DNA of 64,000 nucleotides from assembly GCA_977017645.1 (NCBI GenBank), contig OZ360220.1, forward strand, positions 85,188,001 through 85,252,000, in the 5' to 3' direction. Below, in pieces: positions 1-64,000 of the stretch; position 1 is the stretch's first letter, and the number at the start of each line of letters is the position of its first letter. Position numbers and translations under genes: made by a program. The notes under the pieces were generated by a model. It saw only the letters and a list, made by a program, of their open reading frames with translations. It was not told where the DNA came from and did no database searches. Origin of the DNA: Torpedo marmorata (taxonomy: Eukaryota).

Positions 1-380
1 GCATTGTAGAAAGTGAGGAAGGCTTTCAATGCTTGCAGAGGGATCTGGACCAACTGGAAAAATGGGCTGAAAAATGGCAGATTTAATTTAATGCAGACAA
101 GTGTGAGGTGTTGCATTTTGGAAGGTCAAACCAAGATAGGACATACACGGTAAATGGAAGGGCACTGAGGAGTGCGGTAGAACAGAGGGACCTGGGAATA
201 CAGATACATAATTTCCTGAAAGTGGCGTCACAGTTAGAGAGGGTTGAAAAGAGAGCTTTTGGCATATTGGCCTTCATAAATCAAAGTATTGAGTATAGGA
301 GTTGGGATCTTATGGTAAAGTGGTGTAAGACATTGGTGAGGCCAAATGTGAAGTATTGTGTGCAGTGTTGGTCACATAAC
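1..380 (+). mobile_element. CR1-clade LINE fragment (RT C-terminal region), upstream part; split by ERV insertion
   Basis: Translates to LQRDLDQLEKWAEKWQ..FNADKCEVLHFGRSN..QRDLGIQIH..KTLVRPNVKYCVQCWS, typical of CR1 ORF2; resumes after the ERV at 3546. Confidence 0.9.
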
Positions 381-1163
381 TGTAATAGTCGGCCTGTGCT
401 GTCAAGACAGAAAATACATGGCAGGACCACAGAGCATACAATACAGGTTTATTAAATTACGCTAGCGGGAGTGAGCAATATCAAGTTCAGGAGGACAATG
501 TCACTTAGTCAATACCGAACCTCACTCAAAGATCACAGTGAAATGGTACAGTATTTATGGCATATTTTGGCGGCATATCTCTTACGTTGATAAACATATC
601 TCTTTGAATTTATTTGAGGTACATTGTTACAGTTCCTTGTTAACATTTGTCATTGTGGTTCTCTCTTAAGGAATGTAAATCACTGACGTAAAGCAATTAC
701 CCAAATTAAGTTAATTCTGTTTAAGTTTCATGTCTTAAGAACAGTTGAGGTAATGTCTTGAGGTTTTGACTTCAGTACATATCGAACATCAGTGCTATGT
801 GTACTTTTGGGTTAAGTTTTAATTATGAAATGCTAATCATTAGTCTGGAGAGTTAATCAAATCTTTAAGACACACAAGCAAAGAAACATCCGTCGGCGCC
901 TGACAGAAATGTGCAAGTTTTCTGCCTTCTGTAGTAACTTTGAACAGCTCTGGCAGATTGCGAAGCTGTTAAAGGTTCTGTCAGTTTAAATGCTAAATTA
1001 GCTGTCTGCAAAAGCCAATGAGTCTGCTTTCAATAAACATGACTGTGACTTTTTCTAACACTGGTTTTAATGCTAAGGAATCCTGTATTAATAAAGACAA
1101 AATTAGTGGTGCTTTTTCTTAATAATTGCCATTTCTGGATGACTTAAAATAGAATCTTTCACA
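381..1163 (-). repeat. ERV 3' LTR (~780 bp)
   Basis: + strand reads TGTAATAGTC...CTTTCACA; near-identical to 2761-3545; on the - strand it is preceded by the PPT. Confidence 0.92.
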
Positions 1164-1178
1164 TTCCCTCCTTTTATC
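1164..1178 (-). other. ERV polypurine tract
   Basis: - strand GATAAAAGGAGGGAA immediately before the TGTGAAAG start of the 3' LTR. Confidence 0.85.
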
Positions 1179-1193
1179 ATTCTTTGATAACCA

Positions 1194-2226
1194 CTAAAGG
1201 GACTGTGGAGGATACTTGGACAGCATAGAAACAGTAAATCTACAAGGGTAGCTAGGAGCATAATAAAACTTTTTTTTTTCCCAGCCACTGGATCCATCCA
1301 GTGCCAAAGCATTGTGCAAAGGGGTAGGTGTAATAGTCAGGCATTTCGCACCAATTTCTCGTAAGTCCTGTATCTCTTTTTGCATGTGGTTCACCAATTT
1401 AGTGATGTTGTCAGAGCTATACGTACAACAGTCTCGACCTTTAATTTTACAGGTCTCCCCACGACCAGCCAGAATAAAGCCAAGGTCCATTCGTTTCTGG
1501 ATCATCACAGTACGGATGGCAACCATCTCCGCTGACAGTTGAGAAACTGCCTCTCCAGCTACTTGGAACCCCTTCGCTGTGTCATTAACCAATAGCTCCA
1601 ATGCTGAGGTGACGAATCAGCTCTTTGGATGCTTTTCCTGTACCGTAAAAGGGGAACAGAATCACAAAGACCTGCTCCACCCTAGAGACACCTGTCTTTG
1701 TCCTGAACCCGGTTACATCTGGCCAATCAGGATATTGGTGTAGCTTCTGTACATGATGTATAGAGGGAACCATATATCCCAATTAACAGGACCCCGTCCA
1801 ATTGCAGTCAGCCATGGATATGTCTTATGTTAAAAATAAAATGTCTCATTGTATACAGTAAAAGTTTTACATCAACTTTCTCCCAGCTTTGGTATGGTTA
1901 TATAACTGTAGGTACCATTTAATAAAAGATGTCATGTTATACCCTGCTGTCCTCCACATGTTTATATCCTTACTTTCACTTGTCTGTGATCTGTTCAGTC
2001 TCAAAAATTCATTGGGTAGGGGATGTGTCTTGAGGGTACACCTCCCGTTGAGTTGGTTAGAATATGGGAATAGATTCAACAGCTAATAAACATTCATCTT
2101 ATCAAAATATAAGACACATTTAAAAAGGTATTATGCTGTCACCCAAAATTCCTCTTTTCAGTCATGACTCCTGCATTCAGTTCAAATATCAAGGCGACAA
2201 AAAAGGCATAACAATAAAGTTCTCAT
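1194..2226 (-). pseudogene. env: Retroviral envelope (gamma-type SU-TM), frameshifted
   Basis: Signal-peptide-like start MRTLLLCLF at 2226; YPWL..NWTGSC*LGYMVP SU motif; degenerate furin site RTKT followed by hydrophobic fusion peptide (VEQVFVILFPFYG); ISD-like IQKRMDLGFILAGRGETC and CX6CC motif CKIKGRDCC in ORF 1194-1601. Confidence 0.88.
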
Positions 2227-2294
2227 GTTGTAGATGGGCCTTTTTGTTTCCTCAGTCTGTTATAATAAAAGTCTTAGGTTTTAGGTGGGCCTCT

Positions 2295-2760
2295 TTCCTT
2301 CAGTCTGTTCGGTGTATCCAATAAGGCTGTCCTTCAAGCTTTACTGCAGTCAGTGTTATTAACGGGACCTGGAGTGGCCTTTTCACTGAGTTCCCAATTT
2401 CTTCTGATCCCAATTCTTTACGACGACGTAATTTTCAGGTTTGACGTTAGGATATTTATCACTTCGATCTGTTGGATCACCCTCCTTTAGGTGGGCTTAA
2501 TGTACCTGTGAATGCACCGCTCGAAAAATTTTTAGTTAGATTACTCAAATATTTGCTCATGTCATCGCCTAATGATAATAAATCCATCCCTACTGGCGGT
2601 GCAGGTTTTGCTCCCCAAGATGTCCATATTGGCTGTCCATGGACCATCTCTGCAGCAGATAGCCCCGACTTAGCCTGCGGTGTCGCCTGCATTTTAAACA
2701 ATGCTAGGAGTATCATTTTTTTAATCCAATTTTAGCCCTGTTTCCTCAGTCAATTTCGCC
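2295..2760 (-). pseudogene. pol: Retroviral integrase C-terminal remnant
   Basis: LAKLTEETGLNW..LLALFKMQATPQAKSGLSAAEMVHGQP, then GPY/F-like C-terminal motif PLQVPLITLTAVKLEGQPYWIH. Confidence 0.85.
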
Positions 2761-3545
2761 AGTCGGCCTGCGCTGTCAAGACAGAAAATACATGACAGAA
2801 CCACAGAGCATATAATACAGGTTTATTAAATTACACTAGTGGGAGTGAGCAATATCAAGTTCAGGTAGACAATATCACCTTAGTCAATATCAGACCTCAC
2901 TCAAAGATCACAGTGAAATGGTACAGTATTTATGGCATATTTTGGCGGCATATCTCTTACAAGTTGATAAACATATCTCTTTGAATTCATTTGAGGTACA
3001 TTGTTACAGTTCCTTGTTAACATTTGTCATTGTGGTTCTCTCTCAAGAAATGTAAATCACTGATGTAAAACAGTTACCCAAATTAACAGTTAATTCTGTT
3101 TAAGTTCCATGTCTTAAGAACAGTTGAGGTAATGTCTAGAGGTTTTGCCTTCAATACATATCGAACATCCATGCTCTGTGTACTTTTGGGTTAAGTTTTA
3201 ATTATGAAATGCTATTCATTAGTCTGGAGAGTTAATCAAATCTTTAAGACACACAAAGCAAAGAAACTTCCGTCGGCGCCTTACAGAAATGTGCAAGTTT
3301 TCTGCCTTCTGTAGTAGCTTTGAACAGCTCTGGCAGATCGCTAAGCTGTTAACGGTTCTGTCAGTTTAAATGCTAATTTAGCTGTCTGCAAAAGCCATTG
3401 AGTCTGCTTTCAATAAACATGACTGTGACTTTTTCTAACACTGATTTTAATGCTGAGGAGTCCTGTATTAATAAAGACAAAATCAGTGGTGATTTTTTCT
3501 TAATAATTGCCGTTTCTGGATGACTTAAAAATAGAATCTTTCACA
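2761..3545 (-). repeat. ERV 5' LTR, lacking its last ~6 nt (U5 end); PBS, gag, pro and RT deleted
   Basis: Matches 387-1163; the + strand TGTAAT found at 381-386 is absent and the LTR is fused directly to integrase codons. Confidence 0.9.
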
Positions 3546-4068
3546 TAACTACAGGAAAATATCAATAAAATTGAAAGAGTGCAGTGAAGATTTGCTAGGA
3601 TGTTGCCCAGACTTCAGGAACTAAGTTACAGGGAAAGGTTAAACAGGTTAGGACTTTATTCCCTGGAGCATAGAAGAATGAGGGGAGATTTGATAGAGGT
3701 ATTAAAAATTATGAGGGAGATAGACAGAGTAAATGTAGATAGGCTTTTTCCACTGAGGGTAGGTGAGATACAAATCAGAGGACATGGGTTAAGAGTGAAA
3801 GGGGAGAAGTTTAGGGGCAACATGAAGGGGAACTTCTTCACACAGAGAGTGGTGGGAGTGTGGAACGAGCTGCCAGTTGAAGTGGTGAATGCGGGCTCAA
3901 TTTTAACATTTAAGAAGAATTTGGACAGGTACATGGATGGGATGGGTTTGGAGGTCTATGGATTGGGTGCAGGTCAGTGGGACTAGGCAGAAAATTAGTT
4001 CGGCACAGACTAAAAAGGCCGAATGGCCTGTTTCTGTACTGTAATGTTCTATGGTTCTATGTTTCTAT
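3546..4068 (+). mobile_element. CR1 LINE 3' end (continuation of 1-380)
   Basis: ORF 3600-3986 LSYRERLNRLGLYSLE..RMRGDLIEV..FFTQRVVGVWNELP; 3' tail GGCCGAATGGCC stem and (TTCTATG)n repeats. Confidence 0.92.
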
Positions 4069-4829
4069 CAGCAACCATGTTCTTCATATCTTGCCTATGT
4101 AATACGTTATTTGAACTGCCACAACCCTGCTATGTACTGGCTTTTTTTGAACAGCAATGATTTGGCCTGGTACAACTTACATAAATTGCAAAGCTACGTT
4201 AGTGTTCAGTAACCATTCTACCCTGTTTGGTCATGGATATCACTGTTGATAATACTTTGACAGTGAAATTTAATATTTTATTACCTTGTAACTTGCAGAA
4301 GATTTAGGACTGAATCATAGTTGAGATACTTGTAGAACTAAGGTGCAATGTTCAGATGCCCACTGCCTGCATCCACTGCAGCACTGTGGGTGGTGGCTGC
4401 CCAATATCTGGAAGCTGCATTGGAAGTGCAGCCTGCTGCTAAAATGTCTGGTCACCAGGCTTTCAGGCTGTGCTGAAGTTCTACCACCGACTTTTAGAAT
4501 TGCCAAGGCAGTAGCTTGTTCTCTCTGGTTGGCTCGATTTGTGCTTGCATTGTGGTTATTCCACTTCATTGTTGCTTTTCAGCCAGTCAGCCTTGACCTC
4601 TCCCATTCAAATCGTCAGAAACGGGGCCATAAACAATCAAAATTCCCTCACTGAACAAACCTCCACCAGATGTTCTCTCGCCCCTGGGAGCACCAGGGTG
4701 AGAAAGTAGTCACAGAAGACAAGAATTAAAGGTGATTAGTTTATTTCTTATACTGACTTGATTTAATCTGTACATTTGGATTGGACTGTGTATTTTAAGT
4801 TTATATGTATGATCGAAAAGAAGTTGATG

Positions 4830-5525
4830 TGATTCAAGATTCAAGATTCAAGATTCAATTTATTGTCATAGTAATAAGACAGTGTCATATTCCATGAAAT
4901 TTCTTCTTGCCTGCTGCAAGGCAGACAGATTCGCCACCGGCAGAAATTGCCTAAGCGCCTCTAACATTCCTTACAGTCAGAGAAAGAGAAGCAAAAGAAA
5001 GTCCCCCCAGAGTCACCAAGTGTCCATAGATTCGCCTCCAGCGTTTCCGCAGCCTCCGCAGCCACACAAAGTCCAGTCCAAACCATCGGCATCCCGAGCT
5101 CCAGATCCGAACCTCCAACACGGTCAGGTCACCCTCGGCACCCCCTCGCATCCCGGTTCCGATACCTGGTACTCCTCCAGCCAGTTCGAGCCAGCCTCCA
5201 GCAGTCCGCAGCCCGGCGTGAGTCCCCCAACAGCAGTCTCCAGCAGCCCACAGCCTCCGCGGGTTCCTCGCCTCGAGATGCCAGCAACCCGCCGCATGTA
5301 CTGGTCCTTCAGCCTCAGACCCCCTCACCAGTCCGCCGCCCTGGTCACCGTCCCGTGGGTCGTCTCCTCCGCTTCTCCTTCTCAGATGTTGATCCTGGTG
5401 ACGGCTCTGTAGAGCAGCGCACTGGTGGCACACAGGCCGAGCCCGCCGCCGTGAGGGGGAACGCGACGAACACGCCAGCCAGTGCCTCATCACCCGCGAA
5501 GAAAGGGACTTTGGCACATGGAAGG
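4830..5525 (-). mobile_element. Unassigned non-LTR retroelement 3' region with GC-rich body and (TTGAATC)n tail; related copies at 46527-46850 and ~51280-51710
   Basis: GATTCAA tandem at 4831-4857 beside TTTATT (AATAAA on - strand); shared segments (AGAGAAGCAAAAG, GTTCCGATACCTGG, CAGCAGCCC..CAGCC) with 46527-46850. Confidence 0.6.
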
Positions 5526-5530
5526 TTGAG

Positions 5531-5712
5531 TTAAATTTAAATTTAGACATACAGCACGGTAACAGGCCATTTTGGCCGACGAGTCCATGCTTCCCAATTT
5601 ACACCCAATTAACTTACACCGCCGGTACATTTCGAACGGTGGGAGGAAACCGGAGCCACCGGGGAAAACCCATGCAGACACGGGGAGAATGTATGAACTC
5701 CTTACAGACAGT
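5531..5712 (-). mobile_element. HE1-like V-SINE, 5'-truncated
   Basis: V-domain-like core CCGTGTCTGCATGGGTTTTCCCCGGTGGCTCCGGTTTCCTCCCAC on - strand and CR1-like tail. Confidence 0.85.
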
Positions 5713-6089
5713 TGTGGATCAGTTCTGTTGTTAACTGGGGAATTAGTGTTGAGTTTATTGATATTGGTCTTGAACTAATTGTTTATATTCAGCCAATCCA
5801 GAAGAAGCTGTAAAGGTCCCTGCATTCTTTTAATTCCTCCTTCTTCCTCATCCCTGTCTTTCATATTCTCCTGCTCCTCAGGTTCTCAGCTGATAATTGG
5901 TGGCAGGAATTGGTTTTAATCTTAAGATTTTTTTTTAAAGCAGAGTTTTGGTTAAATGAAAATAACCCGAGAATGTTGCAGTACAGAAGTATGTGAGCAT
6001 CCCACATGAATTTTAAAAAAGGTTAGCATACTGATCCAGCAATTGATCGGGATTGCAAATCACTTGTTGGTGCCTATTTCAAAAGGAGT

Positions 6090-6953
6090 TGTTACGTTGC
6101 AGACCAACAGCAATAGAAATTCACCAAGACAATGTTATTTTTAAAAGAATATATTTATTATTAACTACTAATAATATAACATATTAATTAACTTAACCCC
6201 AACTATGCGTGAATATACCTATGTGTGTGTGTGATACCCAAACCATTACAGCTTAGGCACAATTCTGGAAAGTCAATTCAAAGTTCAGTCTTAGAAATCC
6301 TGTGTTGAAACTCAGACTTTTAAACTGATGTTCAGAAGTAATCACGAAGGAGGTGAGAGAGAGACTGTGTGATCAGACTGCCGAAAACTCACAAATCCTT
6401 GTTGAGTTGCTTCCATAGAAATGTCTTTTCATACAAATGATTGTCAAAACTCCCCGTTCCTTGCGTAGGGGAAACGAAACGTGTGACTTCCACGATGCTT
6501 CCAAAACCCAGGCAAGGTCAGACGAAATGACCATCAAAATGGTCACGATCCAAATGCAGGAATTCGCCTGCTTCCTTTACCCAGATATGGGTCAATCAAA
6601 ATTTACCATTACAATGGTCACGGTGGTTTCAATAACTCCCCTGACAAGGAGAATTAGCAGAATTGTCCATTTCACAGAGTCATTCACCTTTGTGTTTTCA
6701 GATGACTGCCTGATCAATAATGAAACCTGTTTCTTTAAGTGTCCCAATCACATGACTCATAATCACATGACTTCTCTCTCACCATCTGTTTCTTCCTGAA
6801 TAAACAACCATTGTTCTGGGTTCTTAGTTGAGAGCATTAACTTTGTTTATGGTTTGAACTTAATGGTGCCTCTGAGTCTGTGAGCTGTGAAAGGTTTGCA
6901 GCCTGTGTTAACCCTTAAAGTGTGGTTACTAAATGAAATGTGAGCTTCTTATA
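6090..6953 (-). repeat. Gmr1-like element 3' LTR
   Basis: Starts TGTTACG on +; 6264-6947 repeated at 11592-12237; adjoined by CCTCCCCC (PPT on - strand). Confidence 0.9.
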
Positions 6954-7029
6954 CCTCCCCCAACAAAGAACATTTTGAGCTGTAAGAGCAAAATTTTAAC
7001 TTCAACCTACAATGTTTGAAATACTACAT

Positions 7030-8500
7030 CCACTATTGTTACATGATAAAATACAGACAAATATAACATTTTTAAGCAACATTGCAAACTTAACATCTGG
7101 AAAGGCAATTACATTATCCTTGCCTCTAATATGAGTTATCATTAAATCATATTCCTGCAGAATTAAACTCCAGTTTAACTATCGTCTATTTTTGTTTTTC
7201 ATTTTACTCAAGAACACTAAGGGATGATGGTCAGTATACACAACAAGTGTATACTGTTGTGAGCTGTGCAGATGTAAACATCGAAATGCTACAAAGCCAG
7301 TACAAGGGACAATAATTCTTTCTCTATGGTAGAATAATTATTTTGATGTTCATTGAATTTCTTGGATAAGTAAGCCACTGGATGGTCAATATCATCACAA
7401 CCATTATTTTGTAATAACACTGCTCCCGTAGCTTCATCACTAGCATCTACTGCTAAAGAAAATGGCTTCTCAAAGTCAGGTGACTTAAGCACAGGCTGGT
7501 GACATAAAATGGCTTTCAGTTTACCAAAGGCTTCCTGGCAAAGTTCTGTCCAAACAAACTTTTCACCCTTCTTCAGAAGGTTAGTTAAAGGAAGGGCGAT
7601 ATCAGCAAAATTTTTACAGAACTTTCTATAATACCCTACCATTCCCAAAAATCTTCTGATAGCTTTCTTACCCGTGGGAGCGGGAAACTCAGAAATCGTC
7701 TGAACTTTCACCTGGACAGGCGCCAACTTGCCTTGACCAACAACATAACCAAGATAAGTTACAGTAGCATGGCCAAATTCACTTTTAGCTAAGTTAACAG
7801 TAAGGTTGGCTTTTGAAAGTTTGTCAAACAATTTCTCTAAATCAGAGATATGTGCTTCCCAGGTGTCATTCCCCGTAACCAAATCATCAATATAAGCATT
7901 CATATGCTCCAAACCTTGAATCACAGAATTAATCATTCTTTGGAATGTTCCTGGAGCATTTTTCATTCCAAATGGTAAAACATTGTATTCATATAAACCT
8001 GACGAGGTTACAAATGCAGACATTTCCCTACCTCTGTCTGTTAAGGGAACACACCAGTAACCTTTTAATAAGTCCATCTTCGTAAGAAACTTAACCTTTC
8101 CAACCCTGTCCACACAATCATCCACCCTAGGGATAGGATAAGCATCTGTCTTTGTTACCGCATTAACTTTTCTATAATCAGTGCAAAATCTAACTGTCCC
8201 ATCTGATTTAGGCACCAGGACACAAGGTGAACTCCAATCTGAGGTAGAACGTCTAATAATATCATTCTTTAACATATATTCAATCTCTTGATCTACCAGT
8301 TTACAATTTTCTACATTCATTCGATATGGATGTTGTTTGATAGGTTCTGCATCTCCAACATCAACATCATGACAAGTTATTGGGGTTCTTTTAGGCACAT
8401 CTGGAAACAGGTTCCTAAATTTTAAAAGTAGCTGTTTCATTTGCTTCTTTTCCTGGGGCTGAAGATGAGCCAACTTATCATCCAAATTCTGCAAAATACT
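7030..8500 (-). pseudogene. pol: Reverse transcriptase / RNase H of Gmr1-like element
   Basis: ORF 7289-8599: PIKQHPYR, WSSPCVLVPK, RFCTDYRKVN, DLLKGYW, LPFGMKNAP, YIDD, AVDASD, YSTIEKELL; continues past a stop into YTDHHPL/ADCLSR-like RNase H end. Confidence 0.93.
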
Positions 8501-8599
8501 CAAATTAGACAGACGAACTGGGACAATGTTTTGTTTGACCCTCACAAGAGTCAGCTTGTACCGTCTCATGATCCCTAAACTCCTCTGTTTTATCAACAA

Positions 8600-9820
8600 C
8601 CAATACCTCTGGTGAAGGCTGTTCCTTGCTCAAAGCCAAGTTCTCAAAATAAGGTTTTAACATGTTGACATGGCAACTCTGCGTTTTACGTCTCCGATCA
8701 GGTGTTCTAACTATGTAGTTGACTTCATTCACCTTTGACTCTATCTCATACAGGCCTGAAAATTTGCCCTGAGGGGATTAGAATTTGTTGGGAACAGGAT
8801 TAACACTTTATCCCCCGGTTTAACAGTTCTCACCCTAGCCTTTTTATCATACCAGACCTTCATTTTGCCTTGAGCCATTTTTAAATTCTCTTGAGCTAAT
8901 TCACAGACTTTCTGCAAATGATCTTTAAACTTTGAAACATAATCTAACAAATTCAATTGCATATCCTTATTAACCCATTGTTCCTTCAACAACACTAAAG
9001 GTCCTCTAACTTGATGTCGAAACACCAGCTCAAAAGTGCTAAAGCCTAATGATTCTTGTACAGACTCCCTCACTGCAAACAAAAGCTAATGGACACCCTC
9101 ATCCCAGTCCTTCTTATTCTCAAGATGATAGGTCCTCATCATGGTTTTGAGGGTCGAATGGAACCTCTCCAAGGCCCCTTGAGATTCTGGATGATATGCA
9201 GGTGACGTGATTTGATTAGCTCCCAATTTATAAACTATCTGCTGAAACAGCCCCAACATGAAATTACTTCCCTGGTCTGATTGGATCTCTTTAAGCAAAC
9301 CAACTACTGTAAAGTGAAAAATTTTATAAGAGCTCTTGACACAGTTTTAGCTTTAATATTTCTTAGTGGTATTGCTCTGGAAACCTGGAGGCTGTACATA
9401 TGACAGTTAACAAATACTGATTCCCAGCTTTTGTCTTGGGCAATGGGCCAACACAATCCACAATAACTTTAGAAAAGGGTTTGCCAAAAGCAGGAATGGG
9501 TTGTAAAGGAGCCATTGGGAGACCCTGATTGGGTTTACAACCTGACAAATGTGACATGTCCGGCAAAATGTCACAACATCTTTTCTTAAACTAGGCCAAT
9601 AGAATTGTTTCATAATCTTATACATAGTTTTCCTTACACCATGATGACCACCCAAGGGCGTGCTATGGGCCAAGGTTAAAATTTCATCCCTACAGACTTT
9701 AGGAACTACAACCTGGTGAACAACTGCCCATTCTTCACTGGCAGGGATATCAGGTGGTCTCCACTTCCTCATCAACACACCTTCCTTGAAATAATATCCA
9801 ACTGGCCTTAATTTCATCAT
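8600..9820 (-). pseudogene. pol: Integrase of Gmr1-like element (frameshifted)
   Basis: H..GGHHG..CRTCHIC zinc-binding domain (9407-9820); VDCVGPLP, IQSDQGSNF, YHPESQGALER catalytic motifs; HVNMLKPY C-terminus. Confidence 0.92.
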
Positions 9821-9929
9821 CAGAGAGAGCCTTATCTCTCACTTCAGTAAGATCAGGATTTCTGTTCTGCCCAGCTATAAACTCTTTTCGGGATAATGCC
9901 AAATCCTTACTCTCGGGTTTAACACCAGA

Positions 9930-11590
9930 ACTCTAATCCAATAAAGAAGGATGTAAAGTCTTTTGCAGGTCATTACAACCTGAATGCTGTTTCGGATGAC
10001 CACAGATTCCGGTCCCTTTTAAATCAGTCTGCACAGCACCGTCTGCACTGGCAAGCTTTTTAGCCATAGCTCGAGTCACTGTTGAGGCTGGATATATATC
10101 AGAATCTGTCTTTGTCTCATCAATGACTGACTTAGCTGTCAAACTCACCGCAGGGACAACTTTACCCTCTGCAAGGTCATTTCCTAATAACAATGAAACC
10201 CCCTCCACTGGTAAACTTGATCGGATCCCTATAATAACAGGTCCATTAACTAATTCTGATTTCAACATTATCCTGTGCAGAGGTATCGACTCTGGATCAC
10301 CCCCCAGACCTCAAATCAAATTTATTTCACCCCTGGCAGTCCCATCACTAAACTCCAAAACACCGTCCAACACGAGTGACTGGGCGGCCCCAGTATCTCG
10401 AAGAATTTTCACTGTCACTTGTGGTGATCCTTCCTTTACCGAAACCAAACCCTCTGACACAAAATATTTGAATTCATCCCTAATGTTACCAGCAGGTCTG
10501 GAACCCTTTTGATTTCTATGTTTTTCATCTCTTTGAATACAGGCATCTGGCGCTGCCTCCTTTTCTCTCTTTTTTCTCAGCACGGAACAATTTGCTATCA
10601 CGCGACCAGGTTTCTTACAATAGTGGAAAAGGGGACCTGAAGGTTTTTCCTTTTCTTGCCTCCCTTCTTCTTTACCCCTAGCACTACTTCCCGATTTATT
10701 TTCTAACTTACATGGATAGTCCATATTACCCTATTGGAAGGTTCTACAGTACAAAATTAACCTTGTGGGTTAAAGCATACTCATCTGCTAATTTAGCAGA
10801 TTCCTGCCAAGTTTCCACTCCCTTTTCATCTAAATAAGCTTTTATGTCATTAGGAATGCACCTTTTAATTTCCTCAACTAACACCAGCTCTTTCAGCCTA
10901 TCATAATCACCATTTATATCTTTTGATATGCACCATCAGTCAAAGCACACAGCTTTGTCATATGCAAAATCCATATAAGACTGGTTCACCGATTTTCTCA
11001 AATTCCTGAATTTTTGTCTGTAAGCTTCTGGGAACCAATTCATAAGCCTTAAGCACAGCTTGCTTCACAATCTCATAAATCAGCAGCTTGTTCGGTTGTA
11101 AGGGCAGAGTAAGCCTGCTGGACTTTCCCTTTAATCACGCTTTGTAACATGAGGGTCCAATGGTCTTTTGGCCACTTTAAACTCTCAGAAACTTTCTCAA
11201 AATGCTGGAAGTATTTATCAATCTCAGCCTCATCAAATGGAGGAACTAACCTAACCTCCCTACTGGTCATAAACCTCTCACTAGGACCAGAAGGTGGAGC
11301 TCCTTCTTTCCTCTTCTCTTTCTCAAACTGCCTTTGCTTCTCCTCCGCCTCAAATCTAAGTTTTTCTAATTCAATTTGTTCCATTGGTGACCGCTGTTCA
11401 AGGGATTTACTCTCGGGAATTTGTTCTAACTCCTCCTTTCCAAACTTCCCCACTGCTATATAATGGTCAACTATAACTGCCTGGATCTCTGCCTTTTTCA
11501 TCGACGGTTTTACCACCGCAAGTTCCAACTTTTGGGCGATAGTCACCAACTCACTCTTTCTCGCCCTCTGCAAATCTGCAGGGGTTGGCG
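9930..11590 (-). pseudogene. gag: Gag (capsid/SCAN-related, zinc knuckle) and aspartic protease of Gmr1-like element
   Basis: VRLVPPFDEAEIDKYFQHFEKV..WPKDHWTLMLQSVIKGK gag motif; degenerate knuckle FHYCKKPGRVIANC; protease ILRDTGAAQSLV and LLLGNDLA. Confidence 0.88.
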
Positions 11591-11591
11591 A

Positions 11592-12242
11592 TCTGGAAAG
11601 TCAATTCAAAGTTCAGTCTTAGAAATCCTGTATTGAAACTCAGACTTTTAAACTGATGTACAGAAGTAATCACGAAGGAGGTGAGAGAGAGACTGTGTGA
11701 TCAGACTGCCGAAAACTCACGAATCCTTGTTGAGTTGCTTCCATCGAAATGTCTTTTCATACAAATGATTGTCAAAACTCCCCTTTTCCTTGCATAGGGG
11801 AAACAAAACGTGTGACTTCCACGATACCTTCAAAACCCAGGCACGGGTCAGACGAAATGACCTTCAAAATGGTCACGATCCAAATGCAGGAATTCGCCTG
11901 TTTCCTTTACCCAGATATGGGTCAATCAAAATTACCATTACAATGGTCACGGTGGTCTCAATAACTCCCCTGACAAGGAGAATTAGTAGAATTGTCAATT
12001 TCACAGAGCCATTCACCTGTTTCTTTAAGTGTCCCAATCACATGACTCATAATCACATGACTTCTCTCTCACCATCTGTTTCTTCCTGAATAACCAACCA
12101 TTGTTCTGGGTTGTTAGTTGAGAGCATTAACTTTGTTTATGGTTTGTACTTAATGGTGCCTCTGAGTCTGTGAGCTGTGAAAGGTTTGCAGCCTGTGTTA
12201 ACCCTTAAAGTGTGGTTCTAAATGAAATGTGAGCTTGTAATA
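11592..12242 (-). repeat. Gmr1-like element 5' LTR, lacking ~175 nt of its U5 end
   Basis: Aligns to 6264-6953 only; fused directly to gag codons; also has an internal ~39-nt deletion near 12018 relative to the other LTR. Confidence 0.88.
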
Positions 12243-12279
12243 GAGTGGAGTAGAAAAGTAAACAATTCACTACAAATGA

Positions 12280-12515
12280 GGGTGGCACGGTTAGCGTAGT
12301 TGTTAGTGCAATGCTATTACAGTGCCAGCGACCCGGGTTTTAATGTGGCCCTCTCTGTAAGGATGTATGTTCTCACCTTGTCCAGGTGGGTTTCCTCCAG
12401 GTAATCTAGTTTCCTCCCACATTTCAAAGACATACGGGGCTAGAAGGTTAATTGGTCATGAGTGTATATGGGCAGTGTGGGCTCATGGGCCAGAAGGGCC
12501 TCTTACTATGATGTG
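12280..12515 (+). mobile_element. HE1-like V-SINE (diverged)
   Basis: tRNA-like head GGTGGCACGGTTAGCGTAG..ACCCGGGTT, V-domain remnant, CR1-like tail. Confidence 0.8.
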
Positions 12516-12604
12516 CATAAATGTGACCACAACTGATGAACTGATCACAGTCTTGACATCCCTATTGGAGAGGAGGTAGCTTAGAGAAGATTGACTGGGT
12601 TAAG

Positions 12605-12995
12605 CACTGCAAATACATTCAACAGGCAAGGCAGCATCTGCGGAAAGTGAAAGAATTAAAATGTTGATTATCCCTCATCAGGTTCTCGACAATTCAATCT
12701 CCCAGTTCCTCTGTCGTATTTACTCTGAAGATGTGACTTTTTGCACAGGTGCCAGTGACAAATGATATTTGACCTGCAACGTTCATTCTATTTCTCTTTC
12801 CATGGATGCTTCCTAACCCATTGAGTATGTGTATAAACAAAATGCTGGAGAAACTCAGCAGGTCAAACAGTGCACTTTATATTGCAAAGATAAAGATACA
12901 TTACCAACATTTCAGGCTTGAGCCCTTCATCATAGTATTTTCAGCATTTTCTGCTTTTATGTTCAATTTCCAGGTTCTGCAGCTATTTTGATTTT
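12605..12995. mobile_element. Penelope-type terminal (pLTR) fold-back remnant with a nested younger pLTR copy (12835-12933)
   Basis: GGCAGCATCTGCGGAAAG on the left and TTTCCATGGATGCT on the right as inverted arms; the inner copy matches the AATGCTGGAGAAACTCAGCAGGTC family. Confidence 0.55.
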
Positions 12996-13044
12996 CATTT
13001 ATGTTCTCTGGGATGAAGCAAAGGTTGGGCAGATTGATTGTATA

Positions 13045-13345
13045 CGTATTTAGAAGAATGAAAGGTATTGAAATGTATGAGACTCAGAGGAATGTTGACT
13101 TTTTCTCTTCTGGGGGAATCTTGGCCTAGGAGCAACTATAAGATGAAGGATTTGTCCATTTAATACAAAGGTAAGGAGGAATTTCATCTCCTGAATTAGT
13201 GGAGGCAGAGCCATTGAAAAAAAAAATCAAGGCAGAGGTGGACATAATCCAGAGGAAAATAAAGGGTGAAGGGAAATAGTCAGAAAAGTGGAGCTGAGGC
13301 CAAAATCAGACAAAGCAGGCTTGAGAGGCAGTATGGCCTATGTCA
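13045..13345 (+). mobile_element. Old CR1 3' remnant
   Basis: TTTAGAAGAATGA..ATTGAAA, GTGGAGGCAGAG, GAGAGGCAGTATGGCCT resemble the CR1 3' end. Confidence 0.6.
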
Positions 13346-14419
13346 TTCAACCAAAAACTGCTGTCTGCTTGAGTAGCCGTGGTAGTGAAACCATTGTTTA
13401 AGGATGTTGATGATCTGTGCTTTCTTGTTACATCATAGATTTCACCGTATTGCTACATTGCAAGTATGTGCAGGTTTGAAGCTGGAACCATGATCAACAG
13501 AGAGCCTTGACCCCCCCCCCCCCACCAATAGCTATCCTTTGGATTGCCATGATGGTGAAAATGCTACTGATGCAGAGGACTTTTGCAGGATTAATACATC
13601 TTGCTTGAATTCAGGCCAGAGATCTGTATAATTTGCAGGTTTTGTCACAGAAGGTTACACATTGGAATTTAATATCTTTTAGTTCAAGTACTTGGCAGAT
13701 TTAACATGAGATTCATGCTTGCAATGTGCATGCAGTCAATAACATAGAGTCTTAGAGTCAGCATCAGAGAGTCATGCAGAACGGAACAGGCCCTTTGGCC
13801 TTCTAGACCAGTCCTATTTGCCTGCATTTGGTCCATGTCCTTCTGAGCCCTTCCTCTCCACATTGAGCTTCAGGAAGCTGACAGTGCTTCCAGCTGCATC
13901 TTTCTAGCAAGGTAAAACCTTGTAGACTCCCTTATGAAGCAGAGCACTGGACACCGAGAGGTTTGCTAAATCCATGAGACGCTGCGTCAACAAATATCTA
14001 TCCTCCCGCAATCTGTAAACCTGATGTGAGGAGGATTAAATAGAATGCTGGACACAAGCACCAAATAAACCTATAAATGCAGTGCCAACATTGCAGTGCT
14101 TCAACTTAGAACTGCATGTGTATTAAACTGCAAAAGCAGTAGTGGACAGCGCTAAGCAATCTCATAACCAATGGATCAGGTAAAGGCTTTGAAATCCCAC
14201 CACATCTAATTGACATTGGTTTGAGAACATTCCCATCCCAGTGATGTTAGGGCCTAGCATGTGAATGCCAGGACAGATTTGGAACATTTGTAAACATGCC
14301 AAGCCAGAAGTGCCAAGTGGAAGATCCATCTTGATTTTTTTTCCTGTGATCTCCACTATCATAGAAATCAGTCTTCACCCAATTAATTCCACATGATCTC
14401 TAGTGCCAGCTGAAATCAT

Positions 14420-15690
14420 CGGACACAGCAAAGGTAATAATACCAGAGAGCTCCTGGCTTTAGTACTGAAGGTCTGCATCTCCAGAATTTGGAAATTGTT
14501 TCAACATAATTACAGCATTGATATCTACATGACAATGTGGAAAGTTGTCCAGGAGTGGCCTGTTCACTAAAATATAATTCTAATCTGACGACCATGCCGT
14601 TAACCTGCTCTCAGCCATTAGAAAGATGTCATCCACTATTCTATTAAGCATTATGGATGCCAGTTTGAGTTTAATCAGGTCCACTTCATTACAGACCTTA
14701 TCATAGCCTTGTCCAATAGTAGACCAAAGAGCTGACTTCCAGAGGTGAGATGGGAGTGGCTCACTCAATACAACAGCAGCTTTTGACATGGATTATAAAG
14801 GAGCTGAGATAAAACTGAGACATTAAGGAGAAAACATTTCATGGTTGGTGGCATAGGAAGATGTTGGTGGCTTTTGAAAGTTGATCATCCCAGCCCAAGA
14901 ACATCTCAGCAGGAATTCCTCAAGGCTGTGTCCTAGGCTAAACTATCTTCAGCTGCTTCATCAAGGATCTTTCATCTGTGATAAGTCTGGGTTCAGTGGC
15001 AATCACTGATGATTGTACAATGTTGAATCACCATAACAAATGATAAGTGAATGAAGTAGTCCACATTTACATGCAGCAAGATTGAGATAACATTTAGACG
15101 TGGACGGCCAACAAAATTTCTCCCATAGAATGCCAAGGAATGAACATAAGATATATTGTAAGCATCTGTGCTTGATATTCAATGGCATTACCATCACTCT
15201 GGACCCCACTATCAACAGTATGATGACCAGAAACTCAACTGGACGAGCCATATAAATATTGTGGCTACAAGTGTGGGTCAGAGGCTGCCTGTTGTGCTGT
15301 GAGTGATTCACCTCACAGTGTCCCAAAGTCTTTCCACTACCTGCAATTCACAAGCCAGAATGGCATCCTCTCCACTTGGCTGTCTGAATGCAGCTTTCAT
15401 AATACTCAAGGAGACTAACACTATGCATGACAAAGTACCTCACTGCCTGGTTCACCATCCATCAATCTAAATAGTTATTTTCTCCATCATGATTACACTT
15501 GCAGTGTACGTCATCCACAAATTTCCCAGATTTTACTTACCTCGGCTACTCTAACAGTATTTGCCAAACCTCTGACTCCCTATCACCAAGAACAAGCGCA
15601 TTAGGGTTTGCAGTTTCTTCTTAAGTCATACACCATCCAGACTTACTCCTTCATCGTCACTTGGTCTCAATCTTGGAACCCAATCCCAAA
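14420..15690 (+). mobile_element. Ancient CR1/L2-clade LINE RT remnant
   Basis: Degenerate RT motifs: MWKVVQEWPVH, GIPQGCVLG*TIFSCFIKDL, W..KFLP; many stops. Confidence 0.6.
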
Positions 15691-15829
15691 AGCGTTATGG
15701 AGTGAAACACAAAAGACGCTGTGATTGCAAGAAAAACACAAAAATGCTGGTGGAACTTAGCAGGTCAGGTCTCGCAGCGTTGACACCAACATTTTTTGTG
15801 TTTTTACCCTAAAGCATTATAATAGTTTG

Positions 15830-16360
15830 AGCAAAGAAGTTTGCAGATGCTGGAAAACTGGAGCAACACACAAAGAGCTGGAGGAACTCAGTGGGTCAGG
15901 CAACATCCGTGGAAAGCAATAGACAGTCTAAGTTTCGGTCCGCAAACCCTTCATCAGGAATAGCAAGAACCCGGCGGATGCCTGAATAAAAAGGTGGGGA
16001 GGCGGAGGAGCACAGGCTGACAGATGATAGGTGGGGAAAGAAAAGAAAGGAGTTGAGGTGATAGAGGAAAAGGGGCAGAGGGCTGAGAAGGATGCAGTCT
16101 GATAAGAGAAAGGAAGGGAACGGGGTGGAGGGCAGGAGGAAGGAAGGTGTAGGTGACAGGCAGGTACGCAGGGTGGGGGGAGTGGAAAGTGAAGGAATGG
16201 GGCCTGAGAAAGAGGGAGATAAATTGGAGAGGTCAGTATTGATGCCGTCTGGTTGGAGACTGTTCCTTCAATTTACATGTGGCCTCAACCTGGCGGTACC
16301 TGAGGCCATGGACAGACATGTCACTGTGGGACCGGGAAGTAGAATTTAAGTGGCTGAATG
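15830..16360 (-). mobile_element. Penelope-like element 3' end (GIY-YIG C-terminus, purine-rich spacer, pLTR with hammerhead motif)
   Basis: - strand DMSVHGL..LQPDGINTDL; terminus shared with 37980-38420 and 55620-56300; CTGATGA..GAAAC core at 15928-15957. Confidence 0.8.
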
Positions 16361-19300
16361 GTTTAAGCAAGTGACTCACCACCAATTCTTGAAGGGCAAA
16401 TGGAGATTTTCAATAAATGCCGACCCTACCAGTGACATATATACCCCAAAAAGTAAATTTAAAAACAGCCTGGAATGGCCCAGAAATCAAAGATCATAAC
16501 TACAATCATTGGCAATGTAGTCATTTCTCTGATCTGAGGTTGGGATTGGGGTTTCAGTAACTTTCAGTCATGCTTCTCTGATTTTCATAGTATCAGTTTC
16601 AGATGGGAGAATTGCTTCCTGAGCACTCTGGGCAGACACGGTCTCCTACTGTGAGCCCTCCTCTCCCTTGTCTCATCGCACCTTCTTTTCCTCTGTGTGT
16701 GGTCTGCTGATACTTTCAGTCCAATTTATTTTGTAGAAGAATGTTTACCAGTGGACCTATGTCTGGAAGCAACTGACCTCCAGAAAAGCCTTTAATTCAG
16801 CAAAAGCAGTATTTAAACACCTGCCACACTGTTCCTTCGAGAATTGTGAAACTGAAACTGGAATGCATAGAATTGCAACAGGAGAAGTACAAAACCTATT
16901 TAAGCTTAATATTTGATGGTTCCTTTAATAATAATGGCATGGGAACACCACTTAATGCTGAATTCAGGCATAAGAGGTCAAAAGAGAGTGTTGGCTGGAG
17001 CAACAGAGAACTAATGTGATAGCACTGGCTTTGAACAATTGACATCATGTTCTTCACACTCTTGATGTTTCCAGCTAGGCTAAATGTGCACACACCAACA
17101 CATTGTACTTTTCATTGGAAGTATGCAAATACAGTATGAATACTATTATGGATCCTTAGTGGCCTTACGTGGCATCCAAAATAATTCAGCATAATTTAAC
17201 TTCTGCTATGTTTTAAAGGTCAAAATCTAATCCTGATTTCTGAAAACATTATTAGTTTCTTCTGGCTTTAAGGAATGTATGTAAAGGTATGATTTGCCCA
17301 TGGCTCCTTGATCATTTACTGCCACAATGCCCACAATTTGCAGTTCAAGTGCAAGCCTGAGTTTGGCAACGACCCTGTGGTGCTCACCATGCCGCTCATT
17401 GTGCAGCTATCCGGGGGTACCATAACATCTCAGGGAGCCTGGTGGCTGCATTCCAGGGTCTGCTCACCTGATGATGTAAATGCCAGGATTTCACCTCCCT
17501 GTGACATAGTGAAGGACCAGCTTCATCAAATGGAAGAATCGGCAAGCGCCCTCCACTGCTCTGGCCACCTTTTGTATAGAAACGTAGGTAAGCCATGGCA
17601 CACATCATTTTAGTTCCTACTGCATGGCATTCACAACTGTAAATAAAGCCAGCTTACTGTTAGAATGGAAACAGCTCAAGGGGCATAACAAACATGGAAG
17701 AGGGAAATATTAACAAGTTGTACTAGGGACATACTGGAAGGCTGACTGTAAGCATAGGTGTGTACTAGATTTTGTTTTTAAACCAAGTTTAATTCCCATA
17801 CTTTTCTACTGTTTACTGTTTCTGTTTGTAAAATTCAGAGTGAGGTTCTTTAGGACACAGTGTATTAATGGCATTTTGAATGTCGATGGAATGTTGGGTA
17901 ATAAATCTCCCAGCTTTTTCAGCAACAGGTTATCTTATGATATGCCCTGTTAGCTAAACTTGTACCTGTACACTTTAGTTCAACTTCTTTTTTGCCGTTT
18001 AAGCTGCCAGGAAAATAAATTGATTCCAGTGAGTGCAAAAAAGCATTTGGGATCTTGGCAAACAATAAGACAGTCAATGGACTTGTTTTGATAATTAGAC
18101 ATGCAAAATAAACAAGAGAAGAACTCTATGAATGGGGCATGTGAGTGGAAGAATTCAATGTCAAATTAAGTACAGAAACCTAAGAAAAAATAAAACTCCA
18201 AAATCTGACCTGTAGGAATATCTCCAATAGCAATTCACATCTGAAATATTGAAGCATCCTAAAGTTGATGATCTACATTCTGGGGAAGAAATCTTTAGCC
18301 ATTATCGTGTGGTTAGAGGGGTAGTTATAATATTGCGAGACTAAACTTTCAGTGACAAGCTTCGTGGGTAAAGATAATTGCCTGTAGTATTCTAGATGTT
18401 CTGTAAAAAAGTAATTATAAAGGTTTATACTCTTTCAGTTTTATTAACAAATAATTTGCAAAATGATTCATGCAATTTCATGGCCACACACTTCTGAATT
18501 TCAGTTGAATTCATCTGGCAATTGGTGAAACAAGCTGAATTTTATGATGTAATTACAGCCGGAACGTCTACTCCTTAAAATGCTTCCTAAGTGGTATAAA
18601 CATACGTAACGTAGTCTGGAACATAAATTGTTCTTTTTGTTCAACTGTAAGGTGTGAAAGGTATTAAAATAACATGGCATTTCACAACTCGGTTTAAGTT
18701 ATGCTGATGCCATTCACTGGTGTTGATTTAGAATCACGTGACACAGATGTTAGATCTATAGCTACTGTTTCTTAGGAGGGAGCTGGATCAGTTGAGAGGA
18801 ATCTTCATCTATCAACTTGGATTTTGTTGTTTTAGAAATCTGAAGCCTCTTCTCAGTAATGCCAGGGAAAACAGAGTTGATGGTTAAATTGACTTGAATT
18901 ACCCCATGTAAAGGCAGTTGGGCTTTCTTCCAATTTTTAAGCCTTTAGAGAGCAATACATTAGAGAAAAAGTGAGACTCTGTGTTGAAGGTTATAGAGGT
19001 TGCAATCTCTGGGTGCATTTGGGAACATTTTGTACCAACATATGGAAAAACCTTGCTTAGCTTTTATAATTGCTGCCAGATCTTGTGCTAGAATGAGGAT
19101 ATTTGTTTTCATTGAAGATTTTTGTTGTTGCTGCAGCTGTTCTCTAACTACCAAATAACATCACTCATTATCTTCCAGAATTTATTTTTCATATAAATGT
19201 TAACAAGGAAATTAGATGAACAAAAAGAAAAAAATCTGCAGGAGTTTCAGTTTATATGTTTTATCATGGACAAATCTTACATCACAATGTTTACGTCACA

Positions 19301-20284
19301 TCTTCTTATTTTTAACTCTTACCTAACGTTTCAGGTAATATTTTTTGACTTCAAAGCTGAAACTGTCACTTTCATTTTTTATACCACTTAATGTTGACAA
19401 TAATACATTATAATTTATGATTTAATTGAATTATTCCTTCAAAGCAGTTCATAATTTTAAATACCTCTGTTAAAACTCCAGTTAAGCTTCACTGGAGGGA
19501 AATCCCAGCTTCGTCAGTCTGTCTATGTTTAATTCATATTATCTCTCCTCACTTTTCTTTCAAAAATGCATTACTTCTCCAGATTAGGTTTCACTCATCT
19601 GCTCATTTCAACAGTGTGCCTGTGAGGATGTTTATATAAAAGAGCATATTTTGATTATTTACTTGTGGAAAGTTGGTTGTGAGCAGTCAAAAAATTGGGA
19701 AAAATAGTTTAAAAAAAATCATTTTTGCTATGACCTTCCAGAGTACAAAGCAATTCAATGTGATTGAAATTCCTTAGTGCCCTATATTTGGAAAACTGAT
19801 AATGGATTTGCATCAGATTCTCACCAACACTATTTTATCAATGTCAATAGAATAAATGGATTTTCCATAAAGACAGTGAGGGGCTGGATGATATACTGTA
19901 ATAATCTCTTGCCATATGCATACCAGAAGTTCAGTAAATAACAATGATTGACTTGAATCAATAAGCACAGCTCCATTAATAACAGGAACAAACATTGCAT
20001 AATTAGCTTTCTAGGTGACAAAATTTATTGATGACAGAGTTGAGGTTAGTTAGACATTTGGATCTGTTATCTTTTAATTTTATTTCATGATTTCATTGCA
20101 CCTATGAAGTGAAGAAAATTCATGAACATTTGGTTTACTTTGCTGCCTCATTCTATTTTTGTTCCTTGCAATCAAAGAGTTAAATGTAATTTCATGCAGT
20201 GTCCAAATAACCAAAATTGCTCGTTTGTAAATTCAGGTGCATTTAACAAAACAATCATGAACATTAATTATTTTAAATTTAGAG

Positions 20285-21075
20285 TTTTTTCTATATCCCC
20301 TGTATTTAATTTTAAGTTTATTTGTCACAAAATACCAAGTTCCAGTGAAAAGGGACTGACAGGTTATCTCTAATGTTCATACAGTTGTGTAAAGAGCACA
20401 ATTTATGGATAGGATTAAAATGAAAATGATATCAATTAACACCAAACAAGGGCAGCGTGATAGTGGGGTTCATTTAGAAGTCTGATGACTGCAGGTAAGA
20501 AACTGTTTTTAAGTCTGTTGGTGTGTGCGTCACATTCTTCGTTTTCACCCTGATGGTAGGAGGGGGAAGAGAGTGCACCTGTGGTGTGATGGATCTTTTA
20601 GTATGTTGGCATCCTTTTTCCAGGCCACGGGTAGGGAGGGGAGTTAGCATTATGTTCAGAGTTGCATTCACTACCTCTCTAGCTTCTGATACTAGCTCCC
20701 ATACAACTCTGTGATGCATCCAGCAAATATGATTTCGATGGTGCACCTGTAAAAGTTGTTGAAGGACAAGGGAGACATGCCGAACTTCCTTAGGCTTCCA
20801 TTAAAGTAGAGGCGTTGTGTGCTTTCTTGACTGTCGACTTCAGCGCAATTAATGTGGATAGGGTTATGGTCTCTGTCCCCTCTTGTGAATTCAATGATCA
20901 TTTCCTTCATTTTATTGATGAGAAAGATTGTTATCTTGGCACTATGCTGGTAGATTTTCCATCTCATCATTATTTGATACTTGGCCCACTACTGTGATGT
21001 GATTGGCAAATTTGAAGATGGAGTGGAGCAGTGGTCCTGGGTGTTGGGTCCACTGCTGGGGCAGGAGATGTGCTG
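20285..21075 (-). mobile_element. Old Rex1-clade LINE 3' fragment
   Basis: KEMIIEF..QRLYF..LRKFGMS..NFYRCTIEIIFAGCIT and downstream RFKNSF-like motif. Confidence 0.8.
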
Positions 21076-21664
21076 GTGGAGTTCATAAAGAAGGTGTCAT
21101 GCTTCTCCCCTCCTTTGATTCCTTTCAGCTGATACACCTTGGACCTCATACTTCTGGGCTGGTGTAATTCATCCTGAGCTGTCTATCAAAGGGAATCCAA
21201 ACACTCAACAAACTGGGCCTTGAATGTGTCACCTTTTACTTCTGAACCAAGCACTCAACAGTTTCAGTGTCATAGAAACCCATTTTTGGTTTTGAAAACT
21301 GGTATTTTCCCTGTCTTGACTACAGGAAACATTCAGGTGACAGTAAAATTAATGGTGAGCAGGGGATTCATTCCATTTATTCCATTCCCTGGCACTCACT
21401 TCAATAAATCACATGAATTGAAATTATAAACGAAGAAAAAAATAAATCCTTTCCGCTCTTTGGCCTGCAAAAGCACTGAAATGGGGTGGGGAGGGGGGGA
21501 GGTGGAGGGGAAAATCACTTACTTAAATCGTTACTTTAATTTAAGATTATTTGGGCTAATTGTATGTGCTGTGTTGAAATTAGCATTAAAAGGAGGTTTG
21601 CTTAAAAATTGTGGAGCTTTTCTTTGTGTGCCATGTTGAAAAAGGAAAATAAATCCTGAGCTCA

Positions 21665-22620
21665 CTTCTTCCTTGGGAATGAAGATGACTTGCTTCCACT
21701 CTGGTTCTGAGGATTCTGAGGTGACTGATCAAACCAAAGAAATTACTGCATTCTTATCCAGAGGTGAGGCAGATAGTGCCTGAGTGAATGGGTAGGTGAG
21801 TGGCTTATAAAGTGGTGTATCCTTCTGTTCTTTCCAATTAGCATCTGTGTACTTGTGATACAGAGTCAGGGTTCTCAATACAACGCTGGGTGCTCCTTTA
21901 TCTTTGAGCAGTCAAGGGCCAGGAATTCTGGGAATCAGTGTGGATGTTGCACTAGTTTTCAAGAAAGCTTTGTGCACAGCCTGAATATTTTCATCTCGTT
22001 GCCTGGTAATCTGTCCCCTAGACCTTGGAATAGAACTTCCTCTTTCAGGTATCTGGTGTGGGGCATGTGAGTGATATGGTGTACCCAGCAAAGCCAACTA
22101 GGTGTAATGTGGATCTCAGTGCTGCCGATGTTGGGAGAGGCTGCTGCTATTCTCATTTGAAGGTTATCGCAGGGACAGTATTAGTGGTATCGTTCCATTG
22201 CCTCTCAGTAGATATGTAGTCCAGACCTCAGAGGCATATAGAAAGGTAGGGTTATTACTGCCAGATGAACCATGAATTTTGTGCCAGATTGAAGATCTGA
22301 TTTTAAACACCCTTTTCCTCAAGTAACGCTGTAGCATTGAAGGCAATGATGCATTTCATCACTGATGTCTAATTCAGCTGAGGAGTAGTTACTGTGATGT
22401 GAAAAATGGTCCACATTTTCCAGGTTCTTGCCATACACCTTTATTATTGCGGAGTGGTAGAGTACTGCCTGGCCAGGTCGTTAGAAGTCCTTTTTTGTGA
22501 CTGTTGAGTGTAAGGCCCATCCTCTTATATTCTTCAGTAAATAAGTCAGCAATGGCTTGGGGCTCAGCCTCTGACAGCATGCAAGTGCAATTTCAACATT
22601 TGTACTGTATAGGTGACTGG
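21665..22620 (-). mobile_element. RTE-clade LINE 3' fragment
   Basis: DLFTEEYKRMGLTLN, LRKRVF, PTFLYASEVWT, WLCWVHHITHMPHTRYLKEEVL resemble the RTE RT C-terminal region. Confidence 0.7.
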
Positions 22621-23319
22621 CAAGTATCTTCTTCAGGAATAAATATAGCTGCCTTTAAACCATTAAACCACCTTTGTAGCTGGGAATTAAAATACGTCTG
22701 TAACCTCTTTGATTGTTGCAAGGACTCAGCCAATTCTTTAATATCCTCAGGATAGGACCACTGCTATCCTTACCTTATCTGGCACACATGTGACTCTGGA
22801 CCCAAATTAAGTCATCCTTCTTAATGTTTTTAAGCATGTTCTTGATCTGTGTTTTGTCGACGGTGGCAATGACTTAATGAGAAATGCAATTGAATCTTCC
22901 CTGCTTCTGCTGCTGAAAAGCAGTTAAGGATGGGAAATAAATGCTGGAACAAGTAATGCCCACATCGCTTGAGTGAATAAAAAATCAAACCAATGTCACA
23001 GGTACTACAATGATCCAAGGAAAAGGTTTTGATAGTGGCACATACATCTCATGTTAGAAAAAAATACCGTTTTCCAGAAGTTATGGAAATTCGTATTTTA
23101 GCTCATTTAAAGTAACATAACAGAAGAATTCTTATATTCTACAAGAATGTTGCTAATCTTTGAGTATAGTTGAAGCTTCTATATAAACTTCTGTTTTAGT
23201 TTTTCTTTACTCTGTGACATGGTCAAGAATAACGTTGTGACATGGAATGAAAAGTCACGATAGTTGACTCATTTCTGAATTTGGTGGCTATCAATATCAG
23301 GAGAGTAACTTCTGGTCAG

Positions 23320-23567
23320 TGATATACCTATCAATAACTGACACGAGTCTAGAAGTGCAGGAATTAACAGGCTTTTATTAACAGAATCAAGCCAGGACTA
23401 GCTATGCCTTGACCTGATGATCCCTGCTGGATTGTCCCGGAACTGGGGGAGGAGTTGCTGGCTCAAGGCCTTTATTCCAGGTAAAAGGGGAGGGGTCACC
23501 GGGACAGACAGACAGGTCATGGTCATACCTGCCTCAGGCCACAATACATACAAAGTGGTTTACCACA
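23320..23567 (-). repeat. 3' LTR (248 bp)
   Basis: TGATATACC...TTTACCACA on +, same sequence as 27795-28042. Confidence 0.97.
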
Positions 23568-23582
23568 TTCACCCCTTCTTTT
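23568..23582 (-). other. Polypurine tract
   Basis: - strand AAAAGAAGGGGTGAA directly before TGTGGTAAAC of the 3' LTR. Confidence 0.9.
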
Positions 23583-23664
23583 AGAACAAGTCCGACGGGG
23601 GGGTGAAGTGGATACCGTAGAAAAAAAATACACATATACATAGATAATATACAGTTTTCTTTAT

Positions 23665-26600
23665 TTACAGATCGAGTTTCACCGGCGGCCGGATTTGCCG
23701 CCGTGACCTGCGTAGCGTCAGCGGTGATGGTAGTGGTTGTGGAATGAGGGTACGAGTGGGAAAACGTGATACCTGCGGAGATGGTTGTGGCTGTGGAATG
23801 GGAGTAGGTACAGTAGGGTGGATCTGGGGCTGGTTCGCCTCCTGCCTGGTTAGTGGCCAGACCAGCTGTGACGGAGACAACGTCGTGCTGGGAGGCGGAT
23901 GGGCCGGAGGGGGCAGCTGCGACCCGGCGTTCCCGCTGTCGGGGACCTCTTCAGACGCTCCTGCAGGCGCCAGGTCCCGTATTGACACCGTGTCCTCCCG
24001 CCCGTCGGGGAGAACCACGAATGCGTATTGCGGGTTTGCATGGATCAGCTGCACCCTCTCGACTAAGGGCTCGTACTTGCTACTCCGAAGATGTTTGCGG
24101 AGTAGCACCGGCCCCGGGGACGTCAGCCAGGCAGGGAGTGTAGTTCCGGTGGTCGATTTTCTGGGGAAGGAAAAGATACGTTCGTGAGGGGTAGTGTTAG
24201 TGGCGGTACATAAGAGGGATCGTATAGAGTGGAGGGCGTCCGGGAGAACCTCCTGCCAGCGAGCCACTGGCCACCCTTTTGCTTTGAGGGCCAGTAGTGT
24301 CGCTGTCCATACTGTGGCGTTCTCCCTCTCCACCTGTCCGTTCCCCCGTGGGTTGTACCCCGTGGTCCTGCTGGTAGCGATGCCTCGGGCCTGCAAGTGC
24401 TGTCGCAGCTCCCCACTCATGAACGCGGACCCCCGGTCGCTGTGGACATAGCTGGGGAACCCGAACACGGTGAAAACCTGGTGGAGAGCCTTGATAGCCG
24501 ACGCCGCCGAGGTATCTGGGCAGGGGATGGCAAAGGGGAACCGCGAGTACTCATCGATGATGTTGAGGAAGTACACATTGCGGTTCGTGGATGGAAGGGG
24601 GCCCTTGAAGTCTATACTGAGACGTTCGAACGGGCGGGTGGCTTTGACCAGCTGTGCTCTGTCGGGGCGGTAGTACTGCGGTTTGCATTCCGCACAGACT
24701 CGGCAGCTGCTGGTCATGGTCTTGACCTCATCCAGGGAGAAAGGCAGGTTCCGTGCTTTAACGAAGTGGAACAGCCTGGTAACTCCTGGGTGGCAGAGGT
24801 CATTATGGAGGGAGTATAACCGGTCGATCTGCGCGCTGGCGCACGATCCCCGGGATAGAGCGTCAGGGGGCTCGTTGAGCTTCCCGGGCCGGTAAATGAT
24901 GTCGTAATTGTAGGTGGAGAGTTCTATTCTCCACCTCATGATCTTGTCATTTTTAATTTTACCCCGCTGCTGGCTGTTAAACATGAAAGCGACGGAGCGC
25001 TGGTCCGTCAGCAGGGTAAAATGTTTTCCGGCGAGATAGTGCCTCCAATGCCGAACAGCCTCGACAATGGCCTGGGCCTCTTTCTCTACCGCAGAGTGCC
25101 GAATTTCGGGGCCTTGAAGGGTGCGGGAGAAAAACGCTACCGGTCTTCCCGCCTGGTTGAGGGTAGCAGCCAGTGCGAAGTCCGAGGCGTCACTCTCCAC
25201 CTGAAAAGGTTCAGACTCGTCCACCGCGTGCATCGCTGCTCGGGCGATGTCCCCTTTTATGAGGTCGAAAGCCTCACGTGCCTCCGCTGCCAGGGGAAAC
25301 TTGGTGGATTTGACGAGGGGTCGGGCTTTGTCCGAGTAGTTGGGGACCCACTGCGCATAATAGGAGAAAAACCCGAGGCATCGTTTGAGTGCTTTGGGGG
25401 TAACGGGGATCGGAAGTTCCAACAGGGGGCGCATGCGGTCGGGGTCGGGTCCAATCACCCCGTTTTCCACGACGCACCCCAGGATAGCGAGTCGGGTAGT
25501 CCCGAACACGCATTTCTCCTTATTATATGTGAGGTTCAGCGTCTCGGCCGCCTGTAAGAACTTCCGAAGGTTCCTATCGTGATCCTGGCGGTCATGACCA
25601 CAAATGGTGATGTCGTCCAGGTACGGGAAGGTGGCAGTGAGCTTGAACTGGTCAATGATCCTGTCCATCTCCCTTTGGAACACGGATACCCCATTTGTTA
25701 CCCCGAAGGGGACGCGCAGAAAATGGAATAATCTGCCGTCCGCCTCGAAAGCGGTGTATACTCGGTCCTCCCGGCGGATTGGGAGCTGATGGTAAGCCGA
25801 CTTAAGGTCGATGGTGGAGAACACTTTATATTGGGCAATCTGGTTGACCATATCCGCGATCTTTGGCAGCGGATAGGCATCCAGTTGCGTGAACCGGTTG
25901 ATGGTCTGACTATAGTCCACCACCATCCGGCTCTTAGCCCCGTTCTTCACCACCACTACCTGAGCTCTCCAGGGGCTATTACTGGGTGCAATGATCCCTT
26001 CCCCCAGTAAACGCTGCACCTCCGCCTTAATAAATGCCCTGTCCCCTGTACTGTATCGCCTACTTTTAGTTGCGATGGGCTTACAGTCAGGGGTCAGGTT
26101 GGCGAAGAGTGGCGGGGGTTGGGTCTTTAGCGTGGAGAGACCACAGGTAGTCTGGGGCGTGTTAGTTAAATATTGGGGGTTAGTCACTACGATCGGGGGG
26201 TGGGGCCCATCATAGTGCATGGTGACGCTACGCAGGTGGCTTTGGAAGTCCAAACCCAGCAGTACAGGAGCACACAAACGAGGCATGATTAACAGTGAAA
26301 ATTCTCGGTATTCCGTGCCCTGTACCACTATATTCGCCACACAACCCCCCCGGATGTCTGTTGTGTGCGTTCCAGACGCCATGGCCACCCTCTGGCTTAC
26401 CGGTACAATGGTGAGGCCACAGCGCTGGGCAGTGTCCGGATGGATAAAACTTTCTGTACTGCCTGTGTCGAACAGGCAGGTGGTCTTATGCCCCTCAACG
26501 ATAATGTCCATCATTGACCTGGACAGTTGATGGGGCGCACTCTGGTCCAGCGTCACGGATGCCAGGGTCGAGACGAGGTCTTGATCCGACGAGTCGTCTT

Positions 26601-27762
26601 GATCCGGTGGCAGCTCCCGTAGCTCATACGTGTCGCTACGAGAGGGTGGAGCCGGAAGTGCTGGAAGTGCTGCGGTGAGATTATAAAATGGCCGCGCCGG
26701 AAATGTAGAGATCGGAAATGGCCGCCTCCAGTCCTCGCACGAGGTCTCCGCAGGAAGTGACGTCATGTAAGATGGCCGCCCCCTCCCGTCGCACGTGGCG
26801 CTGCTGGAAACCGGAAGTGCAGTGCGCTGTGATGGCCGCCTCCAGACCTCGCACGAGGTCTCCGCCGGAAGTGGAGTCGAGGAAGATGGTCGCTCCCATA
26901 CCTCGCACGCGGCGCTGCTCGGACCCGTGCGCGACTTGGAGCGGCAGGCCTTAGCATAGTGGCCTTTCTTGCCACAGCTAGAACAAGTCGCGTCTCGGGC
27001 CGGGCAGCGCTTGCGCGGGTGCTTGTCGAGCCCGCAGAAGTAACACTTCTCGGGCTCCCGGGTGATAGCGGCGGCGGTTAACTCACAGGTAGCGGCGGGC
27101 TCTCGGGCCGCGGCGGCAGCGGCCAACTCACGGATAGCGTCGGCGGCGGCAAGCGGGTCCCGGTAGACGGCAGCGGCGGTCGCGTTGCTTGTAGGGCTGA
27201 CGGCTGGGGCGATCCAAGAAGCAGGCTGCGCCTGCATAGCGTCAGCGTTCTTTAGGGCTGAGTCCAGGTTCAGAATGTTCTGGACAGTCGATTTCAGGGT
27301 CAGGTCGGCGTGTTCCAGCAATCGCTGGCGGATGTAGCCTGACCTGATCCCTTTTATGATAGTGTCCCTTGCCAGTATCTCGGAGTGTTGCTCAGCCGTC
27401 AGGGCTCGACAGGCACACGCTCGCACCATTAACATCACATCTTGGATATACTCGGAGACCGACTCTCCGGGTCGCTGGTACCGCTGCGATATCCGGTGCC
27501 TTGCAAAAATCTCGTTCGCAGGCGTCAGGTACAGCGTTTGGAGGGCGACCAAGGCATCCTCAAAAGTCTCACAGTCTCTGACGGCGCCATACACTCGCTT
27601 GCTTACCCTAGACATGAGGATATCGAGTTTCTGCTCGTCAGTAGCTGCTCTGGACGACCTCATGTAGGCTAAGAAGCAGCGTTGCCAAAGTTCAAAATCG
27701 CTAGCAGCGTCTTGGGCCAGGGGGTCGATGTCTAGCTTGTCTGGCTTTAACAAATTCTCCAT
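23665..27762 (-). CDS. gag-pol: Gag-Pol polyprotein, 1365 aa from first ATG (gag, two zinc knuckles, protease, RT, RNase H, integrase)
   Basis: First ATG at 27762 (MENLLKPDKL; the track start at 27819 is a non-ATG codon inside the LTR). CYFCGLDKHPRKRC and CSSCGKKGHYAKAC knuckles, LFDTGS, DLKSAYHQ, PFGVTNG, YLDD, ESDASD, TDQRS, H..CH..CRVC, DFKGP/SDRG/VERE DDE triad; Pro-rich tail with no chromodomain evident. Confidence 0.97.
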   Translation of the reverse strand: MENLLKPDKLDIDPLAQDAASDFELWQRCFLAYMRSSRAATDEQKLDILMSRVSKRVYGAVRDCETFEDALVALQTLYLTPANEIFARHRISQRYQRPGESVSEYIQDVMLMVRACACRALTAEQHSEILARDTIIKGIRSGYIRQRLLEHADLTLKSTVQNILNLDSALKNADAMQAQPASWIAPAVSPTSNATAAAVYRDPLAAADAIRELAAAAAAREPAATCELTAAAITREPEKCYFCGLDKHPRKRCPARDATCSSCGKKGHYAKACRSKSRTGPSSAACEVWERPSSSTPLPAETSCEVWRRPSQRTALPVSSSATCDGRGRPSYMTSLPAETSCEDWRRPFPISTFPARPFYNLTAALPALPAPPSRSDTYELRELPPDQDDSSDQDLVSTLASVTLDQSAPHQLSRSMMDIIVEGHKTTCLFDTGSTESFIHPDTAQRCGLTIVPVSQRVAMASGTHTTDIRGGCVANIVVQGTEYREFSLLIMPRLCAPVLLGLDFQSHLRSVTMHYDGPHPPIVVTNPQYLTNTPQTTCGLSTLKTQPPPLFANLTPDCKPIATKSRRYSTGDRAFIKAEVQRLLGEGIIAPSNSPWRAQVVVVKNGAKSRMVVDYSQTINRFTQLDAYPLPKIADMVNQIAQYKVFSTIDLKSAYHQLPIRREDRVYTAFEADGRLFHFLRVPFGVTNGVSVFQREMDRIIDQFKLTATFPYLDDITICGHDRQDHDRNLRKFLQAAETLNLTYNKEKCVFGTTRLAILGCVVENGVIGPDPDRMRPLLELPIPVTPKALKRCLGFFSYYAQWVPNYSDKARPLVKSTKFPLAAEAREAFDLIKGDIARAAMHAVDESEPFQVESDASDFALAATLNQAGRPVAFFSRTLQGPEIRHSAVEKEAQAIVEAVRHWRHYLAGKHFTLLTDQRSVAFMFNSQQRGKIKNDKIMRWRIELSTYNYDIIYRPGKLNEPPDALSRGSCASAQIDRLYSLHNDLCHPGVTRLFHFVKARNLPFSLDEVKTMTSSCRVCAECKPQYYRPDRAQLVKATRPFERLSIDFKGPLPSTNRNVYFLNIIDEYSRFPFAIPCPDTSAASAIKALHQVFTVFGFPSYVHSDRGSAFMSGELRQHLQARGIATSRTTGYNPRGNGQVERENATVWTATLLALKAKGWPVARWQEVLPDALHSIRSLLCTATNTTPHERIFSFPRKSTTGTTLPAWLTSPGPVLLRKHLRSSKYEPLVERVQLIHANPQYAFVVLPDGREDTVSIRDLAPAGASEEVPDSGNAGSQLPPPAHPPPSTTLSPSQLVWPLTRQEANQPQIHPTVPTPIPQPQPSPQVSRFPTRTLIPQPLPSPLTLRRSRRQIRPPVKLDL
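26645..26915. repeat. In-frame 54-60-nt tandem repeat between zinc knuckles and protease
   Basis: (A/G)ATGGCCGCC-type motif recurs at ~26717, 26771, 26831 and 26885; protein repeat CEVWERP / CEVWRRP / CDGRGRP / CEDWRRP. Confidence 0.85.
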
Positions 27763-27794
27763 TGATCGTATTTCGTTGAAACTGTTAATAAAAT

Positions 27795-28042
27795 TGATAT
27801 ACCTATCAATAACTGACACGAGTCTAGAAGTGCAGGAATTAACAGGCTTTTATTAACAGAATCAAGCCAGGACTAGCTATGCCTTGACCTGATGATCCCT
27901 GCTGGATTGTCCCGGAACTGGGGGAGGAGTTGCTGGCTCAAGGCCTTTATTCCAGGTAAAAGGGGAGGGGTCACCGGGACAGACAGACAGGTCATGGTCA
28001 TACCTGCCTCAGGCCACAATACATACAAAGTGGTTTACCACA
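27795..28042 (-). repeat. 5' LTR (248 bp)
   Basis: Same as 23320-23567; two AATAAA on the - strand. Confidence 0.97.
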
Positions 28043-28065
28043 GTCAGGTAAGACAAATTTCAGTT

Positions 28066-31000
28066 GTTTGCTGCACCAAGACCTGGCTAACAGAGAACAC
28101 ACCGCTATCCGACCAGACGGTTTCACCATTCATAGACTGGATCGGAACTCGGATTCTGGAAAAGGGAGAGGGGGTGGTGAGTGCTTTTTCGTTAATACTG
28201 GGTGGTGTATGGACATTGGAATTATGTCGACCTCCTTCTCTACTGCCTTAGAGCAAATCTCGATTAAATGCAGACCCTTCTATCTACCCCGAGAGTTTTC
28301 ATCAGTGATTCTCACTGGAGTTTATATCCCTCCTGATGCCGATTACAAACAGGCACTTGCGGAGCTGCATGATGTGGTCAATAAACAAGAGACGGCCCAG
28401 CCCGACGCATTACAAATCTTAGTCGGTGACTTTAACCAGGCCTTTGTCAAGAAAACCCTGCTCAACTACCACCAGCATGTAACCTGCTGTACCAGAGGTC
28501 CCAGCACACTCGATCACTGCTACACCAAGAAAAGGAAGGCCTACCGTTCTTTCCCGAGACCGCACTTTGGCAAGTCGGATCACCTGGCTGTGCTCCTTCG
28601 GCCTTCATACAGACAGAGCCTAAAAAGAGAGGCTCCGGAGATCAGGACAGATAGAAGCTGGTCACAGGAGGCTGAAAAATGGTTACAGGACTTTCTTGAG
28701 TCAGCAGATTGGGCTGTGTTCAAGGACTCAGCTGAGAATCTGAACGATTACACCAGGGCTTTCACAGACTTTATCAAAACAGCTGTGGATGAGTGGGTCC
28801 CCACCAAATCGTTCAGGGTTTTCCCCAACCAGAAGCCCTGGATGAACAATGAAATCTGGAACCTGCTGAGAGCCAGATCACAGGCATTTTGTCCGGAGAT
28901 CCAGATCAATACAGAAGGAGCAGGTATGACCTGCGAAAAGCTATCTCCCGTGTGAAGTGGAGATTCCGGATGAAAATGAAAACAACAAGGCACACCCAAC
29001 AGCTGTGGCAGGGCCTAAATGCCATAACCTGTGACAAAACCAAATCCGGTGAAGTAGCAGATGGCAAAGCTTCGCTTCCAGAGGATCTCAATACCTTCTA
29101 CGCCTGATTTGATGACAGTAACAGCGAAGAACCACCCCTCCGCATCCCCACCTCCCCTGATGATCCCATCCTGTCCATATCTGAGGATGACGTGCGTGCT
29201 GCCTTCAGGAGAGTGAATCCAAGGAAAGCATTTGGCCTGGACGGAGTACCTAGCCAAGTATTAAAAATCTATGCTGACCAACTTACCAATGTATTCACGG
29301 ATATCTTCAACATCTCACTCAGGCAGAGCTTGGTACCCACCTGTTTCAAACAGGCGTCAATCATACCAGCGCCCAAGAAGAGTGTAGTAACCTGCCTTAA
29401 TGACTATTGACCAGTAGCTCTTACATCAACAATGATGAAATGTTTTGAAAGGCTGGTGATGAAACATACCAGCTCCTGTCTGAGCGGCGACATGGATAAG
29501 TTCCAGTTCGCCTATCGTAGTAACAGGTCTACCAGGGATGCCATCTCACTGGCTCTACACAAAGCCCTGGAACACCTGGACAGTAAAGATGCATACAACA
29601 GGATGCTCTTTATCGATGACAGTTTGGCAGTTAACACCATCATCCCCTCCAAACTGATCAGCAAACTTCAAGACCTGGGGCTCCCACTGTGTAATTGGAT
29701 CATGGATTTCCTCACCTCCAGACCACAATCAGTGAGGATTGGTAAGAACATCTCCTCCACAATCTCCATCAGTACCGGAGAACCACAGGGCTGCGTTCTT
29801 AGCCCCCTGCTTTACTCACATTACACCTACGACTGTGTGGCTCGGTACGACAATAACACAATCTCCAATTATTTATAAATGGGATTCTAAATTAATATCA
29901 GTAAAAAAGAAAAATTCACCAATTATTAAACATTTGTTAGAAATATGGGGTAAGACGGATAAAGAAATAGGTGGAAAAGGATTGATTTCTTCAAATACGC
30001 TATTATATCAAAATGGACTTATATCATTTACTGTTAATAATCAGTTACTTAAAATTTGGTTTCAAAAAGGTATTAAGAAGATTAGTGATTGTTTTGAAGC
30101 TGTAAAATTTATTACGTTTCAAAGAATGAAAGATAAATTTAATATATCAGATAATACATTTTTAGCTTATTATCAAGTTAAAGCTTTTTTGACTGAGAAA
30201 TTAGGTTATGCCTTGATTCTACCGAGACAAAATGAGTTAGAATTATTAGTTACTAATGGAGATGTCAATAAATTCATTTCTCAAATGTATAAATTGTTTC
30301 AGAGGAAAATGCCTAAAATAGGATTGCATAAATCAAGATTAAAATGGGAATTAGATTTAAATGTAAATATAGATGAAAATCATTGGAAAGATTTATGTAA
30401 ATTAAGTATGACGAACATTATCAATGTTAGATATAGACTAGTACAATATAATTTTTTTCATCAATTATACTTAACACCTAAAAAACTAAAGAAATTTAAT
30501 TCGACATTATCAGGTTTATGTTTTAGATGTAATAGAGAGGAAGGTTCTTTTGTTCATTCTACATGGTTTTGTCCAAAAATTCAAGATTTTTGGTTGAAAG
30601 TTAAAATTTTTTTAGATAAAGTATTTAAGATTACATTTCCAATGGATCCTATGTTATTTTTATTTGGAGATATTAAAAAATTTAGTATTAAGAAGAAATT
30701 AAATATGTATCAAGTAGAATTTTTGCGAATTGCTTTAGCTGTTTCAAAAAAATGCATTGATATTACTTGGAAATCTGATTTAGATTTAGGACTAGAAAGA
30801 TGGCATGCAGAACTTCGTTCGTGTATACCACTTGAAAAAATTACTTATAATTTACGTAATAAATATCATTTTTTCTTGAAAATATGGAGCCCATATATGA
30901 GAGCTGTGGATTTAAGGATTTGAAGATCTCTGGATATCGGATCTGCTGGCATATTTGACCTCCATAATAGAATTAGTTTAGAAGGTATTCCCCTTATTCT

Positions 31001-31508
31001 ATTCTTTTCTTTCTTTCTTTTTTCTATTTTACTTTAATTTTTTTTTTTTTTTACTAGATTAGTGGGGATGGGGGGGTTGGGGAGGGGAGGGAGGGTGGGG
31101 GGGTGAAAATGTATCACATGTATTTTGATAATTTTATATCTTATCTCATGTATTTTGTGATTTAAAAATTTAAATAAAATAATTAAAAAAAAAAAATAAC
31201 ACAATCTCCAAATTTGCTGACGATACCATGGTAGTGGATTGTATAAAGAAAGGTGATGAGTCAGCATACTTGGCTGAATGGTGCACCAACAACAATCTTG
31301 CACTCAATGTCACCAAAACTAAGGAGCTGATTGTTGGCTTCAGGAAGGGAAAGGCAGAGGTATACAATCCAGTGATCATTGGGTGATCAGAGGTGGAGAA
31401 GGCGAGAAAATTTAAGTTCTTGGGAGTCACTATCTCGGAGGATCTTTCCTGGACCCAACACACTAATGGCATCGTGAAGAAAGCATGTCAGCGCCTCTAC
31501 TTCCTCAT
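28066..31508 (+). mobile_element. Rex1 (Rex-Babar clade) LINE, APE endonuclease + RT, decayed; interrupted by an L1-clade insertion
   Basis: TKTWL, GGGECFFVNTGWC, KCRPFYLPREFSSVILTGVYIPP, GDFN, TLDHCY, SDH; [34 protein letters not shown], and KFADDT after the insertion. Confidence 0.92.
29869..31194 (+). mobile_element. 5'-truncated L1/Tx1-clade LINE (ORF2 C-terminal zinc-finger region, 3' UTR, poly-A)
   Basis: 17-bp TSD AATAACACAATCTCCAA (29852-29868 and 31195-31211); CFRCNREEGSFVHSTWFCPK motif; open frame to stop at 30923; T-tract, G-tract, AATAAA, poly-A. Confidence 0.92.
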
Positions 31509-31989
31509 ATGGGGCGGCACAACATTGAGGGCCGAAGGGCCTGTACTGAGCTGTAGTGTTCTATGTTCTATTTCTTTTATTTTATTGATATTTATAACTG
31601 AGGAATATAATTATTTTCCTTAACACTAGAGGTCACTCTTGTAGAATATTACTGTGGTGTATATATAGAAATCATTCTGCTTTTTGTATAACGTGACTTG
31701 GAGCAGCTGTTTGAAAATAGTTGAATTGGGATATTTTGGAGGATTCAGAATCTCTGATAAAAGGCAGCTGGCTTTTTAATTGCATGATGGAAGATTTAGC
31801 AATAAGGTAGAAAATTATAATTCTATCTACAATGAGTACAATGTAAGAAGTTGTTAGAGCAAACAGAGATAAAGCATTTCCTTGGGTGGAGTGTCAAGAA
31901 TACAATAGTAAAAGGAGGGTAAGGCAAGTTAGGAGATATATTAGAGAGCATTTCTTCACCAACTCTATATGCACTACTTGCAGTATGTT

Positions 31990-32512
31990 CCAACCATGTT
32001 GAGACTGCACTTGTGCAATTTTGGTTACTCAGGTATAGGAAAGATATCATAAAGCTGGAAAGGAAGCAGAAAAGTTTCATGAGAATGTTACCAGGACTGG
32101 CATGCTTGACGTATAAGGAGAGGCATTTCTTTCTTGAGTGTAGGAGGCTAAGGTGTGGGGAGGGAGGGGTGGGGGGGGGGTCTTATAGAGGTTTATAAAA
32201 TCATGAGGGCCATAGATAAGGTAAATAGTCAAAGCTTTTTTACCAGGGTAGGGGGAATCTGAAAATGGAGGGCATAGATTTAAGATGAGAAGCAAATGTT
32301 TTAAAAGGGATTTGAGGGGCTCTTTTTTCATACAGAGAGGTGGTGGCTTTATGGATTGAGCTGCCAGCTGAAGTGGTAGAAGCGGGTATGATTATGATAT
32401 TCTAAAAACATTTAGACTGGTACATGGAGAGGCAAGATTTCGAGGGGTATGAGCTAAACACAGGCAAATGGGACTCACTTGGTCACCTTGGATAAGTTGG
32501 GCTGAAGGGTTA
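31990..32512 (+). mobile_element. CR1 LINE 3' fragment
   Basis: VQFWLLRYRKDIIKLERKQKSFMRMLPGL..; FFIQR..W.ELP. Confidence 0.85.
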
Positions 32513-32656
32513 NNNNNNNNNNNNNNNNNNNNNNNNNNNNNNNNNNNNNNNNNNNNNNNNNNNNNNNNNNNNNNNNNNNNNNNNNNNNNNNNNNNNNNNN
32601 NNNNNNNNNNNNNNNNNNNNNNNNNNNNNNNNNNNNNNNNNNNNNNNNNNNNNNNN
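32513..32656. other. Assembly gap (144 N)
   Basis: Run of n. Confidence 1.
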
Positions 32657-33744
32657 GAAAAATCAGGATTTACCTCAACAAAGTAATAACATTGTACAAT
32701 TATCGGCTACTTGACTTTAAATGCATTCCTAATTGGAGTAGTAGCAAAGTGAAATTAAACGTCACCCCATCAAACCTTTACACATTTGTAGCCATCATAT
32801 TTTTTTCTGTGCTGAGCACTTTATTTTTTATTTATTTAGAGATACAGCATGGTAACAGGCTCTTCCGGCCCACAAGCCCGCACCTCCCAATATACTTTGT
32901 TGCACCTCATTGTGGGAATATATATTTACATATCTTTCAACAGTGATTCTCAGTTATATTCTATACATATCTCAGAATTTCCTACTGCTTCCAGTAATGA
33001 AAAAATAGGCTTCCTTGCATATTTATATTAATGCATGTACATTATTTTCCTTATTCTGAAGACACTTTCCCAGTCTTTATTGGATTAGTGCTATCTGTAG
33101 ACAAAGGAGATGTGCGTTGAGCAGGATTAGTTGTACTCCCCTTTCCTCATCAGGATTTCCTCACTGCCATCTCACATTTAAAAAGCTGAGAATTGATGAC
33201 CTTTGCTCTTTGAAAGAAAGAGTTCAAATCACAAGGGTCTGTTGTCGTTGATTATAAGGAATGAGGAGCACAATTCTATTGCTTAGTTCATGCCAATTCT
33301 GTGCAGTAGCACAGAATCCATGTAATAATCAAATATATTAATGTGTTCATTTTAAAGAAGTGATTAAAATTGGAAATAATTATGAAACTTTATTACATAT
33401 TACATGTGCAGAAAGCTTCCATTTAAATATGTGAATTGCCAATTGCTAGTCAGTATCTAGTAAAATGCAAAGGATTTATATATAATTTCATTCTTACCCA
33501 TAAAAGAAAGTAAAATAAATTCAGGTCAAATAATAAAAATTTTGATCCCTATTTGTTAACTCAATAAATAGTTGAAAACTAAATTGAAAAACCACACGAG
33601 TATGTACAACGCTAGACCGATAAGTTCATACACATTTACTTTGTATTCTGGGTCTTATGAAAATTTATAGGCTTGGAATGAATTAAAATTGATCCTCAAA
33701 GAAAGTAAGAAATAACAGCAGGTGAGTCTATAGAGCTCATCACA

Positions 33745-34395
33745 TTGTAGGTCAGGACCTATGTTATCAACGCCTCTACTTTCTAAGGAGTTTGAGGAGA
33801 TTTGGCATGTCATCGGATACTCTATCAAACTTCTACTGGTGCACTGTGGAACATATACTGGCTGGTTGCAACACAGCCTGGTTTGGCAACTCAAGTGCCC
33901 AGGAACACAGAAGGCTGCAGAAGGTAGCAAACATAGCCAGGTCCATTACAGGCTCTGACCTCCCATCCATTGCAGATATCTATGTGAGGTGCTCCCTCAA
34001 GAAGGCAGCCAACATCATTAAGGACCCTCATTACCATGGTCACAACTTAGTCTCACTGCAATCTTTGGGCAGAAGGCACAGAAACTTGAAAATCAGCATC
34101 ACTAGGTTCAAGAACAGTTTATTTCCATCAGCTATTAGATTCTTGAACCTCCCCTTGGTACCCTAATGATGGACTGCTCCAATGGCACAAAAGCACTGTC
34201 TGCATTATTGCAAGTCACATTTTTTTGCACTAGGATTATTGTGAATATTTATAATCTATCTTATGTATTTATTGTCTCTAATTTAATTTAATTTTTTTAC
34301 TATTATAGCTTTTCCTCATTAGTACCTGTTCGGCTGCAGCAAGTCAGAATTTTGATACATATGTACATTATACAATGTGTATGACAATAAACTCA
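33745..34395 (+). mobile_element. Rex1-clade LINE 3' fragment with 3' UTR
   Basis: RRFGMSSDTLSNFYWCTVEHILAGCNTAWFGN..IIKDPHYHGH..TRFKNSLFPSAIRFLN; ends TGACAATAAAC. Confidence 0.88.
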
Positions 34396-34741
34396 TTTTC
34401 ATTATCTTATTTTAACCTGAATTAATTTCTGAAGCAGTTGAGAACAAGTCATCTTTCTTCCTTCCACAAATAGAAAATTGTATGGCAAGGAAATCATTAA
34501 AGAAATATGGAAGAGAAGGATTTATCTCTATGCAAGAAAAATATTATGATGACGTAATATTTTCAAATAATTCAATAATTCTGAACCTGATTTGCCTTTT
34601 AATTCAAGTGAATACTCGTCTAACAGTAAATCCAAGAAATCCATTTCATTTTGGGACTCAGTGTGGCTGTAAGAACTATAGACACAATTGAACAGGGTTC
34701 TTCCACATGATCATCTTCTCCCTGGCAGTTTTCAAATCTAA

Positions 34742-35170
34742 AAACAATGCTGGAGAAACTCAGCAGGTCAAACAGCGTACTTTATATAGAAAAATATAAA
34801 GATACATAACCAACGTTTCGGGCCTGAGCTCTTCATCAAGATATGAGCAAAATGTAGTAGGCGGGCGCCTGAATAAAATTGTGGGGGGAGGGGCAGGGGG
34901 AGGAGCACAGACCCACAGGCAAGAGGTAATAGGTGGATGAGGGAGGACACGAGAAAACAGGGGGAGAGGGGATAGCTCTGTGAATGGAGAGCGAAGGGGT
35001 TGGAGAGCTGGAGGAATGGAGACAGAAGGGTAGGGAAGAGAGGGAGAATGGGGAGTGGTCTTGCAGAAACCAGAGAAGTCGATGTTATTGCCATCTGGTT
35101 GGAGAGTGCCCAGATGGAATATTAAGTGTTGCTCTCTAATTTACGGGAGGCCCTGGTTTGGCAGTGCACT
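34742..35170 (-). mobile_element. Penelope-like element 3' end with pLTR/hammerhead motif
   Basis: - strand GTLQPDGNNIDFSGF; TTGATGAAGAGCTCAGGCCCGAAACGTT at 34812-34839. Confidence 0.82.
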
Positions 35171-36059
35171 ATATATTACATGTTTTTTTTTATTAATGTA
35201 GGATTGATGCACATTAATTTTCTCTTTGAATATCTAAGATGATGAAAAAACTAATAATAAATATGTTGCTGCTTTCATTGGATGGATTTTTAAACCTTTT
35301 GTATTTTGATTTGGGATGGATTGAAGACAAGTGAAGCTTTTACTTTCAAACATAACTTCCTAAATGTATTACAAATCCCCTTGAAAAGCCTGTTTAGTAA
35401 AATATTCAGACATTTGCTTCATCTTGTTAACATGACCAATGTATTAGATGCTCCTCTAAAGTAGTTTATGTTTAGATGAAACTTGCCAAGTGGTACATAG
35501 TAAATCTTTGTTTGAATGTTCCAAAGAGGGAGAATTTGCTTTTCAAGTCAATTTAAATCGTATGGGAATTGTGTTTCAGCAGTAACAACAAAGTTTTGCT
35601 GAGCAATTTTCCAGATTGTTACAGGATAGCTGATATTCGAAAAAAGCAGTAAGCAGCAAAATCTGTGTATCATGTAAATCTATAATGCCAATAAATTGGA
35701 ATACTAGCTTTTCACAGGATTATTGCGCAAGATCTCAAATATTGTGAGATCAGTCCATGGAAATTAGGTTCCAGATATTGTTCAATTTCATTCATGCATG
35801 AAAGTACTAGCTGAGGGAGATGCATGGGAATCTCCTACTCCACACCAGGGGGATTATTAAAGAAAAGTGCAAGAAAAGAATGGCTCATTTACCGTAGTCC
35901 TGGGTATTTTAAATGCTATGCAATTTAATTTGGATGCTTTTCAGTTCAAATTCCAAAAATGTCATTGCAAAGAATTTGCGTTGTTCACAAAGTTCAAACT
36001 GGCTCTTCTGATTCTGGTATACATCAATGTACTTTGAGGCTCCAAAGATATGGAGTTTC

Positions 36060-36345
36060 TGGAGACATACAGTGTAGAAACCAGACCTTCAGCCTACCGA
36101 GTCATGCAGACCATCAAACACGAATCCTACATTAATCCCTTTTTTATTCTCTCCATATTCTCTTCTACTCCCTCCAGATTCTAACAATCACCTACACAAT
36201 GGCCAATTAACCTACCAACCCACATGTCTTTGGGAATAGCCCACACATTCACAGGGAGAACATGGGAACTCCATACAGACCCAAGGCATTGATTGAACCT
36301 GGATCTCTGGTTCTGTGAGGCAACATCTCTAGTTGCTGTGCCATT
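36060..36345 (-). mobile_element. Diverged HE1-like SINE
   Basis: CACAGGGAGAACATGGGAACTCCATACAGAC..TTGAACCTGGATCTCTGG..GTGCCA on + is the reverse of the tRNA head and V-domain. Confidence 0.75.
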
Positions 36346-38814
36346 GTGTAATCCTATGTCTAAGTGAAAAGGGAATCATGCCCTCAATTCTTATTCCCTG
36401 AGAGGATTCAGGGTACAATTCTCCTACCTCCAGCTCAATGAAGAGCAATATCTCCGAAGGATAAGATCACAGTGGTGAAAGAGTTCTATGACCTGTGGAT
36501 GGAGCTACATTATACAGTGATGTGTGGACAGCTCTGCTTGTAGAAGTCAAGCTGACCCTCACCCTGAACCTCCGAGCCCCTAGGTCATTCATGATGCAAT
36601 GAATAACCCATGCTATTATTCCCTGTTTGCTTTGAGCTGTAGCATTAGAGGGGCCACTGACGCACATGACTAAAAGTTTGCACAAACACTGAAGCATTGT
36701 TATCTTGACCTATTCACACTTCTGGGCACCATTCACTCTGCAAGGCTGTCATTTTTCCAGCATCACACATGCATCTGATGATGCCATCAATATGTGTCAT
36801 TCTCATCCTCACTTTATCAGTTTGGAGCGATAATGTGCAACCTACAGCCTCCACAATCAAATTAGAGAAAATCACACAGCAAATTCCCAAGCAAATTTGA
36901 ACTAAACTCTCATGAATGTGATAAATGATGTTTTGCTCTCTGCAATCTTTTTTATTGGTCCAAACATTGTTTTTATCATTGCTGAGACTGATGTTAATCA
37001 ATGAATATAATTTTGCAATCCTGCTATGATCTCTGTAGGCATGTATACGTATACCGCAATGGCGTATGGTCACGTGTTATGAGTTCGACGAGTCCTGCCA
37101 ATTGTGAGAGAGAAAGTGGTTCATGATCACAGACATGCAAGACGTGTTCTCTCTTTCCCCAGCTCCTCCCTTACACTTTCCCCTCTCCATCTTCACTTCC
37201 ATGAAAGCTTTGTGCTGTTTAATTTGGATGCCATGGAAAGGGCACTGACAAAGTGCCACTGTAGGTGGTATGGCTGGAGCACTGCTATAGTAACCTAAGT
37301 TTGATCCTGGCTCTGTATGTGGGTGGCTGGTAAGAGATTGAGGGTCTGTATGAGTAAATAGATTGCAGAGATATAAGAAGGGTAATGGAGTTGATGAGAT
37401 TGCTTTGGCAGCTGGCATTGACAAAATGGGCCAAAAGGTTTGTTTTGACATTGTAAGGAAATCTGAAATCTGACCTGCTTCTCAATGGTCAATTCAGTAA
37501 TGCAGGCTCTGTGTATTGCATTTCAAGGAACAATCCCAACTATTGTTAAAAGGTAAATCTCACCAATTTAACAATTTTAATGCAATCTTCTGAATGGATA
37601 TAGGGGCTAAATGCAACCGTTTGTGCCGAAAAGTGAGAGAAATCCAATTTCTAATCATCTCAACATCTTTTTCTCAAGTGGAGACCATTCACTTTTCTTC
37701 AGAGTTCGGAGCTCTCCATAAATCACAAGGGTTATTTTTCCCTGAACATACGACCTGCAGTCAATAATGAGAAGAAATGCTTGCTACTTGTGTGTAGTGA
37801 TTCCCTCCCACTAATCCCAACCTCCTATGCCACAACTGAGCTGATGGAAGGTTGCTGGCTTTTACTGGGGAGACTGCTGATGACCATGATGCATATTTAT
37901 CTTGCCTGTGAAAGGAGGTTGTGTAACTGAAGCACCTTCGGCTGAGGGGCTACATTCTTGGGTAGCTGATTATGGAGACAAATGCGTAAGCCTGCAGATG
38001 CTGTGATTGCAGTGAAAACCCAAAATTGCTGGAAGAACTCAACAGGTCTCACAGTGTCCATAGGAGGTAAAGATATCTAACCAACATTTATATATCCTGA
38101 GCCCTTCTTCAAGGTATAAGTAAAAAGCTAGCAGGTGCCTGAATTAAAAGGCTTTGGGAGAAGGAAACAAACGGCAGGAGGAGGAGTACAGACCAACAGA
38201 CAAAAGGTGTTAATTGGATATGGATAGGAGGATAGAAGAGAGGAAAGTGAGCATTGATTGGAGGAAGGGTGGTTGGCTCTGTGAATTCAGAAGAGCTGGG
38301 GGAAAGGAGATAGATGGAAAAGGGAAGAGAGAGAGAGACAGAGCTAGAGGAAAGGAGACATAGGGATAAATGGGCAGGGGGGGCTAATTGAAACCAGAGA
38401 AGTCAATGTTAATGCCAAATGGTTTGAGAGTTCCCAGACGGAATATGAGGTATTGTTTCTCAAATTTGTGGGTGGTCTCAGTCTGGCAGTGCATGACCCT
38501 GGACAGACATATCAGAAAGGGAATGGGGTGGGGAATTAAAATGGGTGGCCATTGGGAGATCCCTGCTATTGCGGCAGACAGAGCTGACGTGCTAAATGAA
38601 GCGATCTCCCAGTCGGCGCCCAGTCTCTCCGATGTAGAGGAGACCTCAACAGGAGCACTAGATCCAGTAGATGTTCCCTGCAGATTCACAAGTGAAGTGT
38701 TGCTTCACTTGGAAGGACTGTTTGGGGCCCTGAATGGTAGTGAGGGAGGAGATGTGGGCACAAGTGCAGCACCTCCTGCAGTCAAAGGGGTAGGTGCCAA
38801 GGGGGCGATTGTTA

Positions 38815-38930
38815 GGAATTTTAATATTTTTTTTAGACATATAGCACAGTAACAGGCCATTTCGGCCCACGAGTTTGTGCCGCCCAATTTACACCAAATT
38901 AACCTACACCCCCGGTACGTTTCGAACCGT
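38815..38930 (-). mobile_element. HE1-like SINE tail, 5'-truncated, inside Penelope
   Basis: TAGACATATAGCACAGTAACAGGCCATTTCGGCCCACGAG family tail. Confidence 0.85.
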
Positions 38931-39280
38931 AACCATAACTGGAAGGGAGGAGTGGATGAAGGAGTCACCGAGGGAGTGGTCCTTTCGGAAGGTGGAGAGG
39001 GCAGGAGAACGGAAGATGTGTTTTGTGGTGCGATCACACAGTAGGCGGCGGAAATGGAGGAGGATGATATGTTGGATGTGGACACTGGTGGGGTGGTAGG
39101 TGAGGACAAGGGGAATCCTGTCCTTCTTGTGCGTGGGGGCTTAGGGAGCAGGGCAGATGTTTGGGTAATGGAGGATATGCGGGTGAGGGCCAAGTTGATG
39201 GCGGTAAAGGGGAAGCCAAATTTTTTGAAGATGGGGACATCTCAGATAATCTGGCATGGAAAACCTCGTCCTGGGAGGAG

Positions 39281-39527
39281 ATTTTTTAATTTATTTATTT
39301 ATTTTTAAAATTTAGACAAACAGTCCCTTCCAGCCCACGAGCCCATGCTGCCCAATTACACCCAATTGACCTACACCCCCCGGTCCATTTTGAACGGCAG
39401 GAGGAAACTGGAGCATCCGGAGGAAACCCACACAGACATGGGGAGAATGTACAAACTCCTTACAGACAGCGCCGGATTCGAACCGGGTCACTGGCGCTGT
39501 AACAGTGTTGCGCTAACCGTGCCGCCC
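39281..39527 (-). mobile_element. HE1-like V-SINE inside Penelope
   Basis: Full head (GGATTCGAACC, reverse B-box), V-domain and tail. Confidence 0.88.
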
Positions 39528-39654
39528 AGATGCGACGGAGATGGAGGAATTGAGAGAAAGGAATGGAATCCTTACAGGAACAAGATGTGAAAATGTGTAG
39601 TCGAGGTAGCTGTGGGAGTTGGTGGGTTTGTTTATGGAGATCATAATTATGATT

Positions 39655-39927
39655 ATGATTTTTAATTTTATTTTTAAATTTTAGACATACAGCCGGGTAA
39701 CAGGCCATTTCAGCCCATGAGTCCGTGCCGCCCAATTTACACCCAATTGGCGTACATCCCCGGTACGTTTCGAATGATGGGATGAAACCGGAGCCCCCGG
39801 GGAAAACCCACGCCGACACGGGGAGAACGTACAAACTCCTTACAGGCAGCGCGAGATTCAAACCCCAGTCCTGATCGCTGGCGCTGTAAAGGCGTTGCGC
39901 TAACCGCTACGCCAACTGTGCCGCCCC
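39655..39927 (-). mobile_element. HE1-like V-SINE, young subfamily
   Basis: Head GGGGCGGCACAGTTGGCGTAGCGGTTAG on - strand, V-domain, tail. Confidence 0.9.
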
Positions 39928-40044
39928 ATGATATGAGAGAACTTGAGTTGGATGCTGACATCCTGAGTAAAACAGATGTTTCAATGCACCATAATTCTAG
40001 GGGAAATCTTCTCTAACTGGGCACACAAAGTATTGTATTTCGAT

Positions 40045-40288
40045 TCAGATGGTATCAGAGAGGATTAGTACCTTCAAGTTCCTGGGAGTCCACATATCGG
40101 AAGACCTCTTTTGGAGCCAGAACATCAAGGCAATTATGAAGATAGCACACCAACGCCTCTACTTTCTAAGAAATATGAGGAGATTCGGCATTTCATTGAA
40201 CACTCTATCAGATATCCACTGGTGTACTCTGGAAAGTATACTGACTGGTTGCATCATGGCTTGGTTTAGTAATTCAGATGCTCCGGAA
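40045..40288 (+). mobile_element. Rex1-clade fragment
   Basis: ERISTFKFLGVHISEDLFWS..AHQRLYFLRNMRRFG. Confidence 0.85.
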
Positions 40289-40332
40289 TGCAGAGTTCAA
40301 TCCGGAAAAGTGTGAAATGATACACTTTAGAT

Positions 40333-40707
40333 CAATGGTTTTCAAACTGCCCCCCTAAACTCACATTCCACCTTAAGCAATCCCTATGCCATAAGTGCTC
40401 TGTGATTAGTAAGGGATTGCTTAAGGTGGTATGTGAGTGGAAAGAAAAAGTTTGAAAACCACTGTTTTAATCGTACCTAATTGACTTGTTATGTGCACGG
40501 TTTCATAACTCCAAAGGAAATGGGCCAATGACAATTTTTCTCAAGCAAAATATTTCAGTAACAATTGGGTCTAGACCAGTGGTTCGCAACCTTCCCTTCC
40601 CACTCACATACCACCTTAAGCAATCCCTTACTAATCACAGAGCACTTAAGGCATAGGGATTGCTTAAGGTGGAATGTGAGTTTAGGGGGGCAGTTTGAAA
40701 ACCACTG
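40333..40707. mobile_element. Composite non-autonomous hAT (Charlie-like) MITE
   Basis: Termini CAATGGTTTTCAAACTGCCCCC / GGGGGCAGTTTGAAAACCACTG; 8-bp TSD CTTTAGAT (40325-40332 and 40708-40715). Confidence 0.92.
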
Positions 40708-41059
40708 CTTTAGATGATCAAACCTGAAGGTGAAGTTCAAGGTTAGTGGTAGAATTTTTAGCAGTGCAGAGGAACAGAGGGATGTTGGGGTCCAAGACAT
40801 TGATCCGTCGAAGTTGCCGCGCAAATTGATAGCGTGATTAAGAAGGCATATGTTGTGTTGGCCTTCATTAGTCGGGGGGTTGAGTACAAGAGCTGCGAAG
40901 TAATGTTGCAGCACTATAAAACTCTGGTTCAACCACACATTGAATATTGTGTTCAGTCTGGTCGCCTTGTTATAGGAACGATATGGAGGCTTTAGAGAAG
41001 GTGGAGATGAGATTTATCAGGATCCTGCCTGGATTAGAGATTATGTTTTATGAGGAAAT

Positions 41060-41347
41060 TTTAATTTAAATTTTATTTAAAAGTTTAATTTTTAAAAATT
41101 TAGACATACAGCACGGTAACAGGCTCTTTCGGCCTACGAGCCCGTGCCGCCCAATTAAACCCAATTAATCTACAACCCCTGGTACATTTTGAATTGTGGG
41201 CGGATACCGGAGCCACAAGGGAAAACCTATGCAGTCACAGGGAGAATGTACAAACTTCTTATAGACAGCGCGGGATTCATACCCCTGTTCCAATAGCTGG
41301 CACTGTAACAGCGTTTCGCTAACCGCTACGCTAACCGCGCCGCCCCA
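41060..41347 (-). mobile_element. HE1-like V-SINE
   Basis: Same family as 39655-39927. Confidence 0.88.
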
Positions 41348-42069
41348 AAGTTTGGGCGAACTAGAGATTTTCTCTTTGGAATGACAGAGGATGAGAGGCA
41401 ACTTAATGGAGGTGCATAACGTTATAAGCGGCATGGATAGAATGCACAGCCAGCACCTTTTTCCCAGGGCGGCAATGGCTAATAGCAGAGGACATCTGTT
41501 TAAAGTGAATGGAGGAAAGTTAAATGATTAAAATCTCTGTTTGGAGCAGTTTGAATCTCCTTCAAGACTAGAAGACTTTTAATGGTTTCTACCCATGCCT
41601 CAATGAAAGTCAAAACCTGCAAATCCCAAGTTCTCAGGTCATAGTGTCATAGAGTCTTGCCATGAGAATGCCCACATTGAGTGGCACTCAGGTCCATATC
41701 ATTTCCACACCAGCATTTTAGGCTCCTTTATGATCTTTGTCATCTCTTGCATATTCAGGCTAGATAATGCATCAAATGCTTCCACTTGCAGCCATTCCAC
41801 ATTTGCTTCCCTATTGTAGGCAAACGCTGCCGCCACCCCCCTGCTCCGACGCTGCCGCCACCCCCCCGCTCTGACACCTCCACTGCCACTGCCCCCCTCC
41901 CCCGCTCCGACGCCGCCGAAAAATCAGTGTGGCCCGCCATTCAACCACTGACTCACCATCTAGCATGTGTCGTGGCGCCTTTTTTATGTGCTCGCTCCCC
42001 CTAACTTTAGAACATGGCTATGCCCCTGAAGTCAAGAGTCCAGGGTACAGTGTTAACGGTTGGTGTAGC

Positions 42070-42330
42070 GGGGTGGCACGGTTGGCGTAGTGGTTAGTGC
42101 AACACGTTTACAGTGCCAGTGATCGGGACCGGACCTGGGTTCGAATCCCGCGCTGTCTGTAAGGAGTTTATACGTTCTCCCCGTGTCTGCGTGGGATTTC
42201 TCCGGGGGCACCGGTTTCCTCCCACCCTTCAAAAACGTACCAGGGGTGTAGGTTAATGGGGTGTAAATTGGGCGGCACGGACTCGTAGGGCCAAATTGGC
42301 CTGTTACCGTGCTGTATGTCTAAATATGTG
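42070..42330 (+). mobile_element. Full-length HE1-like V-SINE (tRNA-derived head, V-domain, CR1-derived tail)
   Basis: A-box TGGCGTAGTGG, B-box GGTTCGAATCC, CCGTGTCTGCGTGGG..CCGGTTTCCTCCCAC, tail GGGCCAAATTGGCCTGTTACCGTGCTGTATGTCT. Confidence 0.92.
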
Positions 42331-42394
42331 TAAAATTCAATCTACAGAGAAAAGTAAAATTAAAACAAAGCAAGGGGCATCATCTTTAACCAAT

Positions 42395-42790
42395 GAGAGG
42401 TCCATTTAAGAGTCTGATAACAGCAGGAAAGAAACTGTCCTTGAATCTGAAAGTTCATGTTTTCAAGCTTGCGTATCTTCTCGCTGAAGAAAGGGGTAGA
42501 TGATAGCGTGACTGCAGAGGGATGCTTCTTTTAATATGTTGACAGTTTTACCAAGATTGCAGGAGGTACAGACAGATGGACGGGAGTTTGGTTTGCATAA
42601 TGGCCTGAGCAACATTCACAACTCTGCATTTTCATGTGGTCTTGGGAAGAGCAGTTCTCATACCAGGCTCTGATGCGTCCAGGCAATATACTTTCTATGG
42701 TGCACTTGCAAAAAGTGGTAAGGGACCTTGGAGACATGCTGAATTTCCTTAGGCTTCTGTGAAAGTAGAGACATTGATGTGCTTTCTTGT
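42395..42790 (-). mobile_element. Rex1-clade 3' fragment
   Basis: MSPRSLTTFCKCTIESILPGRIRAWYENCS; FKDSFFPAVIRLLN. Confidence 0.82.
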
Positions 42791-44095
42791 CGTAGGGTTC
42801 CCTTGGTTGGACAAGTTGTTGGTGATACTGTATTTATTCCTGATTGCAAACACTGTATAGAGTTCATTATGATTAAAGCTGCCTGTCTTATTGAACTACA
42901 CTTTCAACCTGCCAGCAGCTGATACAAAAGGCAAAGATTCTTCATGCGTCTCCTGAATATTTTGCTGGAACTTCTGCACAAACTTCCTCTTGGCAACACG
43001 ACTCTACTGCTGGTTCTTCTAGATAGCGAAAGGGTCAGTGGAAGGAGGAAGGGCAGAATGTGCGAGCTGAGAGATATGAAGCAATAGAGAGGGCAAAAGG
43101 AGGCAGTTACCTGGATGCAATTAATATGATTATCTGTACTTAAATAGTGCCACCTCCCTGATTGCCGATTGCCAATAACCATCACATTGCACTGATAGTT
43201 GACATATCAGAATCAGAATCAGAATTTATTGTCATGAACAAGTCATGAAATTCAAATCAATTGCAAATCAATTGCAAATAACGTGAAAACTTGAAAATAA
43301 TTTCACTACTTCCCTCTGTCACTTGCACAAATCATGTCATTTAAAAATTCCTTCCAATGAGTTTTATTTTAATATTTTTGATGTGTGTATTATTGCTGAC
43401 CATTAACCAGAAGCACCAAATCAACATACAACTGTTATAATTAATGTTCCTTTGCCAAATGCACGAACTATCAATAATTATATTTGCTCAGCAAGCATCC
43501 TGTGTAATGCAATATGTTGTAAATTATAGAGCAAATGCAGAGCCAGCTGGATGACATGAGTCATGGGAAGTCCTGGGAACTTGGCATCTACATTAATACA
43601 ATAATTGGCATCTTGCATCCAGACCATCTGCAAGTGCATGGAATAGAATCGTTTTCTTTAAAGTCTCATTGTGTGCAGGTGGTCGTCAACCACATGCACA
43701 GAAATGGTTGCTCCCAGGATATCAGGAACATCTGTGACTTCAACAAACAGATGCTTGATGTCATTTCCAAATCGAGTTTGAAGTTAAGGGAAATGATTGC
43801 AGAAGTCCTGAGAAATTTTTTCTCGTGTTGCTTACCAGTTGAGAATGGGGACTGATATTTGTCAATATTCAGGGGGAAATTTGTTTCATTGTGGGGTCAG
43901 TGGGTGCCTTCCTACATTAAAGCGTTCCTTTATAATAAAGCTCATTTGTACCTTTCTTGATGCAAGATAGGCTGCAACTAGTCACGTGGACACTGTGCAA
44001 ACATTGCCCGGTTGTAGTGTAGCTTTTCAATCAGTTCCCTGAAATTGTTGTAAGACTCCAATTTGTATATTTTATATACAAAAGAGATAAACCAA

Positions 44096-44535
44096 AATGT
44101 TGCCTGGATTGGAAAATATGTCCTATGAGGCAAGGTTAGCAGAGCTAGGGCTTTTCTCTTTGGAGCAAAGAAGGATGAGAGGTGACTTAATAGAGGTCTA
44201 CAAGATTCTGAGAGGAATAGATAAGGTAGACAGCCAGCACCTTTTTCCCAGGGCTGGAGTAGCAAACACCAGAGAACACCTGTACAAAGTGAAGGGAGGA
44301 AAGTTCAGGGGAGACATCAGGGGTAAGATTTTTACACAGAGAGTTGTGGGTGCTTGGAATGCCTTGTCAGGGGTGGTGGTGGAGGCTGGAAAAAACAGGC
44401 ATTTAAGAGACTCTTAGACAGGGACATGGATGAAAGAAAAATAACAGGCTATGAGGTAGGGAGGGTTTCGTTTTTATTTTTAGGCACAACATCATGGACC
44501 GAAGGGCTTGTACTGTGCTGTAATGTTCTATCTTC
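44096..44535 (+). mobile_element. CR1 LINE 3' end
   Basis: MLPGLENMSYEARLAELGLFSLEQRRMRGDLIEV..FTQRVVGAWNAL; tail GGACCGAAGGGCTTGTACTGTGCTGTAATGTTCTA. Confidence 0.9.
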
Positions 44536-44704
44536 TAAAAGTTCAAGGACAAGCAATAACATTTGGACCAAAGTGTGTTCCTGATTTGTTAACTAAATTG
44601 TACAAACATCACAAATGGATTTTGCCATTTTTTAAATTTGAATGGTAATAAATCGAAGTCCCCATCTGCTCTATTGAGCACTGAAGGTAATCCTATGATG
44701 TTAC

Positions 44705-45920
44705 TTTGAGTCAGCATACAGGAGGGAGATTAAAAACTTGGCTGAATGGTGCATCAACAACAACCTTACACTCAATGTCACCAAAACTTAGGAGCTGATT
44801 GTTGATTTCAGGAAGGGAAAGCCAGAGGTATACAATCCAGTGATCATTGGGGGATCAGAGGTGGAGAGGGTGAGCAAATTTACGTTTTTGGGTGTCACTA
44901 TCTCGGAGGATCTTTCCTGGACCCAACACACTAATGGCATCGTGAATAAAGCATGTCAGCGCCTCTACTTCCTCAGGAGTTTGTGGAGGTCAGAATCAGA
45001 ATCAGAATTTATTGTCATGAACAAGTCATGAAATTCGGTGTTTTGCAGCAGCATCATAGTGCAATTAACATTCATATTAACCATCTAACGACATTACTAT
45101 ACAAAATTATAAACAATAGTGCACGATAAGTAAGGTAGTGTCTTTGGTTCATTGATTATTCAGGAATCTGATGGCAGCGGGGAAGAAGCTGTCCTTGTGC
45201 CATTGAGTGCTCGTCTTTAGGCTCCTGTACCTTTTCCCCGATGGAAGCAGAGTGAAGAGGGCATGGCCTGGGTGGTTGGGGGTCCTTGAGGATAGAGGCT
45301 GCTTTTTTAAGGTTTTTTAAGGTTTGGTATGACACCAGAAACCCCGACAGATGTGTGGTGGAAAGTGTGCTGACCGGCTGCATCTCGATCTGGTATGGGG
45401 TCACCAATACCCCTGAGTGTAAAGCCCTCCAAAAGGTAGTGGACACAGCCCAGGAAATCAAAGGCAAAATCCTCTCCACTATCAAGAACATCTACAGGGA
45501 ACGCTGCCGTCGGAGAGCAGCAGCAATCATCAAGGATCCACACCACCCAGCACACACTCTGTTCTCACTGCTGCCATCAGGAAAGAGGTATAGGTTCCAC
45601 AAGACTTGCACCACCAGGTTCAGGAACAGCTGCTACCCCTCCACCATCAGACTCCTCATCAACAAACTCAATTAGGGACTCATTTAAGGACTCTTACTTG
45701 TGCACTTTATTGATTTTTTTATTCTCTCTGTATTGCACAGTCAGTTTGTTTACATTCGTTATCTGTTTACAGTTCTTTATTTGTTTACATGTATACGCTG
45801 TATACAATTTTTCTTTTGCACTACTAATAAGTGGTAATTCTGCCTCGCCCACAGAAAAATAATCTCAGGGTTGTATGTGATGTCATGTACGTACTCTGAC
45901 AATAAATCTGAAATCTGAAT
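44705..45920 (+). mobile_element. Rex1-clade LINE 3' part with an antisense Rex1 3' end nested at ~44990-45310
   Basis: ESAYRRE..WCINNNLTLNV..KFTFLGVTISEDLSW, later VVESVLTGCISIWYG..RFRNSCYPSTIRLL; the inner copy has a (TCAGAA)n tail on + and LKKAASILKDP on -. Confidence 0.88.
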
Positions 45921-45954
45921 ATGAAAGGGTAGCTATGGAACTCAAAAGCTGAAT

Positions 45955-46255
45955 ATACTGAAAATCTGAAATAAAATCAGGAAATATGCAAGCACTCTCT
46001 GGAAGGAGAAACAGAGTTAATTTTTTAGATCAAAGACTCTCTGTTCTTGCCCATAATTATCACTCAATCAACATCACAAAATCAGATTATGTGGCCATTA
46101 TTTGTCGGACCTTTGTGAATATGGGCTAAACAATTTAAGCAAAAAACAATTCAGATGAAAAGTCATTGACCTGAAACATTAATTCAGTTTAATTTTCCAA
46201 ACATGTTGTCTGATCTGCTGAGTATTTCCTGATTTTATTTCAGAGTTCCAATGTT
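45955..46255. mobile_element. Old Penelope-type pLTR fold-back remnant
   Basis: CTGAAATAAAATCAGGAAATA (45965) and TATTTCCTGATTTTATTTCAG (46224) are inverted; hammerhead-like CAGATGA..GAAAC at 46152-46177. Confidence 0.6.
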
Positions 46256-46526
46256 TTTTGGACAGCTCTTCATATCTGCTTGGCTGCAGTGCTTTCTTTC
46301 CTATTTGAGCTAGGGACCGAGGAAGAGAGAAGAATTAGGGCAGGGAGGTGCAGTTCTCGCTAGTGACCAAAGAAGGCGGTGTTTTATTTTGTCGGTGCTT
46401 ACTTGTGCCTCAGATGGATGGTGGATGGCTGTTTGACTAGGCCTCTGTAGACAAGAGAAGCAGAGCTAATGCAGAGCTAGGTACATACCAGTGTACATGA
46501 AGACACTTTATATAATGCGAAGTAGA

Positions 46527-46850
46527 GATTCAAGATTCCTTTTATTGTCATGTAATAGAACATGTAATATTTCACAAAATTTCCTTTTGCTTGCCATAAG
46601 GCAAAGAGTCGCCATTAGTGTTGCCCGGCGCCCCTTACGGTAAGAGAAAGAGAAGCAAAAGACCCTTCAGAGATGCTGAGCATCCATGGATTTTTCTCCA
46701 GCGCTCCCGCAGCCTCTGCAGTCGCGCAGACCTCTGTTCCCTTCTGAGCCCTTCTTGCCCTCAGCACACTCTTGAATCCCTGTTCCGATACCTGGTTTCC
46801 ATGAGCCAGTCTCCAGCAGCCCTCAGCCTGTGTGAGTCCTTCAAAAGAAA
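46527..46850 (-). mobile_element. Second copy of the unassigned (TTGAATC)n-tailed retroelement
   Basis: GATTCAAGATTC..TTTATTGTCAT start and shared motifs with 4830-5525. Confidence 0.6.
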
Positions 46851-48005
46851 ATAAGAACATAAGAAATAGGAGCAAGAGTAGGCCATCCAGTCCATCGAGC
46901 CTGCTCCGCCATTCTATGAGGTCATGGCTGATCTGATGATAGGCTCATCTCTATCTACCTGCCTTTTGCCCATATCCCTTAATTCCCCTACTACGAAAAA
47001 ATCTATCCAACCTTGTCTTAAATATATTTACTGAGGTAGCCTCCACTGCTTCAATGAGCAGCGAATTCCATAGATTCACCACCCTCTGGGAGAAGCAGTT
47101 CCTCCTCATCTCCATCCTAAATCTACCACCCTGAATCCTGAGGCTATGTCCCCTAGTTCTTGTCTCCCCCACCAATGGAAACAACTTACCTACCTCTTTC
47201 TTATCTATGCTTTTCATAATTTTATGTTTCTATAAGATCACCTCTCATTCTTCAAAATTCCAGTGAGTACAGTCCAAGACGCTTCAATCTCTCCTCATAG
47301 GCTAACCCCCTCATCTCTGGAATCAACCTGCTGAACATCCTCCGCCCCGCCTCCAAAGCCAGTACATCCTTCCTCAAGTAAGAAAACCAGAACTGCATGT
47401 ATTTCTCCAGATGCGGCCTCACCAGTACCTTGTACAGTTGCAGCGTAACCTCCCTGCTCCTAAATTAATTCAATCCCTGTAGCAATGAAGGCCAACATTC
47501 CAGTTGCCTTCTTGATAGCCTGCTGCACCTGCAAACCAACCTTTTGTGATTCATGCACAAGCACTCCCAAATCCTTCTGCATGGCAGCATGCTGCAATCG
47601 CTTGCCATTTAAATAATAATCTGATCTTCCATTTTTCCTTCCAAAGTGGGTAACCTCACATTTACCAATATTGTACTCTATCTGCTAGACCCTTGCACAC
47701 TCAATTAACCTATCTATATCTCTCTCTAAGGACTCTCCGTATCCTCTGCACAATTTGCTTTTCCACTCAATTTAGTGTCATCAGCAAACTTAGATACACT
47801 ACATTCTGTCCCCTCTTCCAGATCCTTAATATATATCGTGAACAGTTGCGGGTCCAGCACTGACCCCTGTGGCACCCCGCTCACCACTGATTACCAACCA
47901 GAAAAACACCCCTGTATCCCAGCTGTCTGCTTTCTATTGGTTAACCAATCCTCTATCCATGCTAATACATCACCCCCAACTCGATGCATCCTGATCTAAT
48001 GTATT

Positions 48006-49480
48006 CAGTGCCCTACATAATGTTTGGGACAAAAACACTTTTTTCCTTTATTTGCCTCTGTGCTCCACAGTTTTAAATTTGTAATCAAACAATTTACATG
48101 TGATTAAAGTGCACATTCCAGATTTTATTCAAGGTTATTTGTATACATTTTGGTTTGACCATGTAGAAATTACAGCATTTTTTATACATAGTTTCCCCAT
48201 TTTAGGGCTCCATAATGTTTGGGACATTTGGCTTCACAGGTGTTTGTGAGTACTCAGCTATGTTTAATTGCTTCATTGGTGCAGGTATAAGAGAGCTAGG
48301 CTTGCTTCTAAGCTTTTGATCACCTTTGGAGCCTGTAGTTGCCATTTTTCAACATGAGAACCAGAGTTGTGCCAATGAAAGTCAAAGAAGCCATTATGAA
48401 ACTGAAAAACAAGAATAAAACAGTAAGAGACATCGCCCCCAACCTAAGGATTACCAAAATCAACTGTTTGGAACATCATTAAGAGCGTACTGGTAAGCTC
48501 AGTAATCGCAAAGGGACTGGTATTCCAAGGAATACCTCCACTGCTGATGACAGAAGAATTCTCATCATAATGAATAAAAATCCACAAACGCCTGTCTGAC
48601 AGATCAGAAACACTCTTCAGGAAGCAGGTGTGGATGTGTCAATGACTACTGTCTGCAGAAGACTTCATGATACAGAAGCTACACTGCAAGATGCAAGCCA
48701 CTAGTTAGCCACAGAAACAGGATGGCCAGATTACAGTTTGCCAAGAAGTGTTTAAAAGAGCCTGCAGAATTCTGGGAAAAGGTCATGTGGACAGATGTGA
48801 TCAAGATTAACCTATTTCAAAGTGATGGCATGAGCAAAGTGTGGAGGTGCAAAGGAACTGCCCAAGATCCAAAGTATTCCACCTCATCTGTGTAATATGG
48901 TGGTGGGGATGTTATGGCCTTGGCATGTATGGCTGCCACAGGTACTGGTGCACTTATCTTCATTGATGATGTAACTGCTGATGGCAGTTGCAAACTGAAT
49001 TCTGAGGTGTATAGGAACATCGTATCTGCTCAAGTTCGCAAATGCCTCCAAACTCATTGGACAGTGCTTCATCCTACAGCAAGACAATGACCCCAAACAT
49101 TCTGCTAAAGCAACAAAGGAGTTTTTCAAAGCTAAAAACTGGAAAATTCTTGAATGGCCAAGTCAGTCACCCAATCTAAATCAATTGAGCATGCCTTCCA
49201 TATGCTGAACAGAAAATTTAAGGGGACAAGCCCTCAAAACATGCAGGAGTTGAAGATGGCTGCAGTAGAGGCCTGGCAGAGCATCACCAGAGAAGATACT
49301 CGGCACCTGGTGATGTCTATGAATCACAGACTTTAAGCAGTCATTGCATGCAAGGGATATACAGCAAAGTACTAAACGTGACTTCTTCAATATACATACC
49401 ATTGCTATGTCCCAAATATTATGGTGCCCTGAAATGAGGGGACTATGTATAAAAAGTGCTGTAATTTCTACATGGTCAAA
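48006..49480 (+). mobile_element. Tc1-family DNA transposon (IR/DR type), right TIR truncated
   Basis: Starts CAGTG; direct repeat CATAATGTTTGGGACA at ~48016 and ~48212; inverted copy at 49408-49480. Confidence 0.92.
48354..49375 (+). pseudogene. Tc1 DD34E-type transposase, frameshifted
   Basis: MRTRVVPMKVKEAIMKL; WEKVMWTDV; GGGDVMA; [14 protein letters not shown]; [11 protein letters not shown]; G..TKY-like end. Confidence 0.9.
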
Positions 49481-49599
49481 TCTTCCCAATCTTCGAGTTT
49501 CTCACTGCTCTTGGCAACCTTGTACGCATGAGCTTTTCGTTTGATGCCTTCCTTTATTTCCTTAGTTATCCAATGCTGGCTGTCCCCACCCTTACTCTT

Positions 49600-50210
49600 T
49601 ATAGTGACTTCAATCCAACAATATTCACTTGGAGGCTAGGTGAGATACTTATCTTTGACGTGTTTCAATTAATTTACTAACAAAGTCTGATATGTTCAAA
49701 AAACTTTATTTACACACGTGACTTGCAGCAATCTTCAATGACTTAAATATCTTCTTTAAATGAAATAAACAGTTCTTGATAATGATGTTTAATGAGTTCC
49801 TTTAAACGATTCCTTTGACTGTATTTAGATGTTCAATTAAATGACTTTAAATGACTTTAAACCATAATGAAACAAGTTTAAATGTTCAATGAAACGTTCA
49901 ATAAAAGATATGGCGATCTCACTCACCCTCCTCTAAGCCGCCATCTTTTTCCAATACTTTTTCCCGATTCGCGCATGCTCAATGCGCATCTTCCACCGCC
50001 AATACTACACCGCGCATACTCCACCGCGCACACACCATTGCGCATACTGCCGTAAATTCCCAACCGCGCATGCGCCCGTCGGCACTCTAGCGCATGCGCA
50101 GAGTACTAACTAGTCCTAGCACGGCCTAACAAACACCGCGACTCCTCCGCAACCCGCCGAGAACATCGGAGCGCCGCGACCAAGGTAAGTAATCAAGCCT
50201 ACGGCTCTTA
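49600..50210. mobile_element. Unclassified 611-bp insertion with 7-bp TSD and promoter-like CpG-rich half
   Basis: TACTCTT duplicated at 49593-49599 and 50211-50217; removing the insert restores the CR1 frame SKKSKGGDSQHWITKEIK. Confidence 0.8.
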
Positions 50211-51929
50211 TACTCTTCTTGCTTTTAACTGGAAAAAACTTTTGTTGAGCACCATGCAAAATCTCTTTGAAAGTCCTCCACTGTTCCTCAACCATCGCTC
50301 CATATAGCCTACGTTCCCAGTCTACCCTGGCCAACTCATCCCTTATCCCCTTGTAGTTTCCCTTGTTTAGGCATAATACACTGGTTTTAGACCGAACCTG
50401 TGTACCCTCCATTTATATGAGAAACTCAGTCATACTGTGATCACTCTTTCCAAGAGGATCCCTAACTACAAGATCACTAATTTTACCTGTCTCATTGCAC
50501 AGCACCACATTCAAGATAGCATGTTCCCTTGTACGTTCAGTAACATGCTGTTCAAAAAAGCTATCACAGATACATTCTATGAAGTCCTCCTCAAGGTTGC
50601 CTCGCACAACCTGATCCACCCAATCTATGCATGTTAAAGTCCCCTCCGATATTTCTTGGTTGATTGGCTGTGCCACTGTAATGTTATTATTGGGTGGCCT
50701 ATAGACAACTCGCATCAGTGTTTTTTTTTCCCTTTACTGTTCCTAATCTCGACCCAGATGGATTCAACATTTTGCTCCTTAGATCTTACATCATCTCTCA
50801 CTATTTCCCTGATCTCATCCTTAACTAAGACCGCTAACCCACCTCCCTTACCTTCCTACCTGTCTTTCTGTATTACCTGATATACTTGGATATTTAATTC
50901 CCAATCCTCTCCACCGTGCAACTATGTTTTTTTAATGGCCACTATATCAAACCCCTTTGTACTGATTTGTATCACTTGTTCACTGACCTTGTTTCGAATA
51001 CTATGGGCATTCAGATAAAATGCCCTTATACTCATTGTGCTTTTAAAATCTGGTCATTTTTTCCTCTTTTGCACTTGATTTTTATACACTCTACTCTTAC
51101 TTTTCTCTTTTTTAACTTTTGCTTTTACTTTATCCACACTCTTCTCTTTTACTTTATGCACCCTTTTCCAATCTGTTGAACCCACCCCCCTACCATTTAG
51201 TTTAAAGCCCTGTTCACAGTCCTAGTTATGCGATTCGCCAGGATCCAGGTCCCATCACGGTTCAGATGGAGCCCATGCAAGTTGCCAACAGCCCGCAGCC
51301 TGTGTGGATCCTTCAGCCGCTGAGCCCCTCGCTGGTCCACTGCCGTGGTCACCATGCTGTAGGGTTTTCTTCCATGATTCTCCTCAACGGGGGGTGGGGG
51401 GGGAGGGGGAGGTATTCTCCCCTTTTCCTGGGCCCTGCGCTGTTCCGCTGCTACCCCGGAGTCTGCAACTCTCGTGGCTGCTGCCCAGCAGAGGTGCCGC
51501 TATCTTGGGCACTGACCAGCCGTTGCAGGATTTAAAAATAAACGTCAGCTTCTTTAGCAGGCTATCCAAAGGTTGTACAGGGCCGTCGGCATCACAACTG
51601 GGCAGTAGGACCCTGCGGAGCAGCGCTGTGTCTCCGCTCCCCACTCTCCCGAGTCTGCACCAGCGTCAGTGCTGCCGTTGCAGCAGCTCCGGCAGCGCCG
51701 GCATTTTTTAAATTGTAATTTGCCAAAAGGAGGAGAGTGTTGGTAACTCAACAGTCTCCAAACACCTGATCAAGCATATTCATATTGTACCAAAAAACAT
51801 GACTTTAGGTTAACATGAACTCAATCTAGTTAGTTTTCACTCATTTTGAAGCAAAGTGATAATCTCAAAAGCAGTGGAGAGATGCAATGCCAAAATTCTC
51901 CCAGTCTATGACGGAAGCAAAAGGCAACA

Positions 51930-52186
51930 TGTTTAAATTTAAAATTTTAATTTAGACATACAGGACGGTACCAGGCTATTTCAGCCCATGAGCCCGTGCC
52001 GCCCAATTACACCCAATTAACCTACAACCCCGGTACGTTTTTGAACGGTGGGAGGAAACAGGAGCCCCCGGGGAAAACCCATGTAGACACAGCGAGAACG
52101 TACAAACACCTTACAGACAGCTTGGGATTCAAACCCCTGTCCCGATCACTGGCACTGTAAAGGCGTTGCGCTAACCATGCCACCCT
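51930..52186 (-). mobile_element. HE1-like V-SINE
   Basis: Same family as 42070-42330. Confidence 0.88.
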
Positions 52187-52864
52187 TTATTCCACTGCTG
52201 ATATCACTCAGAAAACTTCCAATCCCCAGTGACACAGAAGTATATCTGAGATTAGAAATTAATTCCCTGATTGAATATGCAATGTTAGAATTGTCAAATT
52301 TTACTTGCATTTGGGCATTGAACATTATGGGACAACAGAAAGGCTCAACACCAGTTTGTCAATACAATGTACATAAAATACTGTCCATGCGAGTGATATA
52401 CACATCCCAAGAACAAGCAGTACGGCCATGTGCTGATCCCATTTCCTGAATATAGCTGGCAGTGAATTGCTTCTCAGCACAATCTAGTAGGATTCAATGC
52501 AGAGGTTAAACCACTTTTTTTTTAAGAAGGTGACTTGCATTATGTTTATTTTAGTCATGGGCACTGATAGCAAATCATTGGTCTTTACTTGTAGATTAGT
52601 TTTCACTTTGAGTAAACATGACTCACTATATTTTAGATATTTTTATTACGGGAGGTAGGCACAACTGACAGGACCAGCATTTATTGCCCATTATTAATTG
52701 CCCTTGAAAAGGATGATGGTGAACAATTCTTCTACGCCGACAGAATTGTTGGGCGGAGAATTCCAAGCTTTAAACCCAGTGATGATGAAGGAAAGGTAAT
52801 ATATTTGTAACTCAGAATGGTGTGTCACCTGTTTCCAATCGCCTATTGTACTTAGTGGTCGAGA

Positions 52865-53140
52865 TTATTTTTAAAAATTTAAAAATTTTAAATTTAGACA
52901 TACAGCACGGAAACAGGCCATTTCAGCCCACGAGTCCGTGCCGCCCAATTTACACCTAATTAATCTACACCCCCGGTACATTTCGAACGGTGGGAGGAAA
53001 CCGGAGCCCCTGGGAAAAATCCACGCAGTCACGGGGAGAATGTACAAACTCCTTACAGACAGCGTAGGATTCGAACCCCAGTCCCGATCGCTGGCGCTGT
53101 AAAGGCGTTGCGCTAACCGCTATGCCAACCGTGCCAACCC
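52865..53140 (-). mobile_element. HE1-like V-SINE
   Basis: Same family; GGATTCGAACC reverse B-box. Confidence 0.9.
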
Positions 53141-53542
53141 TTGGTGAATTATGGCAGTGTCGTATAGTGCCCAAAAATAGTATTGTGTGTCTGACTTTCT
53201 TGACCAATGGATTATTATCCCAGTTAATGACAAAATGTAATGTAAGGATACTTGTGAAGATATCTTTGAAGAATTAATATGTGCTGTGGATAAAGTAGAT
53301 GTACAGAGGTCCAGAAGGCATCTGATAAATGTTCACTAGTTTGGAAAGTAACATATTGAAGTGGATAGAAAGTTGCAGGGTAACCAGGGAACAGAGCTGC
53401 CGTAAATGTGTCTTTTTCTGGCTCCAAGATGTAATGAGTGATGAGCCACAGGAACTGGTGCTTGTGTCTCAATTTGTTTTTACAATTAAAATAAATGACT
53501 TGGGCTTGGATGAAAGCAGAAGGGTATGAAAAGATAAAGTAA

Positions 53543-53945
53543 AAAACACAAATGCTGGAGAAACTCAGCAGGTCAAACAGTGTCTTTTATGTAGCAAAGG
53601 TAGAAATACATAACCGACGTTTCGGGCTTGAGCCCTTCATCAAAGTATGAGAAAATGCCGGCAGGCGTCCGAACAAAAGAGTGAGGAGGGAAGGGGAGGG
53701 GGGTGGCAAAGGCAGGAGATGATAGGTGGAGAAAGGAGGGAGGGGACAGCAGCAAAGAGGGGGAGGAGGGATGGCTGGGTGGGTGGAAAAAAACAGGAAG
53801 GACAGGTGAGGGGGGAGGGGAAGGAAACGACAAGCAGGTTTAGTGGAAAGCAGAAAAGTCAATGTTAATGCCATCTGGCTGGAGAGTGCCCAGACGGAAA
53901 ATGAGATGTTGTTCCTCCAATTTGCGGGTAGTCTGGAATAGCTGA
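53543..53945 (-). mobile_element. Penelope-like element 3' end with pLTR/hammerhead motif
   Basis: RKLEEQHLIFRLGTLQPDGINIDF on - strand; TTGATGAAGGGCTCAAGCCCGAAACGTC at 53616-53643. Confidence 0.88.
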
Positions 53946-54331
53946 GAATGTCAGTTGTGGAGAAGATGCAAGGCAACTACAAGAGAATATACACAGGTTA
54001 ACAGTATAAGTCAGTAGGGTAAGTTCTGATAAATGGAGTGTAATGTAAGAAAATGTAAAATTGTCCTTTTTGACAGGAAAAATTAGAAAAAGAAGCGTAT
54101 TATCTGAATGAGAGTTCACAGAGGGATCTAGACATCAGAGTGCATGATTTGGAAAAGGCAAATGTGCAGGTAAGCAAGTAATTAGGAAAGCTAATGGAAT
54201 GTTCTACCTATGGAAATTGAATACAGATGAAGAGAGATCATGTTTCAGTTATGTGGTGCATTGATGTGATCATATCTGGAATACTGTGAACAGTATCTAT
54301 CTTCTTAAATAACGAATGATATAAATACATT

Positions 54332-55559
54332 TTTAAAAAATATTTTATTTAAAATTTTAAATCACAAAATACATAAGGTAAAATATAAAATTATCAAAAT
54401 ACTTGTGATACATTTTCACCCCCCCTCCCACCCTCCCCTCCCTAACCCTCCCATCCCTACTAATCTAATAAAATAAAAAGAAAAAGAAAGAAAAAGAAAA
54501 AGATAGTAAGGAGAATGTCAATCTAAAAATAAAACATCTATAAACTAATTTTATTATGGAGGTTAGGTTCGCCAGTAGAGCCGATGTCCAGAGATCTTCA
54601 AATCCTTAAAACGACAACTTTCATATATGGGCTCCAAATTTTTAAAAAGAAATGATATTTATTACGTAAATTGTAAGTAATTTTTTCAAGTGGTATACAT
54701 GAACGAAGTTCTGCATGCCATCTTTCTAACCCTAAATCTACATCAGATTTCCAAGTAATAGCAATACATTTCTTTGAAACAGCTAAAGCAATTCGCAGAA
54801 ATTCTATTTGATACTTGTTTAATTTCATCTTAATACTAAATTTTTTAATATCTCCAAACAAAAATATCATAGGATCCATTGGAAATGTAATCTTAAATAC
54901 TTTATCTAAAAATTTTTTAACTTTCAACCAAAAATCATAAACTTTTGGACAAAACCATGTAGAATGTACGAAAGAACCTTCCTCTTTATTACATCTAAAA
55001 CATAAACCTGATAATGTCGGATTACATTTCTTTAATTTTTTAGGTATTAAATATAACTGATGAAAAAATTATGTTGCACTAATCTATATCTAACATTAAT
55101 AATCTTTGTCATACTTTGTTTACATAATTCTTTCCAATGTTCTTTGTCTATTGTTACATTCAGATCTGATTCCCAATTTAATCTTGATTTATGAATTCCT
55201 ACTTTAGGAATTTTCCTCTGAAACAATCTATACATTTGAGAAATAAATTTATTTACATCTCCTTTAGTAACTAATAATTCTAATTCATTCTGTCTTGGTA
55301 AGATCAAACTATAACCTAATTTCCCAACCAAAAATGCTCTAATTTGATAATAATCAAAAAGTGTATTATCCAATATATTGAATTTATCTTTCATTCTTTG
55401 AAAAGTGATACCTTTCCCAGCTTCAAAACAGTCATTTATTTTCTTAATTCCTTTTTGAAACCAAATTTTAAATAATTGATTATTAATAGTAAATGGAATA
55501 AGTTCATTTTGATATAAAGGCATCTTTGGAGAAATCGTTCCTTTTCCTCCTATTTCCTT
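54332..55559 (-). mobile_element. 5'-truncated L1/Tx1-clade LINE, same family as 29869-31194
   Basis: 17-bp TSD AATGATATAAATACATT (54315-54331 and 55560-55576); near-identical C-terminus ERWHAELRSCIPLEKITYNLRNK; one frameshift near 55050. Confidence 0.92.
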
Positions 55560-55619
55560 AATGATATAAATACATTGAAAGCATTTTAGGGAAGGTTCAC
55601 TGGACTGATACCTGGAACG

Positions 55620-56840
55620 ATACACCAAAGTGTTGGAGGAACTCAGCAGGTAATGCAGCATCCATGGAAAGCAATAGACAGTTGATGTTTCGGGCCTGAG
55701 CCCTTCATCTGGAATGCCAAAGATCGGGCAAATGCCCAAATAAGAAGGTGGGGATGGGATGGGGAAGGGAGGGGGGTGGAGGAGGAGCACAGGTTTACAG
55801 ATAGAACATAGAACACTACAGCACAGTACAGGCCCTTCAGCCCTCCATGTTGTGCCGACCCATATATTCCTTAAAAAAAAGTACTAAACTTTCCCTACCC
55901 CGTAACCCTCTATTTTTCTTTCATCCATGTGCCTGTCTAAGAGTCTCTTAAATACCCCTAATGTTTCAGCCTCCACCACCATCCCTGGCAAGGCATTCCA
56001 GTCATCCACAACTCTCTGCATAAAAAAACTTACCCCTGATGTCTCCCCTAAACTGAATGCACGTGGGCGGGGAAAGAAAAGAAGAGGTTAAGAGGTGATA
56101 GAGGGTGGGGGCAGAGAGCTGAGAAAAATGCTCTCTGATAGGATGAACGAAGGGAAGGGGTGGAGAACTGGAGGAAGGAAGGTGTGCGGGACGGGCAGGG
56201 GAAAGAGATGGAATGGAAAGGAGTCAGAGGGATGAGGGAAAGCAAGGGGGAAAAAAGAGAAAGGAGAAATTGAAGAAGTTGATATTGATGCCGTCTGGTT
56301 TAAGAATTCCAAGACAGACAATAAGGTTTTGTTCTTCCAATTTACGTATGGCATCAATTTGGAAGTATAAGAGGCCGTGGACAGACATGTCATTGTGAGA
56401 ATGGGGTGTGGAATTAAAATGGTTGGCCACTGGGAGATCCTTGCTGTTGCAGCAGACAGAACGAAGGTGCTCAACAAACTAATCCCCCAATCTGCGTCCA
56501 GTCTCACTGATGTAGAGGAGGCACCGGACGCAATAAGTGACCCCCTCCCAATAGATTCACAAGTGAAGTGTTGCCTCACTTGGACGGACTGTTGTGGCCT
56601 CGAATAGTGAGGGTAAGGGAGGAAGTCTAGGTGTGAGTGTAGCATTTCTTGCGGTCACAGGAGTAAGAACCAGGGGTGTCGATTGGTAGGAAGGGATAAG
56701 GGGACAAGGGAGTGGCGGAGATAGCGATCTGTATGGAAAGCGAAGAGGAGAGGGGAGGGCAGGGGAAGATATGTCTGGTAGTGGCTTCATGTTGTAGCTG
56801 GCAGAAATTGAGGAGAATAATATGTTGGATGCAGATACTT
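55620..56840 (-). mobile_element. Penelope-like element fragment (GIY-YIG + pLTR) with a CR1 tail nested at ~55800-56052
   Basis: VQVRQHFTCES, ANHFNSTPHSHNDMSVHGL..RKLEEQNLI..LKPDGININF; pLTR at 55620-55745. Confidence 0.85.
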
Positions 56841-58859
56841 TGAACGGGTGGATTGTCTTTTGAAGAAAGGTTAGTCAGACCAGACTTGTACCCTCTTGAG
56901 TTTAGAAGAGTGAGGGGACTTGATTGAAAATTCTAACAGAGTGGATGTGGAAAGGAGAATTTAGGAGGGGTCACAGTTTAGAAATAAGAAGGTGTCACCC
57001 ATTTTAAATAGTGAAGAGGATTTGTTTCTCTCTCAGAGCATCAAGAGGCTCTGGGACACTCTCTGAAAGGACAATTGATACATATTCTTTGAATGTTTTA
57101 GCCAACTCCCAAAGAACATGGGAGGTGAAAAGTTACCAGAGAAAACAGAAATGCAGAGTTGAGGATACAGTCAGATCAGTCATGATTTTATGGAATTGTG
57201 GAACAGACTCAGAAATTGCCTACTCCCATTCCTAATTCATATGTTTGTGCGTTTGAATTTCAGTACTCTGCCAAACAAAAATATAATAGGAGAATTCAAA
57301 GACAAAATATTAATATGACCATCATGGTCAAGAATTCTTGTGCCTTTATGTGAACTTGTTTTCATAAAGGATCTACAAAATATGCACCATTAGTTGAGAA
57401 AAACTTTCTGTCCCAGAAAGTACGAGTCCTCAGTCGATAAGTTAGTTAAACATTGAGTGTCAAAGATTATTGGCTGAATGCCTTCCACAAATAAATCCCA
57501 TCTGATGCAGGTGGTTTAACTTGATAACCAAGTGAATAAGACAAATTGCTACATTTTTGCTAACAATTTAGGATTTAACTAGAGACTATTATATAGGAAA
57601 GCAAACTATGTCCATATGGAAAGTTAAATAAATCACTCCCTCCTTCCATGATTATGGGATCATGCTTGTCACATTAGAATGTATCAACTCCAAAAAGTTG
57701 AAGAATTTGGAACAAGACACTGCATGAATAGGTCATACAAGCGTCACAAAGTGTACTGATTCGCCTTCATATCGCAGTAACCTTTAGCCTTTGGCTGTTA
57801 AATTGCAAAACAATTTTAAAGGATTGACTGCCAAGCTTCATCAATGTTCATTTTACAAGTTTCAGTGATCGTTAATATTTATGAAAAATAAACATTTGGA
57901 CAAATTGAATGGAATGATATACACCTAAAATTAAGGATTTCAATTGGTAGAAAAGTATTCATTTACTACAAGAATAAGATGATTTGTTATACAAAACAAA
58001 TTAACTAAATTATGTTGTTCTCATTAGCCCAAAGGGAAAAAGTCTGCATTAAACATAAATAGTTTTTAACTGAAGTTATCGATGAGGAGCAGTTCAAATG
58101 TGCAGTTCTTTCATACTAAAGTAAGGTAATGCACTCAGCCTCAGGTGGAGCATAAGCAAAAGAGTTCTATTCAAGACATGAGCTAACAACCAGTGTCTGG
58201 ATGCAACAATGTATTAGTTTTGCCATCCGAAGCTTTTCCATTCTTAAAGGCATCTAACACGTGCTTCAAATAAATCTACATTTAATTATTATAGGCTAAA
58301 CCGTGTCCTCAGTGGAAATGATGAAATATTAGCAGTGTATCTGGTGTGTAGAATATCTAAATATAATTAGATATTCAGGATCAATCTCAGAAGCATTTTG
58401 CCTGTCTACTCCAAAAATGAAGGAAAGTCCAGCCCCAAATGGCAATTGCAGAACATGAACAAAAGTAGGGGCACGCACAAGATTTAAACTTTGAACAGTT
58501 TAGGAGATGCACAAGGTGATTCTTTAACATTTATACAGTGATTGTGTGTGGATACGTCCATAACCCACCTTTATACATTTTTTTCTTAATTATTTTGCTT
58601 GGAGCAAGGACCTGTGAATCTGCTTCCTCTACCTTCTTGACCTTCCCCTGAACTAAAACTAAAATGTATGGATGCAACAGTATCTTTGTGCCAAATAACT
58701 TTCTTCCATTTGAGATGTCCCAGTTTCCAAATGCTCAACAATTCAAAGAAATAATATAGCCATCCATTAAAAAAAATGTTTATTTAATTAATTCTGAAAG
58801 GGCAGGTACCACCAAAAGAAGTCAAATTACTCATTTAAATACTAGATGAATGAGGATAA

Positions 58860-59164
58860 ACAATTTTTTAAATTTTAAATTAAATTTAAATTTTTTAATT
58901 TTAAATTTTTTTAAAGTTAGACATACAGCATGGTAACAGGCCATTTCGGCCGTGAGCCTGTGCCGCCCAATTACACCCAAGTGACCTACACCCCTGGTAT
59001 GTTTTTTGAATGGTGGGAGGAAACCGGAGCCCCCGGGGAAAACCCACGCAGACACGGGAAGAACGTACAAACTCCTTACAGACAGCACAGGATTCGAATC
59101 CCGGTCCTGATCGCTGGTGCTGTAAAGGCTTTGCGCTAACCGCTACGCCAACCGTGCCGCCCCT
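58860..59164 (-). mobile_element. HE1-like V-SINE with long AT tail
   Basis: Full head, V-domain and tail. Confidence 0.9.
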
Positions 59165-59339
59165 AAACAAAAGATATTTCTTTCCAATTGCAGGTTCTTG
59201 AAACCAATTTTATTCCTATTTATCTGATGAAATACATAAGGACTAAAATCCAGGAATTTAATAAACTCGGCTCACAATGAAAACATTACATTCATTGTAG
59301 AATCAATTAGCAACATTGCTGTAAATATTGCAAAGAGTG

Positions 59340-59507
59340 AAAAACAAAAGTCTGCAGATGCTGTGATTGTAGTAAAAACACAGAAATGCTGGAGGAACTC
59401 AGCAGATCTCGCAGCGTCCACAGGAGGTAAAGATATATAACCGATGTTTTGGGCCTGAGCCCTTCTTCAAGGTGTGAGTAAAAAGCAGGCAGGCGTCTGA
59501 ATTAAAT
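59340..59507 (-). mobile_element. Solo Penelope-type pLTR
   Basis: Matches 37990-38150 (CTGCAGATGCTGTGATTG..GCTGGAGGAACTCAGCAG..GAGCCCTTCTTCAAGG). Confidence 0.8.
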
Positions 59508-59974
59508 TGTGTAAAGTCTAGTTCCATGGAGTACAGCTTCTACATAATGTAAAACTCAGGATTTTGGTGAATGGGGTATTTTAAATGTTCTCGGGTTTGA
59601 CTTCTTTGTGGAATTTTTAAAAAAATTACTGGTAAAGTATAACTTTGATATTAACCCATAGTTTCTTTCACATTGTTAGTCAGTAGTAAAGAAACTTCTT
59701 GCTTGTGGCAGTGGCACAATTAACCACGTGGCTAGCCAGAACAGATTACAAGGTAATTATTGTTGGCAGGGGCTGCCTCAGGTCTTTCGATTTGCAATGA
59801 CCATAATTGCCTAAAGGTTTATGCTCGCACACATAATAAAACGCTACAGTGTCCAGTTCCTTGAAATACTGCTTTTGCAGAATACACCATTAAGCTTCTG
59901 GTGAGTGGGCATTTTGGTGCAGGGGGAGGAAAAGGAATATTCCAGAGCAGATCCGACCTGTGGAACACGCGCAG

Positions 59975-60465
59975 GAGACTGCAAATGCTGGAACTTGAAG
60001 CTAAACACAATTTGTTGGAGGAACTCAGTGGGTCGAGCAGCATCAGTGGGTGAAAATGAACAGTCGAAGTTTCAGGTCAAAGCCCTTCATCAAGATTGGG
60101 GACATGGAGAAGAAAAACCAGTTTAAAGAGGACAGGATGGGAGGGGTAGGACAGGAGCTCAAGTGGGATTGGTGAACCAGGAGAGGTGAAACATGATGGA
60201 CAGATGCAGTAGATTGGCAGATGCCATACAAAGGGAGAGAGGCAAAGAAAACAGAGGGGACAGGTAGAGGAAGATGAGCCATACAGGATGGAGTGGGTGG
60301 TTAGAAGACAAAGGTTGCCAGTGCTGGAATCTGATAAGGAGAAGGTGAGAATGGTTGTATAAAGAAAGTCCAAATGGAACCGTCGTAGGGAGGGGGAAGA
60401 GAGCAGAAGAATCCCGTGGGAAAATAGGGGTGGAGGGGGATGGAAACAAAGAGGAAGGGGGTGGA
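59975..60465 (-). mobile_element. Penelope-type pLTR plus purine-rich spacer, diverged
   Basis: CTGCAAATGCTGG..GGAGGAACTCAGTGGGTCGAGCAGCATC..GTTTCAGGTCAAAGCCCTTCATCAAG. Confidence 0.7.
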
Positions 60466-60472
60466 AGTAAAT

Positions 60473-60668
60473 ACAGGTATACCCCGCTTTATGAATACTC
60501 GAATTACAAAAATTCACTTTTATGAAGAAAGCCGTGTTCGCTTTTACGAAAGGGTTTGAATGGGTTTTGCATGGGTTTTCGCTTTTACGAAAATAGCTTC
60601 CAATAGTAGTGAATGAGTCTTCGCTTTACGCCATTTAGGCTTACGAAAGGTTTCATAGGAACGCTCTA
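60473..60668. mobile_element. Tigger/pogo-like MITE fragment
   Basis: TA|CAGGTATACCCCGCTTTA terminus and repeated CTTTTACGAAA subterminal motifs; other end not found. Confidence 0.55.
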
Positions 60669-61144
60669 GTTCCATATTCTAAACAGGGCCAAAATGAATT
60701 TTACTTGACTGAGATCATTTGGTAAAAGTGGACTTGAAACAGCTAAAAGGTATGTTTGTCTTAGAACAAAGATCGGTATTTAAAAAGGAGTTTCAAGGGA
60801 TTCGGGATAAATGTGTTGTCACAAGGTCAAAGGGTCAGACTGCCAGATCTAGCCCTTAGATAACTAGAAAGTAGGATAAGGTAAAAAAAGAGATGTTAAT
60901 AATGCAAGATATTGAGAGCCTGAATGATATCCTGCTGAACGGCAAGATATCACCAATAGCTCTGAGCAGAAAGCTCGGCAAAAGGTAGTGGACACAGCCC
61001 AGTACTTCACAGGCAAAACTCTCTCCACCATCGAGAAAATCTTCTTTGAACGCTGCTGTCAGAGAGCAGTAGCAATCATCAAGGATCCACACCACCCAGG
61101 ACATGCTCTGTTCTCGCTGCTGCCATCAGGAAAGAGGTATAGGT

Positions 61145-61892
61145 CACTGGCGTCACTAGGGTTGGTGTCACCCAGTGTGGTAACCCTAACCCTAACCCTA
61201 ACCCTAACCCTAACCCAAATGAACCAAAGACACTACCTTACTTTTCGTGCTCTATTGTTTATAATTTTGTATAGTAATGTCGTTAGATGGTTAATATGAA
61301 TGTTAATTGCACTATGATGCTGCCGCAAAACACCGAATTTCATGACTTGTTCATGACAATAGATTCTGATTCTGATTCTGGTGTCACCCCCCACCCCATG
61401 GACCTCCTCCCATACCAGACCATATAGAATCCTTAGTAATGTTTTTTGTATTAATGTTACTCGTAAATCGTATATCACTGAATGTAATGGCAATAGTAGT
61501 GAGATAAACAACTAGCAAAATTAAAATTACACCTTTAAATTACAATATCACACGCACAGCAGCAACGAAAAGAACAGCGCGTGCTTGTAGCGCATGCAGA
61601 CGAAACCACATGATTCGAAGCGTCATTGTAATTGGGTAATTATGACAGCTCTGACCGGAGCACATTAGAAGGTTCAAAAAGTAAATTAGCATAGAGTTTT
61701 TGCCTTGTCGGTATATTGATACATGTAAGCCGGGCTTACGAAAAATGTTTTTGTTGTTATAACTAACTACAGGGATATTTTTATAAAAATAATAAATTTC
61801 CACTGAAACACTGCACAAAAATTTTATAGACAGTCATTTTGGTGTCACCCGGTGCGGTCTGCACCCCCCGCACCCCCCTAGTGACGCCAGTG
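61145..61892. mobile_element. Non-autonomous hAT element
   Basis: Perfect 17-bp TIR CACTGGCGTCACTAGGG / CCCTAGTGACGCCAGTG; 8-bp TSD GTATAGGT (61137-61144 and 61893-61900); subterminal GGTGTCACCC repeats. Confidence 0.93.
61181..61216. repeat. Interstitial telomeric repeat (TAACCC)6
   Basis: Six perfect units, directly upstream of a truncated Rex1 3' UTR (61217-61380). Confidence 0.95.
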
Positions 61893-62489
61893 GTATAGGT
61901 GCCATAAGACTCGCACCACCAGGTTCAGGAACAGTTTCTACCCCGCGACCATCAGACTCCCAAACAGCTAACTCAATCAGAGACTCATTGACTAATTTAA
62001 GGACTCTTACATTGCATTTTATTTATTACTGAATATTTATTTTCTGTATTGCACAGTTTGTTTGCACTTCCTTCTTGTTTACATTTCTCTCCTTTGTATA
62101 CGTATCTTTTCTTGAGTGCAAGTGAAAACACAATGCTGGAGAAACTCAGCAGTGTACTTTATATAGCAAAGATAAAGATACATAACCAACGTTTCAGGCT
62201 TGAGCCCTTCATCAAGGTATGAACAAAATGTAGGCAGGCGCCCGAACAAAAAGTTTTTTTTTTGCACTACCGAGAAGTTGAAATTCTGCCTGGCCTGCAG
62301 GAAAAAGCATCTCAGGGTTGTATGTGATGTCATGCATATACTCTGACAATAAATCTTAACTTTGAACTTTATAAACTTTATCCTCAGTGAATTTTTATCC
62401 CTTGGTCAGAGATCATGAGTTCAATTTGTGCTTCAAAAGTGTTAGTACATAATTTAGATTGATGTGCAGTATTAAAGAGTTAAACCAAA

Positions 62490-62760
62490 ATACTGCAGAT
62501 GCTGGAATCTGGAGTCAGGAACAACCTGTTGCAGGAACTCAGCAGGGTAAGCAGCATCAGTGGGAGAAGACAAGAAGGCATAGACTAGAAGGGCCGAAGT
62601 GGCCTGTTTCTGGGCTATAATGTTCTGTGGTTCTAAGAAGAATGGTCAATGTTTCGGGTCTGAACCATTCAGATCCAAAATGTTGACCATTCTTCTTCTC
62701 GCCCTACTGATGCTGCTCAGCCCACTGATTTCCTCCAGCAGGTTGTTTTTTGCTCCAGTA
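62490..62760. mobile_element. Palindromic pLTR-derived element with a short CR1 tail inserted at ~62578-62640
   Basis: Arms AACCTGTTGCAGGAACTCAGCAGGGTAAGCAGCATCAGTGGG / CCCTACTGATGCTGCTCAGCCCACTGATTTCCTCCAGCAGGTT; AAGAAG duplicated around the CR1 tail. Confidence 0.75.
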
Positions 62761-63334
62761 TTGAGGAATGATTCTCTGTTAGAGAAGCTGCTCATGAACC
62801 ACATTGAACCAATACCTTGTCAGGTGAACATGACCCCATCACCAGATCCAAGAGAGGCAATGCAGTCCAAATTGGCATTCCAGCCAATAGTTATCCCTCA
62901 ACCAACAACACAAAGCCATTATTTCTTTCGGCTATTTTTGGGACTTTGGTGTGTGCACAGTAGTTGAAACGATTCCCTAACAACACTTTAAAATTACTTT
63001 ATTGTTTTAAAGCATTTGGAGCATCTGGAGATCATTAATAGCCCTATATCATTGTCACCCCTTTTCTCCCTTATTATTACCCCAGTTTGTATGACCTTAT
63101 ACAATTTCTTCTGTTCTTATTATCTTGGTCCATTTCTCTAAATTAATTCTGTTGTGTAACTTCATCTTTTTATCGTACAATGGAGGGCACTGTGTTCCTG
63201 CACTGCAGAGTTCCCTTTTCACATTTCAGGATCTCTCTCCACCTTTATTTTTCTCCTTATCATGCCTTTGGGCAACTTCCAACTCCAAACTATTGTTTGG
63301 AAGCAATCTTTTGTCAGTGGAATATTAAATTATG

Positions 63335-63560
63335 GATGGCACGGTTAGCATAGTGGTTAGCAAAATGCCAGTGACCCAGGTACACATCCGTAAGGATTTG
63401 TAAGTCGTCTGCATGTCTGCGTGGGTTTCTTCTGGGTGCTCTGGTTCCTCCCATGTTCCATGGGTTAGTTAGTTAATTGGTCACATGGGTGTAATTGTGC
63501 GGCACAGTCTCGTGGCCAAAGAGCCTGTTCCCGTGATGTATCTCTAAAGTTAAACAAATT
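63335..63560 (+). mobile_element. Diverged HE1-like V-SINE
   Basis: GGCACGGTTAGCATAGTGGTTAG head; GTCTGCGTGGGTTTCTTCTGGGTGCTCTGGTTCCTCCCA. Confidence 0.82.
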
Positions 63561-63724
63561 AAATATGGTGTAATACCAATCATTGTTGATGAGAATTAAT
63601 TTAATTTATGTGAAATAATTACCACTGACATGAAGAATAAACCAAGCAATTTTAAAATAGTAGAAACCAAGGAAATATACCGTAATTTTCTTGTTACACT
63701 GTATTTTTTACTACTTGTTCAGCT

Positions 63725-63970
63725 TTAATTTTTTTTTAAAATTTTCAAGGTACAGCATGGTAACAGGCCCTTCTAATCCATAAGCCCATGCCACCCAAAT
63801 GCACTCATGTGACCTATTAACCTACTAACCCTGTACATCTTTGGAATGTGCGGAGAAACCAGAGGACGTGGAGGAAACACACACAGAAACTGGGAGAATG
63901 TACAAGCTCCTTACAGACAGCGCCAGACTCGAAACCCGGTCACTGGCGCTGCAATAGTGTTGTGCTCACC
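63725..63970 (-). mobile_element. Diverged HE1-like V-SINE
   Basis: TACAGCATGGTAACAGGCCC tail..GGGAGAATGTACAAGCTCCTTACAGACAGCGCC. Confidence 0.82.
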
Positions 63971-64000
63971 AGTATACAAAAAGTCAATCTGGATAAATTT

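Follow-up and report, generated by a model that had tools for sequence, protein, structure and literature searches.

Self-priming of reverse transcription is regarded as a trait of the chromovirus relatives of Tf1 and of one plant Copia lineage, and to our knowledge it has been demonstrated only for Tf1 of fission yeast. According to the parts of the published accounts consulted here, the first 11 bases of Tf1 pair with the primer site and RNase H cuts the RNA duplex between bases 11 and 12 (PMC7175516), while the cDNA keeps the primer site copied as 3' single-stranded DNA (PMC11042837). The same self-priming was proposed for Tj1 of S. japonicus (PMC4600332). For the Tcn1 clade (moss) and the TAR lineage of plant Ty1/copia elements (Houba, Osr-1) the prediction rested on a stretch of at least 10 nt that is complementary to the LTR and starts 0-5 nt behind it (PMC6317226).

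How does an animal element compare with these systems? The element described here lies in a window of 64,000 nucleotides from Torpedo marmorata (assembly GCA_977017645.1, contig OZ360220.1, positions 85,188,001 to 85,252,000 of the forward strand), and all coordinates count from the first letter of this whole stretch. As far as the sources consulted describe them, Tf1 and Tf2 of Schizosaccharomyces pombe, Tj1 and the Tf1/sushi elements share with it a primer site complementary to the own 5' LTR and the absence of a tRNA site; in both cases cleavage where an RNA duplex ends would release the 3' OH. It differs from the Tf1/sushi chromoviruses in that its 1365-aa ORF has no Pfam match to a chromodomain or SH3_Tf2-1 and its Gag carries a CCHC knuckle. 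The complementarity from which TAR and Tcn1 were predicted is found here as well; however, on the sections of PMC6317226 consulted, TAR belongs to another superfamily, Tcn1 to the chromoviruses, and both are plant cases resting on prediction, whereas the window element is a Ty3/Gypsy element of an animal. Skipper, of the dictyostelid chromoviruses, resembles the clade described below in lacking TGG and in being pyrimidine-rich behind the LTR but, unlike the clade, is described in the part consulted as having no complementary LTR region (PMC5006619). The names Ronin1-3 occur for pufferfish (PMC2996927, consulted in part), and these Repbase elements, which may be self-primed, are animal Gypsy elements like the clade described here.

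The element and its primer site

The Ty3/Gypsy element occupies 23320-28042 on the minus strand and is bounded by two 248-nt LTRs (TG..CA) with 0 mismatches between them; the 252-nt length given by the repeat finder is 248 nt plus 4 flanking letters. Its main features are the following.

28043..28047, partner 23315-23319, no strand: target site duplication, 5 bp, perfect
27795..28042, minus strand: 5' LTR, 248 nt, TG..CA, identical to the 3' LTR
27848..27859, minus strand: LTR segment complementary to the primer site, predicted 3' end of a self-primer (from pairing and covariation)
27838..27847, minus strand: 5' arm of a predicted inner helix, beginning at the base right after the segment (from the fold; register shared by relatives)
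27801..27810, minus strand: 3' arm of the predicted inner helix, in U5 (from the fold)
27782..27793, minus strand: primer-binding-site position, 1 nt from the LTR, no TGG (from the sequence)
23665..27762, minus strand: single gag-pol ORF, 1365 aa (Gag with CCHC knuckle, protease, RT, RNase H, integrase)
23568..23582, minus strand: polypurine tract with AA at its end, adjoining the 3' LTR (from the sequence)
23320..23567, minus strand: 3' LTR, 248 nt, identical to the 5' LTR

The domain order PR-RT-RNase H-IN between two LTRs is the Ty3/Gypsy arrangement; integrase lies 3' of RNase H, and the order found is not that of Gmr1-type elements, in which integrase precedes RT. Compared with solved RTs, the window RT matches that of Ty3 best (E 4e-52), above those of caulimoviruses and retroviruses. 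The RNase H domain carries its acidic motifs. The single gag-pol ORF includes no env. Between Gag and protease lies a linker with a 114-nt tandem duplication (78% alike, 26697-26924), and this linker is much longer than those of the non-ray relatives. Two further observations concern the surroundings: a LINE endonuclease-like ORF (weak Pfam match) adjoins the element at 28209-28955 on the plus strand, and the insertion target may have been an old LINE; at 7289-8569 on the minus strand an RT/RNase H fragment of another Gypsy element resembles integrase-before-RT elements of the Torpedo genome.

Read on the minus strand, the 5' LTR ends in ..TATCA at 27795 and is followed by one A (27794) and then by the 12-nt primer site. 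Positions 27793-27782 are the exact reverse complement of 27859-27848, and pairing extends to 16 of 18 nt (27776-27793 with 27848-27865) around a loop of 54 nt. No shuffle among 300 of the LTR gave a 12-nt pair (mean 4.0, maximum 8), and none of 200 shuffles of the leader folded as well (z -4.07). In the fold of the leader, the predicted second helix stacks directly on the helix of segment and primer site. An Rfam search found nothing in the leader; its sole match (E 0.95) was below its threshold and within the ORF. A preliminary description of this DNA had reported the missing TGG, the 12-nt complement with its extension and loop, identical LTRs, a perfect duplication, an open reading frame without a chromodomain and an ATG some 30 nt past the LTR. 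All of these, coordinates included, were reproduced, with the ATG at 27762, 33 nt beyond the 5' LTR.

Covariation within and between families

The 6.2 Gb genome was searched for sister copies. The family is young: 40 of 40 scored DNA matches in the genome are at 100%. A TGG at the primer site occurs in 0 of 60 loci of the window family, and in 0 of 90 when a second family, located by means of a stingray protein, is counted as well. Within the stem of the window family one base pair segregates, being T:A in 46 of the 60 loci and C:G in 14, with no mixed case. Genome-wide, 4014 copies fit the pattern when the variable pair is left open, and among 100 listed copies of these, 49 carry C and 51 T (counted by eye). 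Discordant pairs are confined to 7 + 4 copies. The 3' LTR still matches the primer site in 10 of these 11, which confines the change to a single LTR; the simplest account is that it came after insertion. The lone exception (L216) has both LTRs discordant. The 4014 copies are not 4014 independent events, since linkage across 70 nt holds the two sites together once a single compensatory event has occurred. The second family has its own variable pair, matched in 29 of 30 loci, and several families each have their own matched polymorphism in the stem. In about 3 of the 100 listed copies the U5 markers between the paired sites are accompanied by the pair type of the other kind, with the pair still matched. 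Such copies (including L223 and L224) are U5-only recombinants. Some window-family copies (L174-L177, L180) lie within a CCCTAAC-like tandem repeat on small contigs.

Does the pairing reach beyond close copies? Relatives were collected from 80 metagenome loci and 30 divergent loci of the Torpedo genome, 67 of which have a Gag start. In a looser test, with the best CA junction chosen, 51 of the 67 pair over at least 10 nt at offset 1. The other 16 do not; several of them have no LTR sequence in the contig or carry one substitution. There are 22 distinct 10-mers that pair with their own LTR, over a mean of 13.8 nt; with the LTRs of other elements, none of 462 combinations attains 10 nt. The ends of the 22 segments are AATAAA (10), ATTAAA (6), GTTAAA (4), TTTAAA (1) and other (1): 21 end in A's, and 6 have neither AATAAA nor ATTAAA.

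An unbiased test set the ends by TG..CA and the target site duplication alone, allowing 4-6 bp. It kept 29 of 54 LTR pairs (10 from one outside assembly, 19 from the Torpedo genome) and dropped 25 that lacked a clean TG..CA plus duplication. The duplication is 5 bp in all 29, and none of the 29 primer sites starts with TGG. In 27 of these elements, with 11 distinct 10-mers, 12-19 nt pair with the own LTR at offset 1, and for each of the 27, 0 of 300 shuffles reach the observed pairing. The remaining two have one stem substitution each. In all 27 pairing elements the pairing lies 1 nt from the LTR edge and the segment is followed by GCC (25) or ACC (2). The flank of the 3' LTR pairs over at most 7 nt in the 29 elements, and AA precedes the TG of the 3' LTR in 28. 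Of 19 constrained folds of relatives, 16 place the start of the predicted second helix at the base directly behind the segment. Deviant members of the clade also occur: in L134 the segment ends in AAAT without GCC, L126 pairs at offset 2 and L127 has a duplicated primer site.

The compensatory covariation between the bases behind the LTR and the LTR segment that the preliminary description had named as a check is thus found both within and between families, the pairing being kept with different sequences in different ones; the sister copies with a normal TGG site that it had asked about did not appear among the 60 loci or the 29 delimited elements. In one respect it was too narrow. It had spoken of a vertebrate element, and the lineage is not confined to vertebrates: among 17 protein matches the nearest named one is from the stingray Hypanus sabinus, and further ones are from the woodlouse Armadillidium and from Trichinella. 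The viral contigs scanned held no relative. In a tree of 40 RT pieces, which contains no named references and does not place the clade relative to Tf1/sushi, clade members are 45-90% identical to the window RT and one integrase-before-RT element sits on a long branch outside the clade; 5 loci had no usable RT. Searches of the Torpedo genome with PF24626 led to integrase-before-RT elements, of which 12 were taken, and PF00385 gave 15 chromodomain matches.

Run-on junctions and the direction of copying

Some copies carry a complement that runs past 12 nt into the LTR sequence; there are 68 such junctions in the window family and 16 in the second family. The 68 fall into four groups. In 19, which are otherwise ordinary elements, the same double change extends the stem to 18 nt, on 12 haplotypes, and three of the backgrounds of these converted copies also occur unchanged. 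Another 4 show a 19-nt pairing, which may be the normal state of a subfamily. Partial run-ons of 24-101 nt followed by a jump make up 13, and in 32 the run-on reaches the first base of the LTR. The second family divides into 6 partial and 10 full run-ons. The reverse change, an LTR altered to match the primer side, gave 2 matches, both in one rearranged copy, and was found in no ordinary LTR of the family. These junctions point to one thing: a plus strand whose end has reached the primer site goes on to copy LTR sequence, and this has happened repeatedly and in a single direction.

What was the template? Full-length run-ons (42 of the 84 junctions) need a DNA template, by fold-back of plus-strand DNA. 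The same holds for 4 of the 19 partial run-ons, which pass the predicted transcription start (78 and 101 nt in one family; 61 and 127 nt in the other). The shorter ones may have arisen by the same DNA route and need not have copied an RNA primer. Since the full-length class needs a DNA template, the aberrant copies alone do not prove an RNA self-primer.

The full run-ons (32 + 10; for example L286, L300 and L343) have an inverted U3 as the element end, and in many of them the upstream LTR is truncated and joined to inverted internal sequence. These insertions are a recurrent class of integrated hairpin products. Two loci (L215, L223) are tandem elements with one LTR in common, as in the integrase-independent insertion of Tf1 described in the consulted part of PMC11042837.

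Origin of the primer

That the pairing is real is strongly supported, and it would be a variant of the known LTR-based self-priming. As the site lies next to the LTR edge without TGG, varies between families and always matches the own LTR, the element's own RNA is the likely primer, and self-priming in some form is highly probable on this sequence evidence. Which RNA end would serve? Two motifs in the LTR bear on this.

27944..27952, minus strand: predicted TATA-like box, containing AATAAA
27915..27921, minus strand: initiator-like motif, predicted transcription start 27919, 32 nt from the TATA-like box

The TATA-like box is the motif GAATAAAGG, which is invariant in 14 of 14 aligned LTRs of the Torpedo genome. 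Of 31 LTRs the pattern missed 9, and among the 22 scored, 21 have an initiator 32 nt behind the box; by eye, no such TATA-like/initiator pair is seen in the non-ray LTRs. From initiator to predicted cut there are 50-73 nt across families and 72 nt in the window element. In three of the 19 partial run-ons, drawn from both families, the end point falls no more than 1 nt from the predicted start (72 and 73 of 72; 52 of 53). When the predicted start is slid along, 4 of 141 offsets reach three such ends; counting two like copies as one leaves 1 of 141. With three events, and with short ends denser anyway, this is a hint and not a map. In murine leukaemia virus an AATAAA-type sequence is able to act as a TATA box in the LTR. 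The TATA-like box here, itself an AATAAA, could be a poly(A) signal.

The constant feature of the segment is ..AAA followed by GCC or ACC, while AATAAA is variable. The preliminary description had proposed a primer internal to R/U5 that ends in the poly(A) signal. Its internal position gains indirect support from the promoter motifs and the run-on ends; the ending does not hold generally, with AATAAA in only 10 of the 22 segments. On the same count the masking of the 5'-LTR poly(A) signal by the stem, also suggested there, would be at most a side effect, and as the sole purpose of the stem it is rejected. Another candidate, in which the poly(A) tail together with a further CTGTTAAT of the LTR would form the primer, was rejected because sister families do not have that duplicate.

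We lean towards an internal primer: where Tf1 uses the 11 nt at the 5' terminus of its RNA, this element would prime with the 3' end of a longer capped fragment. Transcription would start at 27919, and the leader would fold so that the segment pairs with the primer site and the second helix stacks on it. The RNA would then be cut at the junction of the two helices, between ..AAA and GCC (between 27848 and 27847, give or take one base), probably by the element's RNase H by analogy with Tf1; should integrase remove 2 nt here too, as at the opposite end with its AA before TG, the cut would fall one base earlier. The capped 5' fragment, 72 nt in the window element, would stay bound by its last 12-16 nt and prime minus-strand DNA. 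Plus-strand synthesis would copy into the primer, so that the primer site is rewritten from the LTR and the two are kept in step.

The internal primer has to be weighed against self-priming in the manner of Tf1, in which the packaged RNA starts just before the segment and its 5'-terminal 12-20 nt are the primer. Tf1 and Tj1 set a precedent for it (PMC7175516, PMC4600332, as far as consulted), many families show by eye a pyrimidine-rich, initiator-like stretch 16-20 nt before the cut, and the 19 converted copies stop at 18 nt, though ordinary pairing resumes there too. Such a start, however, has no TATA-like motif 30 nt before the segment, the invariant one standing 32 nt before the farther initiator, and 11 of the 13 partial run-ons of the window family lie at 24-73 nt, two of them at 72-73, which makes this reading unlikely. 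We consider it rather less probable that the 3' copy of the repeat supplies the primer, the own or a co-packaged RNA being cut or trimmed at its 3' end to the A run of the poly(A) signal and pairing at the 5' site. Being placed immediately upstream of the predicted poly(A) site, the segment is present at the RNA 3' end also; its run of A's in 21 of 22 cases fits, and since the 3' copy is the source of this segment in progeny LTRs, a tight match would be expected. Yet an extra trimming step would be required and the acceptor of first-strand transfer would be occupied; for the stacked inner helix, formation in cis at the 5' LTR is the simplest case, and some relatives (L093, L091) have a separate AATAAA or ATTAAA downstream of the segment.

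Could the stem instead be regulatory, masking the 5' poly(A) signal or acting in packaging or translation, with a host RNA or tRNA fragment as the primer? It can form at the 5' LTR only, 16 of the 22 segments end in AATAAA or ATTAAA, and DNA fold-back by itself could yield the run-on copies. But a primer must pair beside the LTR edge, and precisely these bases vary from one to another of the 22 segments and, where they segregate within a family, the LTR varies with them. The absence of TGG from all 29 delimited elements, the 6 of 22 segments with neither hexamer and the pairing that ends 1 nt from the edge in 27 of 27 also speak against it. Priming by half a tRNA, that is by an internal tRNA fragment, is argued against by the 22 different site sequences. 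A purely regulatory stem is therefore very improbable.

A broader proposal can be made tentatively from the internal primer: self-priming may have evolved independently in a Gypsy clade that is widespread in animals and not related to the Tf1/sushi chromoviruses, through one cut at a conserved two-helix junction (..AAA then GCC). The whole capped 5' leader of 50-73 nt, ending in or at the poly(A) signal, would be the primer, and with the site rewritten every cycle the primer sequence would be free to drift between families. In the literature searched, sources consulted in part and with Repbase Reports and subscription journals outside its scope, we found no description of the priming of this clade. 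Self-primed Gypsy elements of animals may be described in Repbase, perhaps under the name Ronin, and the present clade is possibly named there.

What the Torpedo genome adds to earlier knowledge is a record at population level, in which the pair is almost always matched at insertion and copying runs one way, together with an internal primer as a prediction. Annotation tools that require a tRNA site would miss such priming. With a family this large, reverse-transcription errors have left a natural record, from which the direction of copying can already be read and a transcription start is suggested, so that RNA-end mapping in the host would put the mechanism to a direct test. If the proposal is true, priming would be free of control by host tRNA fragments, and with a second, very successful clade in animals, tRNA-free priming would be a recurrent solution.
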